Notes: generated from the sequence alone by a model not told the origin. DNA of 64,000 nt from an archaeon (GCA_020057295.1 JAGVGF010000001.1:32001-96000); one strand, 5' to 3'; positions 1 to 64,000 are shown, numbered from the stretch's first letter. A program made the numbers and translations.

Positions 1-3
1 ATA

Positions 4-3000
4 ATGAATGTTATTAATCCTACCAAAACATTACAACCATTACAATCATATAATATAACATTAAATCATACAGCACCAGCTAATAATAATAATTATACAG
101 GAGTATTAACAATTGATGATGGACAATCAGCAACAGACATAAATATACTATATGGTTCACATCTTGCAAACCTAACAATTAACAGTATCACGCCAAACAT
201 CAGCTTAAGAGCAGGAGATATAATTTCTATCAATTCTTCAATAGTCTATGAAGGCAGTCCTGTAACTGGAAACTTAACACCAATCATAATTGTTAATGGA
301 ACAACATGTACGCTTAATAGTACATCATTTGTTGGTAATTATTTCATAACTAATTGTTCATTACCATCTGCATTAGATGCAAGTTATCATAGTTTAAGGA
401 TGAATGTTGATTATTCTACAGCACTAGGAGTTATACCATTAACTAGTACACAAATTAATGGATTATACTATAAAGATGTTACTAATCCGAATGTTCAGAT
501 TATTGTGTTGGATAGTGTAGAAAACGGTGGAAGCATAACTATTTCTGTAAATACTACAGATAATACCGTCATTGATAAGGTTATTGCACAGGTCACCACA
601 CCCGTGGGAGTAATCAAGAACTTTACACTATCCAATACTAATAATGCTACAATATATAATATTACATTAAATAGTTCAACAAACCTTTCAGAACTAGGAA
701 TATTTAATGTAAGATATATTGTTAATGACACAACAGGAAATGTTAATAGTACGCAAACTACTAGTTTAGAAATTTATTCATTAAGAACATTTAGTGGTGT
801 ATTAAAAGACTTAAACAACATACCATTTGTTGTAAACTTTACATTAACAAATGGTTTAACAACAATTAACTTCTCTACCAATAGCAGTGGACACTATAAT
901 GTAACACTATACGCTAGAATATATAATATTAGTATGATATTTTCAACATATAATATTACTATATATGATGCACCACTATTTAATGTTAGTACATTAATGA
1001 ATCTTGATAGAGTTACCTCTTCAGATGTTACATCACAATTGGTTGGTGCAATTAGAGGATTTGTTGTAGAAACTCAAATGCCTGTAACTTCTATGATTGT
1101 AATAAATTTCGGTTCTGACATTGTTACAAGTAAAGATAATTTACGTGTGTATCAATGTGGTGGATGGAATTATACTAGTAGAATATGTTCAAGTTATTGG
1201 TGGCAACAGTTAGACAATCAAGTTGATAAAATAAATAATGTAGTTAGTGCATCAATACCGGTATTTGCAAATACAACAAGTGCGTTTGTATTAAGTGAGA
1301 TACCATCTAATCCTACACCGATATTGAATCTTCCTATAAAAACTGTAAGTATGGATATTAATCATTCAAGCAGTAAGACAGCATTCTTAGAAGTACAATC
1401 TATTGGTACAGCTGCAATAAATAATATTTATGCATCATGCACAAGTGGAACAATATGTACTAACGGATTTGGACTATTAACAACTAATATTAGTAGTTTA
1501 CCTATAGGAACATTTGCTTATATGAATGTTACAGTAACAGTTCCAACATATCAAGATCCGGGATTATATACTGGCACAATGAGTGTAATTGGAGGAACAG
1601 CAAGCGATACATTCACATTAAACGTTAATGTGCCTTCATTAGTATTATACAATTATACATTAAACAACAATTATCTAAATGCTGGCAGTCAAGACACGGG
1701 AACTTTCACAAATCTAAGAATAAACAATACAGGCAATGCCGCATTAATCATAAATTTAACAGCTAATAGTAGTGATATAACATTCTCAGAATCAGGGTTT
1801 ACAATAAGTAAAAATTCTTACAAAGATATATCGCTATATTATACTGCTCCAGCAAATATAGGATTATATTATTATAATATTAGTATAATCAATCCAAGTC
1901 TTGCTACTCAAAACTTTAACTTATCATTAAATGTTTCACATCAAATAGATATTACATCATTAACACCAACTCAAAGTCTTTATGCTAATGATACTATAAC
2001 ATTAAAGGCTAATGCGATGAATGGATTATCTTTTGTAATAACTAATGTTACATGGAATATTACAGTTAATGGATCAGTATGCACAAATTTACAATCATTA
2101 TATTCTTCAGCTCAAGGATTATGGATTGTAACATGTAATGTGCCATCAGTTGCAGATCGTACTAATCATACATTAAGAGTTTCAGGATATTTTGACGGAC
2201 AATATTCTTATGATACATATCCTATAATTTATGTAGATACATTCCCTCCTTCATTAGTTAATGTTACTGATAATGCTGCAAAAACTGGTGGAACAATACA
2301 AATTAATAGTACAGCAGTAGATGATAGTAACATTAGTACTGCATCAGCTACAATAATTTCGCCAATAGGAGCAACAATAAATCCTATAGTAACATTACTA
2401 AATAAAACAATAGTTTCAGAATATGTATTTACAGAACTTGGAGATTATAATATTAGTTATACAGTAACTGATGCTAATAATAACACATTAACTACAAGTA
2501 AAATTTTCGAAATATATCAACCAATCACATTTACAGGAAACGTATTCAAAGGTAATGGTCAAGGATTAAGTAACTTAACATTCAAATTATATAGACGTTC
2601 TGGTGATTTAACAGAACAATTCAGTACAGGAAATAACGGACTTTATAGTCAAGTCATCAGAAATAGAACTTATAGTGTTGTAAGTATAGATTATGGTAGT
2701 ACTAATATCTTGCTTGATAATGTAAGACTTGCAAATTATGTAAATCAATTCAATCTAGATCCTGTTAATACATCAAATATAGCAATTGCGGATACAAGTA
2801 GCGTTGTTACTGGAATAGCTGTAAACACAAATATCAGTACTACAGGCAATGTAACATTCACATATAATGGAATATTCAATGGTAATCCTTCTAATCTTAA
2901 AGTTTATAAGTGTAGTAATTGGTCATACACTAACGGAACATGTTCACAATTATATTGGACATTTATTCCATCAACATTAGGATTAGGATTTGTAACATTC

Positions 3001-6000
3001 AATATTACAGGATTCTCAGCATACGTTCTAGCATCAGCAGCAAGTCCAGCATATGTTGTCGGTGATAGTATATGTTCAGTAAATGCTGGTGAGAGTAATA
3101 GTAATTCGCCAACTGATTGTCCATCATCTGGTTCATCAACCACCACAACCACAGTAGTTAGTAGTTCTGGAGGCGGAGGAAGTAGTAGTTCTAGTAGTGG
3201 TGGTTCAACAGCAATAAGAACATCTGAAGGTATAAGTGAAAATAAATTAAAAGAAATATTATCATTAATGTTAAATCAAGATACAGGAGTTGCACTTGAT
3301 ACTTCAAGAATAAGTCGTGATTTATATCCTGGAGAATTTGCAGAAACTGTATTAAAAATTAAAAATAAATTAAATGATTCCGTATCATTAAAGATAACTG
3401 TTAGTGGAGCAATAACAGATATGGTTCATATTCCAGTACCATTCCAAGATGTTGCAATTGGTGAAACCATAAAAAATAATATATCATTTGCAATAAAACC
3501 AGATGCAAGACCAGGATTATATAGTGGAGAAATTACAGTACTTAGTGGTTCTGATCAAACACTTGCAAAAATACCTGTAGAAATAAGGATATTAGAGATT
3601 AAAGACCGTTTGTTGGATATGAAAGTTACTCCTATAACTGAGAATATTAACCCTGGAGATACAATAAAAGTTCAAATTGATGTGTTTAATTTAGGAACTA
3701 CAAAGCGTGTAGACTTACAAGTGAAGTTAAAACTTGTAGATCCAGAAACAATGGAATCTTACTCTGAAACTGAAGAGAGTATGGCTATTGAAACATCATT
3801 ATCTGTTATTAAACCATTAAAAGTCCCACAAAATATTCCTTTAGGAAGATATATTATACAAGGTGAAGGATCATATACTAATGGTCAGAGTTCTATGATT
3901 ACTCGAAGCATTGCTACAATTCAAATTGTTAGACCATGGTATAATTATATGATTGTTGGTGTTGTTCCTGTATGGATAGTATTATTAGGATTAGCATTTA
4001 TATTAATTAATATATTATTATTTGAGTGGTATGAAAAGAGGAGAGCTTCTAGGATGAAGTATCATGTTCCTGTAGATTTACATACACTGCCAATGCCTGG
4101 TCCTAGGGTGTCATTCTTAGGTAATATTGCTGATACTAATATAAGAACATTTGTTGAAGTTGATAAGTTACAGACTCATACAATAATTGCAGGTTCAACT
4201 GGTTCTGGTAAGTCTATTGCTGCACAAGTTATGGTTGAAGAAGCATTAAAGAATAATGTTGCTGTAATAGTATATGATCCAACAGCTCAATGGACTGGTT
4301 TCTTAAGAAAGTGTAATGAACGTAGAATGTTAAAAACTTATAGAGATTATGGTATGAGTGAAAGCGAGACTCGATCATTCAATGGAAATATTAGAACAAT
4401 AAGGGATGCTAGAGAGAAATTAAATATTACAAAATTATTGAAACCTGGTGAAATAACAATATTTGATGTTAGTAAATTAGAACCATCACAAATGGATTTG
4501 TTTGTTTCTAATACTGTTAAGCAAGTATTCGAAGCAAATCTTGAAGAATCTCCTCAATTAAAATTGTTAATAGTATACGATGAAGTACACAGATTATTAC
4601 CTAAATTCGGAGGATCTGGTGAAGGGTTCTTACAAATAGAGCGTGCAGTCAGAGAATTCAGAAAATGGGGTGTTGGTATCTTATTAATTTCACAAGTATT
4701 ATCAGACTTTATCGGACAAATTAAGGCGAATATTAATACAGAAGTACAAATGAAGACTCGTGATGAAGATGATCTTAATAGGACAAGAGTAAAATATGGT
4801 GATGATTTCCTAAAGATATTAGTTAAGAGTAATGTTGGAACTGGAATGATTGAGAATTCTGAATATAATAAAGGCAGACCTTATTTCATAAGTTTCAGGC
4901 CTATTTTACATTCAGTACAAAGATTGTCTGATGAAGAATTGAAGAAGTATGAAGAATACAATGGAAGGATAGATACTATAGAATGGGAAATTATGCAATT
5001 AAAAGATTATGATTATGACATATTTGATATTTCACTAGAGTTGAAGTTAGCTTCTGATAAATTAAAAGCTGGCGCGTTTAATATGGTAGATATATATCTT
5101 GAAGGAATTATCCCTCGATTAAAGAGTGCATGGGAAAAGATTGGAAAGAAACCAAAACCTTATGTTAAAGAATTAATTTCGGAAAAGGAATTAAAATCTT
5201 ATAAGGAAAAAACTAAAGATTTAGAAGGACACAAACTATTTGATAAGTCATTATTCATAAAACCATTGAGTAAGGAAGTGTTGATTGTTCAGGAAAAACG
5301 TATTGAGACTAGTATGAAATTGTTTGAGAATAACATTTCTAAAGGCATGCCTGGATTATTATTAACAAGAACAGGTCCTGATGCAATGAGGCAACAGCAT
5401 CCTAAGTTGAAAGATACTAAGATGATTTGGTTGAGTACTCAGATTAATAAGGAAAATGTCATATCTCCAAATATGATAGAACAAATGTATGAGGCTATGA
5501 ACTTGTTTATTAGTGAATGTAAAGGAGAAGAATGTGTAATACTACTAGATGGATTATCTGTAATAATCAATAATACATCATTTGATAGAACATTAAATTT
5601 ACTTGTGCATCTGAAAGATTCTACAGCAGGAAAGAATGTTACAGCTTTAATTCCTATAAATACAGACATATTGAAACGTGAGGATAAAGAACAGTTAGAA
5701 TCAGAGTTTAAGACTGTTAATGGGTGGAGAAGTGATGAAGAAATAGAGCAAGAGGATAAAGAATTGAAAGTTGAATCAAAGAAAAATTTACTAAAAGAAT
5801 CCAAATCAGTAAAAAATAATTTTATTACTACTGAAAATAATTATGAAGGCATGCAATTGATAGATTTATTAGATTTAGCAAAGCTAAAAGATGATACTAA
5901 GGAATTAAAACAAATATTCCATGTTATTAAATCAAAATATGATTCATTATCAGATAATTATAAGAAGGAATATCAAGAAAGTGTTGAATCTTTGGGTAGT

Positions 6001-6159
6001 AAATTGTACGGTGCTAATAAAATTAGTACTAGTATTAGAAGAGTTAAACATACTAAAAATAAAAAATTAATTGTTAAACGTTTAAAAATTAAACATAATA
6101 ATGTATCGCATAAAATAAAAAAGAAGTTAGTTAATAAGAAGACAAAAAAGAAGAGATAA
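4..6159 (+). CDS. Giant surface protein (repeated Ig-like/S-layer-like modules) + TM helix + HerA/VirB4-like (DUF87) P-loop ATPase + DUF835-like domain; probably 5'-truncated by the window edge
   Basis: About 1320 aa of Asn/Thr/Ser-rich beta-type sequence with many N-x-S/T sequons and an internal repeat (NLRVYQCGGWNYTSRICS / NLKVYKCSNWSYTNGTCS). TM helix at ~3950-4025. HerA-family motifs: Walker A HTIIAGSTGSGKS, VIVYDP, Walker B LLIVYDEVHRLL, REFRKWGVGILLISQ. DUF835-like GLLLTR..IWLS..VILLDGL. No signal peptide, and the frame is open at position 1. Confidence 0.85.
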   Translation: MNVINPTKTLQPLQSYNITLNHTAPANNNNYTGVLTIDDGQSATDINILYGSHLANLTINSITPNISLRAGDIISINSSIVYEGSPVTGNLTPIIIVNGTTCTLNSTSFVGNYFITNCSLPSALDASYHSLRMNVDYSTALGVIPLTSTQINGLYYKDVTNPNVQIIVLDSVENGGSITISVNTTDNTVIDKVIAQVTTPVGVIKNFTLSNTNNATIYNITLNSSTNLSELGIFNVRYIVNDTTGNVNSTQTTSLEIYSLRTFSGVLKDLNNIPFVVNFTLTNGLTTINFSTNSSGHYNVTLYARIYNISMIFSTYNITIYDAPLFNVSTLMNLDRVTSSDVTSQLVGAIRGFVVETQMPVTSMIVINFGSDIVTSKDNLRVYQCGGWNYTSRICSSYWWQQLDNQVDKINNVVSASIPVFANTTSAFVLSEIPSNPTPILNLPIKTVSMDINHSSSKTAFLEVQSIGTAAINNIYASCTSGTICTNGFGLLTTNISSLPIGTFAYMNVTVTVPTYQDPGLYTGTMSVIGGTASDTFTLNVNVPSLVLYNYTLNNNYLNAGSQDTGTFTNLRINNTGNAALIINLTANSSDITFSESGFTISKNSYKDISLYYTAPANIGLYYYNISIINPSLATQNFNLSLNVSHQIDITSLTPTQSLYANDTITLKANAMNGLSFVITNVTWNITVNGSVCTNLQSLYSSAQGLWIVTCNVPSVADRTNHTLRVSGYFDGQYSYDTYPIIYVDTFPPSLVNVTDNAAKTGGTIQINSTAVDDSNISTASATIISPIGATINPIVTLLNKTIVSEYVFTELGDYNISYTVTDANNNTLTTSKIFEIYQPITFTGNVFKGNGQGLSNLTFKLYRRSGDLTEQFSTGNNGLYSQVIRNRTYSVVSIDYGSTNILLDNVRLANYVNQFNLDPVNTSNIAIADTSSVVTGIAVNTNISTTGNVTFTYNGIFNGNPSNLKVYKCSNWSYTNGTCSQLYWTFIPSTLGLGFVTFNITGFSAYVLASAASPAYVVGDSICSVNAGESNSNSPTDCPSSGSSTTTTTVVSSSGGGGSSSSSSGGSTAIRTSEGISENKLKEILSLMLNQDTGVALDTSRISRDLYPGEFAETVLKIKNKLNDSVSLKITVSGAITDMVHIPVPFQDVAIGETIKNNISFAIKPDARPGLYSGEITVLSGSDQTLAKIPVEIRILEIKDRLLDMKVTPITENINPGDTIKVQIDVFNLGTTKRVDLQVKLKLVDPETMESYSETEESMAIETSLSVIKPLKVPQNIPLGRYIIQGEGSYTNGQSSMITRSIATIQIVRPWYNYMIVGVVPVWIVLLGLAFILINILLFEWYEKRRASRMKYHVPVDLHTLPMPGPRVSFLGNIADTNIRTFVEVDKLQTHTIIAGSTGSGKSIAAQVMVEEALKNNVAVIVYDPTAQWTGFLRKCNERRMLKTYRDYGMSESETRSFNGNIRTIRDAREKLNITKLLKPGEITIFDVSKLEPSQMDLFVSNTVKQVFEANLEESPQLKLLIVYDEVHRLLPKFGGSGEGFLQIERAVREFRKWGVGILLISQVLSDFIGQIKANINTEVQMKTRDEDDLNRTRVKYGDDFLKILVKSNVGTGMIENSEYNKGRPYFISFRPILHSVQRLSDEELKKYEEYNGRIDTIEWEIMQLKDYDYDIFDISLELKLASDKLKAGAFNMVDIYLEGIIPRLKSAWEKIGKKPKPYVKELISEKELKSYKEKTKDLEGHKLFDKSLFIKPLSKEVLIVQEKRIETSMKLFENNISKGMPGLLLTRTGPDAMRQQHPKLKDTKMIWLSTQINKENVISPNMIEQMYEAMNLFISECKGEECVILLDGLSVIINNTSFDRTLNLLVHLKDSTAGKNVTALIPINTDILKREDKEQLESEFKTVNGWRSDEEIEQEDKELKVESKKNLLKESKSVKNNFITTENNYEGMQLIDLLDLAKLKDDTKELKQIFHVIKSKYDSLSDNYKKEYQESVESLGSKLYGANKISTSIRRVKHTKNKKLIVKRLKIKHNNVSHKIKKKLVNKKTKKKR

Positions 6160-6182
6160 TTATTTTTAAAGAGGTGTGAAAA

Positions 6183-7379
6183 ATGTTATTTTTCAAGAAG
6201 AAAGGACAAGCAACAGATAATATTAATGATTCTGAAGCTGAAAAATTGACTGCGGATACTATTCCTACAGTTAGTGGTAGAGGTAATGCTGATGTTGATT
6301 TGCTTAAAGCTAAAATCATTGCTCAGGAAGAATATCGTAAAACAATTATTGAACGATTAAATAGACAGTCTGAAGAGATTGGTGAATTGCGTGCTGGGCT
6401 TGTTAATTCTCAACATGATCTTGAAAAATTAAAAGTTCAGACTGAGAAGACTATAAGTAAGGTTGAGGAAGTTAAACCTGAAGGATTATTTTTAGAGGTT
6501 AAGCATGTTGATGCTAAGATTGAGACATTAAAGGCTAAGATTTCTTTGGTTGATGATGTTAATACTAAGATTCGTGAGGAATTGCGTGATATTCGTGAGA
6601 GTGTTAAGGGTTTTAGGGGTTTGAATGAAGTTTTAAAGCTTGGTGAAGATGTTAAGGTTGATGTTACAACTTTTAGAAAGATTGAGGCTTCAGTTAATAA
6701 GGATGCTGCTAAGGTTGAAAATATCTTTGTAACATTACAAAAAACTCTTAGCGACATTCAACGTGCTAGAAATAGTATTGAGTATATTGATGAGAATCAG
6801 AAAAAATTAGATAAACAGTTGAATGAGTTGAATGAAAAAATTGTTTCTATGGCGCGTAAGGAAGATTTAGTTGATTTAAAGAGCAGTGTTAATAAAAATT
6901 TAGTATATTTAGATAAGGAGATGGATAAAATTAGAGCTATTGATACTAAGGTTACTTTGAATATTAGTAAGATGGATCAACGTCAGGCACAGATTGATGC
7001 GTTGCAGGAAAAATTAGCTAGTACTATTAGTTCTAGTGATATTAAGAAGATGGTTGAGATTGAGTCTGAATTCAAGGAATTAAAAGGGAAGGTTGTTAAT
7101 ACTGTTGATAAGGACTCTTTTACTGATTTGCGTTATATGGTTATGAAGGATATGGGTAATTTGTCTCGTAAGTTTGATCAGGAGCGTCGTGTGTTGTCTC
7201 GTAGTGTTAGTACTGCACAATCTTATCGTAAGCAGACTGTTGCTGTTGCTAGGCTTGAGAGTAAATTATCTAAGGAGAATGATAAATTAAAGCGTGAAGT
7301 TAAAATGTTGCGTGATCAATTATCATCTACAGGCAGAGATATTAAAGCATTGCAAAAGATAATAAAGAAAAACAAGTAA
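6183..7379 (+). CDS. Long coiled-coil protein
   Basis: 398 aa heptad-rich and K/E/D-rich; GAGGTG SD upstream; starts 23 bp after the ATPase fusion gene. Confidence 0.75.
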   Translation: MLFFKKKGQATDNINDSEAEKLTADTIPTVSGRGNADVDLLKAKIIAQEEYRKTIIERLNRQSEEIGELRAGLVNSQHDLEKLKVQTEKTISKVEEVKPEGLFLEVKHVDAKIETLKAKISLVDDVNTKIREELRDIRESVKGFRGLNEVLKLGEDVKVDVTTFRKIEASVNKDAAKVENIFVTLQKTLSDIQRARNSIEYIDENQKKLDKQLNELNEKIVSMARKEDLVDLKSSVNKNLVYLDKEMDKIRAIDTKVTLNISKMDQRQAQIDALQEKLASTISSSDIKKMVEIESEFKELKGKVVNTVDKDSFTDLRYMVMKDMGNLSRKFDQERRVLSRSVSTAQSYRKQTVAVARLESKLSKENDKLKREVKMLRDQLSSTGRDIKALQKIIKKNK

Positions 7380-7401
7380 AAAATTTAAATTTTTATTTTT
7401 T

Positions 7402-8097
7402 TTATAATATATCAAATAGTAAAAGTTCTGCATCATCTTTAGAAATTATGTTTATGGATTTTTCTTGTTCTATGGATGCACCATCACCTTTTCCAAGAGT
7501 GATATCATTAATGCTTATCTCTCCAGAAATCACTTGAATCCATACTCCTCTGCCTTTTTCAATATTGTAAGATATATTCTTTCCCTTCTCCATTATAGAT
7601 GAAAATAATAATACATCTTGGTTTATTATTAATGAATTTTTTCTTCCGTCATTTGATACTAATAAACATAAATTATTTTTTTTATTCTTTTCTGCAAATT
7701 TTTTCTCATCATATCTTGGTTTCAATCCTTTTTTTGATGGAATAATCCATATTTGAAGTAAGTGTACTAGTTTTTTTGAATCATTAATCTCGCTATGTTC
7801 AACACCTGTTCCCGCAGTCATAACTTGAACATCACTACGCTTAATACTAGATGTTGTTCCAGTACTATCAGTATGCGAGAGTTCTCCATCAACTATATAT
7901 GTTATAATTTCCATATCCTTATGTGGATGAGTATCAAAACCTTGTTGTGAGATAACAACATCTTCATTAATCACGCGTAGAGTCCTAAAGGACATGTGTT
8001 TTGTATCATTGTATGTATTAAAAGAAAATGTATGATATGTGTTTAACCATCCATAATCAAAGTGTCCCCTATCTTCTGACTTTCTGATTGTAATCAT
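7402..8097 (-). CDS. Pirin family protein (YhhW-like bicupin)
   Basis: RG..DYGWLNTYHTFSF, GFDTHPHKDMEIITY, HTDSTG, MTAGTGVEHSE, LLQIWI. Confidence 0.95.
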   Translation of the reverse strand: MITIRKSEDRGHFDYGWLNTYHTFSFNTYNDTKHMSFRTLRVINEDVVISQQGFDTHPHKDMEIITYIVDGELSHTDSTGTTSSIKRSDVQVMTAGTGVEHSEINDSKKLVHLLQIWIIPSKKGLKPRYDEKKFAEKNKKNNLCLLVSNDGRKNSLIINQDVLLFSSIMEKGKNISYNIEKGRGVWIQVISGEISINDITLGKGDGASIEQEKSINIISKDDAELLLFDIL

Positions 8098-8169
8098 ATC
8101 TTAAGTAAATATATGCTGTTTATAAGAATTATGAAAGATACAATTAAGGGAATGCCTGTTATTTTAATC

Positions 8170-8640
8170 TTATTTTTCTAAAATCTTTTCCATTATCAGA
8201 GAAGTACCCTCTTCAAAAATAGTCTTATATCCTAACCTTTCATAAAGTTTAACTGCTCTACTATCTTTAAAAACTTTTAAATGAATCTTATTTAATTCAC
8301 GATATAATGTTTCTTGTTCAAGAATTTTCATAATTTGTGTTCCACAGCCTTTGCCTCTAATTTGTTCTAATAATTGTATGCTGATTAGATATCCATAATC
8401 GTCTTTAAATTTGAACTCCACATATCCCACACTAGAATTTTCACATTCTATAATTCTTATATTTTTCTGATGATGATTTTCTCCAAAAGATTTTTCGTTC
8501 CAAGATCCAAAATGTTTTTGAAATGATTCCCGCATATTTTCCTTGAATAGACTAAAGATAAATTCATAATCATCATCTTCAGCATCTCTAAGAATAAATC
8601 GACATTGGTTGATAACTATCTCTTGTCTTTCTTTTTTCAT
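8170..8640 (-). CDS. GNAT family N-acetyltransferase
   Basis: Acetyl-CoA motif IRGKGCGT and AVKLYERLGY. Confidence 0.9.
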   Translation of the reverse strand: MKKERQEIVINQCRFILRDAEDDDYEFIFSLFKENMRESFQKHFGSWNEKSFGENHHQKNIRIIECENSSVGYVEFKFKDDYGYLISIQLLEQIRGKGCGTQIMKILEQETLYRELNKIHLKVFKDSRAVKLYERLGYKTIFEEGTSLIMEKILEK

Positions 8641-8700
8641 ACATTAATATTTTGCGTCTTTATTAAAAATGTTACTAGAATTATGTGATTATATTAAATC

Positions 8701-8717
8701 AGCCTCCAGCGAGAATT
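8701..8717 (-). repeat. 17-bp direct repeat of the tRNA-Thr 3' end (att-like)
   Basis: AGCCTCCAGCGAGAATT at 8701-8717 is identical to 8782-8798. Confidence 0.85.
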
Positions 8718-8781
8718 TCCTGCGCCTTTTAGTAAAAGTCGCATCAAAACTGAATGTTGAAATAAATTTCAAGCATTCTAA

Positions 8782-8899
8782 AGCCTCCAGCGAGAATTGC
8801 ACTCGCGACCTTCTGCTTACGTGCAAAATGAAATTTTGGATGTTCCAAAACTTTAGTTTTGATACTAGGCAGACGCAATAGCTACTATGCTATGGAGGC
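8782..8899 (-). tRNA. tRNA-Thr with 45-nt anticodon-loop intron (anticodon AGT if intron is 8818-8862 at 37/38; CGT if intron is at 33/34)
   Basis: Minus strand: acceptor GCCTCCA/TGGAGGC with U73 discriminator, anticodon stem TCTGC/GCAGA, T arm GCGAG-TGCAATT-CTCGC; the intron forms a nested hairpin. Confidence 0.9.
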
Positions 8900-8992
8900 A
8901 TATATTATATGATGTAATATTTTTAGATGAGCTCACGCAGTTCGTGATGCTCGTCAGTTTTTAGTGCAGGTTTTTTGCGTAAGCAAAAAAAG

Positions 8993-9078
8993 TGCGGAGG
9001 AAGGGATTCGAACCCTCGAACACACTAAGTGACAGGATCTTAAGTCCTGCGCATTTGACCAGGCTTTGCTACCTCCGC
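8993..9078 (-). tRNA. tRNA-Leu (TAA)
   Basis: GCGGAGG acceptor, CAGGA-CTTAAGA-TCCTG anticodon arm, long variable arm, GGTTCGAATCC, A73; no encoded CCA. Confidence 0.97.
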
Positions 9079-9176
9079 ATATAGCCTACGAAAAATCGGG
9101 ATATTTATAAAGTTAATTAGTAAACTTAATAAATTCCGTAAATTATATTTTGCTTAGTTTTCGAGGTATGATAAAA

Positions 9177-9629
9177 ATGGTAAAACTTGTAGAACCAAAA
9201 TCAATGGATGAATGTGTTTACTTCACTAATAGAAATATAGGAGAGAAATTCAATGGAACGGCAAGATGTTGGGTTTTCAGACAACAGTGTCCAAAATGTA
9301 AGAAGGCATTTATGGGTAAACCAGTAGTTGATGGAAAAGCAAAAATTCGTGCTTTAGAATATGTTTGTCCTAATTGTAAGTATACAGTAGAAAAAATGGC
9401 TTATGAAGAAGGATTAACAGCAAATGTAGATTATGTATGTCCAGCATGTTCTTTTCATGGCGGAATGGTTCTCCCTTTTAAGAGAAAGAAAGTTGAAGGT
9501 GTGCTAACATTAAGATTTCCGTGTGAAAAATGTAAAGGCCCAATCGATGTCACAAAAAAGATGAAAATTATAAAGAAGAAAGACAAGAAAGTAAAAGCTG
9601 CTCCAGTCGAAGATTTGGACGATGAATAA
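9177..9629 (+). CDS. Multi-zinc-ribbon hypothetical protein
   Basis: Four CxxC motifs (CPKC, CPNC, CPAC, CEKC); GAGGT SD; start at 9168 or 9177. Confidence 0.75.
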   Translation: MVKLVEPKSMDECVYFTNRNIGEKFNGTARCWVFRQQCPKCKKAFMGKPVVDGKAKIRALEYVCPNCKYTVEKMAYEEGLTANVDYVCPACSFHGGMVLPFKRKKVEGVLTLRFPCEKCKGPIDVTKKMKIIKKKDKKVKAAPVEDLDDE

Positions 9630-9692
9630 ATATTAATTTTCTATTTTTTTATTTTGATAAAACTTTATAAATTCTAGTTTAATCATGATACT

Positions 9693-11897
9693 ATGTCTAT
9701 TAATACAAATCATTATAAGAAAATACTTGTAACAAGCGCGCTACCTTATGTAAATAATGTTCCACATTTAGGCACAATGATTTGTGTAATTAGTGCTGAT
9801 GTATATACAAGATTTCTTAGATTAATGCATAAAGATGTGATTTCTGTTTTAGGAACAGATGAACACGGTACAACTAGTGAAACTAAAGCAATAGAGGAGG
9901 GTTTGACTCCTAAACAATTATGTGATAAATATTCAGCATTACAGAAGGAGATATATGATTGGTTTAATTGTGAATTTGATTGTTGGGGAAGAAGCAGTAG
10001 CAAAGAAAATGCCGAGACAACAATCGAAGTATTTAATAAATTACATCAGAATGGATATATTTCTGAGGATACACTTGAACAATTATACTGCGAACAGGAT
10101 AAGAGATTTTTAGCGGACAGATTTGTTGAAGGAGAATGTCCTAAATGCCATTACGCAAATGCTCGTGGAGATCAATGTGAAAGTTGCGGAAATTTACTTG
10201 ATGCTAAAGAACTTATTAATCCAAAATGTAAAATCTGTAAAACTAAACCAATTGTAAAAGCATCAAGGCATTTATTTATTGATTTACCAAAGATAGAGCC
10301 AAAATTAAAAGAATGGATGAAATCTGTAGAGGGTGGATGGTCAGGCAATGCAAGAACGATGACCGAAGCATGGTTAAAAGAAGGCTTAAGACAACGATGT
10401 ATAACAAGGGATTTAAAATGGGGCATAAAAGTTCCATTAAAAGGTTTTGAAGATAAAGTATTCTATTCATGGTTTGATGCACCTATAGGCTATATAGGAA
10501 TAACAAGAGAAATAAAATCTGAAAATGACGAATGGAGAAAATGGTGGTTTAATAATAATGAAGTGAAATTAGTTCAATTCATGGGCAAGGATAATATACC
10601 ATTTCACACAATATTATTTCCAGCATTTTGTATAGGAACAAATGATCCATACACTTTAATGAAAGAAATAAGTGTAAATGAATATTTGAATTATGAAGGC
10701 GGACAATTTTCTAAGAGTAGAAATGTTGGAGTATTTGGCGATGATGCACAAAGTACAGGAATACCTGCAGATGTATTTAGATATTATTTAATGATTAATC
10801 GTCCGGAAAAGAGCGATACAGAATTTTCATGGAAAGATTTCCAAATAAAACATAATGCAGAAATAGTAGGAAATTTAGCAAATTTAGTCAATAGAACAGT
10901 TGTATTTTTGAATAGAAATTATGAATCAACAATTCCTGAGTCATCATTAGAAGACAAAGATCAAGCATTACTAGAAGATATACGTGCTATAGAAAAAAAG
11001 ATTTCAAATCTAATAGAAACTATAGATATTAAGGAAGCGTTAAAGGAAGTAATGCATATCTCAAAACTCGGTAATCAATATTTACAAGATAATGAACCAT
11101 GGAAGAATCCCGATAAGCAAAGAAACGCAACAACACTTGCAGTACTTGCAAACATTGTTAAGGATTTAGCAATATTAATATCACCGTACATGCCACTTGC
11201 CGCAAATAGTATTAAAGAACAATTAAATATTTCGAGACTAGATTGGGATGATTTAGGAAAATTAACATTACATCCAGGACATAAGATAAGTAATGCACAA
11301 TTACTGTTCAAAAAAATTGAAGATAAGGATGTTAATGAATTTAGAGAAAGATTTTCAGGGAAAAGAAAAAAATCTGAAAATAAAGAATCTGTTAGCACAT
11401 CTTCAAACGCCGTAATTGGTTTTGATAAACTACAATTACGTGTAGCAAAAATTGTTGGAGTAGAAAGACATCCTAATGCTGAAAAATTATATGTAGAAAA
11501 GTTAGATTTAGGCGATGAGTATAGAACAATAGTTTCAGGACTAGTTCCATATTACACGGTTGAAGAATTATTGAATAAGAATATTGTTGTTGTAACAAAT
11601 CTTGAGCCAGCAAATCTTCGAGGGGTAGAAAGTAACGGAATGCTGCTTGCTGCTGAAGAAAATGGGGTTGTAGGATTGTTAACAACACAAGGCGAACCAG
11701 GAGATTATGTATATATAGATTCTATGAATAATGTAAAATTGGAAACCATTAAAAATTTACCAAAGGTAAACATTAAAGAATTTTCTACAATAAAAATTTA
11801 TGTTAAAGATAAAAAAGTATTATGTGAAGGTAAAGAGTTGCAAACATCTAAAGGATTATTAAGTGTAGAGAAAGTTAATACAGGCAATGTAAGATAA
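9693..11897 (+). CDS. metG: Methionyl-tRNA synthetase with C-terminal Trbp111-like tRNA-binding domain
   Basis: TSALPYVNNVPHLG, GTDEHG, Zn knuckles, WFDAPIGY, GKDNIPFH, FSKS; C-terminal HPNAEKLY..RTIVSG..GVESNGMLL. Confidence 0.98.
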   Translation: MSINTNHYKKILVTSALPYVNNVPHLGTMICVISADVYTRFLRLMHKDVISVLGTDEHGTTSETKAIEEGLTPKQLCDKYSALQKEIYDWFNCEFDCWGRSSSKENAETTIEVFNKLHQNGYISEDTLEQLYCEQDKRFLADRFVEGECPKCHYANARGDQCESCGNLLDAKELINPKCKICKTKPIVKASRHLFIDLPKIEPKLKEWMKSVEGGWSGNARTMTEAWLKEGLRQRCITRDLKWGIKVPLKGFEDKVFYSWFDAPIGYIGITREIKSENDEWRKWWFNNNEVKLVQFMGKDNIPFHTILFPAFCIGTNDPYTLMKEISVNEYLNYEGGQFSKSRNVGVFGDDAQSTGIPADVFRYYLMINRPEKSDTEFSWKDFQIKHNAEIVGNLANLVNRTVVFLNRNYESTIPESSLEDKDQALLEDIRAIEKKISNLIETIDIKEALKEVMHISKLGNQYLQDNEPWKNPDKQRNATTLAVLANIVKDLAILISPYMPLAANSIKEQLNISRLDWDDLGKLTLHPGHKISNAQLLFKKIEDKDVNEFRERFSGKRKKSENKESVSTSSNAVIGFDKLQLRVAKIVGVERHPNAEKLYVEKLDLGDEYRTIVSGLVPYYTVEELLNKNIVVVTNLEPANLRGVESNGMLLAAEENGVVGLLTTQGEPGDYVYIDSMNNVKLETIKNLPKVNIKEFSTIKIYVKDKKVLCEGKELQTSKGLLSVEKVNTGNVR

Positions 11898-12034
11898 TGC
11901 TGAAGATAAATTTAGTTAAATTCTTAGGATATTTTTTATAGCCATAAATTATATGTTGTTATATGCTTAAAATAGCAATATTTATAAATATAAAACCTGA
12001 GTTTTACATTAAATCGTTTAAGTGAGGGTGTGAG

Positions 12035-15000
12035 TTGAGAGTTAAAGTCTTAATATTACTATTTGCAATACTTTTAAGCGTGAATATCGTTTCTGCTACT
12101 CTGCTTATCAGAGGAGTATATGGAAGTGCAGAATTAAAAGGATATAGAGCTGCAAACGATACTGTACTAATTAATTTAACTTCTACAAGTGATGTAACAT
12201 CACCTAATGTTAGTTGTACTAAAATCGATGGTACTAATTATAATTGTATAATTACGGATTCTGCTTCTAAATCAATAATGTCATATCCTTTAAACAATAC
12301 TAATGGTGATTCAGCAACAGCCAGCATCAGTGTTGATAATAACATTGGTAGTGTAAGTTATACCATAAGTAATAGTGGTAGAGACATATTATTAGAATAT
12401 AATATACAAGATCTTGGATTCAATACTAATAATATTTGTTCAGGAATAAGTTCAGTAGATATATATGATGGTCAAAGCGTGATAAATACTATTTATATTA
12501 ATGGTTCGACTGGAACATGTATGTATACTGGCAAAACAAATTTAAGTATAGCAAATTCTGGTACTAGACCTATATCATTATTTGTTAAGGATAATGTAGG
12601 AAACACCAGAACTACTGTGCCTCAAAATGTTAGTGTAGATGTTAGCAATCCAATTATTAATAATGGTTTAGGAGTTAAATATGCTGGTAGAGATGAAGAG
12701 ATTGAAACAATAAGTAGCACAGCATCGTTCCTAGTAGATGTATATTTCAGTTTTACTGAAGATAATCCATCAAATATAACTTTAGACTTAAGCAATATTA
12801 ATAATAATCCAGCAATACAGTACGTTTATAGAAATTATGATGTTTCATTAAGTAATTGTCAAGTTAACACTAGTGAAACTATAAAAAGATATGATTGTAT
12901 ATTAAGAAGTATCCCGATGAAGACTTCTAGCAACACATTAAATATTAATGTCACAGTTTCCGATGTATTCGGAAATTATGAATCATCAACATTAACAAAA
13001 TCATTCACCATAGATGATGTTGTTCCACAAGTTTCTATACAGACAGATCATTGTGATACAAAAGGAAGATGCTATGTGAAGAATGGAATTAATAATTTCA
13101 CACTTAAATTTAATAAACAAAATTTTGATAAGAAAATGGTTTTCTTTAACGTTCCAGGATCCATATTTGGAATTAATAGGGTACAGAATTGTACAGCGGG
13201 AGAATGTACTGCAAGCGTACAATTAACATGTAGCAGTAACGAGTTTGAAGTTAGGATAACAAGTCAAGGAGCATTAATAAGTCAAGATGATGCAGGAAAT
13301 GTCATAGCAGATTATTCTACAACAATATACTGTGATAATAATGCTCCAACAATAGAAAATATAACTGTTAATAGTGTAACATCATCAGTATTGCAAGATG
13401 TAGTATCTGGAAGTACAATAACATTAACTGCTGCAGTTTCAGAATTTGAAAGTGATGAGATACTTGCATATGCGTGGCTTGATTTATTAAAAAATAGTAC
13501 GGAAAAAGGAACATGCGTTAAAAGAGGAAATTATAATGTAACATGTACATGGACCGTGAGTAATATTAATGCAGGATATTATCAAGCTAATGTATTATTC
13601 AATGTTAGTGATATTGCAGAAAATACTGCACAACAATCATATTCATTCAAAGTTTTTGGATTTAAAGGAGATAATGAAACTCCAGATAATATTGGAATAA
13701 GATTAAAGAATGTTTATCCAGAACAAATAAATAGAGTTGTATTAGATATGGCTACAAGTAATGCTATACCATATTATGTTTACGCAACATACGATTTAAA
13801 TGTTATTAAAGGTAATGAAATTAGTGTATTATATCAAAATATTGACATAAGCAAATGTACATACGTTGGAAGTTTAGGCACTGTAGGTGCAAACAACGTA
13901 TTTAGTGAAGTAAAAATAAATAATCCTTACGCCAAAGTTGATGAAGTAGGAAGAATAGACCTAAAATTTAATGATAATACCGATCCTAACATTCTAGATA
14001 ATGATTTTATTATATCATGTAATGTTTCAGTAATTGTTAAGGAAGGAAATGATATATTCAAAAACCCTCAACAATTACAATTAGATATTCCATTCACTCT
14101 TATTAACACAAAATTATGTAAAGTCGGTGAAGATTGTACTCCAGGAGCAGTATTTGGACAAAAAATTAAGGAAGTTGAAGATAATTGGCTTGTAAAAGCA
14201 GAATTAATGGGTACATTAAATAAATGGATACCAAAACTACAAAGCATATGTAAATTAAGAGATTATTTTGCAATGGCTAAATTTTTCACAAACTTAGCAA
14301 GTGTGGCAGCAAATGCTGTTGATATCTCATTAGGAACTGGAGGAACAACAGGACAAGGTCCAGTAAATGCATTCATACATATGAATGTAATTGATCAATG
14401 TTTATCAGGACCAAAAACAACTCCATTGACTGACGATACTTTGAATATGATGAAGGATAGAGATCCAAAAGCTTATCTGTCTGCTCTTCAATGGAATGCT
14501 CAGCTTCAAAATGAAAAGGATGCTGCTGATAAATGTTCTGGAATCATTGGTGATGCATGCGACTTTTTAAGTTGTAATATCGCTGGTCAGATTAATGGTT
14601 CAGATACAACTGGTAAAATTCCTGACCTTTTTGGCAAGGATGAAAAGAAAGGATTTGTAGAAAAATTCGGTTCTGAAGCAGCTTATGCTATTGATAGAAA
14701 TTCTGATGTTCCTGATGTAAGTAATAGTATGATGGCTGCTGTAACAACTAAATGTTATCCTGCAATGTATTATAATTTAAATAAATGGAGACAGACAGAT
14801 TGTAATTATTTATATTGTTTGAAGATGGCTTCATATTCTGGAACGGATATTGCTGCATGTGATAAAGCTAAGTTCGCTCAACAATGTTCAACAGTAGTTG
14901 GTGAAGCATTTGAATTACCAATTGCACGTAAAGTAAAGAATTGGATGAATGGTGCATCAGACTTAGTTAAGAACTCATTCCCATTAATGTTAACTTCAGG

Positions 15001-16870
15001 AATAAAGAGGGTAGCATGTGGACGATATATTAGTTTTGATACTGCTAAAGGAATAGAACCTCAAAGTACTGAAGCACAAACATTCGGAATATATGCATGT
15101 CAGATACCATTACAAGTAGCAACATTCGTTGACATGACAGCAAGAAATAGACGTAGTGCAACATTCAATTATCCAGAAATTCCAGATATGTGCGAATATG
15201 CTCAATGTATTGGAGAACCGAATTGTAAACATGAACAAGATTTCTGGGATACATTAAACAGAATGAACATTCCAGTAGCAAGAAATATGACATCACAATT
15301 TGAAAAGAGTCAGAAAACTGCAGAAACAAATAGAAATATTGTTGATTTAAGAAAATTGAGAGGAATGGAAGCAACAAGAATATTATCTCCTAATGACTTT
15401 AAACAAGCGGACTATGATAAATTAGTTGCAGACTTAAAGAGTAGAAGCATCATATCAAGTACATACGGTTCAGCTAGAAATGCACAAGTTTCTGCTATAG
15501 ATACACAGATAGCTAGTAAAAAGGCTGAGTTAGCAAATTTAAATAATGTAGGAGATTTGCCTTACACAGGAAGTGGTTCTAATAGAGCTGAAAAAGCTAA
15601 ATTAGAAGCTGACATTGCAGATTTAGAACGACAAAAAACTTCTATAGATGTTAACACAGATGCAAACATTAAAGAAGTTAGCGCTGAATTACGTAAAAAT
15701 TTAGATTGTAAAAAATCTTCTACAGGAGATTGCTCTACAGTTTTAGGATATTCTGGTACGGGCGACACTACTCAAAGAAATCTTGCTTTAACAATGACTG
15801 ATGCAGAATATCAAAAATTACCTATTCAAGATAGATTATTCATAGATGATCAAAGAAAACAAGCCGTAGATAGATTAGATGCATTGAATGAACAGTTAGG
15901 TGGCAGTGCATTGAGATATCACGAGAATTTACCAGATGAAGTAAAAGATCAATTAGCTGAACGTAAAGGATTACTTTCATCAATGGGACTGTGTGGTCCA
16001 GGAACTGCTCATACAGATTGTGACGCGTATAATATAGAATTAACTAAATCCCCGGCATTATATACTGATATGCAATCTAAAGTAAAAACTCGTAAAGACA
16101 ATACTGATAAATGGGTTGAAGTCAATAATGCTTATATTAAGGCTGAACAATTTGGTTCTACACTGCAGACTGCATTACAGTTCTTGCACGGCCAAAACAT
16201 GTTGAATTGGATGTTTACTAGTTACTGGACTGAAAAATGGTTTGGTAAAGATTATAGTTCATACTTAGACTTTGATAAACGTAAAGAATCAATATGTAAT
16301 CCAGACAATCCAACAAATTTTGGAGATATACTTGGAACACAGGAAGGTTCTGAGGGTAGTATTATAAGTTGTAACGGCGGAAATTGTAGACCTGTATTAA
16401 CATATGCAACTGAAAGAACAGAATTAGAATATCCTAATAAAACAAGATATAACATTTACACTGTAGTATATTATATCGATAGTGGTGATCTAAAAGGTCA
16501 TGACTTAAATTATACTGTAGTATTCAAGGGTGATGGTATAACAATAAAAGGTTATAGAAGAGGAGTTCCATTAAAACCTTACGATGTTAAGAGTGTACAT
16601 AAAGTATTCAAGACAAAAGCAGTATTAAATCAGATTTGTATTAAGTTTGGAAAACCAGGATTCCCTGTAGGAGAATTATCTTCAGAAATGGAATATTGTA
16701 GAGAAATAACTTCAAACACATTTAGTACTGGAACGCCATGGAGTCCAGAACAGGAAGCCGCATCTACAGGAAACTTTGACGAGTTTGATGACGAAGGAAA
16801 CATAATTAGCAGAGGCAGGAATAGTGGAAGTACAGGTGGTAGTACAGAACCGCCAGGAGTATTAGAATAA
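12035..16870 (+). CDS. Giant secreted Cys-rich protein (Ig-like repeats, hydrophobic/Cys-rich helical core, coiled coil, C-terminal beta domain)
   Basis: TTG start after GAGGGTG; N-terminal signal peptide; paralogous to 19250-22522. Confidence 0.8.
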   Translation: MRVKVLILLFAILLSVNIVSATLLIRGVYGSAELKGYRAANDTVLINLTSTSDVTSPNVSCTKIDGTNYNCIITDSASKSIMSYPLNNTNGDSATASISVDNNIGSVSYTISNSGRDILLEYNIQDLGFNTNNICSGISSVDIYDGQSVINTIYINGSTGTCMYTGKTNLSIANSGTRPISLFVKDNVGNTRTTVPQNVSVDVSNPIINNGLGVKYAGRDEEIETISSTASFLVDVYFSFTEDNPSNITLDLSNINNNPAIQYVYRNYDVSLSNCQVNTSETIKRYDCILRSIPMKTSSNTLNINVTVSDVFGNYESSTLTKSFTIDDVVPQVSIQTDHCDTKGRCYVKNGINNFTLKFNKQNFDKKMVFFNVPGSIFGINRVQNCTAGECTASVQLTCSSNEFEVRITSQGALISQDDAGNVIADYSTTIYCDNNAPTIENITVNSVTSSVLQDVVSGSTITLTAAVSEFESDEILAYAWLDLLKNSTEKGTCVKRGNYNVTCTWTVSNINAGYYQANVLFNVSDIAENTAQQSYSFKVFGFKGDNETPDNIGIRLKNVYPEQINRVVLDMATSNAIPYYVYATYDLNVIKGNEISVLYQNIDISKCTYVGSLGTVGANNVFSEVKINNPYAKVDEVGRIDLKFNDNTDPNILDNDFIISCNVSVIVKEGNDIFKNPQQLQLDIPFTLINTKLCKVGEDCTPGAVFGQKIKEVEDNWLVKAELMGTLNKWIPKLQSICKLRDYFAMAKFFTNLASVAANAVDISLGTGGTTGQGPVNAFIHMNVIDQCLSGPKTTPLTDDTLNMMKDRDPKAYLSALQWNAQLQNEKDAADKCSGIIGDACDFLSCNIAGQINGSDTTGKIPDLFGKDEKKGFVEKFGSEAAYAIDRNSDVPDVSNSMMAAVTTKCYPAMYYNLNKWRQTDCNYLYCLKMASYSGTDIAACDKAKFAQQCSTVVGEAFELPIARKVKNWMNGASDLVKNSFPLMLTSGIKRVACGRYISFDTAKGIEPQSTEAQTFGIYACQIPLQVATFVDMTARNRRSATFNYPEIPDMCEYAQCIGEPNCKHEQDFWDTLNRMNIPVARNMTSQFEKSQKTAETNRNIVDLRKLRGMEATRILSPNDFKQADYDKLVADLKSRSIISSTYGSARNAQVSAIDTQIASKKAELANLNNVGDLPYTGSGSNRAEKAKLEADIADLERQKTSIDVNTDANIKEVSAELRKNLDCKKSSTGDCSTVLGYSGTGDTTQRNLALTMTDAEYQKLPIQDRLFIDDQRKQAVDRLDALNEQLGGSALRYHENLPDEVKDQLAERKGLLSSMGLCGPGTAHTDCDAYNIELTKSPALYTDMQSKVKTRKDNTDKWVEVNNAYIKAEQFGSTLQTALQFLHGQNMLNWMFTSYWTEKWFGKDYSSYLDFDKRKESICNPDNPTNFGDILGTQEGSEGSIISCNGGNCRPVLTYATERTELEYPNKTRYNIYTVVYYIDSGDLKGHDLNYTVVFKGDGITIKGYRRGVPLKPYDVKSVHKVFKTKAVLNQICIKFGKPGFPVGELSSEMEYCREITSNTFSTGTPWSPEQEAASTGNFDEFDDEGNIISRGRNSGSTGGSTEPPGVLE

Positions 16871-16872
16871 AA

Positions 16873-19236
16873 ATGAAATATGTTACAAGTAAAAGAGGCA
16901 ATAAGAAGTTCAATAATAAAGGTCAGATAACAGTATTTATAATATTAGGTATAGTAATATTATTTATTGTAGCATTAGCAGTATACTTACAGCAATCAAA
17001 TAATCAAGTAAGACCTCCAGTACAACAATTAGTAGTTGATGAAGAAGTAAAACCTATTCAATTATATGTTACAGATTGTTTAACATCCACAGCTAAAGAT
17101 GCATTAATAAGATTAGGACAAAACGGTGGATATATTGATGTTACTGGAATGAGAATAGATCCTAGACCATACAATTCTGATGTATTGCTGTTTGAACCTC
17201 AACAAATGCCGTACTGGTATTATTTGAAATCATGCACACAATCTAAGAGTGGATGTTTAACCATAAGAAATCCTCCAGTATGTAATAACGGTGTTGATTG
17301 TGCTCTACCATACAAAGGTCCTGGAAGTATGGAAGAACAATTAAACAAATATATTGAGACACACATAGGAACTTGTATAAACAATTTTGCACCATTCAGT
17401 GAAAGATTTACCGTATTACCCGGGGAAATAAAAGTCGACAGTAGAATTGCGGAGACGGATGTAGGTTTTAAGTTAGATTATCCATTAAAAGTATTGGTTA
17501 AAGGATCAGACAGGCAATCAAACATACCATATTTTTATACTTCACATGATATAAAACTGAAAAAGATATACACATTTGCTCAAGAGATTAGAGATGCAGA
17601 AGCTAATTACACATTCTTAGAAAGAAATACATTAAATTTAATCACAATATATTCAGGAATAGATTCAGCTAAATTACCACCAGTATCAGGTATAGAAATG
17701 TTCACTTCAGGAAAAAAATATTGGATAAGAACAGAAGTAAAACAGAAATTAATGAATGATATATTACCATACACTTTATTACTTCAGATAATGAATGCAG
17801 GAAATGCTAAAACACTAACGAGCAGGAGTACAGATCCAAAATATATCACTTTTGAAGATGGATTATACAAGAGCATGAATTTAAAAGTTTCTAATAATAC
17901 ATATTTTGATTTAAACGCAAATATATATTATCCTCCAGGATCAGACATATACTTTAGAATAGGTAATAGTGAAGTTATTAAGCCAAAAAATTTTGATGCA
18001 GGAGATAGTATAATAATGAAGTTAGTAAATTTTGCAATGAGTGATTACAGTTTCAAATATGATATAACATATCCTGTAATAGTAAAAATTAGTGATCCAG
18101 ATGCCTTTAAAGGTGAAGGATTTACATTCAGTTATGCAATGCAAGCAAATATAAGACAGAATGTTCCAGTAAGTACTAATATAACTGTGGTAAGTGTTGT
18201 GGGTTCACCATCAATAGATTTAGAAGGAACACTGCAAAAAACTAACAGAACCATAAATATAGACACATACGATAAATATACAAAAAAACCTGTAGATGGT
18301 GTAATAATATCCTACAAATGCGGAGAACAATATAGTATAGGACAAACTGTAACAAAAAATAATAAAGCAGTATTACAAGATAGATTCCCATTCTGCGAAT
18401 TTGGTGGAGAAATAGTTTATGAAAAAGCAGGATATATGAGTGGAGCAATAGATTTTGACAATCCGGAAGGTTCAGATGAAAAATATTTTAGAATAGAATT
18501 ATGGCCTCTACAAGAAAAACATGTTAAAGTGTATAAGAGAACACAAACGGATATTAACAAAATCAGAAGAAGTGGTGTTGGAGGAATAGTGTTATATGCT
18601 ACATCATATACTAATATTACACCAAGTGAGAATGTGTTCTTAAACATTGCTAGAATTAAAGAGGATTCAAGAGATGGAGATGTTCCGTTAGTAGGATTTA
18701 TGGTATATAAACATAATAATGTTACTATAAGAACCATTACTAGGCAAGATCAAATCGATCAAATTAATAAATTATTTAGTGAAGGATTAATTGAGCAAGC
18801 TGTTAAGGATTCAATGCTAGCGGATTTAAATTTATTGCCTAATAATCCCGTGCAACAAATAGTTCAAGATAATCAAGAATATATTATGGACTTCGTTCCA
18901 GGCACATATAATATTGATGCATTTACAATGTATAATGGACCAGTAACTGTGGCTGCAGAAACAAAAACATTCTGTCCAGTACCAAAAATTTTAGGAATAT
19001 GTGTAGCTGGAGAAAAAACTCTAAACTTACCACAACAAAATTTTAGTAGTTGGATTAATGGCGGTGTAAAAACCAGCGTAGTATTAACAGAAAACGATGT
19101 ATATAGTAATAATACTTTAGTAATATTTGTTGCTGAAATGCCCTTGCCAACAAATTGGGACATGCTCGAAAAAAGTCCTACAATAGAAGATTATCAGAAA
19201 GATAAATTAGCGTTATTAAGACCCACAGTAGAGTAA
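16873..19236 (+). CDS. Large class III signal peptide (prepilin-like) protein
   Basis: NKKFNNKG|QITVFIILGIVILFIVALAVYL; YVTDCL..LGQNGGYI..MPYWYY; paralog of 23917-26244. Confidence 0.8.
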   Translation: MKYVTSKRGNKKFNNKGQITVFIILGIVILFIVALAVYLQQSNNQVRPPVQQLVVDEEVKPIQLYVTDCLTSTAKDALIRLGQNGGYIDVTGMRIDPRPYNSDVLLFEPQQMPYWYYLKSCTQSKSGCLTIRNPPVCNNGVDCALPYKGPGSMEEQLNKYIETHIGTCINNFAPFSERFTVLPGEIKVDSRIAETDVGFKLDYPLKVLVKGSDRQSNIPYFYTSHDIKLKKIYTFAQEIRDAEANYTFLERNTLNLITIYSGIDSAKLPPVSGIEMFTSGKKYWIRTEVKQKLMNDILPYTLLLQIMNAGNAKTLTSRSTDPKYITFEDGLYKSMNLKVSNNTYFDLNANIYYPPGSDIYFRIGNSEVIKPKNFDAGDSIIMKLVNFAMSDYSFKYDITYPVIVKISDPDAFKGEGFTFSYAMQANIRQNVPVSTNITVVSVVGSPSIDLEGTLQKTNRTINIDTYDKYTKKPVDGVIISYKCGEQYSIGQTVTKNNKAVLQDRFPFCEFGGEIVYEKAGYMSGAIDFDNPEGSDEKYFRIELWPLQEKHVKVYKRTQTDINKIRRSGVGGIVLYATSYTNITPSENVFLNIARIKEDSRDGDVPLVGFMVYKHNNVTIRTITRQDQIDQINKLFSEGLIEQAVKDSMLADLNLLPNNPVQQIVQDNQEYIMDFVPGTYNIDAFTMYNGPVTVAAETKTFCPVPKILGICVAGEKTLNLPQQNFSSWINGGVKTSVVLTENDVYSNNTLVIFVAEMPLPTNWDMLEKSPTIEDYQKDKLALLRPTVE

Positions 19237-19249
19237 GAGATAAATTAAT

Positions 19250-22200
19250 ATGAAACGTTTAGATGATATGCTCCGTTTAAAGAATTTTATAAGATACTTT
19301 GCTATATTCTCTATATACTTAATTATTTCATTAACATTTATTACAGCACAAGCATTAGCAGTATTAACATATGATGTTAAGGGTGATGCAGGAACTGCAG
19401 GATTTGTTCATGGTAAAGATTCTTTAGGTTTTGGAGATAATATAGAAGTTAATGTAAAAGCAGATGTTCCTAACGTTAGTTTTGTAACAGCATCTAATGA
19501 TGAAATTCCGTTATCTTGTTCAAATAATGGCAATATTAGTGATTGCGTATATTATTTTCCTCAATCAGATATTCCTTCAGGAATATCACATGTACAATTC
19601 AAGTTAAGACAAGCTGCCCCAGGATTACCATCATTAATTAATGGAGAATTCTATATTGACACATATAGTCCAACAGGAACAATAAATGCTGTCAAAAGCA
19701 GTAATGGATTATTAGTATCTTACACAACACAAGATTATCTTACTAACACAGGAGAATCTGGATGCCAAGGTTCAGGCATAGGACATGTAGAGGTTATAGT
19801 TCAAGGTTCAATAAAATATTCTAGAGATATTACTACAAAAAATTGTACTGTTAATGATACATTCTACGTTAATATGACTAATAGAAATGATGATAAAGTA
19901 TTTTATTCAATGAAAATATTAGATAGAGCTGGCAATGAGTATAATACGGAACAACAAAATATTAGTGGAGATTTTAGAGCACCATTAATAACCGGTCCTT
20001 TTAAGATAATGCAAGGATTAACAGAATTATCTTCCTTCTCCTCAAGTGCAGATGTAACTGCGAACATAGTATTTACTATTGATGATAGAAATTTGAATGA
20101 CAGCACAGTATATGGCGATTTATCAAACGTTAATAGTAATCCTGCAGTAAGTTATGGTTATAAGAATGTAAAAGCATCATGTAACAAAGATAACAGTCAA
20201 ACATCTTATATATGCACATTCAGCAATATTATAATAAGACCATCAAACAGTACTCTTAGAATAATGGTCAATGCGACTGACACTGATGAAAATACTATGT
20301 CTACATTTCTTAATTCAAAAATTCTAACATTAAAAGATAACGCCGGTCAAGTATTATATCTTGGACCAGATACAACTCAATGTACAACAGACTTATCAAG
20401 ATGTTTCACAAAAAGTGGTAGAAATTTATTTTACATAGAATTAGATGGCACATCAAGTTTCAATAGAACATTATTAAATTTAGGTGTTGATGGTGAAAAA
20501 AGATTTGCAATATGCAGATTTAATGATCCTATCTGGAAATGTGCAGCCGTATCAGATGTACAGAATACTTCTAGCAGTATTAATTTGTATATGGCAGAGT
20601 CTTATGATGATTTTGGCAATGCAGTAATTACAAGTTTAGAGAGAAATATAGATGTTGATGATATTGCACCAGAAAATATTACGGTGTTAACTGTTGCTAA
20701 CAGTAATAATAATATTAATTGTTCAGTATCTGGAGATACATTAAGTATAAAGCTTAAAGTTAAAGAAGCAAATCCAGAAATAAAAATCTTTGTTAATACA
20801 AGTACATTTACAACAAAACCAGTTCAGACAGGAACATGCACACTTACTGGAACTTCATGGGATTGTGTATTAAATATTAAAGATTTTGTATCAACACCAA
20901 CAAATATTGTTGAAAATATTGTGTTAAAAGATTTAGCAGGAAATACGAGATCAATTCCATTTACATTCAATGTATGTCAAAGTTCAACAACAGCAACACC
21001 AGATGTTATATCAAGTGTTACTCAAAATAGTATTCCTTCAATAGATCGTAGAACAGCAAGTTACATGCCTGTAAAAGTCTATATTCCTGTAACAATCAAC
21101 AATGATCCTTCATCGACATTGATGTATCTAACAGTAGATAGATGTGTTGGCGGTAATATCGGTAATAATTTAGATTTCATGAAAGGTAGTGGAAATTATT
21201 TTTTCCCAAAATATGGTTCTAGTTCACAATTAGTATTAAGTGTAGGATATAGTGGAGCGATAATGCCTGAAGGAAGTGTAGATATAAACTGTACAGTGTC
21301 AGCTCGAGTAAGAGTTGGAGGAACAGTATTCTTAAGAGATGAAAAAGAAACGTTCACAGTAAAAGTTAATGCATTCAACAATCCATTAGGAACTCCAGAT
21401 TCAACAACAATCAGTGAACTACAAGCTGTGAAAGCACAATTAAGAGACATCGAAGCTACAGAAAAAAAATATGCCGATATTACAGGATTTTTTGATACGA
21501 TTTGTGGTATAGCAGAACTGCTAGGAACAATAAATAGTGTTGTGCAAGCGATTAGGGGAGTAATATGGGGAGTATTAGTGGTTCTTACATCAACTCAAAT
21601 ATTAAAAACTGGAGCAGAAGGAATTTGGAAGGCTATCAATCCATCACTTGGAGGATTCCATAGAATAATAGAAAACTATGTATGGCCTACAGGAATGTTA
21701 AATTTTAATTTTGGGATGCTTCTTAAAGGAGTATGTTTTGTTTACACATGTAAACATTTAGACTTCGGATCATACTTAAATGTAGGATTAGAATTTGGTG
21801 GAGGTGCAAATCCTTTCAGTAAATCTTTAGGACATACTGGCGGTAATTTGGGCAATTATCAATATATGGGTAAAGATTCTTTTCTTGACAGCGATGTTTC
21901 ATACAATATAGGAGGAGCTAATGCAGAACGCATGGTTAATGGTATTAATGCTCATCAATGGCTTGTCAATCCATATAGAAGCACACATTATGATGATACG
22001 TGTATGCCTGCAATATTGTTCAATACAAGAAAAGAAAAACAAATTAATTGTTTATATATGTCGTGTTTGCAAAATAATGTTAAAGCAGGATTGCCTGTGA
22101 CAGTATGTAAAAGGCAGAAAGCTATAGATTCATGTTTATATCTAGAGAGTGCAGAATATAAGTTAACAGGAGATAGCGCATTTGAAGAAATGTGGAAAAA

Positions 22201-22522
22201 CTTTTTTAAGCTTTTATTAAATAACTTAGCAGGAATTGGATTAAGCTTAGCATATCTTTGGGGATGTTCTGATTATTCAGCACCTGTTGGTGAAGATGAA
22301 TATAATGTTATAGAAGCATCATTAAGAGGAGTCTTATGCGGTATATCTGGAGCCGCATTAAACGCTAAAGAAGTTTACAATTCATTCCACAATCCATTAT
22401 TACAATTTTGGAACAAAAATAAAGAAATTAAGCCAGATTATTGTCAAGGATTAGATTGGAGCGAAGGAACAAGTGGAGGTGAAGGTAGTGCATACTATGG
22501 CGCAGATGACTTCACGGAATAA
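19250..22522 (+). CDS. Giant secreted Cys-rich protein, paralog of 12035-16870
   Basis: Signal peptide; shared motifs DLSNVNSNPA, INCTVSARV, CMPAILFN..KQINCLYMSCL; hydrophobic Gly-rich helices. Confidence 0.8.
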   Translation: MKRLDDMLRLKNFIRYFAIFSIYLIISLTFITAQALAVLTYDVKGDAGTAGFVHGKDSLGFGDNIEVNVKADVPNVSFVTASNDEIPLSCSNNGNISDCVYYFPQSDIPSGISHVQFKLRQAAPGLPSLINGEFYIDTYSPTGTINAVKSSNGLLVSYTTQDYLTNTGESGCQGSGIGHVEVIVQGSIKYSRDITTKNCTVNDTFYVNMTNRNDDKVFYSMKILDRAGNEYNTEQQNISGDFRAPLITGPFKIMQGLTELSSFSSSADVTANIVFTIDDRNLNDSTVYGDLSNVNSNPAVSYGYKNVKASCNKDNSQTSYICTFSNIIIRPSNSTLRIMVNATDTDENTMSTFLNSKILTLKDNAGQVLYLGPDTTQCTTDLSRCFTKSGRNLFYIELDGTSSFNRTLLNLGVDGEKRFAICRFNDPIWKCAAVSDVQNTSSSINLYMAESYDDFGNAVITSLERNIDVDDIAPENITVLTVANSNNNINCSVSGDTLSIKLKVKEANPEIKIFVNTSTFTTKPVQTGTCTLTGTSWDCVLNIKDFVSTPTNIVENIVLKDLAGNTRSIPFTFNVCQSSTTATPDVISSVTQNSIPSIDRRTASYMPVKVYIPVTINNDPSSTLMYLTVDRCVGGNIGNNLDFMKGSGNYFFPKYGSSSQLVLSVGYSGAIMPEGSVDINCTVSARVRVGGTVFLRDEKETFTVKVNAFNNPLGTPDSTTISELQAVKAQLRDIEATEKKYADITGFFDTICGIAELLGTINSVVQAIRGVIWGVLVVLTSTQILKTGAEGIWKAINPSLGGFHRIIENYVWPTGMLNFNFGMLLKGVCFVYTCKHLDFGSYLNVGLEFGGGANPFSKSLGHTGGNLGNYQYMGKDSFLDSDVSYNIGGANAERMVNGINAHQWLVNPYRSTHYDDTCMPAILFNTRKEKQINCLYMSCLQNNVKAGLPVTVCKRQKAIDSCLYLESAEYKLTGDSAFEEMWKNFFKLLLNNLAGIGLSLAYLWGCSDYSAPVGEDEYNVIEASLRGVLCGISGAALNAKEVYNSFHNPLLQFWNKNKEIKPDYCQGLDWSEGTSGGEGSAYYGADDFTE

Positions 22523-23105
22523 AATAATATTATTATCTATATTATTATGTATATCTCTAGATTTAACACTAGCTGCCGATCCAACTCCTGTATCGAGGCA
22601 AAATGTTTGGGACAGGCAAAATTTGGGTGCACAAAACATATTTTTTACTAACTGGGGAAGATATAATAGATACACAGATATAATCGCTAATGAGCAACTA
22701 TTTTATCCTGTAGAACCTTGGGAGATTGAAGTTTGCACTAAAGATTTAAGCAGCGATGTTACTTTGAATCTTGGAGACGCAACACCTTCAGGTTTATCTA
22801 ACGGAGCATTATACAGTGATATTGCTACGGTGCAAGCATATAGAAGAACACCACTCAACGCCACGATAGATAATAAATATTTGTATGAAATATCATGGTA
22901 TTTTCATCCACAATCAGCAAACATGTTTTATTACATAAATATAACAGGACCAAGTGGCGAGGAAGTTGTTATAGATAAAGGAAGAGCAACATCAAGGGCA
23001 GGGGATTTTAGTTATAAAGCATTGTACTCTAACAGTACGTATAATAAAGTAAAAATAAAATATAAGAATAGCGTCATTGATAATATACCAATAATAATAA
23101 AATGA
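22497..23105 (+). CDS. Secreted hypothetical protein resembling the C-terminal domain of 12035-16870
   Basis: Signal-like IILLSILLCISLDLTLA; overlaps both neighbours; start uncertain (22473/22488/22497/22506). Confidence 0.7.
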   Translation: MAQMTSRNKIILLSILLCISLDLTLAADPTPVSRQNVWDRQNLGAQNIFFTNWGRYNRYTDIIANEQLFYPVEPWEIEVCTKDLSSDVTLNLGDATPSGLSNGALYSDIATVQAYRRTPLNATIDNKYLYEISWYFHPQSANMFYYINITGPSGEEVVIDKGRATSRAGDFSYKALYSNSTYNKVKIKYKNSVIDNIPIIIK

Positions 23106-23890
23106 AAAAATATGCTAATATACAACTAGAATCGTTGAAGTGTAGTTTGAAGTTTGATAAGATTAGTTTAAAATTAATATTGATTGACATACTCTTTATA
23201 ATATCTCTATTAGCATCATACGTTTTAATATACTTTTTATGGTCTAGAGTGTTGTTCTCTGCTTTTAGAGAATCTGGAGTAATAAACACAGTTCAAGCAT
23301 TAACTTTTACCGCCCTGCCTAGCACTCAAGCGACGCACATACAACAAAATTTTATTATAGGATTACTTTGCGTCGTGTTATTAAGCATAATATTATATCT
23401 ATTATTAATTAGTTTGTTTAGCAGTTATGGATCATCAGTATTGAACAACACAAAATACACTCTAAAATATTTCAAAAATACATTTTATATTTATACTTTA
23501 CTTACTATCTTATATTTATTTTTTATAATATTCTTATTTATCATATCAAAAAACATAATGTTACTCGCTTATGGTGTAATCTTTTTTACATTAATATACG
23601 CTTATTTTATGGTTGTATATTACTTTTTTTTAACCGATAAACATTCATTAATGATATTATTAGATAAGGGATTTAAGCATGCTGTAAGATTTCATTATAT
23701 GATAGTTCCCATAATTATTGCATTATTATGGTTAATTATATTCCCAGCAATACCTTATTTATTATTAAAAAATTATTTAATGCTTTTTATACCATTAACT
23801 TATTTGGTGTTATTATATTTTAGTCAATGGATAAAAAAATATTTGCACGAATTATTCATCAGAATAGATAAAGAATTAGAAAAAGTATAA
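23102..23890 (+). CDS. Polytopic membrane protein (~6 TM)
   Basis: Multiple long hydrophobic segments; 4-bp overlap with the upstream gene. Confidence 0.75.
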   Translation: MKKYANIQLESLKCSLKFDKISLKLILIDILFIISLLASYVLIYFLWSRVLFSAFRESGVINTVQALTFTALPSTQATHIQQNFIIGLLCVVLLSIILYLLLISLFSSYGSSVLNNTKYTLKYFKNTFYIYTLLTILYLFFIIFLFIISKNIMLLAYGVIFFTLIYAYFMVVYYFFLTDKHSLMILLDKGFKHAVRFHYMIVPIIIALLWLIIFPAIPYLLLKNYLMLFIPLTYLVLLYFSQWIKKYLHELFIRIDKELEKV

Positions 23891-23916
23891 TTTATTTTTG
23901 AATATTAATTTGATGT

Positions 23917-26244
23917 ATGGTGTATACTATGAGTAATAAAAGAGGTCAAGTAACAATATTTGTGATAATAGGAATATTAATAGTTCTAATTATAGGGCTC
24001 GGAATATATACTGCCACAAGGGTTACGGAAGAAAAAGTTATAATACCTCAATTACAGGGTGATGCTGGTCCAATACAGTTATATATAGAAGCATGTCTGA
24101 ACGAGGTAGGAACGCAAGGATTAAATGAATTAGGAATGCATGGAGGATACATTTATCCAACAAGTCCAGAATATACAGGAACCAGATTAATTTATGATCC
24201 TTACGAACCATCGGAATCAGATGGAACACAACTAGATATTAAAAATTTGAATAGTTCAATACCTTATTGGTATTATTTTAAATCTGAACAGCAGTGTTGG
24301 CACTGTCAATTTAATACAAACATGCCTACATTGAATTCTATGGAGCAACAATTAAATAAGTATATTAACAAAAATCTAGGATTATGCCTTAAAAATTTTT
24401 CATCGTTTGAAGATCAAGGTTATATTATAAAAGAATTAAATTCAGTATCTGCGGATACAAAAATTGCTGAATCTACCGTAAATTTTATGATAAATTATTC
24501 TATAGAAATAACTCGCAATAGAGAATTAACAAAGGCAGATTTATTTTATAAAGAAGTAAATATTCCATTAAAAAAATATTATACTATTGCTCGGAATATT
24601 ACTGCACTACAAGCAAATACGGGTTTTTTGGATGCATTCACGCTTTACTTAATCGGGCAATATTCCGGATTAGATTTTAAGAAACTTCCTCCAATAGGTG
24701 AATATAGTAGTGGTTATACTACGATATTTTGGTCAAAAACCAGTACTAAAATGAATTTTGAATCATTATTAATATCAAATATACCTTTATTCAGAATAAA
24801 CGGGACTTCAAATAACTTTAATATAACAAGAGTTCCTAGAACGAGTGTTGCTGGAAGAATGTATGCGGGAATGATATTGCATTTGATGAATATTCAAGAA
24901 CAAAAAGATTTAAACTTAGATACAAAAGAAGTAAACTTCATTTATTTAGGACAACCAACATATATGAATATTAATCCGAGTGATGGCGAATTAGTCAGTC
25001 CATCTGTAAGTGGAAAAAATATGGGAGATTTGGGTTCAACAACAGGAGGATTAATGTCTGGAGTAAAACCGGACCAATACTACAATTTCTTTTATGATAT
25101 ATCATATCCGGTAATAGTAACTATACAAGATAATACTCCGGGCAAAGAATATGTATTTGTCTTTGCTGTGCAAGCTAATTTAAAACAAAATAAGAGAATG
25201 AGAGATTGGATAGAAGGTAATGGTACAATAGATTGGTCTAGAGATTATGTTAAGATGAATATCAATGATCCTTCTGGTGGAGCCACATTATACGATCCTA
25301 TTAGTGGAGAAAATTATACTTTTACTCAATCAGGACCAACGAAGAAATTCTTCTGTAACTCTGATCAGAAACTTTCTGGTGAGATAAAATTAAGAACTTA
25401 TGATTCAATAACTTCACAATCATTAAACGAAGTAACTGTAACTCATAATTGTGGAAATTATGCTAGTTGCTATTTAGGCATATCGCAATACAATTCTACA
25501 TTTGATGAATCAATATTTTCTGATAAAATGCCATTGTGCGCTGGAGGATATTTGTTACTAGAAAAACCAGACTATCTTCCAAAGAGAATACCTTTAACAA
25601 CAAATTATGAGGAAAATAATAATTTAGGCGCAGTATATTTAGAACCTATATTTACAAAGAATGTTACATTAAAAAAATTTATGATACAGCGTGATTATAA
25701 GAATATAGGCCCAGCAACGGTTGCTGTAGGATACAAAATGTCGAATAGTTTTGAAGAATTAGGAAAAAATGATACGGTTGTATTAAGATTAACAAGAGTG
25801 ATAAATGATGTTATGGACACTCCATGGTCACAAACAATCATATTTGGAAAAGATGCTATGAATAATAAAACTCAGTTGATGCTTCCGGCCGGAAGATATG
25901 ATATAGATGCTCAATTAATGGATTATAATGGTGTTGTTATACCAAAAGAATGCAAGGCAGTATGTGTTGATGATAGTGGGTGGCAGATAATAACAGGATG
26001 TACAGAATATGACTACATTCCACCAGAGGATATACATATAGATGTTGCTATGTGGGGAGGAATATCATTTAAGAATACAACCCAAATATTTATTTCAGAA
26101 AACGATTTGATGAGTAATAAAACTTTAGAGTTCTATATTGTTAGAATGCCTAATCCTAGATGTTTAGACGATATGAATGAACCACAAATGACAGGATACT
26201 TTGCAAACAAATATAGGAATATATTAAGTCCTAAATTTGTATAG
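23917..26244 (+). CDS. Large class III signal peptide (prepilin-like) protein
   Basis: SNKRG|QVTIFVIIGILIVLIIGL; YIEACL..LGMHGGYI..IPYWYY..SMEQQLNKYI; paralog of 16873-19236. Confidence 0.8.
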   Translation: MVYTMSNKRGQVTIFVIIGILIVLIIGLGIYTATRVTEEKVIIPQLQGDAGPIQLYIEACLNEVGTQGLNELGMHGGYIYPTSPEYTGTRLIYDPYEPSESDGTQLDIKNLNSSIPYWYYFKSEQQCWHCQFNTNMPTLNSMEQQLNKYINKNLGLCLKNFSSFEDQGYIIKELNSVSADTKIAESTVNFMINYSIEITRNRELTKADLFYKEVNIPLKKYYTIARNITALQANTGFLDAFTLYLIGQYSGLDFKKLPPIGEYSSGYTTIFWSKTSTKMNFESLLISNIPLFRINGTSNNFNITRVPRTSVAGRMYAGMILHLMNIQEQKDLNLDTKEVNFIYLGQPTYMNINPSDGELVSPSVSGKNMGDLGSTTGGLMSGVKPDQYYNFFYDISYPVIVTIQDNTPGKEYVFVFAVQANLKQNKRMRDWIEGNGTIDWSRDYVKMNINDPSGGATLYDPISGENYTFTQSGPTKKFFCNSDQKLSGEIKLRTYDSITSQSLNEVTVTHNCGNYASCYLGISQYNSTFDESIFSDKMPLCAGGYLLLEKPDYLPKRIPLTTNYEENNNLGAVYLEPIFTKNVTLKKFMIQRDYKNIGPATVAVGYKMSNSFEELGKNDTVVLRLTRVINDVMDTPWSQTIIFGKDAMNNKTQLMLPAGRYDIDAQLMDYNGVVIPKECKAVCVDDSGWQIITGCTEYDYIPPEDIHIDVAMWGGISFKNTTQIFISENDLMSNKTLEFYIVRMPNPRCLDDMNEPQMTGYFANKYRNILSPKFV

Positions 26245-26300
26245 GTTCTAGAATAAATTTATTATAGATTTTTTTATCGTTATCTTAGAATTTTAATTTT

Positions 26301-27617
26301 CTATCCGCTGCTGTTAGTTTCATTTCCAGTATTTATTATATCCATGATGGTTACTGGTTCTGTGTATACTTGTTCGTATGTTGGTACTGTTGGATTACTA
26401 TTGTAAACGTTTGGATTGAATTGTTTACTTAATTCTAATATCTTTTCCGTATTATTTTCTTTATAGTATTTGTTCATTAACTGTACTATTCGTAATTGAT
26501 TGCAGAATTCTTTACTACTATTATCTGAGATTTTATCACATACATCAACATTGCCTTTCATTACAAATGCTAGATAACAATTATCTTTATATGTTGCTCC
26601 TGTAATCCTGTCACAATAATATATTTGTTGACTACTATCTGCAACTACACTATAACATATATCTTTTTGATCATTAACAAGTCTTGCACAATTAGCTGAG
26701 GCAATTTCTCCATTAGTTTGAGCTATTTGTCTAACATTAATTAATACATCACCAAATGTTTGACTAGTATTACGTGTCACTGTTCCTCCTGGTTTTGTTC
26801 CAGTTCCAGGATTTTGATTATTTGCTGGAGGAACGTATGTTATTGGTTTCTTTTCAGTAACTTTCTGTACAACTTCAAATTCAGCACTACTCTTAGCCTG
26901 CTTATTACTTCCATAATCTGCTATAGCTCTAAGATAATATTTACCCGGCTTAATATTTTGAGGTAATTGTATAGTTCTCGTAACACTTGCTGTTGTTTGT
27001 ACAGCAATAGTTTCTTCCTTACGTGTAATTATACTATCAGCATCATCTACAACCAAATATTTTATTGTGGCATCAAATCTAGATTCAGAACCCATATTAG
27101 TAATGTGCAATTGATATGAAACGGTTTCACCAGCCATAAACGAGTAAGCATTGGTATTTATAGCAATATCAAGCAATGATTCCTTAGTGCTGAACATGTT
27201 AAGATTAAATAGTCCAAAAACTACTACTGCAACAATAAATATTGAAGCTACGATACCAATAATAGTTCCCTTAGAGATGTTAACTTCGTGTTTAACATTT
27301 ATATTTACATTATTTAAGTCAGAAACAACTTTATTAACAATATTAGGACTAAAACCTTGACTAACTAAGGCATTCTTAATCAAATCAATATTATATCCAC
27401 TATTTAACTGAGTCTGAATATAATTGCGTAATTGTAATTCTAGAGCAGGATTAATAACTAAATTAGATCCGGTATTAGAATTAATATAGTTTATAGCGTC
27501 ATCAATATCTTTTTCAGAAATATTATTAGCTAATAAGAACTGTTTAATCTTATCTATACTATAACCTTGACTAATGTAATGCTGAATATAATCAACAACT
27601 TTAGGATTAATAACCAC
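26301..27617 (-). CDS. Single-pass membrane protein: two cytoplasmic small helical repeats, TM, Ig-like domain, Cys-rich helical repeats
   Basis: YIQHYISQGYSIDKIK / YIQTQLNSGYNIDLIK repeat; TM IIGIVASIFIVAVVVFGL; C..I....KD.CY repeats. Confidence 0.75.
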   Translation of the reverse strand: MVINPKVVDYIQHYISQGYSIDKIKQFLLANNISEKDIDDAINYINSNTGSNLVINPALELQLRNYIQTQLNSGYNIDLIKNALVSQGFSPNIVNKVVSDLNNVNINVKHEVNISKGTIIGIVASIFIVAVVVFGLFNLNMFSTKESLLDIAINTNAYSFMAGETVSYQLHITNMGSESRFDATIKYLVVDDADSIITRKEETIAVQTTASVTRTIQLPQNIKPGKYYLRAIADYGSNKQAKSSAEFEVVQKVTEKKPITYVPPANNQNPGTGTKPGGTVTRNTSQTFGDVLINVRQIAQTNGEIASANCARLVNDQKDICYSVVADSSQQIYYCDRITGATYKDNCYLAFVMKGNVDVCDKISDNSSKEFCNQLRIVQLMNKYYKENNTEKILELSKQFNPNVYNSNPTVPTYEQVYTEPVTIMDIINTGNETNSSG

Positions 27618-27781
27618 TCACCCAGTATTTCATAGAATCAAGTATTTTTAAAGGTAATGATTCTATTCATAATACTTATTCTATTAATATTTTTGCAAGT
27701 GTTATGACTATGGAGTCAAAAGGGTAAAATTTAAATATGACGTTAAATAAGAACGTATAATTAAGATTAAAGGTGATGTTT

Positions 27782-28435
27782 ATGGCTGATGATGATAAAA
27801 AAGTTTACGAGAAGACATACAATAGCATACTAGGCGCGATACCAGTAGACAAACATATAGAAATGAATGAAATGTATGATGCAGCAAGAATAGAGGCATT
27901 AAGTGTTCTAAAAGGTAAGAGAATAAAAGATTATGATCAGGGAATAAATGTTCTAGCAGATGCATTAATAAAATTCAGAAAGAGTTCTAAACATCCAAAC
28001 GTAAGTGAAGATAAAAATGATAGACACCATTACACATCACATGTTAGAGAATTTTTACAGCAGTATGCTAAAGAAAAAGGAATGGATGAAGAAGCTGTAG
28101 AAAAGATGTTTAAGAAAGGAAAACTTAGAGAAGTATTAGAAGTGATGATGGAGTCAGAACAACAATCGGTATTAGAATCAAAAATAGATCATGCAATAAG
28201 AGATATACTAAAACGTGATGAGAGTGTTGTTAAGGGTATAGCAGAATACCATTTAGAAAAGAATCCACATCTAAAGAGTGCATTAAGTAAATACAAGCAA
28301 AACCAGCTAAAAACAAACTACAACTTCCTACTATCAAGCTTGACGCAGCATTACAAACAAAGTATAGAAAATGCTTTAAATGAGTATAAAGTTCCAGATA
28401 AGAAGGAAGATGATAAAGAAGCCAAAAAGAAATAA
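27782..28435 (+). CDS. Hypothetical helical protein
   Basis: Long ORF with AGGTGA SD. Confidence 0.7.
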   Translation: MADDDKKVYEKTYNSILGAIPVDKHIEMNEMYDAARIEALSVLKGKRIKDYDQGINVLADALIKFRKSSKHPNVSEDKNDRHHYTSHVREFLQQYAKEKGMDEEAVEKMFKKGKLREVLEVMMESEQQSVLESKIDHAIRDILKRDESVVKGIAEYHLEKNPHLKSALSKYKQNQLKTNYNFLLSSLTQHYKQSIENALNEYKVPDKKEDDKEAKKK

Positions 28436-28549
28436 TTCTCTTTTTTATTAATTTTTTATACTTATACAGCTTTTATCTTTATTATTTTAAATCAATAGAT
28501 TTATAAATAATTCTCTTTTAATTAATTTTAGTTTACAGTGGGTGATACT

Positions 28550-30430
28550 ATGGCTAAGAAGAGGGATAAAGTTGTTAAAGATTATTCTAAAGAATATAAA
28601 AATAATGTTCCAGCACCAATAGGTTTAGATGCACAATTGCCAGCAGACATGCCTGAAGAGGCAAAGAAAAAGTTAACTGAAATAAAAGATAAATTAGATA
28701 GATTTCAAAAAAAAGTATTAGATAAATTTTCAGATTATGTTCTCGGAATTTCGTTACTTCCACCACCAAAACCGGAAGTAAATCCAGAAACAGGTAAGGA
28801 AATACCTGTGGATAAAAATAAGATATACTTATTAGCATTAGTTGATGATAGTGATAGTAAAAAGATGTCTAAAGAAGAGTTAAAAGAGAAATTATCAACA
28901 ATAATGCAATCAATGGCAGAAGAGATAGATAAGAGATTAGCTATCGAAACACTATTATTAACAGAACTATGGCAATCATGTTATGATGGAAAATATGATT
29001 ACTTACAAGCAATAGCGATGAGCATGCCAGTATATGATAAAGGAATGATGGCCGCAATAAAAATTGCAGAAGTACATAAGACAATGGTACTAAAAAAATT
29101 CGAGAAATATATTGTATGTTATGTAATGGGCGGGTCATTAATTCAGGGCAAGGCTACAGCAAAGTCAGATATAGATGTATTTATCGTAATAGATGATACT
29201 GATGTTAAAAAGATGACCAGAGCAGAATTAAAAGATAAGTTAAGAGCAATAATTATAGGAATGGGAATTGATGCTGGAAAAATGACAGGTATAGAAAATA
29301 AGATCAATATTCAAGTATACATTTTGACAGATTTTTGGGATTCAGTAAAAGAAGCTAATCCTGTAATATTCACATTCTTAAGAGATGGAGTCCCATTCTA
29401 TGATCGTGGAATATTTATGCCATGGAAACAATTACTACAAATGGGCAGAGTAAAACCATCACAGGAAGCAATAGACATGTTCATGCATTCAGGAGATCAA
29501 ATCCTAGAACGAGTTAGCTTTAAATTAACAGAAATAGCAACAGAAGACTTCTTTTGGGCAACATTAACTCCTACACAAGCAGCAATAATGTTATATGGCC
29601 TACCTCCACCAACACCAAAGGAAACACCAGAAATGTTAAGAGAGATATTCGTAAAAAAAGAGAAGATGTTGGAAGAAGAGTATGTTACAATACTAGAGAG
29701 AATACTAAAAATACGAAAAGACATAGAGCATGGTGATAAAAAGTTTGCTACGGGTAAAGAAGTAGACTCGTTAGTTGAAGATTCTAAAAAATATTTGAAG
29801 AGATTAAATGAATTATTCAAACAAATTGAAAAATTAAAAGAAGAAGAAACAATAGTTCACAATTATGAAGGTGTAGTAACCATTGTTAGAGATATACTAA
29901 AAATGGAAGGCAGAGAAAAAGTTTCTGACTTAGACATGATAAAAATATTTGAGTCCGAAGTTGTACACAAAGGTTTAATGCCAGAAAAATATTTAAGAAT
30001 GTTACGAGATATAACAAAAGCGAAAAAGGATTATGATGCTAAAAAATTAAGCAAGACAGAAGTGTATCAAGTAAATAAGGATGCCAGAGAATTAATAAAA
30101 TTCTTAGTAGAATATATCCAAAGAAAACGTGGCAGGGAACTAGAAAAGGTAAAAATCAGGGTAAAACACGGCAACAGGTTTGGAGAGATAATCTTACTAA
30201 ATAAGACTGCATTCATAATACATGACATTGATAATGAAGATAAAGAGATAAGTAAGGCCACAGTTACATCTGAAGGCAGATTAACAGACATTAAAGAAAG
30301 TTCATTAGAAGAGCTTGAAAAGGCCATAGCAAGTACGGATATTGTACAGAAGACATTTATTAAAGAAGTAATATTTGAGCAATTAAAAGGAATATTCGGT
30401 AAAGATGTAGAGATATTGATAAATTATTGA
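28550..30430 (+). CDS. Nucleotidyltransferase (MNT) / HEPN-like multidomain protein
   Basis: GGSLIQGKATAKSDIDVFIVIDD (pol-beta NTase), preceded by a degenerate copy of the domain; helical HEPN-like region with RKDIEH; GGTGA SD. Confidence 0.8.
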   Translation: MAKKRDKVVKDYSKEYKNNVPAPIGLDAQLPADMPEEAKKKLTEIKDKLDRFQKKVLDKFSDYVLGISLLPPPKPEVNPETGKEIPVDKNKIYLLALVDDSDSKKMSKEELKEKLSTIMQSMAEEIDKRLAIETLLLTELWQSCYDGKYDYLQAIAMSMPVYDKGMMAAIKIAEVHKTMVLKKFEKYIVCYVMGGSLIQGKATAKSDIDVFIVIDDTDVKKMTRAELKDKLRAIIIGMGIDAGKMTGIENKINIQVYILTDFWDSVKEANPVIFTFLRDGVPFYDRGIFMPWKQLLQMGRVKPSQEAIDMFMHSGDQILERVSFKLTEIATEDFFWATLTPTQAAIMLYGLPPPTPKETPEMLREIFVKKEKMLEEEYVTILERILKIRKDIEHGDKKFATGKEVDSLVEDSKKYLKRLNELFKQIEKLKEEETIVHNYEGVVTIVRDILKMEGREKVSDLDMIKIFESEVVHKGLMPEKYLRMLRDITKAKKDYDAKKLSKTEVYQVNKDARELIKFLVEYIQRKRGRELEKVKIRVKHGNRFGEIILLNKTAFIIHDIDNEDKEISKATVTSEGRLTDIKESSLEELEKAIASTDIVQKTFIKEVIFEQLKGIFGKDVEILINY

Positions 30431-30514
30431 TTTAGAGAATGTGAAAATAGCGTAAAAAGCTATATTTAATAACATTTTTAAAGAATATTAAAATGCTAAT
30501 ATTGGTGATTGATA

Positions 30515-31033
30515 ATGCAAACAGGTTATAAAGTAGTAGACATAATGACTAATAAACCAATAGTTGCAAGTAGAGATATGACTTTAAAAGATGCAGCAGA
30601 ATTGATGGCTGGAGAAAATGTTAATAGTTTACTAATAGTAGAAAATAATGAACCTGTAGGAATAGTAACTGATGAAGATGTAGTAAGAAAATGTGTAGCA
30701 AAAGGTTTAGATTCTAAAAAATTAAAATTAAAAGATATATTATCATCAAATTTAATGACAATAACGCCAGAAAAAGACGTATATGATGCATTAATATTAA
30801 TGCGTGATAACAATATAAGACAATTACCAGTAGTCAATAAGAAGAAACTTGAAGGATTCTTAACATTAAAAGATATTTTAAAAATACAGCCAGAATTAAT
30901 AGATTTAGTGGCAGAAAAATACGAAGTAAGAGAAGAATCTAGAAAGATGCAGGAAATAGAAAAATTAGCAGATGATGATGGTTCATATGGATTCTTCAGT
31001 AAACTAAAATTACGTAAAGGAAAGAAGCGTTAA
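30515..31033 (+). CDS. CBS-domain pair protein
   Basis: VVDIMTNKPI..AAELM..VGIVTDEDV..IRQLPVV..GFLTLKDI. Confidence 0.93.
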   Translation: MQTGYKVVDIMTNKPIVASRDMTLKDAAELMAGENVNSLLIVENNEPVGIVTDEDVVRKCVAKGLDSKKLKLKDILSSNLMTITPEKDVYDALILMRDNNIRQLPVVNKKKLEGFLTLKDILKIQPELIDLVAEKYEVREESRKMQEIEKLADDDGSYGFFSKLKLRKGKKR

Positions 31034-31042
31034 AGGTATAAC

Positions 31043-31738
31043 ATGAACACTGCTAAACATGTAGCAATAATTCTTGATGGAAACAGAAGATTCGCTCAGA
31101 AGTTAATGTTAGAACCATGGAAAGGACACGAGTATGGTGTACAAAAAGTTGAAGAATTACTGGAATGGTCAAAAGATTTAGGAATAATAGAGTTAACATT
31201 ATACACATTCTCCATACAAAATTTTAATAGGCCAAAACAAGAGTTTGACTACTTAATGAATCTAATAAAAGATGCATTCAATAAATTCTATAATGATCCA
31301 AGAATAGAAGAATATAGCATTAAAGTTAATGTTGTGGGAAGATATACTTTGTTTCCTAAGGATGTAGTTGAGGCAATTGATAGAATCATTGAAAAAACAA
31401 AAAATAACAATAAATTCATAATAAATTTTGCACTTGCATATGGTGGAAGAGAAGAATTAACAGATGCAATGAAGAGAATAGCACAAGAAGTTCAAAATGG
31501 GACTATAGAACCTGAAAAAATCACTGAAAAAACAGTAGAAGAACATCTGTATATATCATCGGAGCCGGATATAATATTAAGAACTGGTGGAGAAAAGAGG
31601 TTGAGTAATTTTTTAATGTGGCAATCATCATATACAGAGTTATTTTTTATAGATAAAGCATGGCCAGAATTCACTAAAGAAGACTTAATTAATGTTTTAA
31701 AAGAATTTGAACAGCGTGGAAGAAGATTTGGAAAATAG
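31043..31738 (+). CDS. uppS: cis-prenyltransferase (undecaprenyl diphosphate synthase family)
   Basis: HVAIILDGNRRFA, LYTFSIQNFNRP, YGGREE, PDIILRTGGEKRLSNFLMWQSSY. Confidence 0.97.
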   Translation: MNTAKHVAIILDGNRRFAQKLMLEPWKGHEYGVQKVEELLEWSKDLGIIELTLYTFSIQNFNRPKQEFDYLMNLIKDAFNKFYNDPRIEEYSIKVNVVGRYTLFPKDVVEAIDRIIEKTKNNNKFIINFALAYGGREELTDAMKRIAQEVQNGTIEPEKITEKTVEEHLYISSEPDIILRTGGEKRLSNFLMWQSSYTELFFIDKAWPEFTKEDLINVLKEFEQRGRRFGK

Positions 31739-31758
31739 ATTCATCTAGATTTGATTAA

Positions 31759-32313
31759 TTACTTGTCATCTTCACTAAATATTTCAGCTCTAAAAGTATA
31801 TATTTTATTACTTAAATTCTTCCAATCATCTTTATCCATTCCAGCCTTTTCAGAAACAGATTCTAAAAATTTTTCAGGAGTAAATTTATACTCGACAGCA
31901 ACTTGCGGTAATAATAGTCCAGAACTACGACCTTGAATAATCAACCCATCTTTACCAATATTAATATTTTTCAGATATTCATCAGAAGATTTAGCCTTTA
32001 AAAGTTCTGGCCTCGTAAGTATTGATATTTCAATAACAATATCCTTTAATTCATCTTTACTTAATGGAGGAAATCTTGGATCATCAAAAGCTGCAGCTTT
32101 ACTAGCAGCAATAATTTGCTCATATAAAGGCATTACAGGTCTAGGAAACCCTATACAGCCACGAAGTTGATTATGTTTATGTAATGTCACAAAACATCCT
32201 CTAAGTTGTGTTAAATGCCCTATATTAGAAGTATCTGGATCAGTATCATTAAATGATGCTTCTAAAGTATTACGTGCTAACTTAAGAAGTAATGCTTGAT
32301 CTTTTTTGTTCAT
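31759..32313 (-). CDS. AMMECR1 domain protein (AmmeMemoRadiSam protein A)
   Basis: GCFVTL..QLRGCIG, AAFDDPRFPPL, GLLLPQVAVE. Confidence 0.95.
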   Translation of the reverse strand: MNKKDQALLLKLARNTLEASFNDTDPDTSNIGHLTQLRGCFVTLHKHNQLRGCIGFPRPVMPLYEQIIAASKAAAFDDPRFPPLSKDELKDIVIEISILTRPELLKAKSSDEYLKNINIGKDGLIIQGRSSGLLLPQVAVEYKFTPEKFLESVSEKAGMDKDDWKNLSNKIYTFRAEIFSEDDK

Positions 32314-32382
32314 AAAACTATAAATATCATGTAGTTTTTATAGGTTATGAATCATGCTAAAGTAAGCACAAAAAACTAGAAT

Positions 32383-32658
32383 TTATAATCTTATCTTCTT
32401 AAAATCTTCCAAGAAAGACTCATTCTTCTTCTCTAATCTTTTAACAGCATCAAGTAAAGCCTTTTCAGGATCCTTATCATCAGTCTCGACAATAAATCTT
32501 GGCACACCAATTAATGGATGTTCAACATTGTATGCTGAAACTTTTACAGCCTTATCGTTCCATAATTCCTTCTTTAAAGCTCCAGAAAATGTATGATCTG
32601 CACCAACTATATCAAATATTATCTTCTTTTTACCTTTCTCAATAACCTTTAATTCCAT
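32383..32658 (-). CDS. rpoL: DNA-directed RNA polymerase subunit Rpo11 (L)
   Basis: MELKVIE..DHTF..LKKEL..AYNVEHPL; true start likely 32658. Confidence 0.95.
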   Translation of the reverse strand: MELKVIEKGKKKIIFDIVGADHTFSGALKKELWNDKAVKVSAYNVEHPLIGVPRFIVETDDKDPEKALLDAVKRLEKKNESFLEDFKKIRL

Positions 32659-32691
32659 AATTATGAGGAAATAGGGTTTATTTATAAATGT

Positions 32692-32782
32692 TTTGAAACT
32701 CCGTCGACAGAGTTTCAAAGCCCAAAAATGCATGCATTTTTTATGTTTTCTTGAAGAAAACAGTTTCGAACAAAGTGAGAAA
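32692..32782. repeat. Cluster of intergenic hairpins/palindromes (REP-like)
   Basis: TTTGAAACTC-8nt-GAGTTTCAAA; AAAAATGCATGCATTTTT; TGTTTTC-TTGAA-GAAAACA followed by GTTTCGAACAAAGTGAGAAA, related to 41210-41250. Confidence 0.6.
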
Positions 32783-32853
32783 ATCTTACTATGAATGATT
32801 TTAAATGATAATCTTTAAAAAGAATATTAAAATCCTATTATTTGGGGGATTAA

Positions 32854-33372
32854 ATGTTCGACGATAAAAAATTGCGTGAAGCATTTGAAAAAATTAAAGA
32901 AGAACGTGATGAACATTTAGAGAGTATTAACGAATTAACAACAGAGTTACAATCAGCATTTGAATACATTTCTGGCCTCGAAAATAAGTACGAAAAGATT
33001 AAAGAAATTACTGATGAACTACAAATGTTCAAAAATAGTCTTCTATTAAACGACAAGTCTCACTTTTCAAATATTATATTAAGCTTGGATGAGCAGAAAT
33101 TGTTCTTAACACTATATGTTTTTGGGGAAAAAGAACCATTACAATATAAGTTTTTAACAAAGAAACTAGCTTTAGAAACAGATACAATAAAGATGTTATT
33201 ATCCTCTTTATTAGATAAAAAGATACCTATAACTAGAGAGAAGATAGGTTCAGAATGGCATTTTAATATAGATCCACGTTTCAGGGAGTTACAAACCAAA
33301 GAAAACCTTATAAAAATTCATGAATCTGTATCCAAAGGCATATATGAGAAGAGTTTGAAAAATTTCTTTTAA
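32854..33372 (+). CDS. Coiled-coil + putative winged-helix protein
   Basis: N-terminal coiled coil; LSLDEQKLFLTLY..LTKKLAL..IKMLLSSLLDKKIPI resembles a wHTH. Confidence 0.65.
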   Translation: MFDDKKLREAFEKIKEERDEHLESINELTTELQSAFEYISGLENKYEKIKEITDELQMFKNSLLLNDKSHFSNIILSLDEQKLFLTLYVFGEKEPLQYKFLTKKLALETDTIKMLLSSLLDKKIPITREKIGSEWHFNIDPRFRELQTKENLIKIHESVSKGIYEKSLKNFF

Positions 33373-33632
33373 ACACACTATTTTATGATGTCTCTATTTT
33401 TTTGTTTATATTCTCTTAATACTTTATAAAAAATAACTTATTATTTCTGATTAAAAGTTTTAGCTACTATCACTCACTTTATGTTTTATGTTTGTGCTTA
33501 ACAGTATAATTTTATTATATTTTATGCTCTATATTCGAAAAATATTATTTATTAGATTTTACTAAATTTTTCATGAATTTTTTTATAAAATTTTGTTTGA
33601 AATTTTTTCCTTAATTTAGTATATTGGATTAT

Positions 33633-33760
33633 CAATATATAGTATAAACAATATATTGTATTAGCAATAAATACAAAAAATTGAAAATAATTTACTTATT
33701 TATTTTATCGTCGATAAAAATCTTAAATAACAAAATATATAAATATGTCAATATATTGTA
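33633..33760. promoter_or_regulatory. Repeated palindromic operator CAATATATTG upstream of padR
   Basis: CAATATATTGTA at 33649-33660 and 33749-33760; variant CAATATATAGTA at 33633-33644. Confidence 0.6.
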
Positions 33761-33764
33761 AATT

Positions 33765-34100
33765 GTGAAAAAACAAAAAAATAACTCAAAAAAGTTAATA
33801 CCAAAATATATTGAATTAAAGGGTTTTCTAAGTTTTTTTATACTTCATGAACTCGACGATAGGCCTTCTTCTGGCGATGAACTTGCATTAGCTATCGGTG
33901 AGCGTAGAAACACTGTTTTAACACCTGGAACAATCTATCCAGCTTTGAAGCGTTTACGTCGACAAAAACTGATATTTTATCGTAGAAATGGCAGAAAAAA
34001 AGTATATGTTTTAACTGATCTTGGTAAAAAAGAGCTTAAAGCGCTATATGTTGTTTTTGCTGATTTTTTTAGTGGATTAAAAACAAAAATAAAGCGATAA
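33765..34100 (+). CDS. PadR family transcriptional regulator
   Basis: KGFLSFFILHEL..SGDEL..PGTIYPALKRL..RKKVYVLTDLGK. Confidence 0.93.
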   Translation: MKKQKNNSKKLIPKYIELKGFLSFFILHELDDRPSSGDELALAIGERRNTVLTPGTIYPALKRLRRQKLIFYRRNGRKKVYVLTDLGKKELKALYVVFADFFSGLKTKIKR

Positions 34101-34309
34101 ATTTTAGTTATTGATTAAATCCTTTAGTTTTTTGTTTTATTTATATTTGATTATATGTTTTAATCGAAAATTAAATATTTTGTGTTTAATTTTATGTTTT
34201 TTGATTAAATATTTTAATTAAAGATTAATATCTTTAGAATTAATTTTGTTATATTTGTGCTATTATATTTTAATCAAAAATTAAAAAATATAAGAAAAGT
34301 TATATTTAT

Positions 34310-34798
34310 TTATCTATGTTGTCTTAAATGACGTGGTGTTCCATATACTTGAGATTGTCTCATATAAGGATTAAAGTTATTATGTCTGTGTTGTCTAAAA
34401 CCTGCATTTCCTATGTTTATTCCTGCTGAAACATTGCCAAATCCGTCAGCATAAAAATATCCGCCGTCTCTGTGAATTAATCCTCTGCCTTGATAGAATG
34501 GACTTCCGCTAATGAATTCAACGTCGATCATTGGTACAGGAACGTATCTTACTATTGTTTCCTGGACTGGTTTGTCTATTGATTCTGTAGTTACTTTTGG
34601 TTGTGGTGCTGGTGTTGCTTGTATTTGTTTTGGATTACTTACATAATTGTTAATTGTAATATTAATAGGTTGAGTTACTGGTTGATTATGCGGTATAGAA
34701 TGATAATGTGGTCTACAACTAAATAGTGCAAATGCTAATAAACCTGCTCCACAAACTGCAGCTCCTGCAAAACCGTATTTTATAGCTTGATCATCCAT
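34310..34798 (-). CDS. Membrane-anchored Pro/Gln-rich hypothetical protein
   Basis: N-terminal hydrophobic helix ending ALFSC (possible lipobox), then a low-complexity linker. Confidence 0.6.
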   Translation of the reverse strand: MDDQAIKYGFAGAAVCGAGLLAFALFSCRPHYHSIPHNQPVTQPINITINNYVSNPKQIQATPAPQPKVTTESIDKPVQETIVRYVPVPMIDVEFISGSPFYQGRGLIHRDGGYFYADGFGNVSAGINIGNAGFRQHRHNNFNPYMRQSQVYGTPRHLRQHR

Positions 34799-35036
34799 AA
34801 TTATTCCCTCTATAAGTATATAAAGCATAACTAGTATTTAAATTTTACGATTTTATAGTGACAACACTATTTTTATTGTTTAATATGTTGTGATTAAATT
34901 ATTTAATCAAATCTAGAAATATTTATCTTGCTTTGTTAATATTTATCTGCTTAAATTATTTAGTTTTTTATTAAATTATTTATTCTTATTTTTTGTTGTT
35001 TTAACTGTTATTTTGCTATTATTCGAAAAATTTATA

Positions 35037-35056
35037 TACTTAGGGTTCCCTAAGTA
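35037..35056. promoter_or_regulatory. Perfect inverted repeat with 2-bp centre upstream of the recombinase (candidate crossover/operator site)
   Basis: TACTTAGGG-TT-CCCTAAGTA overlapping the 3' end of a TATA-like TTTATATA. Confidence 0.6.
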
Positions 35057-35093
35057 AACAAAATACTTGTTTTATCAGTAGCAAAGGTGAGTT

Positions 35094-36323
35094 ATGGCAC
35101 GAAAATCTGTTGTAATTTCTCAAGGTATGGGCCGAAAACCAAAAGCTGCGATTTATATTAGAGTTAGTACTGCCGAACAAGCTAAAGAAGGATATAGTTT
35201 GGGGGCTCAAGAAGAATCATTAACAGGATATGTTAAAAATATGAATTATGATATTTACAAGATCTATAAAGATGAAGGAAAATCTGCTAAAGATATGAAA
35301 CATAGGCCAGCATTGCAACAATTGCTTAAAGATGCTGAAAATAAACAGTTTAATGCAGTAATAGTATATAAGCTTGATAGATTTAGTAGAAGCTTAAAAG
35401 ATTTAATCTTAACTATTGAGAAACTTAAAGACATTGGAATAGATTTTATTTCATTACAAGACAAGATAGAAACGGCAAGTGCGGCTGGTAAATTAATGTT
35501 TCACATAATTTCATCATTCGCAGAATTCGAGCGAGACATAATCAGTGAAAGAACAAAATTTGGAATGTCAGAAAAAGCACGTGAAGGCGGCACAGTAACT
35601 AAAGCAGCATATGGCTATAAAATTGTTGATGGCAATATCATATCAGATCCTGAAAAGTGTGATAAACTGAGAGAAATATTCGAGACATACCTAAATAATA
35701 ATATAAGTCTAAGTAAATTGGCAATAAAATACGATTTAACAACAAAAGGATTAATCAGTATATTAAAAAATCGTACATACATTGGAGAATTACGTTTTAA
35801 CGACATATATTCTAAAGGACAACATGATTCAATACTATCAAAAGAGTTATTCGATAGTGTACAATTGAAGCTAGATTCAACACTTTATCATAGAGAGAAT
35901 ATTAAATATAGCAATTTACTACAAAAACTTTCCAAAAAAACGTTACAAAAGGAATATATGGAAAAATTTACCTCTTTATTATCAAAAAAGATTATAAGCA
36001 TGAACGTAGTTGACATATCCGTAGATTCTGATGAAGATTTATCCAAGTTTTCAGAACCAAAAAAATTAAAATGCGCTGGACAAAAATATTTATTAGATCA
36101 AGGATTTAATAGTAAAGATATATCATTTGATAGAGTTTTTATCAATGCTGATAAAGCAGATATATGCGGTATAAACGGCAATCATAAGACTTATTTATAT
36201 CACAATACGGAAAGTTTAAATGATTTTTTAAGGTATATTTCCGAACATATCATTGTAGGTTTTTTACAAGAAAGTGAGGATAAGATAATGCTTTACACTT
36301 TTAGAAAAGAACTAGAATTCTAA
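35094..36323 (+). CDS. Serine recombinase (resolvase catalytic domain + recombinase DNA-binding domain + extra C-terminal domain)
   Basis: AAIYIRVSTAEQ (catalytic Ser), VYKLDRFSRSLKD, FAEFERDIISERT, YGY, ILKNRTYIG..H..ILSKELFDSVQ. Confidence 0.93.
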   Translation: MARKSVVISQGMGRKPKAAIYIRVSTAEQAKEGYSLGAQEESLTGYVKNMNYDIYKIYKDEGKSAKDMKHRPALQQLLKDAENKQFNAVIVYKLDRFSRSLKDLILTIEKLKDIGIDFISLQDKIETASAAGKLMFHIISSFAEFERDIISERTKFGMSEKAREGGTVTKAAYGYKIVDGNIISDPEKCDKLREIFETYLNNNISLSKLAIKYDLTTKGLISILKNRTYIGELRFNDIYSKGQHDSILSKELFDSVQLKLDSTLYHRENIKYSNLLQKLSKKTLQKEYMEKFTSLLSKKIISMNVVDISVDSDEDLSKFSEPKKLKCAGQKYLLDQGFNSKDISFDRVFINADKADICGINGNHKTYLYHNTESLNDFLRYISEHIIVGFLQESEDKIMLYTFRKELEF

Positions 36324-36991
36324 CCTTGTGGCAATAATAAGCCTAATTTGTTAAAAATAGCTTTAGGTGTTCTTTTGTTTGTACCGGACATTTTACCAAT
36401 CCATGTTTCGAGTGCATCCCTATTTTTTAAGAATTGTTGAGACATCGCCGCGCGATCTTTACATCCTTCAAGCGTCATTAACAATTCGTAATAATACTCA
36501 TATTTTATACCTAATTGTGATATATCTTCACCCACACCCTTAATTTTACGATCTTTATCATTAAGTAGTTTACCTGCTTCATCAATAACTTTTAATCCAT
36601 TAATTTGATTAGCAGTAACCAGTTTAACTATGTTATTAAGTATAGTATTTTTAGGATGTTTTTGCATATATTTTACAGTTTCTAAACGTAATTTTTCACC
36701 AGAAGACTTAAACTCTTTAACTATAGTACCAAGTACATTTTGTAGTTCATTATCAGAACCTACACTAGGAGTAACATATATCAATTCTGGTAATTCCTTA
36801 ATTTTTTCAATACCCTTATTCTTTAATTCATCCATTAAAACTGAAAATCTACCTTTAAACTTTTCATCTTTAGTTTTTGATAATGATAATTCTACATTCT
36901 TTAACATCTTAATCTTACATTCTTCTAATGTCTTAGTGCGTAAGTTATTAATATCTTTCAAAGTTTCTTTTATAGTTTTTGTGTTAGCCAT
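36320..36991 (-). CDS. Hypothetical soluble helical protein, last gene of the membrane-protein operon
   Basis: ATG 4 bp after the stop of 36996-38408; stop overlaps the recombinase stop. Confidence 0.7.
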   Translation of the reverse strand: MANTKTIKETLKDINNLRTKTLEECKIKMLKNVELSLSKTKDEKFKGRFSVLMDELKNKGIEKIKELPELIYVTPSVGSDNELQNVLGTIVKEFKSSGEKLRLETVKYMQKHPKNTILNNIVKLVTANQINGLKVIDEAGKLLNDKDRKIKGVGEDISQLGIKYEYYYELLMTLEGCKDRAAMSQQFLKNRDALETWIGKMSGTNKRTPKAIFNKLGLLLPQG

Positions 36992-36995
36992 TTTA

Positions 36996-38408
36996 TTATT
37001 GCCTGAACGGATTGTTTGGTAGTGGAGCATTGTTATTATTATATGCTGCTCCAAATTGTTGATAATATATCATGAATGCATTACACATAAATGCAAATCT
37101 TTGGAATGCTATATAAATTACTTCTAAGTCTTGAGCTGTCAGGTTAGGATATGTTGGATCATTAAACAAATTATTCATACCTTGATTAAAATCTGCAATA
37201 CCATTAATTAATCTATCATGCAAGTCATGTAAAGCAGTCCACATTTGAGGATCTTCAACCCTGTTTTGTACTTGTCCACGATGTAATTGTACTAATAATC
37301 TAGATAAATCAGCATATTCTGAAGCCCTGGCTTGTAAAATTGTTAATAATCTGTTTAATGCTTCAATTCTATTATTAGCAGCTTGAGGTGCATCAATAAA
37401 AAATAGTAAGTTGGCACGGACTAAAACAGTGTCAGTATTTGGTTGATAAGCAGTTATTTCTATCATGTAACCACCAGTATTGACAAGATTATTGAACGGT
37501 GCGTAATTAATTGTTTGTCCATTAACATTTCTAACTCTACCGCTATGATCTTGATTATTTAATCTAACATTATAATCAAAATTTGCGGCAAATCCTTGAC
37601 CAGCAACATTAAAACTTACAGGAATATTAGTTCTAGGAAGATGATGTGAATAAGCTTGAGGACTAGTAATAGTTAATGTGTTATTATTATTTGTACCAAC
37701 TCCTGTACCACCAAGATTTCCTTGTGGTCCAACAGGTCCAAGATTGCCTGCAGGTCCTACTTGTCCTGCCGCTCCCTGAGGTCCTTGTGGTCCGGTAGGG
37801 CCAGTTGTTGATCCAGTTCCAGCACCACCAAATAATTTAAACATTTGAATAAGTAAATATATGAATGCAGTTATAGCGGCTAAAGCTAATACTCCGGATA
37901 ATAAAGGAACATTTTGGTCTATCCATTGATATAATCTACCAAAAGGTACAACCATTAAACCGTAAATTATGAGATATGTTAACGATGCACTAACATTCTT
38001 AGCATTATCGCCAGTAAATAACCCGAGCAATAAATTATATAGTAACATGGCCAGTATTAATAAAAATACTATTAAAGCTATAGGTTCAAGTTTTCCTAGA
38101 TAGAAACTAGTATATGTTTCAAGCATAACCATTGAAAATGTTAATGCTAAAGCTACAGCAACGGCAATAGTTTTTGCCTCTTTTTTATTATTTGCAAAAG
38201 CCTTTAAGAATGCAATTTGTCCTATACTTAAGAATAGTAAGAAATATATTATTGCATCAATAAATTCATAAAATCGCATGTAAAATCCTGCTATATCTAA
38301 TCCACTAAATGGATGAAGAATAGAAATTAGATCAAAAGTTAAAGCGTACGCAGAACTACTTAAGATCAAAATCGAAAATATATATAATGATAACTTGCGA
38401 ATATTCAT
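36996..38408 (-). CDS. Multi-TM protein with collagen-like G-X-Y repeats, Ig-like and helical C-terminal domains
   Basis: N-terminal hydrophobic segment plus ~5 TM; TGPTGPQGPQGAAGQVGPAGNLGPVGPQGNLG; TM domain paralogous to 38418-40373. Confidence 0.8.
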   Translation of the reverse strand: MNIRKLSLYIFSILILSSSAYALTFDLISILHPFSGLDIAGFYMRFYEFIDAIIYFLLFLSIGQIAFLKAFANNKKEAKTIAVAVALALTFSMVMLETYTSFYLGKLEPIALIVFLLILAMLLYNLLLGLFTGDNAKNVSASLTYLIIYGLMVVPFGRLYQWIDQNVPLLSGVLALAAITAFIYLLIQMFKLFGGAGTGSTTGPTGPQGPQGAAGQVGPAGNLGPVGPQGNLGGTGVGTNNNNTLTITSPQAYSHHLPRTNIPVSFNVAGQGFAANFDYNVRLNNQDHSGRVRNVNGQTINYAPFNNLVNTGGYMIEITAYQPNTDTVLVRANLLFFIDAPQAANNRIEALNRLLTILQARASEYADLSRLLVQLHRGQVQNRVEDPQMWTALHDLHDRLINGIADFNQGMNNLFNDPTYPNLTAQDLEVIYIAFQRFAFMCNAFMIYYQQFGAAYNNNNAPLPNNPFRQ

Positions 38409-38417
38409 ATTACTTGT

Positions 38418-40373
38418 TTATGGTTTCTTTTTACGAGCGTTTTTTATGACTAATTCTTGACGTTTCTGTATAGCATTAACTAAATCACTAGCAAATTTAG
38501 TTAATAGTTTTTGGTTGTTTTGATTGATTTTAGTAATCTTAGTTTTTCTATCAACTGTGCTAAAATTCTTGATAAATTTATTAGCAGCTTTTATGAATTC
38601 CAATAATTCAATTCTTGTCTTATTAGTTTTCTTTGGTATTTGTGTAATAATTATACTTTCTTCCGCACCTACTGCAGCAACAAATGGATTAAGATTTATC
38701 GTTGCAGGATCAATGTTAGGATCCATAATAAGCTTTTTAGCTACATTGTTCATTAAATTATTAGCTACTTCGTCAAACAATTTATCTTCAGCAGCATACA
38801 ATTTGAATATTTCATCTTCTATTTTATCTATGAATGCTGGATACTTCTTAACTAAATCTGTTTCCGTTGTTAATAACTCTTTAACTCTTTCGCGTTTTCT
38901 AGTTAGCATTATAGCATTACTAGTTTCGATAGCTACTATCTCTTGAGTTCTACCTCTAATTTTTTTCAGATATTTTTCCACTTCGGATAATGTCTGATCT
39001 CTAATAAGAGAGAATTTTATAGGATTTATAGTTTTTTTTGCGACATCAACCATACTGATGTTTGTTAATGGATCAGTAGTTAGTAGATTTACAATTTTAT
39101 TGATGTCTTTAAGATTTTCATTATCAACATCTTGCATACGTTTAGTTTGGTCTATTATAGTTTTCTCGCTATCCTTTACAATAATATCTTCCTGTAATTC
39201 TAAGTTAACTTCTTTATTTAAATTGTTAAAATCTGCTAGCAATGTAGGATATATTGGTGTACCCTTAAGTTCATCTATATCCTCTTGAATATCTTTTATT
39301 ATTGCGTTATTTTCATTGAATAATTTTTCAACATCTTCTTTGAATTCTTTATCTATTGTAGATAGCGTAGTATCGGTATCTTTTTTACATTTCTCAATAG
39401 ATTTTTGTAAATTTAGAACTGTATCTTTTAATTTAGTTGTATAATTTCGTAATGTGTCAGAATAAGTTTGTAATTGTGACTGATATTGTGCATATGCTGG
39501 ATTAGATGTGTTATTATGTATTTGTTGAATTGCCTTCTGTAACTTCCAAGCGTTTTGCAATGAAATTTCTAGTTGTTGTAATAGTTTAACTTGTTCATCT
39601 CGGCTTAATTTATCATTACTCTCAAATCTTTCTTCTAAATTTTCCAAGTTCTGAATTTTACCTTCTAGCTGTTGCACATCATAATCTAAACTGTTAACTT
39701 TGTTTGCAAACTTTTGTTCTTTCTCTAATTGTTTTCTTCTACGTTTCTCTTCGCTACGTTCATTATTTTCTGCTCTTCCTAATTGTGTACTTCCGCTCCT
39801 GAAACCTTTGAATATTGCGCCTATGCCTATTATTAGTCCGATTAGCGCGATGATGAAACATGCATTCCATATTCCAGAAAGGAGTGATTGACTTTCAATG
39901 TATTCTTTTAATTTTGGAGCCATCCAAGTCACAAGTATATACATTGTAATAAATCCTACTGAGAATGCTGCAAGTTTACTTCCACCAAGATTTTTAGTCC
40001 ACGTATATACGCCAATACCGAATATTAAGAAGAATATTAATGCTGCAAATGGTGCTAACATTCCAAGATTGAATCCTGATTGTCTCTCAAATATTGCCAT
40101 TCCAATACCGAGTATTACTCCGATGATTATAGGTATGGTCTTATGTTCTTTGAATTTTTCACCAAGTGCACTATTGGCTACACCGATAAATAGTATAAAA
40201 TATAATACTGCATCAATGAATGGTGCATATCTAAAATATGTTTGAGCAATATCTACATTTTTAGCTATAGGTTCGAGAATTTTATCTAATAAATTTGTTG
40301 CACCGAAAACGAGAGGTATAGAGAATAATACTATTAGTGCCATTATTGGCAGTACACGAAAATTTTTACGCAT
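38418..40373 (-). CDS. Multi-TM protein with long C-terminal coiled coil
   Basis: YAPFIDAVLYFILF TM domain followed by ~450 aa of heptad-rich helix; GAGGTGGAG SD. Confidence 0.8.
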   Translation of the reverse strand: MRKNFRVLPIMALIVLFSIPLVFGATNLLDKILEPIAKNVDIAQTYFRYAPFIDAVLYFILFIGVANSALGEKFKEHKTIPIIIGVILGIGMAIFERQSGFNLGMLAPFAALIFFLIFGIGVYTWTKNLGGSKLAAFSVGFITMYILVTWMAPKLKEYIESQSLLSGIWNACFIIALIGLIIGIGAIFKGFRSGSTQLGRAENNERSEEKRRRKQLEKEQKFANKVNSLDYDVQQLEGKIQNLENLEERFESNDKLSRDEQVKLLQQLEISLQNAWKLQKAIQQIHNNTSNPAYAQYQSQLQTYSDTLRNYTTKLKDTVLNLQKSIEKCKKDTDTTLSTIDKEFKEDVEKLFNENNAIIKDIQEDIDELKGTPIYPTLLADFNNLNKEVNLELQEDIIVKDSEKTIIDQTKRMQDVDNENLKDINKIVNLLTTDPLTNISMVDVAKKTINPIKFSLIRDQTLSEVEKYLKKIRGRTQEIVAIETSNAIMLTRKRERVKELLTTETDLVKKYPAFIDKIEDEIFKLYAAEDKLFDEVANNLMNNVAKKLIMDPNIDPATINLNPFVAAVGAEESIIITQIPKKTNKTRIELLEFIKAANKFIKNFSTVDRKTKITKINQNNQKLLTKFASDLVNAIQKRQELVIKNARKKKP

Positions 40374-40419
40374 TCAACTCCACCTCGACATTTCAATCTA
40401 TTTTTAAAACTTAAAAAAA

Positions 40420-40839
40420 TTATTTAACAATTGCTGGACATCCATTCATTGGTAATGTTTTAATAAATGGTATTGAACATAATGCCATCTCCCAAGCGAA
40501 TGGTGCAATCATTATTAGTACTGCGATAGTTAATGTATGTGGTAACTTTTCGCCAACTCTGCCTGCTACAGCTGCAGCTGCACTAATTTTAATGGCAGCG
40601 ATTATACCAATTAATACTCTTATTCCTATAGTAATCCAAATACTCGGAGTCCACTTGAATAAGCTAGTGACGTAACCGATGTTCATACTGATAAAAATAA
40701 ATACAAACATGATAGGAATTGCGTGTAGTGCATGTCCTAACGGATGCATTCCAGCTTCATCTTGATGAACAAATATTATTTCAAGAATTGCTAGTATTAA
40801 GCCTATAATTATAACTGGTATTATAACAATATCTGCCAT
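40420..40839 (-). CDS. Small 4-TM membrane protein with His/acidic motif
   Basis: LEIIFVHQDEAGMHPLGHALHA; GGGTGA SD. Confidence 0.75.
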   Translation of the reverse strand: MADIVIIPVIIIGLILAILEIIFVHQDEAGMHPLGHALHAIPIMFVFIFISMNIGYVTSLFKWTPSIWITIGIRVLIGIIAAIKISAAAAVAGRVGEKLPHTLTIAVLIMIAPFAWEMALCSIPFIKTLPMNGCPAIVK

Positions 40840-40925
40840 ACGTAATCACCCATTAGTTTTTTAATAAAATCTAGAGTGAGATATATATAAAGCTTTCTAT
40901 TTTTGTGCGAGAAATGTTATATAAT

Positions 40926-41180
40926 TTATTCTATTTTTACTTTCTGACCGATAGATTGTCCAGGCATTGCTTGAGTAAAGACTGCTCTTAACGCTCCACT
41001 ATTACCGTGTATAGCATTAATTTTACCAACAATATCTTTTTTACCTGTATTGAATATTACTTTCTTACCAACAAGTTTACTTGCCTTATCCTTAGAATCT
41101 ATTTCAGCTACTTTAACAACTAAATGATTATTAGTCTGACCAGTGCTGTTTCGACGATAGTTAACGATTGTTCCTTCCAT
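40926..41180 (-). CDS. rpl35ae: 50S ribosomal protein L35Ae (eL33)
   Basis: G.IVNYRR..Q..A.KLVGKKV..GKI.A.HGNSGALRA.F..MPGQSIG. Confidence 0.95.
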   Translation of the reverse strand: MEGTIVNYRRNSTGQTNNHLVVKVAEIDSKDKASKLVGKKVIFNTGKKDIVGKINAIHGNSGALRAVFTQAMPGQSIGQKVKIE

Positions 41181-41337
41181 ACCTTAAAGGAGAAAAGGTT
41201 AATTTAAAAATGTTTCGTATGACGAAACAGTTTTGAACAACGCGAAAAAAGGTTATGATTGAAAAGAAAATAATACATCGTCACTTTCAAGTAGTATAAA
41301 ACCAAAAATTTATAAACGCACTATTCTTCGTAAAATT

Positions 41338-42240
41338 ATGATTAATATATTAATCACATCTGAAAAGAAAGGTTCAAATCCTGGTGGAAGATGTAAAGTA
41401 CCCTTTAGAGGACAAACTTTAGATTTTTATTTAAAGTATTGCAATGGTTCTCAACTTCCAAAATATCATCCGTTTAAGCCTTACAATCAGCCAGTATATG
41501 AGGCAATTACATTAGCTATAGCAAAATATTTCGGACTTGAAGTGCCAAGATATTTTTTATTAATTAACAATAATCATAGTTCTGTATCATTCACATATGC
41601 TGATACATCGCTAAAAAAGAAACCTCTAGATCCAACAAAAAAATCTTATTTACTCTCAGAATTAGCTCAGTTACCAAAATGTGTAGATACTGGTCTAATG
41701 CTTAAAGAGATGGCTCAAGAAAAAGTTTATAGAGACTTGCTAATGATTGGTGATGTATCGAACAAGAACCAAAATTATACACTTCTAGATCCTGATAATT
41801 ATCAATTTACACATTCTTCCACTACACCATACATATATTATATTGATTTAGGATGTAGTTTTGTAGATGCCCATGAAGGATTCATCGGTCAACGTCACGC
41901 AGTTTCTAGATTGATAAGTATTGATGAATTTGGATTAACATCGTCTGCAAGAAAAGAAATTAATCACGCCAGTGATTATCTAGATAAATATTATCTACGG
42001 ACAACACATAAAGATTCAAATAAAGTACATACATTAAAATTATCTGCTATTCCAAAAATGATTGGTGATTTACCCTTGCCGCTGTTTCAAAACGGTATTG
42101 CCACCCCAAATGTATTATTATCACCTCTTGAATTAAAACTTATAGAAGGACTTTTAACTTTAAATATGGCAGAAGTTGTACATGATTATGTAAAAAATCA
42201 CAAAACAGACGCAATATCTCTTGTTTCTCCACATAGTTAA
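41338..42240 (+). CDS. HipA-like / PI3-PI4-kinase-like protein kinase
   Basis: Gly loop KKGSNPGG, FYLKY, YEAITLAIAKYFGLEVP, catalytic-like DLLMIGD..KNQNY, YIDLGCSF. Confidence 0.7.
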   Translation: MINILITSEKKGSNPGGRCKVPFRGQTLDFYLKYCNGSQLPKYHPFKPYNQPVYEAITLAIAKYFGLEVPRYFLLINNNHSSVSFTYADTSLKKKPLDPTKKSYLLSELAQLPKCVDTGLMLKEMAQEKVYRDLLMIGDVSNKNQNYTLLDPDNYQFTHSSTTPYIYYIDLGCSFVDAHEGFIGQRHAVSRLISIDEFGLTSSARKEINHASDYLDKYYLRTTHKDSNKVHTLKLSAIPKMIGDLPLPLFQNGIATPNVLLSPLELKLIEGLLTLNMAEVVHDYVKNHKTDAISLVSPHS

Positions 42241-43446
42241 TTATAGCAAATATATTATTACAGGAACTATTAGACACGCCATTGATTGTGTTCTCTGTAC
42301 CTTTACAATTCCTGGTATAAGTCCTATTGCAGTTGATGTTATTAATACTAACAACCCAGTCCATGACGTTAATACCAAAACGAGTGTTGTGACGAACGCA
42401 ATTATACTTATAACTAATATTTTATAATTTACTTTTGAAATAATTCTAGAAAATATTTTTCCAAACCATAATGCTAAATATACTGATACTGCTCCTGCTA
42501 TTAGTGCTGATACTAAAAATATTATTACAACATTCAAGGTGATTTCTGGAATTAATTTCGATATTACTATTACTGCACCGTTTCTTGCTTTATTTACTGT
42601 ATATAATGCTACAAGACTTAGTACAAAACTTGATGTTCCTATACATCCCATTAATATCATAAAACCTTTATCGCCTAAATCTTTAAAAAATTGTACACTA
42701 ATAACTGCTGCAATGCTACTACTAAGTCCGGGAAATGTTGAGACTATAAATGCTGAGATGTTTCCTGCAATCAAACTTAAAAAAGTTTTTTTAACCTCTA
42801 ATTTAGTATATGTTTCATGATTTTGTTTTGGAATATGATTATTATCATTGATGCTTATTATTAATGTGGAAATTCCGAACAATCCAGACAATAACGGGAA
42901 TAATGGATCTTTCATATTAACACTAAATACTGCAAGTCCAAGAACTCCGCTTAATGTAAATACTGTGATTGCCCATAATTTTTTATTATCGCGCCATAAC
43001 ATAAATATAACACTAGCTATTAATATTATAACAAAATATTTTTCTAAACCTTCATAAGAATATTTAGTTATAAGATATAATATCGGAAAAAGTATTATTC
43101 CCATTACTAGTCCAAAAAACGATCCTATGGTAAATAATTTAACAGCCATTAATCCATTTCCGTGAAGTAAATATCTATGTCCTGGAAGTACTCCTAATAT
43201 AGTATTTTCATCTGGAGCACCTAAGAATATTGATGGAAGAGCATCAAGGAAAGTATGAGTAACACCAACAACAATGATATATACTCCTATAATTATTATG
43301 TTTAATTGAAATTGTTCGATTATAACCTTACTAATGCTTAATACAATTAATGAGATCATATTAATATGAATGCCTGGTGTGATGCCAGAGATTATTCCTG
43401 TAAGTATTCCGAAAATTATGGCCATAATTATTTCAATAAGTATCAT
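42241..43446 (-). CDS. TctA-like (DUF112) tripartite tricarboxylate transporter permease family protein
   Basis: GITPGIHIN, THTFLDALPSIFLGAPD, LPGH, PLLSGLFGIS, PGLSSS. Confidence 0.9.
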   Translation of the reverse strand: MILIEIIMAIIFGILTGIISGITPGIHINMISLIVLSISKVIIEQFQLNIIIIGVYIIVVGVTHTFLDALPSIFLGAPDENTILGVLPGHRYLLHGNGLMAVKLFTIGSFFGLVMGIILFPILYLITKYSYEGLEKYFVIILIASVIFMLWRDNKKLWAITVFTLSGVLGLAVFSVNMKDPLFPLLSGLFGISTLIISINDNNHIPKQNHETYTKLEVKKTFLSLIAGNISAFIVSTFPGLSSSIAAVISVQFFKDLGDKGFMILMGCIGTSSFVLSLVALYTVNKARNGAVIVISKLIPEITLNVVIIFLVSALIAGAVSVYLALWFGKIFSRIISKVNYKILVISIIAFVTTLVLVLTSWTGLLVLITSTAIGLIPGIVKVQRTQSMACLIVPVIIYLL

Positions 43447-43447
43447 T

Positions 43448-43792
43448 TTATTTCTCTATAGTTACTTTGTCAGCAATTAATTCTAATTTACCGTTATATT
43501 CGTCGATTTTGCCTTCGAATATGGCATTTTTTTCTTTAGAAAGGTTTGTAATGTTACTGAATATCCAAATATCTATATTACATTTCTGTTCTAATCTTAT
43601 AGATGTGCCGCTATCATAATATTTCAAACTTTTAATTATTCCTTGCATCTTAACTTTTTGACCAACATCTTTTGATGTTAAATCGCTAAAAACTTTTTCT
43701 GGAATAAACTCGTAATATGACATTATAATTAGAATAAGTATTCCTATGATTGCCGTGACTAATGCAATATCTAATAATTTTTTATCATCCAT
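43448..43792 (-). CDS. Membrane-anchored OB-fold protein
   Basis: N-terminal TM; VGQKVKMQGII..GKIDEYNGKLELIADKV. Confidence 0.75.
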   Translation of the reverse strand: MDDKKLLDIALVTAIIGILILIIMSYYEFIPEKVFSDLTSKDVGQKVKMQGIIKSLKYYDSGTSIRLEQKCNIDIWIFSNITNLSKEKNAIFEGKIDEYNGKLELIADKVTIEK

Positions 43793-43944
43793 AGAATTAT
43801 GCTTATTTTCACGTTAATAAATTCTAACTCACGAATATCGGAATTATAACATTATTCTCATAAAATTTTCGTTAATCACATAACAAAATATATAAATCGA
43901 TATGTTTTACTACTATATAGTATATACTTGTTAGGGGTATTTTT

Positions 43945-45243
43945 ATGCGTTATAACGAAGATATGCAGAGATTACGGTCTGATTCTAGGTATGTTGCTGC
44001 AAGCAAAGTATATCGGAGTATAGTTGAATTGTCTCCACCCGATATGGAATTGCTACATTTTTTATATACAACTAATGCTAATGATATGAGAGAGCATATT
44101 AATTCGTTTATTAGTAGTGTTAATTTTAATTCTAAAAATTTACGTTCGCATAATCCACAAGCTCCAACAATATTATCTGATATGCGTGTTCTTATAGATA
44201 ACGATCCAGATTTTAAGGCGTTAGACAAATATTTTACTCCAAAAATTAATTGCAGTGAAAGTATTGATTCATTAGTAAATGATATTGAATCAAATGTTGG
44301 TGTGAATATTCGCAACAAATTTGGCCAATACTCGCAATATATTGTTAAAGCTGCAGCATTAGCAATGCATCATCAACTAACACGTAAATGTGGTATTTCA
44401 ATATTAGGACATTGGGTTGGCACTGCAGGAATAATATACTTCTTACAAGAAAAAGGACATATACCTAAAAATCATAACGAATTTTTTAGAGTGGCTGTAG
44501 CATTCTTACACGATTTCAAAGAAGATCTATCCGGAATAGTAATTAATTCATCAACAGGAAAACCTTACGGACTGTATAACACAGAAGGTTTAGGCAATGA
44601 TTTCTTACCACAAGATAATACGTTAACTAAAAGTGTTAACACATTAACAAATCTATATAGTGAAATAGCAAAATATGCTTATACTGTTGTTGATAAACAA
44701 GGCAAAGCATTCACCAAATCAGTATTTAATGAATTTTTAATAGCTTATATGAAAGAAGATCCAAACAAAGATTCTCCTATGTATAAAATACATAAAAATC
44801 TACATCAATTAATAAATTCTAAAAATTATGGTAATTTGACCGGTGAAAAATTACTTAATGCAATAACATGGGATTCATATGATTATTACGTTAATAGCAT
44901 ATGGCGTAAAAGCATTAAGAGTAAAGATGATACGCCTATAATTGTAAAATTTGGTGATCAAAGTTATAATTTCATGGGTAAAGAAACTTTAGGAGATAAG
45001 GATATAGAACAAAATTTATTAAAGTTATGGATGTGGGCATCTAGCGTTTATGCAAGTGCAATTAACCTTCCACACACAAATAATTTTGTTGAAGAATTAT
45101 TAGAGGATGCGTTATGCTATACAGAGCATTATATTACGAAAGATTTCATGAAAACAGAAGCTAGCATACCGTTTTATACCGCAGGATTCATGAAAATTAA
45201 AAAACTAGCGCCAATAATATATTCCGATAGACAGATTCAGTAA
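43945..45243 (+). CDS. HD-domain phosphohydrolase, RelA/SpoT-hydrolase (Mesh1/HD_4)-like
   Basis: HHQLTRKCG..LGH, AVAFLHDFKED, VNTLT, IVKFGDQSYN match the RSH hydrolase pattern H..Q.RK.G..Y..H / LHDxxED / VKxADRxHN. Confidence 0.7.
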   Translation: MRYNEDMQRLRSDSRYVAASKVYRSIVELSPPDMELLHFLYTTNANDMREHINSFISSVNFNSKNLRSHNPQAPTILSDMRVLIDNDPDFKALDKYFTPKINCSESIDSLVNDIESNVGVNIRNKFGQYSQYIVKAAALAMHHQLTRKCGISILGHWVGTAGIIYFLQEKGHIPKNHNEFFRVAVAFLHDFKEDLSGIVINSSTGKPYGLYNTEGLGNDFLPQDNTLTKSVNTLTNLYSEIAKYAYTVVDKQGKAFTKSVFNEFLIAYMKEDPNKDSPMYKIHKNLHQLINSKNYGNLTGEKLLNAITWDSYDYYVNSIWRKSIKSKDDTPIIVKFGDQSYNFMGKETLGDKDIEQNLLKLWMWASSVYASAINLPHTNNFVEELLEDALCYTEHYITKDFMKTEASIPFYTAGFMKIKKLAPIIYSDRQIQ

Positions 45244-45244
45244 A

Positions 45245-45901
45245 TTAGTAAAATTCAATACTATTATCTAAATAAATGCCTTTCTTTAATTGTACAGGTC
45301 TCCAATCATCTAATATTAAATCCGCATCAAGCCATTCTGCAAGTTCCGACGGATTACCTATAGTTGCACTTAAACCAATGATTTGCAAGTTTTTTAATAC
45401 TCTACGTAATATTGTTATTAATATTTCGAGTGTCGGTCCTCTGCTAGAATCGTTTAGTAAGTGTATTTCATCAATAATTACGACCTTGATTTTTTTTAAC
45501 CACGGAGTTTTATGTCTAATTAATGAATCAAATTTTTCACTTGTAGTAATTATAAGGTCATACTTGTCGAGATATGAATCGTCACTATCGATATCTCCTG
45601 AGGTTATTGCGGTTTTGAACGCGTGTGTTCTCTTGAAATGTTCATATTTTTCTGATGCCAAAGCTTTTAATGGAACGACATATACACATTTTCCCTTATC
45701 ATGAAATATTGCATTCATTATAGCAAGTTCAGCAACAAGTGTTTTACCTGATGCTGTGGGAGTGCATATTAGTAAATTTTTATCCTGAAATATTCCTGCA
45801 TCTATCGCTTTAAACTGTGCAGGCCTAAATGTCTTTATACGAGGTTCTAGCTTCGCGTAAATGTTTGCAGGAATTTTATTTTTATATTTTGAAATTTCCA
45901 T
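45245..45901 (-). CDS. Hel308/Ski2-like DExH helicase, N-terminal RecA1 domain only
   Basis: FRPAQ, PTASGKT, VPLKALASEK, TSEKFDSL, DEIHLL, GLSATIGN, WRPVQL; stops before RecA2. Confidence 0.85.
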   Translation of the reverse strand: MEISKYKNKIPANIYAKLEPRIKTFRPAQFKAIDAGIFQDKNLLICTPTASGKTLVAELAIMNAIFHDKGKCVYVVPLKALASEKYEHFKRTHAFKTAITSGDIDSDDSYLDKYDLIITTSEKFDSLIRHKTPWLKKIKVVIIDEIHLLNDSSRGPTLEILITILRRVLKNLQIIGLSATIGNPSELAEWLDADLILDDWRPVQLKKGIYLDNSIEFY

Positions 45902-45950
45902 ATTGAATAAAAAACACCATATATTGTTTTTATGTATTATCTAAATATAT

Positions 45951-47702
45951 TTACATTTCCTCAATTTCTTGGATATTTAATAAATTTAATCCGATTTTTA
46001 GAACAATCTGAACATTATATATTAGATAAAGTCTGGATTTCATAATATTTTTTTCAGATGTTAGTATAGGATTCGCATGATAAAATTCGTTGAATTTCTG
46101 TGATAATTCTAGTAAATAATGTGCAACACTTGAAGGTTTAAAATTTTTGGCAGCGTCATCAACACTATTTGAAAATTTATCTAATATTTTAACTAATTCG
46201 AATTCATTACTCTCTTTTAATAAAGATATATCTACATTTTTAAAATATTCGTCTAAGTTGTTTATTGATTCTTTTTCAGTAAATTTTTTGAATACACTAT
46301 TTATACGAGCATAACTATATTCTATATAAGGTCCCGTCTCTCCATCAAAACTTAAAGATTCTTTAGGATTATATACAAAATTTTTTAATGGATCAAACTT
46401 TAAGAAGAAAAATCTTACGGCAGCTAAAGCAATTATATCAGACCTAAGATGTAATTCCTCATCAGATAAATTATCATATCTTTTACGTAATTCTTCAATA
46501 CACATATTTTTAACTTCTAATAATAAATTATCGGTATCGATTACATTGCCTTCTCTTGATTTCATCTTACCTTCGGGAAGTTCAACCATTCCATAGGAGA
46601 AGTGATAACATTTATCTCCAAAATTCCAGTTCAATTTTTTAAAAATTTCAAACAATACTTTGAAATGATGTTCTTGCTCATTACCAACAACATACACCAT
46701 TTCATCAAACTTGTAATCTTCATAACGCTTCTTAGCCATATAAATATCTTGAGTGATGTATACTGAAGTACCGTTAGCTCTCAATAAGACTTTCTTTCCT
46801 AGATTTTTTGATTCCAAATTAGCAATTATTGAACCAGTATCATCTCTCTCGAATAATTCTTTGTTTAAACCATCGACTATTATATCTTTGCCATGAAGAT
46901 ATGTTTCACTTTCGAAATATTCTTTATCAATATTGAATCCTAAACTGCTGTATGTTTCTCTAAAACCTTTTAATGCCCAACTATTCATTTTAGCCCATAA
47001 CGCTCTAACTTCAGAATCATTATTTTCCCACTTGACTAACATATCTTGAACTTCATGCTCGATTGCTGGATTGTCTTTTTCTAATTGGTTATATTTAACA
47101 TAATAATCTCCAACAAAATGATCAGATTTTGTATGTGTAATCTCTGGAGTGTCATTTAAACCAAATTTTTGATATGCAAGCATTGACTTGCATATGTGTA
47201 CTCCACGATCATTAATTACATTAACGATGTATGGACTTTTGCCAACAAATTTTAATATGTTGTATATACTTTGACCTAGAAGCATATTTCTTAAATGACC
47301 AAGATGCAATGGTTTATTAGTATTAGGACCTGGCGATTCTATCAATACAATACTTTTATCATATTTTCCTGCACAATAAGTGTATTTTTCCGTACTAATT
47401 TTATGTAAAATATTTTTAATATATACTTCTTTATTGACATAAAAATTTAAATAAGGTCCTACGTTGTTTATCAATTCAAAATGTTTATGATCTTCTTTAA
47501 TATTTATTTGGGTTAATTTATCTTTTAATTCTAAAGCAATATTATGTGGACTTTTCTTTAATTCTTTAGCAATAATAAAACAAGGTAGCGCATAATCTCC
47601 TAGTTTAGAATCTGGAGGAATTTCTATAACGCTAAGAATTTTATCCTTTGACACACCAGTTTCTTTATGTACTAATTCAATTATCAAATTTTTGAAATTC
47701 AT
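45951..47702 (-). CDS. argS: Arginyl-tRNA synthetase
   Basis: PNTNKPLHLGHLRN, YVVGNEQ..HF, GKMKSREG, GETGPYIEYSYARI. Confidence 0.98.
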   Translation of the reverse strand: MNFKNLIIELVHKETGVSKDKILSVIEIPPDSKLGDYALPCFIIAKELKKSPHNIALELKDKLTQINIKEDHKHFELINNVGPYLNFYVNKEVYIKNILHKISTEKYTYCAGKYDKSIVLIESPGPNTNKPLHLGHLRNMLLGQSIYNILKFVGKSPYIVNVINDRGVHICKSMLAYQKFGLNDTPEITHTKSDHFVGDYYVKYNQLEKDNPAIEHEVQDMLVKWENNDSEVRALWAKMNSWALKGFRETYSSLGFNIDKEYFESETYLHGKDIIVDGLNKELFERDDTGSIIANLESKNLGKKVLLRANGTSVYITQDIYMAKKRYEDYKFDEMVYVVGNEQEHHFKVLFEIFKKLNWNFGDKCYHFSYGMVELPEGKMKSREGNVIDTDNLLLEVKNMCIEELRKRYDNLSDEELHLRSDIIALAAVRFFFLKFDPLKNFVYNPKESLSFDGETGPYIEYSYARINSVFKKFTEKESINNLDEYFKNVDISLLKESNEFELVKILDKFSNSVDDAAKNFKPSSVAHYLLELSQKFNEFYHANPILTSEKNIMKSRLYLIYNVQIVLKIGLNLLNIQEIEEM

Positions 47703-47783
47703 ACTCTACATATTAATACTTCGTATATAAATTTTGTCCTTGAACCAAAAATTTTAAATACTATCACTTAATCCAAAACCCTA

Positions 47784-48194
47784 ATGAATTATAAACACTA
47801 CAAACAACATATACATCACTGGATTAGTTTTCCATTCATATGGATGATGATTGTTCCTGTATTAATATTGGATGTTACAATTGAGATATATCATAGAATA
47901 TGTTTTGTGTTATACGATTTGCCTTATGTTAATAGAAGTGCTTACATAAAATTAGATAGATACAAATTACCTTATTTATCATGGGGTGATAAACTTAACT
48001 GTTTATATTGTGAATACGTTAACGGATTCTTTCATTATTCCGTAGCTATTGCTGGAGAAACAGAAAAATATTGGTGTGGTATAAAACATCAGAATGTTGA
48101 AGGTTTTAATCATCCGGAACACCATAAAGAATTCTTAGAATATAATGATAAAGAATCATTTGAAAAACATTGTAAAATGCAGAAAAAGAAATAG
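47784..48194 (+). CDS. Small membrane protein with Cys/His motifs
   Basis: Hydrophobic N-terminal segment; KLNCLYCEYVNG and EKYWCGIKH. Confidence 0.7.
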   Translation: MNYKHYKQHIHHWISFPFIWMMIVPVLILDVTIEIYHRICFVLYDLPYVNRSAYIKLDRYKLPYLSWGDKLNCLYCEYVNGFFHYSVAIAGETEKYWCGIKHQNVEGFNHPEHHKEFLEYNDKESFEKHCKMQKKK

Positions 48195-48255
48195 ATATAT
48201 AGACAAAATTATTTAGAAAAATAAAAACTCTAAAAAATAAAATATTTTAGAAACC

Positions 48256-48642
48256 TTATTCTTTCTTTTCTTCAGTTGCTTCCTTAATTAATGATTCAGC
48301 ACCATACTTTAGAACTTTAAGGTTTAATTGCGTTGTTTTATTGTATATAGTATTTCCAGCGACTGTTCTTCTAAGTCTCATACCTTTACGATTATAATTA
48401 TTTCCTATGCCTCTAGTTGTTAATATAGCCTTTCTCATTATACCATTAACATCTTTTCTCATTGGAAATCCACAATAATCTGAACCGCCAGCTATTTCAA
48501 ATTCGTAACCGTTCATTTCTAATAATTCTCCATGAATCTTTTCACCAAGCTTCTTACCGTAAAATGCTGATGCTTGATCTTCTTTTAATTCTTTCTTTAT
48601 ACTTTTTCCAGACTTATCTGCAATATTTATTTTCAAATCCAT
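48256..48642 (-). CDS. rps6e: 30S ribosomal protein S6e
   Basis: GYEFEIAGGSD.CGFPMRKDV.G..G.R.RRTV.GN.I..QLNLKV. Confidence 0.97.
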   Translation of the reverse strand: MDLKINIADKSGKSIKKELKEDQASAFYGKKLGEKIHGELLEMNGYEFEIAGGSDYCGFPMRKDVNGIMRKAILTTRGIGNNYNRKGMRLRRTVAGNTIYNKTTQLNLKVLKYGAESLIKEATEEKKE

Positions 48643-48812
48643 TTTATCCTCCCAGAGTAATGTATATCAAGAAAGTGTATTAGAATAATACTAATAACTT
48701 CCAGAGGCATACATCCTCAGTTGTTATGATTGTAGGAACAAAAGTGTATTTATAAAGATTGTGCTTAACAAAACAAAGTAGTTTTGTGCGAATGGAAGAA
48801 TATCATTGTATC

Positions 48813-49139
48813 TTATTTACTATTCTGTTTTATTAACTCGTTTAAATCATCAACTATCTTCGTTATCTCTTCATCTTCCATACCGTGTCCCATAAATCCT
48901 TCTTCTAATGTTTCAAACATTGCAGCACCGCAACCCACACAATGAACTCCATAATCCATTATTGCAGGAACTAAATCAGGATGTTCATCAACAACATCAG
49001 CTATAAGCATACCTTTACTTATAAGTTTACTAGAAGGTTTTCTATCACGATCTTGTGTGGAAGTATTATCTATATTTACAGACTCAAAATCGTTACTAGC
49101 ATTTTCATCGTTTAATTCAATATTATATCCTTTATCCAT
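48813..49139 (-). CDS. DUF1858 domain protein
   Basis: MLIADVVDEHP..GVHCVGC..FETLEEG..HG. Confidence 0.9.
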   Translation of the reverse strand: MDKGYNIELNDENASNDFESVNIDNTSTQDRDRKPSSKLISKGMLIADVVDEHPDLVPAIMDYGVHCVGCGAAMFETLEEGFMGHGMEDEEITKIVDDLNELIKQNSK

Positions 49140-49177
49140 ATTATCAGTTTATATCAAGGTATTATATATTTTATGTA

Positions 49178-50266
49178 TTATTTAGAAATTTTATTCTTAA
49201 AAATGTCAAATCCTAACTTCCATAATTTTGCTTCTTTCATTAATAATTGTACAATAAATTTGCTAGGAAAATCTCTATCATGCTCGCTTAATACTTTACT
49301 ATTGGTTTTTTTCTCAAATATTTCTATTAATTCATTTGCCTGTTTCTCATTCATATGATTCATTAATTCACGCATTTTAAGACTGATCCATAAATCCTTA
49401 CCAAGTTTTTCATTAAACTTTTTAGTATACATATCTTTATTTTCAGCAAGATAATTTCCAGATAATAATCCGTAAATTATTCCTCCATATGTTGTGGCCT
49501 TAACTTGTGTTGCTGCATCTCCAATTACGAATATATCTTCTTTGTTTTTTCTTAATTGTTGTTTAGGATTATACAATGGAATAATTCCTGATTGGTCCTG
49601 CAAAATTTTACTTCCACCCAAAATTTTTTTATAATCATTAAGCAATTTTTGATTTCTTATACCAATAACTCCTACTCGTGCAATTTTATCATCTTCTGGC
49701 ACTATCCATGAGAATTCTCCAAGATTCAATCTAATTTCAGTAACACCTGGTTCAAGATTTGGAAATTTGCATCTTGCTTGCCATCCCCAAATAAATTTTC
49801 TATCTCCATAAATGCCTGCACTTCTAGCAACTGGACTTCTAGGACCATCAGCTCCAACAATCATATCCGTATTATACTTCGATTTATTTGTTTTAATAAC
49901 ATATTTGTCATCTTGTTTTTTATATCCTAAAAATTTTTCATCAAGATGAATATTAGCTCCAGAATCCACAGCCTTACTGTATAGATATTGATCAAACCCT
50001 GCTCTATCAAGAACCATATTAACTTTTTTTAAGTCGATATATATAGCTTTTTTGTTTGGTGCAACAATTTTAAATCTCTCTATTTTGCTAATGATTAAAT
50101 CTTTCGGAATTTTTATGATGCTCTTAACGCTATCGGTCAGTATTCCTGTACAAGCAACAGGTTTTCCTATGACTTTATGTTCTTCAAATAAGTGTACATC
50201 ATTCTTTTTGGCGGCAAGACTAGAATAGAATGATCCTGCCGGTCCTGCTCCAATAACACTTATCAT
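49178..50266 (-). CDS. Geranylgeranyl reductase family FAD oxidoreductase
   Basis: VIGAGPAGS, GKPVACTG, DRAGFDQ, VGADGPRS, GDAATQVK..GGI. Confidence 0.9.
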   Translation of the reverse strand: MISVIGAGPAGSFYSSLAAKKNDVHLFEEHKVIGKPVACTGILTDSVKSIIKIPKDLIISKIERFKIVAPNKKAIYIDLKKVNMVLDRAGFDQYLYSKAVDSGANIHLDEKFLGYKKQDDKYVIKTNKSKYNTDMIVGADGPRSPVARSAGIYGDRKFIWGWQARCKFPNLEPGVTEIRLNLGEFSWIVPEDDKIARVGVIGIRNQKLLNDYKKILGGSKILQDQSGIIPLYNPKQQLRKNKEDIFVIGDAATQVKATTYGGIIYGLLSGNYLAENKDMYTKKFNEKLGKDLWISLKMRELMNHMNEKQANELIEIFEKKTNSKVLSEHDRDFPSKFIVQLLMKEAKLWKLGFDIFKNKISK

Positions 50267-50352
50267 TTTATAGTCAAGTTTTATAGTATTATAAATTTTA
50301 TTAAAGACAAAATACTACAAACCTTTATAAAAACATTTACCATTCTTAATGT

Positions 50353-51324
50353 ATGAATTTTCAAGATTTACAAAGTGTAGAGAAATCATCATTTTACTTA
50401 GATCAAGCATTCAAAAAATCTAAGAAACAAGGTGAAATTGTATTCCCTAGAACTTCTGGAGATCAACTTAGTAGAATGATTAGAACTGAATCAGAAAAAC
50501 TCAGAATATTCAATGATACATTAACATCATACATGGACAATATTGTTAAAAAATTTCCTAATATTGACAGTCTTCCAGAATTCTATAACGAATTATTAAG
50601 ATTAACAATTGATTATGATATGCTTAAAAAATCATTAGGAGCATTATCATGGATTAGCAACAAGATTGATCAATTATCTAAAATATATTCCAAGAATTTA
50701 AAGAGTTGTATTAACAAACCTGATGTTAACAAGTTAATGAATGAATATTATGGTAGAACTAGCTCTTTAATGAAACAGATTGATAAAAATTTACGTTATA
50801 TAGAAGAATCTCGTAAGATAATGAAAAATTATCCTACATTAAAGACAGATTTGTTTACTGTAGCAATTACAGGATTTCCAAACATTGGTAAAAGCACATT
50901 ATTATCTAAACTTACTCCTGCAAAACCTGAAATAAGAGATTATGCATTTACAACAAAACAGTTGAATCAAGGATATGCAAATTATGGTTTACGAAAGGTA
51001 CAATTCGTTGACACACCAGGAGTCCTAGATAGGTCTAAAATGAACAATATAGAGTTACAGGCTCATCTAGTACTAAAGTATCAAGTTCATCTAATAATCT
51101 ACGTTATAGACCTAACAGAGCCCTATCCGATAAAGGTTCAGGAAGAATTATTGAAAAAATTAAAAGAATTAGACAAGCCTATGATAATCTATTTAAGCAA
51201 GACAGACATAATTGATTCTAAAATATATATGAAGGCTAAAAGAAAATATAAAGCAGTAATTAGCATAGAAGAAGTAAATAAGAAAATAGAAAAAGCCATT
51301 AAAGAACACTATTTTGAAAGTTAA
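50353..51324 (+). CDS. NOG1-family ribosome biogenesis GTPase
   Basis: N-terminal helical domain (FP.ID.L..FY.EL); GFPNIGKS, YAFTTK, DTPG, SKTD. Confidence 0.93.
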   Translation: MNFQDLQSVEKSSFYLDQAFKKSKKQGEIVFPRTSGDQLSRMIRTESEKLRIFNDTLTSYMDNIVKKFPNIDSLPEFYNELLRLTIDYDMLKKSLGALSWISNKIDQLSKIYSKNLKSCINKPDVNKLMNEYYGRTSSLMKQIDKNLRYIEESRKIMKNYPTLKTDLFTVAITGFPNIGKSTLLSKLTPAKPEIRDYAFTTKQLNQGYANYGLRKVQFVDTPGVLDRSKMNNIELQAHLVLKYQVHLIIYVIDLTEPYPIKVQEELLKKLKELDKPMIIYLSKTDIIDSKIYMKAKRKYKAVISIEEVNKKIEKAIKEHYFES

Positions 51325-51333
51325 AAAATAAAA

Positions 51334-51858
51334 TTAATTTTTTGTCTCGATTATTTGACACTTGCAAGGCAACTTATTTTTGCATCTAATTAATGCTTCC
51401 TTTGCAATTGGTAAATTCTTTTTATCAACATTTACAACAAATAATACATCGTTCTTCTTAACCTGAGCTGCAAGTCCAACAACTTTACCATAAGAACCAG
51501 CCATACCAGTACTCATACGGTCTGCTCCTGCACCAGATGCTAAAACGTTTTCTCGAAGCATGTGATGTGGATGCTTTCTTAATTGTAAAAAGTATTCAGT
51601 CTTACCAGCTTTAGTTTCTAAAACTTTATTTCCTGATTGTCTTGAAGATTCTAAAGCATTATGTCTTATCTGTAATTCTTTCTTAGAAATAAGTGTTAAA
51701 GTATATTCAAATTTCTTATTAGGATTACCCATAATATATCTTACAACCTTACTATGTGGTGCTGCTCTAATAAAATTTTTAGCACGATACTTAGACTTTC
51801 TAGTATACGGTCTCTTTAAAACTTGATTATATGCTGAACCCTTTCTTAACTTTGCCAT
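51334..51858 (-). CDS. rpl10e: 50S ribosomal protein uL16 (L10e)
   Basis: QIRHNALESSR, HPHH.LREN..GAGADRMSTGM..SYGK. Confidence 0.97.
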   Translation of the reverse strand: MAKLRKGSAYNQVLKRPYTRKSKYRAKNFIRAAPHSKVVRYIMGNPNKKFEYTLTLISKKELQIRHNALESSRQSGNKVLETKAGKTEYFLQLRKHPHHMLRENVLASGAGADRMSTGMAGSYGKVVGLAAQVKKNDVLFVVNVDKKNLPIAKEALIRCKNKLPCKCQIIETKN

Positions 51859-51943
51859 TGTAAATACCTCAAAATATTAGACGATTTATATGATACTAGA
51901 AAAAACGATTTATTTATAAAGCTTGCTTTTTTTCTAACATTAT

Positions 51944-52059
51944 AGCCCCGTAGTGTAGCGGTCAATCATACAGCCCTCTGAATAGCAGAAATTTCCATTT
52001 CTGGAATTTCTTCTGCTGGAAGAAAGGCTGGGACCCCAGTTCGAATCTGGGCGGGGCTA
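51944..52059 (+). tRNA. tRNA-Gln (CTG) with 43-nt intron at 37/38 (51982-52024)
   Basis: AGCCCCG/CGGGGCT acceptor (A1-U72, typical of archaeal Gln); CAGCC-CTCTGA|intron|A-GGCTG; intron hairpin TAGCAGAA..TTCTGCTG; CCCAG-TTCGAAT-CTGGG. Confidence 0.95.
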
Positions 52060-52208
52060 CTATAATTTTAATTCAAAGATTTGGAACAACAATATTATTT
52101 CTTTTGTGCTATTATTAGGAGTGCTATTTGACTTCAATCTCAAAAACTTGGGAAAGTAGAACTGAGCTTTTGAGTAAATATATAAACACTAATATTAAGT
52201 TAGATGTT

Positions 52209-53213
52209 ATGAAAAAAAAATTCATAGTTTTAATTCTGATTCTCGTATTTGTTATTGGCATCTTTTATACCGTGAATCCGAGTAAAATTTTTGGAAAAAT
52301 ATTCAATAAAAATTCAGACACGGATTTCAACACAAGATCAAATGCAGATTCTGATATATTAGCTACTTCTCCTTTAAAACCAATTTCAGTACCAAATACA
52401 AGCGCATCCGCGATTACATCACCGCCACCAAGTATGAAAGGTATCAATACTCATACAGAAGTATACGGCACAGGTGCTGACCCTAATATAATCACGCTCG
52501 GCCCAAAACTTGGTGCTCATCCAGATTGGCCTACCTACTCGGCTAAGTGTGGGATGGAATTTGAGCTTAAGCATGGAACACCATTGCTTGCGCCCGTTGA
52601 TATGGTATTCGTGGGCTTTTCTAATCGAAACGCTAAATATCGCATACAAAACGGAAAAGAAAACACACCTGTTAATAACACGCCTTATAATGATTTGCAA
52701 TTATGGTTCGAGTCCGCCAGTCCTGATTGGCCGGGGATGATTGTAACTGTCTATCATTTATACAGCTCGCCATTGTTACTAGGACATTATCAAAATCCGG
52801 ATTGTGCTGAACGTGAAGAGTGGGGAAGTACTAAAGAAGACCAAGCCGAAGGACACCTTTTTGGTGCATTTGGAGATAATATCATTCCGAAACAGGGTAA
52901 TGCAAGTGCATGTGAGGCCCTAATTGGACGCACAGTAAAGCGTGGGGAACTATTTGGATTCGCAGGTAGTGTAGGTACTCACTCTATGGCTGCTTTTTGT
53001 GCTGAAGTGCCGAATACGTCAGAAAATCCTAATATTAAAAAAGGAAATCACTATCTTCATTTGGTGCAACCTAGCATATTTTTTTATTGGAAATGTTATA
53101 GTCCTGATGCTGATTTTCCTAGTGGTGTACTTGCTTATCCATTCGAGTGTGATGAGTATCAACTTCCTGATGAACAGCGTGATATAAATTTCAAGTACAC
53201 ATCAACGAAATAG
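52209..53213 (+). CDS. Secreted/anchored protein with degenerate M23 (LytM)-like fold
   Basis: Signal/anchor MKKKFIVLILILVFVIG; GMEFELKHGTPLLAPVD, VYHL, VKRGELFGFAGSVG; HxxxD and HxH Zn ligands not recognisable. Confidence 0.6.
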   Translation: MKKKFIVLILILVFVIGIFYTVNPSKIFGKIFNKNSDTDFNTRSNADSDILATSPLKPISVPNTSASAITSPPPSMKGINTHTEVYGTGADPNIITLGPKLGAHPDWPTYSAKCGMEFELKHGTPLLAPVDMVFVGFSNRNAKYRIQNGKENTPVNNTPYNDLQLWFESASPDWPGMIVTVYHLYSSPLLLGHYQNPDCAEREEWGSTKEDQAEGHLFGAFGDNIIPKQGNASACEALIGRTVKRGELFGFAGSVGTHSMAAFCAEVPNTSENPNIKKGNHYLHLVQPSIFFYWKCYSPDADFPSGVLAYPFECDEYQLPDEQRDINFKYTSTK

Positions 53214-53318
53214 GATCGATCATAAACTACTTGTCTTTTTCTCGTCGATAAAATATGTCTGACGGGGCTATCAATAAATTTATATATAAAATGTTCTAAT
53301 TCAATTTCAGGTGATATT

Positions 53319-53537
53319 ATGGCTAAAAAATCTAAAGAAAATATTTGTGAATGTGGAACACATTGTAATAAATTTAATGGATGCACTCAAGCAGTATATG
53401 GCTTAGGATTTATTGGAGCAGCAATATATTATATCTCTACTGCTACAGGATTTTGGATGGGTGTATTAGGTGTATTGAAAGCATTAGTCTGGCCCGTGTT
53501 TGTTGTCTTTGGCTTATTGAAATTTTTAGGGATGTAA
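53319..53537 (+). CDS. Small 2-TM membrane protein
   Basis: AVYGLGFIGAAIYYI..FWMGVLGVLKALVWP; AGGTGA SD. Confidence 0.8.
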   Translation: MAKKSKENICECGTHCNKFNGCTQAVYGLGFIGAAIYYISTATGFWMGVLGVLKALVWPVFVVFGLLKFLGM

Positions 53538-53585
53538 TGTTTTTCATTAACATACCTTTATAATGCCTTCTTAATCTCTAAATCT

Positions 53586-54125
53586 ATGGTTACATTGAAC
53601 ATTAAAGGGCATGAAGTACAAGATATACATATCAAAGACTCTTATGATAGACGTGCATTACAGTTAATGAATAATATTATTAAACTTTTAGGAACAATCG
53701 GAGTAAGTGAAGATGATATGGATATTTCTATGAAATCTGTTGCAATGAAAAAAGCTCCAGCATCTGTATCATGGTATTTTGATGACTATCATCTCCATTA
53801 TAGTTATAGTGCAGCAAATAAATTTGTTGAAAACCTTGCTATGGTATATAAAATTCTTGGGTTAGAAATTGCGGCATTACTTGAAGAAAGAAAATCTGTA
53901 GAAGCATTCGTTTTAGAATTTAGAGAAGAGCATGATGTTGCAGATCAGAGAAAACATGCAAGAACAGTATTAGGACTCGAACATGATATTATTGATATGA
54001 GTGTTATTGATAAAGCGTATAAGACACTTGCAAAAGAACATCATCCAGATAAAGAAGGCGGAGATATATCTAAATTTAAAGAAATAAATCGTGCACATAA
54101 AATATTAAAAAGAGAATTACAGTAA
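53586..54125 (+). CDS. Protein with C-terminal J domain
   Basis: ARTVLGL..IDKAYKTLAKEHHPDKEGGD..FKEINRAH. Confidence 0.9.
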   Translation: MVTLNIKGHEVQDIHIKDSYDRRALQLMNNIIKLLGTIGVSEDDMDISMKSVAMKKAPASVSWYFDDYHLHYSYSAANKFVENLAMVYKILGLEIAALLEERKSVEAFVLEFREEHDVADQRKHARTVLGLEHDIIDMSVIDKAYKTLAKEHHPDKEGGDISKFKEINRAHKILKRELQ

Positions 54126-54140
54126 ATTTGAGTTTTTTTT

Positions 54141-54578
54141 CTAGGTTTTGTAAACAATCTTATAACCCATTGCTTTAAATTCTGAAAGATACGAATATAA
54201 TTTATTTTCTTTTACGGCAGGACATTCATCAGTAACTAATACTGTTTTATTTTTCCAAATAAACAAAGGAAATTCTTTACATGCTTTTGGTCTAGAAAGA
54301 TTTGTGTGGATTGTACATTTATAATCTGTTAAATTAGGGCATCCGTTAATTCCGGATCCTAAATTAAAAATATACCTTTTTTTATCGCTTTCAGTTCTGA
54401 TAGGCATTATTTTTAAATCTTCTTTAAGCGTATCTTTCATAAGACTTACTTCTTTTGCTGATAATATAAGATATCCTCTTCTACAACAATATGCTTTACA
54501 TTCTGTATAGCAGTAACTGCTTAATGATTCTCTAGCATTTATAGCTAATGTTTCAGCGACAGTGTCTTTAATAATCAT
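54141..54578 (-). CDS. YkgJ-family cysteine-cluster protein
   Basis: CYTECKAYCC, CPNL..CTIH..RPKACKEFP. Confidence 0.88.
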   Translation of the reverse strand: MIIKDTVAETLAINARESLSSYCYTECKAYCCRRGYLILSAKEVSLMKDTLKEDLKIMPIRTESDKKRYIFNLGSGINGCPNLTDYKCTIHTNLSRPKACKEFPLFIWKNKTVLVTDECPAVKENKLYSYLSEFKAMGYKIVYKT

Positions 54579-54637
54579 AAAATAATTAACTCCATAATAA
54601 ATTATATATATTTAAATTATTTCCACAAGAACAGTTT

Positions 54638-54964
54638 TTATATCTCCTTCTTATGAGGACAATCTACAGTATTTTTGTAAGGATATTTTTCACATAATTC
54701 TGGTCTGCCTTTGTCATAAATTTCACAGTAATATCCTTTTTCATTAATTTTTAGATGTTTACAAGGAATTTTGAATTCTATCCAATATCCTGTTTTATCT
54801 TCATGAACTTGAATTAAATTTGTATCTAATAATTTGAATCTTTCAACTTCTGACAATACATCTTTATCACTTTCTTTAGAATATCCTATCTGAAAAGATT
54901 TACAACATAAACCACAACTTGCGCACTTAGTTGGATCAATATACTCGGATGTATTCACAAACAA
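54638..54964 (-). CDS. YkgJ-family cysteine-cluster protein
   Basis: CASCGLCC, CKHL..CEIY..RPELCEKYP. Confidence 0.88.
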   Translation of the reverse strand: MFVNTSEYIDPTKCASCGLCCKSFQIGYSKESDKDVLSEVERFKLLDTNLIQVHEDKTGYWIEFKIPCKHLKINEKGYYCEIYDKGRPELCEKYPYKNTVDCPHKKEI

Positions 54965-55017
54965 TGTAATATAGTCGGGCTTATAAAGATATGTTTAAAA
55001 AATATTTTGCGTCTTTA

Positions 55018-55182
55018 TTATATTTGTCCGCCCTGATCTATATATTTCTTCATTAATCTTTCTAAAACCACGGTAGGAGTAAAACCTTTTTTACTGCACA
55101 TTCTGACAAAGTCATCATATGTTGGCTTGTCAATATTATATTCTGCTCTAACTTTTTGCGGTCCCTTAGGGGTTGCTGCCAT
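55018..55182 (-). CDS. Small ribbon-helix-helix-like protein (54 aa; not in the ORF track)
   Basis: Hand translation MAATPKGPQKVRAEYNIDKPTYDDFVRMCSKKGFTPTVVLERLMKKYIDQGGQI; AGGTGA SD; strand-helix-G-helix pattern. Confidence 0.75.
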   Translation of the reverse strand: MAATPKGPQKVRAEYNIDKPTYDDFVRMCSKKGFTPTVVLERLMKKYIDQGGQI

Positions 55183-55331
55183 AATTATCACCTTTAATTA
55201 ACGTAATCACATATTATTTATAAGTTAGATTATTACATTATAAAAAATAAACTTATACATTGATTATAGAACAAACCATTTGGTAATAAACTTTTTATAC
55301 TACTTCTATATTAAGAGCCCGGGGTGTTAAT

Positions 55332-56384
55332 TTGAGAATAGAAAATGATGTTAAACTTGACTTTAAAGATGTTTTAATTAGACCAAAACGTTCAAAACTT
55401 GCTAGTAGAAGTGTTGTAGATTTACAGAGAACATTTACTTTTAAAAATACTAAACGTGAATGGACCGGTATTCCTATTATTGCGGCAAATATGGATACTA
55501 CAGGAACATTTGAGATGGCTGAAGTATTTATGAAGCATAAAATGATTGTAGCATTGCATAAACATTATCCTGCAGAGCAGCTTATTAATTTCTTTAATAA
55601 ACATACTGTGGAAGAATTATCGTATGTATTTTACAGTATTGGAATGATTGAACAAGATAAAGAAAAACTTAAAACAGTTCTAGCAAAAATTGATCATAAT
55701 AAGTTACAGCATATATGTATCGATGTTGCAAATGGTTATAGTGAAACATTTGCAGACTTTGTAAGAAGTATAAGACATGATTTTCCTGATAAAACAATTA
55801 TGGCAGGAAATGTTGTGACTGGTGAAATGGTCGAGGCACTTGTTCTTGCTGGTGCAGATATAGTAAAGGTAGGAATAGGTCCAGGTTCAGTGTGTACAAC
55901 AAGAAAAATGACTGGCGTGGGATATCCTCAATTATCTGCAATAATAGAATGTGCCGATGCAGCACATGGTATGGGAGCACAAATTTGTGGTGACAGTGGT
56001 CTAACAATGCCTGGAGATTTTGGAAAAGCATTTGGTGCAGGAGCTGATTTTGTTATGTCCGGAACAATGTTTGCAGGACATGATGAAGCATTTGGAGAAA
56101 TTATAGAACACGATAATAAGAAATTTAAGCCATATTATGGGATGAGTAGTGATACTGCGATGAATAAATATTCTGGAGGAGTTGCAGAATATCGTGCCAG
56201 CGAGGGTAAAACTGTAGAAGTTCCATACAAAGGTGCTGTAGATAAGACAATCCAACAAATTTTAGGAGGATTAAGATCTACTTGTACATATGTTGGTGCA
56301 GAAAGACTTAAAGATTTAAGTAAATGTACAACATTTATATGTGTAAATAATCATCACAACACTTTACATGGTGATGCATCTTAA
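55332..56384 (+). CDS. guaC: GMP reductase (type 1)
   Basis: [65 protein letters not shown]. Confidence 0.97.
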
Positions 56385-56620
56385 ATCTTGACAATATATT
56401 TTTTTTCTTCATACTCTACAACATCACTTTCTTGAAGTTTCTTCTTGTTACGAGTTTCTAAAGTTCCATTAACTTTTATTGCTCCAGATCTTATAAGAAT
56501 TTTAGCTTGTCCGCCTGTAGCCGCTAAACCTTGCAGTTTGATGAATGTATTTAACTCAATGTATTCTTCAGGAATTTTATTTTCTTCAATTTTTTTATCT
56601 AATAATTCGTTAGTTGACAT
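56381..56620 (-). CDS. S4-domain RNA-binding protein (YaaA/YbcJ-like)
   Basis: [12 protein letters not shown]...TGGQAK.LI..G.IKVNG.LETR..KKL. Confidence 0.9.
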
Positions 56621-56621
56621 T

Positions 56622-57371
56622 TTAGAATTCTCCTAATCTTTTTTGTTTTTTATCATAACGTGCTAAATATTTTGGTGGATTGACACTTACATGTTTATAT
56701 CCTAACTCTTCAAGCATTACCTTAGCATTGCTGCTAATTTTTGGTGATGCAATTATACCTCTAACATTTTCTTCTTTAATACCTTTACTCTTACAAATTT
56801 TATGAATATATCTATGTAATTGCTGTACTGCTTTAAAATCAGCATTATCTCTCTTACATTCAATCACAACTACCTTGCCCTTCTTATCTGTACCGAAGAC
56901 ATCAATAAATCCTACTTTAGTATGTTCCTCACGGCTAAATGGTTTGAAACCAGGTTCTATTAACAGAGGATTTTCATAAATCATATCACTCATATCAGCT
57001 TCACTTCCAACAACCTCGATTTTTCCGCCATCCTCTAATTTATGTGTATTAACAAAGTGTATAAGATGAATTTTCGCATCCAGAAAATCTTTCAAAAATA
57101 AATGTTTGGCTTTAAGTATTACTTGACCTTTATCAACAACAAGTTTTACTTCAGTGCCTTCTTTCATATAATTAATAGGATTTACCCCTGTTGGCTGGTG
57201 TACAAGTAAGGTTTTATCGCTTTTAATTAATATTATTCTGTCGCCAGATGGTAAAAAACTTTCAACTTTACCATAATAATTTACTTCACAATTAGCAGCA
57301 ATAATTACAGTCTCATTATTTTCTAAAGCTGTGTTAATTTTTCCGATATATTCTAAAACATCTTTGTCCAA
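56622..57371 (-). CDS. nucS: Mismatch-specific endonuclease NucS/EndoMS
   Basis: C.V.Y.G...S.L..GDRIILIK.D..LLVH..P.NY; GSEADM; GFIDVFG.D..VVIECKR..AVQQL.RY. Confidence 0.95.
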   Translation of the reverse strand: MDKDVLEYIGKINTALENNETVIIAANCEVNYYGKVESFLPSGDRIILIKSDKTLLVHQPTGVNPINYMKEGTEVKLVVDKGQVILKAKHLFLKDFLDAKIHLIHFVNTHKLEDGGKIEVVGSEADMSDMIYENPLLIEPGFKPFSREEHTKVGFIDVFGTDKKGKVVVIECKRDNADFKAVQQLHRYIHKICKSKGIKEENVRGIIASPKISSNAKVMLEELGYKHVSVNPPKYLARYDKKQKRLGEF

Positions 57372-57434
57372 TTCAAATCCCCTAAATAAAGCAGTATAAT
57401 ATCATATATAAAGTTATTTATGTTACTAATACAA

Positions 57435-57935
57435 TTAGAAATGTTTAATTAACATATAAATACTTATACCAAATAGTCCTATAGAGATAATATCAACAAT
57501 TACACAAAATAAGCAGTACGCATGTATTAAGAATGCTTGAGCATATAAAAACCATAAAGCCATTAATCCAGAAGCTATACATCCAGTAATAAGTAAATTG
57601 TGTATTATCCAATTCTTTTTCTTAAGAAGCATTGCAGAAAATATTATTAGCAATGAGAATCCTAACATCCCATAATATGTATTACTAATTCCAAAAGTTC
57701 TACTATACGTGCTTGATTGTACAGTTTCACAACCATTAGTTCCAGTTATTGCTGAACAAATATTATTATAATTTAATTTAAACTGTGTTTTCTCAACCTC
57801 AATAACTACAGCTAACAATAAACATATTATGGATAAAATCATAATAGTCTTATATAATTTTGTGTGCATAATATAAGGCCTTGATAGTTGTTTATAAAAT
57901 TTATGGATATAATTAATAATATCTTGATTGTACAT
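57435..57935 (-). CDS. Vitamin K epoxide reductase (VKOR) family disulfide-formation protein
   Basis: Loop CSAITGTNGCETVQSSTYS.TFG, four TM, YCLFC; start possibly 57869. Confidence 0.9.
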   Translation of the reverse strand: MYNQDIINYIHKFYKQLSRPYIMHTKLYKTIMILSIICLLLAVVIEVEKTQFKLNYNNICSAITGTNGCETVQSSTYSRTFGISNTYYGMLGFSLLIIFSAMLLKKKNWIIHNLLITGCIASGLMALWFLYAQAFLIHAYCLFCVIVDIISIGLFGISIYMLIKHF

Positions 57936-57995
57936 GCCATAATATAATTCATTTTAAAACATAAAGTATTTAAACAATTATATTGTTACAATATT

Positions 57996-58334
57996 ATGAA
58001 AACTATAACTAATCCAAAAGAAAGCGAATTACACGTAAAAACTACGTGCGCAATAGTTAGTAGAAAACCTGCACGCAATAATAACGAATTCAAAACAGCA
58101 GTTATAGCATTATATGATGTAAACAATCCTCATATGATAGATAAATTTCCAACAACAACATACGAGTTTACAAATATAGAAAAAGTTAGAATTAAAGGAT
58201 TAAATTTGTCATATTATCTAGAGGGTAATGATACTGTAATAAATGATTTAGAGGAATTAATGATTATCAAAGAAGAACATGTTCTAATATTAAAAGGGTA
58301 TCAATTTGAAGTTGAAAGAAGAAAGAAAAAATAA
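57996..58334 (+). CDS. Hypothetical protein
   Basis: 112-aa ORF with TATA-like site upstream and T-run downstream. Confidence 0.65.
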   Translation: MKTITNPKESELHVKTTCAIVSRKPARNNNEFKTAVIALYDVNNPHMIDKFPTTTYEFTNIEKVRIKGLNLSYYLEGNDTVINDLEELMIIKEEHVLILKGYQFEVERRKKK

Positions 58335-58386
58335 ATTTTTTTTAATTCTAATACAAATTTAAAAAATAAAATAAAAATATTGTTGT

Positions 58387-58605
58387 TTATTGTGGTAATG
58401 AATCCGATACTGGACTATCATCTAACATTCCAACATCAGGATTAGGCGTTGTAGTTTGATCAATGCCTAAATCATCAACTGTTGCATTAGCAGTATTTTG
58501 AATACCACCAGATAATGCTCCAGTGTCTGATGTAATATTTTTAGTACATCCAGTCACAACAATTCCTAATGTTAGGACTAATAAAAATATAGTTGTTGCT
58601 TTCAT
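58387..58605 (-). CDS. Small putative lipoprotein
   Basis: MKATTIFLLVLTLGIVVTGC lipobox-like; acidic tail. Confidence 0.75.
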   Translation of the reverse strand: MKATTIFLLVLTLGIVVTGCTKNITSDTGALSGGIQNTANATVDDLGIDQTTTPNPDVGMLDDSPVSDSLPQ

Positions 58606-58606
58606 T

Positions 58607-59590
58607 TTACTCTCCTTTACTACTGTTTATCTTACCAGCTTTTTTATCTTCTTTTTGCTCTTGTTTTTCTCTAGATTGTTCTTTTAGAACATCTTTAGAT
58701 ATTTCTTTCATATCCTTGCTAGCATTCTTTATATGATCCCATACATTCTGAAATTCTCCTTCTTTATACTTATAACCTTTTTGTGCATACTTGTTTGCTT
58801 CACCGATCTTTGAATTAATGTCATCGATTTTTCCTGAAAGATTATATTTTTTAGCCATAGGATTCAATTTTTCTTTGTATGTCTTTAGCTTAGCAATTTC
58901 AAATTGTGCAGCATAAAGCAACTGATCTTGTCTGTAATCGTTCATATATTTTCTTAATTCTGAAACGTTACCAGAAGCCACTATTGCTTGTAATTCTGCA
59001 TTCTTTAATGCTAATTCAGTCTTTAATGCTTCCATTTCTGTAACATTAATTCCTTTTTGTGATAATCTTTCAATAACCTTGTCCCAATTCTTATTCCAGT
59101 TATCAATATGTTTCTGCAAAACTTGACCCATCTTTAATTCCTTATCACTAATACAATCAGAATATACATCTCTTGAAGTCTTTAATTCATTAATGAATGC
59201 TGTTTTAGAATCGTTGGAAACATTGTATTTCCTAAAATTCTTCTTCACATCATTAAGTACATCTGTTGCAGCATTAAAGTCTTGCCTAAATGTCGAAGCA
59301 ACATACTCATCAAATCCTGTCTTATTATTACTATCCACAAATACCTTAAGAGTATTCATGTCATTAGATAATTTTTCCTTGTAGCTACTTACATTAGCTG
59401 TAGGAACATACTTGTTCAATGAATCAATCTGAGTAGTTGTAAAATTTACTTTACAAATCAGATGATCATATCTCACAATTAATGCTTGCTTTAGTGTTGC
59501 ACCAGTATCCGTGTCATCAGTTTCCGCGATTACCATTCCTGTTAGTGCAAGCATCACAACAAGCATTGCAAACCATTTGTTTATATTCAT
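58607..59590 (-). CDS. Secreted all-helical protein
   Basis: Signal peptide MNINKWFAMLVVMLALTGMVIA; amphipathic helices; GAGGT SD. Confidence 0.75.
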   Translation of the reverse strand: MNINKWFAMLVVMLALTGMVIAETDDTDTGATLKQALIVRYDHLICKVNFTTTQIDSLNKYVPTANVSSYKEKLSNDMNTLKVFVDSNNKTGFDEYVASTFRQDFNAATDVLNDVKKNFRKYNVSNDSKTAFINELKTSRDVYSDCISDKELKMGQVLQKHIDNWNKNWDKVIERLSQKGINVTEMEALKTELALKNAELQAIVASGNVSELRKYMNDYRQDQLLYAAQFEIAKLKTYKEKLNPMAKKYNLSGKIDDINSKIGEANKYAQKGYKYKEGEFQNVWDHIKNASKDMKEISKDVLKEQSREKQEQKEDKKAGKINSSKGE

Positions 59591-59829
59591 TTTATACCTC
59601 ACAAAATTTATTATTCAAATTTGACAAACATTTAATTTGTCATAACATAAGTATAGTTAAACATGTTTATAAACATACTTGCTAAAGCGATAATTTAAAG
59701 GTTTATAAAACCTTATTATTCTTTATAATTCCTAATAAAGACGTTTAAAACTTTATACTGGTTTTAAATGATTTTTTTTATTCACGTCTATTGGTAAACT
59801 ATTTAAACAATGCTCTTGTCCTTGATTAT

Positions 59830-60552
59830 ATGAAGAATCATGCTTACGCAGCACTATTGATTAGCATTATACTAGGCATTCTATGCGTAAACATATCTTA
59901 CGCTGCAATAATTACTGGATCAATATATGATTTGTCCTTGCAAAAAGAATCTGATGTAATAATAGAGATTAATACAATTCCTAAACAAGTATCCGTATCT
60001 AAAGATGGAGAATATACATTTAATGTTAATAATGGAAATTATACACTTCATGCATACACAGAGTTATCTGAGGCTAATGAATCAATAATTATTGATCAAG
60101 AAGGAAATTTTACTCTAGATATAATACTTGAAGACAAGATATTGTATCTGCAAAAAGATATTAAATTAACAGATTATGACTTAAATATTAGCACAAATAA
60201 CCCTTCGGATAATAATAATAATAATAATACAAAAAATAGCATGTTTACATGGGTTGGCGGTATAATACTATTAATAGCCTTACTGTTAATAATATTAATA
60301 TTATTTTTACGCAACAAAGATGCAAGAGAATCAAGTAAAAAAAATGTTGTTGAAGAACAATTAGATGAGTTTGAGCACAAACTCTTGAGTATTATCAAAA
60401 AAAATAAGCGTATAACACAGAAGGACTTACGCAGAGAGATTCCTTTAAGTGAAGCTAAGATAAGCTTAATAATTAGTGATCTTGAAAGCAAAGGTAAAAT
60501 TAGAAAAATAAAGAAAGGCAGAGGAAATATAATTATATTTATGAAAGGATAA
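59830..60552 (+). CDS. Membrane-anchored winged-helix transcription regulator (extracellular beta domain-TM-wHTH; COG2512-like)
   Basis: Signal peptide; DGEYTFNVNNGNYTL beta domain; TM; ITQKDLRREIPLSEAKISLIISDLESKGKIRKIKKGRGNII. Confidence 0.85.
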   Translation: MKNHAYAALLISIILGILCVNISYAAIITGSIYDLSLQKESDVIIEINTIPKQVSVSKDGEYTFNVNNGNYTLHAYTELSEANESIIIDQEGNFTLDIILEDKILYLQKDIKLTDYDLNISTNNPSDNNNNNNTKNSMFTWVGGIILLIALLLIILILFLRNKDARESSKKNVVEEQLDEFEHKLLSIIKKNKRITQKDLRREIPLSEAKISLIISDLESKGKIRKIKKGRGNIIIFMKG

Positions 60553-60574
60553 GTAAACAAATTCTAAGAACAAT

Positions 60575-61192
60575 ATGTTAACAAATAAAAAACTCAAGGA
60601 ACATCACAAAAAAAGACAGCATGAGATAAAGTCTAGATTAAAAGAGTTTCAAAATAACGGCACAAAATTAAATACTAAGGAATTGTTTACAGAATTATGT
60701 TTTTGTATATGCACACCACAAAGCAAAGCTGTAAAAGTTGCTCAAGTGATTAACAGTTCGAACACGAATAAGTTAATGTGCTTAGAACATGCTAAACTTG
60801 CTGAAATGTTGCGTAGCAACACAAGATTTCATAACAATAAAGCTAAACACATAATAGCTGCAAGAAAGTTTATTCCTAATCTAAAAAATCTAAGTAAAGA
60901 TAGCATACTTGCTAGAGAATTCTTGGTAAGAAATATTAAAGGACTAGGATATAAGGAAGCAAGCCATTATTTAAGAAATATTGGTTACAGAAACTTATGT
61001 ATAGTTGATAGACATGTTATTAATTTAATGCATGAACTTAAAGTGTTTAAGAACAATATTCCACCAAGTACTCCTAAAAAATATGTAGAAATGGAGCAAC
61101 AAATCAAAGATTATGCTAAACTAATAAATATTGATGTTGATGAATTAGATTTAACTTTATGGTCTATAAAAACAGGACATGTGTTCAAATAG
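60575..61192 (+). CDS. ogg: 8-oxoguanine DNA glycosylase/AP lyase (archaeal Ogg2 type)
   Basis: ELCFCICTPQS, RFHNNKA, LVRNIKGLGYKEASHYLRNIG, IVDRH, ELDL.LW..KTG.V.K. Confidence 0.93.
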   Translation: MLTNKKLKEHHKKRQHEIKSRLKEFQNNGTKLNTKELFTELCFCICTPQSKAVKVAQVINSSNTNKLMCLEHAKLAEMLRSNTRFHNNKAKHIIAARKFIPNLKNLSKDSILAREFLVRNIKGLGYKEASHYLRNIGYRNLCIVDRHVINLMHELKVFKNNIPPSTPKKYVEMEQQIKDYAKLINIDVDELDLTLWSIKTGHVFK

Positions 61193-61261
61193 TACAAATT
61201 TTGCATAAATATTTTAAAGACAAGCACAAAACATGAAAATAGTAAATTTTGGGGTGAATGA

Positions 61262-61990
61262 TTGAAAAATCCGTTATATCTATTAAATTGCTATTTGAAA
61301 GAATTTGATAGCACAGTTACACACGTTAGTGATGATGGTTCAGAAATTACTTTAGAAGATACAGCATTCTATCCAACCAGTGGTGGTCAGCCACACGATA
61401 ATGGTATAATAACCACAACAGATGGTAGATTGTTTAATGTTATAGATATAATAAAAAAGGATGGTGTAATAGTTCATAAAGTTGATAAAATAGGATTACA
61501 AGTCGGCAATATAATTCACGGAGTTATAGATTGGGAATACCGTTACAAACTTATGAGATATCATACAGCATCACATATATTATCAACATTAATTAATCAG
61601 GAAACAGGTGCTGAAATAACAGGTAATCAATTATATCATGACAAGGCACGTGTAGATTTTAGCTTAGAAAATTTTGATAGAAGCCTGATGCAAGGATTTC
61701 AAAATAAAACTAACGACATTATACGTAAAGGCTTACCCGTAAATTTTAGAATACTTGAACGCGAAGAAGCATTTAAAATACCATCACTAGTAAAATTAAG
61801 AAAACAATTATCAGAAACAATCAAAGAAATACGAATAGTAGATATAGCAGATAATAACTTTGACTTTGATCATCAAGCATGCGGAGGAACACATTTAAAA
61901 AATACTACAGAAATTGGTGAGATAGAAATATACGAACTAGAAAATAAGGGCAAAGAACGTAGAAGAATATATTTCAGAATTAAGGAGTGA
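61262..61990 (+). CDS. alaX: Free-standing alanyl-tRNA editing protein AlaX-M
   Basis: TAFYPTSGGQPHDNG, MRYHTASH, ACGGTH. Confidence 0.95.
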   Translation: MKNPLYLLNCYLKEFDSTVTHVSDDGSEITLEDTAFYPTSGGQPHDNGIITTTDGRLFNVIDIIKKDGVIVHKVDKIGLQVGNIIHGVIDWEYRYKLMRYHTASHILSTLINQETGAEITGNQLYHDKARVDFSLENFDRSLMQGFQNKTNDIIRKGLPVNFRILEREEAFKIPSLVKLRKQLSETIKEIRIVDIADNNFDFDHQACGGTHLKNTTEIGEIEIYELENKGKERRRIYFRIKE

Positions 61991-63081
61991 ATATAATGGA
62001 TGAACGTATAGGGATGGCAATATTCTTAACAATATTTTTATCAATTTATGGATTATTAAATTTTTTCATATTATCAATGTATGCACGCTTATTTAAAATC
62101 GATAAGGGATACATATTTTATATCATACTAGTACTATCAGCATTATCTTATCTTATAGCAAACATGATTATAGCAAATCATAGCGATGCAATAAGCAGAG
62201 GAGTATATTATATCGCAGGATTATGGATGGGTTTCATGTTTTATTCGTTCTGTGTATTACTGATATATTTTGTGATTGATTTAGCTACTCCAATCACAAG
62301 TAAATTGTTAGGAATAATAATCTTGTTAGGTGTTTTAAGCATACTCATTTATGGAGTTTTTAATGCTGAAAAGTTGACTGTTAAGGAAATAAATATACAA
62401 ACTAGTAAGAACGCTGATTTGCGTGTAGTGCAGTTTAGTGATATACATCTTGGAGCAGTATATGGCAAGGATAGGCTTAATGATGTTGTTGTTAAAATCA
62501 ATGAGCTCAAGCCAGATGTTGTAGTAATAACAGGAGATTTGATTGATGGAAAATATAATTATGATAAATCTATTTTTCAATTATTAAACAATATCACTGC
62601 AGATATTTATCTTGTTTCTGGTAATCATGAACAATATGCTGGTTTCGCACTTGTTGAAGATTTGCTTAATGGAACAAAGGTTAAATGGTTGCGTGATGAA
62701 GTTATAGAATATCATGGAATACAAATTATTGGATTAAGCGATAGTGGTGATAAATTAAAAGTCAATATGATGCTTGAATCAATGAATGTAAGTACAAAAT
62801 TAGATTCTGATAAATATAAAATATTATTATATCATAGACCAACAGGATGGAAAGATGCGTCAAAATATGTTGATTTAATGTTATCTGGACATACGCATGC
62901 TGGACAAATATGGCCTTTTAAGTATTTATCATGGATTGAGGCACATGCAGCACACGGAGTGTATAGGATTGATGGTGGAGAATTTATGCTGTATGTTAGT
63001 CCAGGCACAGGAGGATGGGGTCCTCCGATGAGAGTAGGCTCACATCCTGAAATAACAGTATTTAATATACAGAAACAATAG
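61987..63081 (+). CDS. Membrane-bound metallophosphoesterase (YkuE-like)
   Basis: Four N-terminal TM; SDIHLG, TGDLID, GNHE, HRP, SGHTHAGQ, WGPPMR. Confidence 0.93.
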   Translation: MNIMDERIGMAIFLTIFLSIYGLLNFFILSMYARLFKIDKGYIFYIILVLSALSYLIANMIIANHSDAISRGVYYIAGLWMGFMFYSFCVLLIYFVIDLATPITSKLLGIIILLGVLSILIYGVFNAEKLTVKEINIQTSKNADLRVVQFSDIHLGAVYGKDRLNDVVVKINELKPDVVVITGDLIDGKYNYDKSIFQLLNNITADIYLVSGNHEQYAGFALVEDLLNGTKVKWLRDEVIEYHGIQIIGLSDSGDKLKVNMMLESMNVSTKLDSDKYKILLYHRPTGWKDASKYVDLMLSGHTHAGQIWPFKYLSWIEAHAAHGVYRIDGGEFMLYVSPGTGGWGPPMRVGSHPEITVFNIQKQ

Positions 63082-63295
63082 TTTATATCGTGAAGAATAT
63101 GATTTGATATTAATAAAATTCTGTTGATTAAAAAGAGTCATATTTTATCATATAAAGACTTATTTTGTGCGTATTTTAATCATTTTTTCTATTCTAATGT
63201 AGTATAAAAACATAACTTTTATAAATAAGCGTGCTCAAGATATGTATGTAATTGTGCTTAGGATAAGTATGTTAGAGGCTGACAGGTGATTTGCA

Positions 63296-63847
63296 ATGGA
63301 TTCTATTGAGCGAATGCGAAGAATAAATGATTTAACCAAAGAGTTAAAACAGAGAGGATTTGCAGAATCATCGTTTGAGGCTATAAAACAAGCTAATCAA
63401 ATATATGGTAGTGATGATTTGGATGATCATGTTAAGCATGGGATAATACAAAATAGTCCGCATGAACGTATGACAAAGGAGGATACAATGGGTGATGATA
63501 GCATACCTTTTAGTGATCGTAAGACAGCGAAACTCAGTGAGAACGTTGATGTACTAACTAATAAGATGAATGAAATTATTAGAGCAATAAATGATTTGGA
63601 TGGCAGACTTGCAGATATAAAATCAAAGCAAGATAAAATGTTAATTACATTAAACGCTAGACCTGAACCAAGATTAGAACCAAAAATGGAATCTAAAGTT
63701 GAACATGTTGAAGCTAAGCAGGAACAACCTCATGAATCATCTCCAGCTGCGGTAAAAGATGAATATAGTATAAATCAAAGAACAGGTAATTTTCAAAGTC
63801 AAGATGTCGCCATAGATAAAATGTTTTATTATGGTAATAAAAAATAG
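63296..63847 (+). CDS. Hypothetical protein with central coiled coil
   Basis: AGGTGA SD; 183-aa ORF. Confidence 0.75.
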   Translation: MDSIERMRRINDLTKELKQRGFAESSFEAIKQANQIYGSDDLDDHVKHGIIQNSPHERMTKEDTMGDDSIPFSDRKTAKLSENVDVLTNKMNEIIRAINDLDGRLADIKSKQDKMLITLNARPEPRLEPKMESKVEHVEAKQEQPHESSPAAVKDEYSINQRTGNFQSQDVAIDKMFYYGNKK

Positions 63848-63859
63848 GAAGGTGAAAAA

Positions 63860-64000
63860 ATGGCAGAAGGATATTGTGTAAAATGTAAGGCAAAGGCTGA
63901 AATGATTGATTCGAAAGAAACAACGATGAAGAATGGTAGAAAAGCATTAAAGGGTAAGTGCAAGAAGTGCGGTACAGGAATGTATAAAATATTAGGAATG
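63860..64000 (+). CDS. DUF5679-like small zinc-ribbon protein (runs off the window)
   Basis: Hand translation MAEGYCVKCKAKAEMIDSKETTMKNGRKALKGKCKKCGTGMYKILGM; AGGTGA SD. Confidence 0.85.
   Translation, partial: MAEGYCVKCKAKAEMIDSKETTMKNGRKALKGKCKKCGTGMYKILGM

Follow-up and report, generated by a model that had tools for sequence, protein, structure and literature searches.

We analyzed a window of 64,000 nucleotides of archaeal DNA (JAGVGF010000001.1:32001-96000 in GCA_020057295.1), which opens within one giant gene, followed by a shorter gene on the same strand. Read by itself, window 4-6159 (+) is an open frame of 2,051 aa, and the first-pass annotation took position 4 as the start of a protein of about 2,050 aa. 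This start was not upheld, since the frame already stands open at base 1 of the window and continues upstream for another 18,009 nt. By ORF reading, the gene spans G000:C4:13992-38159, (+) in the window, with an ATG at G000:C4:13992 and a product of 8,055 aa; its frame stays open from L004:13992 through L003:18159, with a single stop and zero N. The protein is predicted to consist of a signal-anchor-like segment at the N terminus (aa 11-29), an ectodomain of ~7,290 aa, one transmembrane (TM) helix and a cytoplasmic tail of 716 aa. The features in the window are as follows, where P0003 is a TM plus cytoplasmic construct with its own numbering.

1..6159 (+): C-terminal part of the giant ORF, the last 2,052 codons plus the stop; frame open, start outside the window
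1..3951 (+): C-terminal part of the ectodomain, 1,316 aa, repeated beta modules (Pfam matches, self-BLAST repeats, sequons)
3061..3120 (+): Cys motif GDSICS..GES..SPTDC, sequence GDSICSVNAGESNSNSPTDC, giant aa 7024-7043 (regex match)
about 3121-3230 (+): Ser/Thr/Gly-rich linker directly after the Cys motif (translation)
3367..3945 (+): juxtamembrane segment, 193 aa, two Ig-like/NEW3-like modules, family-wide, directly before the TM helix
3952..4008 (+): single TM helix, IVGVVPVWIVLLGLAFILI, giant aa 7321-7339 (hydropathy scan; modelled helix, P0003 residues 12-39)
4069..4926 (+): predicted HerA-clade P-loop ATPase core (Pfam DUF87, PDB, structure model, Foldseek)
4192-4215 (+): Walker A, GSTGSGKS (translation)
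4564-4590 (+): Walker B, LLIVYDEVH (translation)
4651-4671 (+): REFRKWG motif (translation)
4930..5142 (+): helical hairpin after the ATPase core (model; P0003 helices 332-357, 363-377 and 381-402)
5296..5709 (+): DUF835 (PF05763), an "inactivated KaiC"-type RecA-like module whose Walker A is not intact (Pfam, 1.1e-20)
5752..6156 (+): helical tail, 135 aa, with a very basic end (model; K/R at 21 of the last 50 residues)
6183..7379 (+): coiled-coil partner gene, 398 aa, all-helical, N-terminal MLFFKKK, 23 nt after the stop of the giant gene

The central claim of the first-pass annotation, that a giant adhesin-like region, a cytoplasmic HerA-type ATPase and a DUF835 domain are joined in one polypeptide, was borne out, with all parts lying on the one ORF. 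The in-window ectodomain carries 58 N-X-S/T sequons, compared with 31.5 ± 4.5 in composition-preserving shuffles, and the whole ectodomain 434 (253.6 ± 13.0 in shuffles), while the cytoplasmic part carries 7 (4.8 ± 2.0 in shuffles). Self-BLAST detected repeats of ~400 aa each, lying ~600 aa apart, with 27-31% identity between giant aa 6001-6404 and 6612-6989. Upstream of the window, Pfam identified right-handed beta-helix/NosD, NPCBM_assoc and MG-like domains in the ectodomain, together with weak MG/Big matches. The sequon-rich repeated beta modules, as well as the Cys motif and the linker behind it, were thus recovered as first described. The same applies to the one TM helix, as the hydropathy scan of the whole giant protein passed only two segments, aa 11-29 and aa 7321-7339, the latter being the only internal one. 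It is directly followed on the cytoplasmic side by a positive patch, EKRRASRMK. Since Cys residues (69 of 72, leaving 3 in the cytoplasmic part) and sequons are almost all in the ectodomain, these data, together with the signal anchor, support a topology in which the adhesin-like region and the ATPase lie on opposite sides of the membrane. The juxtamembrane segment (query giant aa 7126-7318) matched 325 of the 371 family proteins in a phmmer search, and among the 40 matches listed the best match lay just upstream of the ATPase module; in Pfam, it gave a weak MG2 match.

We then assigned the ATPase to a class. Pfam DUF87 matched at 52.8 bits against a cut-off of 23.2 (E 7.3e-14) and HerA_C at 28.2 bits against 22, while the TrwB, FtsK and ResIII matches were all below cut-off. 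The best PDB sequence/profile matches were all HerA (8wiv, 2.9e-8; 4d2i, 1.4e-8). In the structure model of P0003, pLDDT was at least 88 across residues 11-420, and Foldseek placed HerA at the top (4d2i, 8wiv, 8xau and 9x1m, E about 2e-11), followed by EssC/EccC, FtsK and TcpA. Walker A, Walker B, REFRKWG and an SQ motif (P0003 residues 252-253) were all found at about the places first reported for an intact-looking ATPase. Nor are the catalytic residues lost across homologs: in 93 aligned sequences, the Walker A Lys, the Walker B Asp and the R-E-x-R-K-W-G motif were invariant (K92, D215, R239, E240, R242, K243, W244 and G245), as was S252. The helical hairpin behind the core belongs to the family consensus and is also kept in a paralog from the same genome. 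Together, the sequence matches and the model support a HerA-clade motor, neither a restriction enzyme nor a VirB4.

HerA proteins (HerA-NurA 4d2i and 9x1l; defence 8wiv and 8xau) are the closest solved fold and sequence class. The giant protein shares with them the RecA-like core, Walker A, Walker B and an arginine motif that aligns with E-G-R-K-x-G of HerA. However, in the model its ATPase stands directly after the TM helix, with only about 45 residues between the helix and the first ATPase strand and no N-terminal HAS-barrel. Moreover, NurA, whose gene adjoins that of HerA in HerA-NurA systems, was not found at the giant-gene locus, nor was a Sir2 or DUF4297 partner, and the NCBIfam HerA equivalogs scored 31-35 bits against cut-offs of 800-970.

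The predicted ATPase, a P-loop motor of presumed ring type that a TM helix on its N-terminal side would fix to the membrane, also resembles EssC/EccC of type VII secretion, the type IV coupling proteins VirD4/TrwB/TcpA/DotL and the crenarchaeal DNA-import ATPase Ced. EssC/EccC appeared at Foldseek ranks 9, 20 and 48 and TcpA at rank 35; a DotL profile matched at 3e-3, and the best NCBIfam match was the Ced ATPase model "CedD" (4.6e-11, 42 bits against a cut-off of 600). In contrast to these systems, genes for channel-forming partners were not found at the giant-gene locus. To our knowledge, none of the type VII EssC/EccC proteins, type IV secretion (T4SS) coupling proteins or Ced ATPases carries, on its own chain, an ectodomain hundreds to thousands of residues long. 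TrwB_AAD_bind scored 19.9 bits, just under its 20.5 cut-off, and covered only the Walker A region, which argues against a VirD4/TrwB assignment. For VirB4/TraG, PF03135 was not found at E<=0.1, AAA_10 reached 18.8 bits against a cut-off of 27.5, and there were no VirB4 chains among the PDB matches listed. The giant protein thus lies under the thresholds for the label VirB4/TraG-like T4SS ATPase, which Reva et al. 2023 (PMC10266531) use.

Behind the motor, the DUF835-like module and basic tail read from the window were substantiated. The Pfam match covered aa 1765-1902 of P0001 and profile positions 3-136 of 136, with 74.3 bits against a cut-off of 33.1; in a genome-wide search it scored 81.4 bits and was the only DUF835 in the genome. 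This domain is labelled iKaiC in a table of PMC5847659. The DUF835 tail was also found in 7 other family proteins.

The gene downstream is a recurrent companion. A coiled-coil neighbour had been pointed out at first pass, with the suggestion that its recurrence be checked, and partner homologs were found at 56 of 80 related loci, always downstream and on the same strand; these include the Nanohalarchaeota locus L034, where the gap is 32 nt. A homolog also adjoins the paralog in the same genome (28% identity, E 7e-30). The available portions of the SPEARE-family literature (see below) yielded no mention of this pairing. Searches for the identity of the partner returned only scattered coiled-coil families (Pfam on 36 members), unspecific coiled-coil matches, NadA and haemagglutinin HA2 among them (PDB profile search), nothing at E<=0.001 (Foldseek), and only unnamed Nanobdellota/Woesearchaeota clusters (Atlas). 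An ESCRT-III/PspA-like partner, suggested by an N-terminal M-x-L/F-F-G-K-K-K, was rejected, Vipp1/PspA matching at E about 4 with a probability of 0.06-0.08. A complex prediction for ATPase core residues 40-445 with partner residues 1-260 gave a score of 0.00, a "no answer" that is evidence neither way. The other neighbours are tRNA synthetases, pirin and GNAT. A polytopic membrane partner, a VirB4-type second ATPase and any other type IV-like gene were not found at the locus. We also rejected a mobile element, as PHROGs matches were weak and the flanks are housekeeping genes.

The fusion is widespread, and its recurrence had likewise been proposed as a check. The module was matched by 2,157 representative proteins at E<=1e-3, and at E<=1e-30 the combination of ectodomain, TM helix and ATPase recurs across 374 representative clusters. 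In species-representative genomes, 594 of the 598 matches to the pattern encode a relative, corresponding to at least 594 loci. In the 332 proteins that carry all of the TM helix and ATPase, the module is C-terminal and the part N-terminal to it has a median length of 612 aa, with ectodomains across the family ranging from about 190 to 7,339 aa. Motor identity was 52-62% among the best-matching members, which by their source names come from several DPANN groups. In a tree of the 332 ATPase modules, long-ectodomain forms fall in one region, with local supports of 0.29-0.64 around the giant protein. Distribution is patchy, with relatives in 52 of the 301 high-quality genomes sampled in the phylum and in 4 of the 22 other families sampled in the order. 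Among 12 congeners searched, there was no match closer than the ~1,300-aa paralog type. The giant copy therefore appears to be an accessory gene. Genes of the related ~1,300-aa subfamily share operons with genes for other large surface proteins of the single-pass type.

The first-pass annotation knew of no characterised member with a huge ectodomain. Here it has to be corrected, because two papers (PMC6642349 and PMC10266531) already describe, in Nanohaloarchaeota and other DPANN archaea, the SPEARE or "giant membrane-anchored extracellular protein" family, with published sizes of 5,998 aa (NAR1_1133), 8,553 aa (Ca. Nanopetramus SG9), 9,409 aa (SVXNc_0300) and 8,880 aa (BNXNv_0298). Both papers propose adhesion plus translocation at host contact, Reva et al. 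2023 (PMC10266531) in the form of adhesion and ATPase-driven transfer into the host, and the latter give the order Sec signal, Ig-like tandem, TM, cytosolic ATPase. The giant protein is likewise very long and mostly extracytoplasmic: it has a signal sequence, thousands of ectodomain residues, one TM helix near the C terminus and a conserved P-loop ATPase in its cytoplasmic C-terminal region; like the SPEARE proteins, it comes from a small-genome DPANN archaeon and shows a weak ResIII match, the origin of the name "restriction endonuclease". RLG14629.1 (P0284), named as a SPEARE match by Hamm et al. 2019 (PMC6642349), matched the module of the giant protein at E 1.7e-160 with 53% identity, so that homology to the intracellular portion runs through a listed match rather than a named type protein. 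By these sequence comparisons, the giant protein, at 8,055 aa, almost certainly belongs to the DPANN SPEARE family as a full-length member. SI Fig. S17 and Tables S2-S4 of Hamm et al. 2019 contain SPEARE homologs from Woesearchaeota and other DPANN, and close relatives of the giant protein may already be among them. Literature searches on DPANN or Woesearchaeota with HerA, or DPANN with DUF87, returned nothing relevant.

There are also differences from the described members. Hamm et al. 2019 report for SPEARE ectodomains at least one laminin-G domain together with other adhesion domains and a serine-protease region, whereas the ectodomain here is made of beta-helix/NosD, NPCBM_assoc and MG-like domains; laminin-G, protease, toxin-like and WD40 domains were detected by Pfam neither upstream (E<=0.01) nor in the window (E<=0.1). 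The protease assignment in SPEARE ectodomains is itself disputed by Reva et al. 2023 (PMC10266531). In the nanohaloarchaeal loci that they describe, the downstream gene encodes a second VirB4/TraG-like ATPase, whereas here it encodes a coiled-coil protein. Unlike the SPEARE proteins described in these papers, the giant protein carries DUF835 and a basic tail after the ATPase, and in contrast to the halophilic SPEARE lineages, its own appears non-halophilic, judged from the source names given for its nearest homologs. The overall design is thus in print, and what the locus contributes is the partner pairing, the DUF835 tail, the juxtamembrane Ig-like pair and the patchiness.

Taken as a whole, the explanation that we consider very probable is a SPEARE member with adhesin arms, a ring-forming ATPase and a coiled-coil partner, acting as a contact apparatus. 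The long variable outer part would attach to glycans or surface layers on a host or partner cell. By analogy with solved HerA/FtsK relatives, the ATPase would form a ring under the membrane and draw several chains into a bundle by their TM helices and juxtamembrane domains; this ring and the coiled-coil partner would be the cytoplasmic base of the apparatus. ATP hydrolysis could serve to transport a DNA or protein polymer at the contact, or else to assemble or remodel a surface structure, with DUF835 and the basic tail perhaps a regulatory or nucleic-acid/lipid-binding add-on. The giant protein may therefore work as the contact-coupled translocase first proposed for it, but the step of cargo translocation is itself somewhat doubtful, and a single TM helix per chain offers little from which to build a conduit. 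A fuller version, which we think rather unlikely, would be an undescribed archaeal trans-envelope machine, in which a hexamer bundles six giant adhesin arms onto the host and, where the cells touch, pumps DNA or protein through the membrane of the symbiont. Its core would comprise the juxtamembrane Ig-like pair, the one TM helix, a HerA-type ring with the helical hairpin, and the separately encoded coiled-coil partner; its logic would resemble that of type VII secretion or T4SS coupling-protein motors, and in this sub-branch, gating of the motor or loading of nucleic acid onto it would fall to DUF835 and the basic tail.

Of the candidate parts by which DPANN archaea might grip their hosts and take up material from them, SPEARE-type proteins stand out most, and the giant gene adds a complete example from what appears to be a non-halophilic lineage. 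The conserved family unit would span the membrane, with the Ig-like pair outside and the HerA-type motor inside, and the coiled-coil partner gene accompanies it in most loci examined.

Among the alternatives, a structural surface fibre or adhesin is the one to be taken most seriously, and we hold it as a tentative possibility. Here, the ATPase would hold the chains together as an oligomerisation hub and anchor them in the cytoplasm, or it would be a motor by which, together with the coiled-coil partner, the fibre is mounted, tensioned or recycled, and no cargo would pass between cells. The single TM helix per chain and the failure to find a polytopic partner at the locus favor this, as do the conserved coiled-coil partner and the operons of the ~1,300-aa subfamily, and the juxtamembrane pair, shared by most of the family, fits a common stalk base outside the cell. 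However, fully conserved catalytic motifs and the high identity among motors suggest mechanical work beyond scaffolding, and the solved relatives in the HerA/FtsK clade have DNA or secreted proteins as their substrates.

A defence or sensor module of the anti-phage HerA type (Sir2-HerA, DUF4297-HerA), with the ectodomain as a virus decoy or inward-signalling sensor, appears highly unlikely compared with the contact apparatus. Defence HerA are indeed among the best matches (PDB 8wiv and 8xau; PADLOC HerA 2.7e-18 and mad8 5.2e-17), and the patchy, accessory distribution would suit such a role. However, this similarity is at clade level, with the repair HerA of Sulfolobus and Thermococcus scoring equally well, and an effector (Sir2, DUF4297, nuclease) was found neither at the locus nor in the clusters common to many of the 80 related loci. 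We also know of no anti-phage HerA system in which membrane anchoring with an ectodomain is a feature. Even less credible is a housekeeping role as an FtsK-like DNA pump in chromosome segregation or cell division, with an incidental surface domain: the protein is a predicted membrane-anchored member of the FtsK-HerA superfamily, and FtsK motor domains appeared at Foldseek ranks 27-47, but Pfam FtsK_SpoIIIE scored 18.4 bits, under its 24-bit cut-off, the ectodomains are hypervariable in length (190 to 7,339 aa), and the family occurs in only a minority of the genomes (52/301) and of the other order families sampled. Finally, although giant repetitive genes are error-prone in metagenome assemblies and the source genome is in 6 contigs, an assembly chimera or mis-called ORF in which adhesin and ATPase genes with no relation to each other had been joined, the mis-assembly already considered at first pass, is effectively refuted, as the identical ectodomain/ATPase junction recurs in hundreds of independent assemblies, the juxtamembrane segment, TM helix and ATPase are kept as a single unit across the family, the giant ORF has neither internal stop nor N, a 652-nt contig from a related strain (sequencing run X1) bridges window 3819-4470, and the longest exact DNA repeat within the 24,168-nt gene is 36 nt.

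The giant-gene frame runs off the first base of the window (G000:C4:32001-96000), and in the upstream DNA it remains open as far as an ATG at C4:13992. This gives a gene of 24,168 nt, free of internal stops and of N, and a protein of 8,055 aa. The gene start that the first-pass annotation had placed at window position 4 was corrected accordingly. The features used below are as follows.

4-6159, + strand: open frame of 2,051 aa, the part of the giant gene inside the window
Giant aa 11-29: signal-anchor-like segment behind R7 and K8 (hydropathy scan)
Giant aa 7024-7043: Cys motif GDSICS..GES..SPTDC, followed by a Ser/Thr/Gly linker
3952-4008, + strand (giant aa 7321-7339): TM helix (hydropathy scan), followed by EKRRASRMK
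6183-7379, + strand: 398-aa coiled-coil protein, the partner

The segments at aa 11-29 and aa 7321-7339 were the only two hydrophobic ones in the entire protein. To compare the two sides of the membrane, we set the 7,291 residues between these segments (ectodomain) against the 716-aa tail. N-X-S/T sequons numbered 434 in the ectodomain versus 253.6 ± 13.0 in shuffles, and 7 in the tail versus 4.8 ± 2.0; Cys residues numbered 69 and 3, and K+R made up 3.3% and 17%, respectively. These asymmetries, the two hydrophobic segments and the basic patch after the TM helix agree in placing the ectodomain outside and the tail inside the cell, so that ectodomain and ATPase lie on opposite sides of the membrane, as initially proposed. 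In the tail and the partner gene (window 3500-7500), the coding strand also carries a strong purine excess (GC skew from 0.24 to 0.43, AT skew reaching 0.18), which most likely reflects Lys/Glu-rich composition.

We then examined the class of the ATPase in the tail. Pfam matches to DUF87, the HerA central domain (7.3e-14), and HerA_C (1e-6) each exceeded their cut-offs, while TrwB_AAD_bind, ResIII, DEAD and FtsK_SpoIIIE each fell below theirs. The top NCBIfam match was the Ced ATPase model "CedD," yet its score was 42 bits where the cut-off is 600, and the HerA equivalogs scored 31-35 bits against cut-offs of 800-970. With either the single sequence or a 93-sequence profile, the top PDB sequence matches were all HerA (8wiv, 8xau, 9x1l, 4d2i, 9c1m and 8ziq), whereas DotL reached 3e-3 at best. 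An AlphaFold2 model built on the 93-sequence alignment had a mean pLDDT of 83.1, with at least 88 in each 10-residue block from residues 11 to 420. When this model was compared with the PDB by Foldseek, HerA came first (8wiv and 4d2i, 2e-11; 4d2i, rmsd 4.2 Å over 349 columns), ahead of EssC/EccC (ranks 9, 20 and 48), FtsK (27-47) and the coupling protein TcpA (35), and no VirB4 chain was among the matches listed. Since Pfam, PDB sequence and profile, and Foldseek matches all favor HerA, the module is, judged by sequence and predicted structure, a HerA-clade ATPase, a label that the data favor over both "restriction enzyme" and "VirB4." It differs from HerA in having no HAS-barrel, as its first strand starts ~45 residues past the TM helix. 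The catalytic residues, described at first sight as intact-looking, proved invariant in the 93 aligned sequences: K92 (Walker A; numbering of P0003, the TM-plus-tail query piece), D215 (Walker B), H218, R239-E240, R242-K243-W244-G245 and S252. REFRKWG aligns opposite KEGRKYG of HerA (8wiv), and its arginine is presumably the trans-acting finger of the HerA literature.

Behind the ATPase lies a DUF835 domain (1.1e-20), the only copy in the studied genome, followed by 135 final helical residues, with K or R at 21 of the last 50 positions. Galperin et al. (2018; PMC5847659) tabulate DUF835 as "iKaiC" (inactivated KaiC), an output domain. Among 371 fetched family proteins and the ORFs of 80 related loci, the DUF835 tail recurred in seven others (P0004, P0016, P0126, P0280, which is the ORF of locus L036, and the ATPase ORFs of loci L020, L024 and L026), all of which fall in the long-ectodomain group.

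The ectodomain is built largely of repeats. Pfam detected right-handed beta-helix/NosD matches in its first third (2.6e-14 and 9.9e-13) and second third (5.1e-25), NPCBM_assoc/NEW3 (1.7e-19), and weak matches to MG2, bMG3 and Big_6. By self-BLAST, at least seven related beta-helix-containing units (35-64% identity) extend from aa ~1,000 to 4,570, and a two-unit repeat spans aa 4,800 to 5,830. The repeated modules first noticed inside the window were recovered as aa 6001-6404 versus 6612-6989, at 27-31% identity. The longest exact DNA repeat within the gene is only 36 nt, and repeat collapse is therefore unlikely. Directly after the signal anchor, upstream of the window, aa ~120-250 consist of low-complexity short near-repeats, NVTENVTQE(V/I)(V/I)(T/V)NVTEN, that form a dense N-glycosylation sequon array.

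We searched 1.84 billion representative proteins exhaustively by HMMER with P0003. This returned 2,157 proteins at E ≤ 1e-3, of which 668 also passed E ≤ 1e-10 and 374 passed E ≤ 1e-30; among the 150 matches listed, whose lengths run from 404 to 6,253 aa, the ATPase is C-terminal. Word-indexed searches gave 840 proteins of 407-1,295 aa (7,999 candidates scored) and 463 of 1,296-3,700 aa (7,996 scored), both at E ≤ 1e-3. The best family matches were 45-62% identical over about 420 residues and, where named in the source, were each a "DUF87 domain-containing protein" of Woesearchaeota, Pacearchaeota, Nanoarchaeota, Nanohaloarchaea or Aenigmarchaeota. The complete module was present in 332 of the 371 fetched proteins, with a median length of 612 aa in front of it (10th-90th percentile, 260-2,040; maximum 7,339, in the giant protein itself) and of 159 aa behind it. 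The juxtamembrane 193 residues (giant aa 7126-7318) matched 325 of the 371, directly before the ATPase module in the rows inspected, so that conservation extends across the membrane as one unit. In species-representative genomes, at least 594 of at least 598 pattern matches encode a relative, and 80 loci were retained. In addition, a contig of 652 nt, assigned to a related strain in a public run (28 differences; the run is possibly not independent of the assembly), crosses window 3819-4470, the ectodomain/TM/Walker A junction. The fusion is thus a family trait and not an artifact, and the single polypeptide joining giant ectodomain, ATPase and DUF835 stands as originally read.

The giant protein belongs to a published family. 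Under the name "SPEARE," Hamm et al. (2019; PMC6642349) described nanohaloarchaeal proteins that reach 8,553 aa and lie mostly outside the cytoplasm. A TM sits close to the C-terminus, and the authors interpreted the conserved intracellular region as a type III restriction enzyme; they gave proteomic evidence of synthesis and noted similar sequences in Woesearchaeota, Aenigmarchaeota, Micrarchaeota and Altiarchaeales. Their named match RLG14629.1 (P0284, on the contig of locus L034) aligns with the module of the giant protein at E 1.7e-160 and 53% identity. The tail has a weak ResIII match (7.4e-4), which explains the original restriction-enzyme name. Re-analysis by Reva et al. (2023; PMC10266531) included SVXNc_0300 (9,409 aa) and BNXNv_0298 (8,880 aa), found no endonuclease, labeled the ATPase domain VirB4/TraG-like, and proposed host binding via Ig-like repeats plus effector secretion. 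A 12,127-aa example comes from EX4484-52 archaea (PMC8470020), and later papers, as far as their available text goes, refer to SPEARE as a protein presumed to contact the host and offer no functional tests. Hence, of the first-pass annotation, the architecture and its recurrence were borne out, whereas the supposed lack of precedent for a huge-ectodomain ATPase was not. With this locus, a functionally unsolved family gains a new member that is complete and carries DUF835.

The coiled-coil neighbor is a conserved partner gene. A homolog lies downstream on the same strand at 56 of the 80 loci; eight of the 24 partner-less loci have <1.5 kb of downstream sequence, and 10 of the other 16 belong to the ~780-aa subfamily. 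At L020, which encodes a 3,339-aa DUF835-bearing relative, no partner was found within 7.8 kb downstream. The gap between the two genes is 3-123 nt in long forms and 23 nt here. The partner carries conserved motifs, was modeled as all-helical (pLDDT 71, pTM 0.24), and matched no named family in family and structure searches. Published SPEARE accounts describe a coiled coil at the C-terminus of the giant protein and a second ATPase encoded downstream; in their available text we found no mention of a separate coiled-coil partner gene. The studied genome encodes a second family member (1,297 aa, module 54% identical, TPR tail), whose operon encodes a 351-aa protein 28% identical to the partner (E 7e-30).

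G000:C2:119001-133000 (locus L007): co-directional ORFs 1098-1427, 1420-4596, 4632-8525, 8588-9814, 9871-10926 and 11007-11525

This operon runs from a 109-aa RHH-like protein through a 1,058-aa PKD surface protein with a C-terminal TM and the 1,297-aa ecto-TM-ATPase to two DUF5752 proteins with an NDFANW motif in common and, last, the coiled-coil partner. An upstream ORF cluster of ~90 aa recurs at 35 of the 80 loci.

The analysis establishes the topology, the order of the domains, catalytic motifs that are both intact and conserved, a core conserved across the membrane, and a conserved partner gene. Solved HerA, FtsK and EssC relatives form rings. By analogy, the tails would assemble as a ring beneath the membrane and so bundle several giant chains, whose variable beta-helix and Ig-like outer part may bind host surface glycans. 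That the predicted ring translocates cargo, DNA or protein, at the contact site is possible rather than probable, and we rate about equally a role of the ATPase as hub, anchor or assembly factor. Defense or division-type DNA pumping is unlikely, since the locus lacks an effector partner and family members were found in only 52 of the 301 high-quality genomes of the phylum.

The distribution is patchy: among 18 other genomes from the same family-level group, 17 have a member, but only 4 of the 22 other families of the order do. Those in the 52 genomes include open frames of 9,416, 5,479 and 5,222 aa. In 12 congeners (completeness 81-100%), the best matches were 53-58% identical, the level of the genome's own ~1,300-aa paralog, so these searches recovered no ortholog of the giant copy. 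The gene is flanked by housekeeping genes, upstream those for ProRS, a class II Asp/Lys-type synthetase and a polyprenyl synthetase, and downstream those for pirin, GNAT and MetRS, with no polytopic membrane protein, second ATPase or mobile-element gene among these flanks. Aminoacyl-tRNA synthetase genes thus lie on both sides (class II Asp/Lys-type and ProRS at 9144-13835 of the upstream stretch L004; MetRS at window 9693-11897). In a same-order relative, an ATPase module (39% identity; G109:C10:175535-176728) ends the 9,416-aa frame, which is longer than the giant protein, and a second copy interrupted by three TAA stops lies ~1 kb away (match ends 174335 and 175535). The studied genome also encodes two further DUF87/HerA-type ATPases without an ectodomain (C1:140678-141340 and C1:249859-250566), in frames of 527 and 468 aa, one of them at the extreme end of contig C1.
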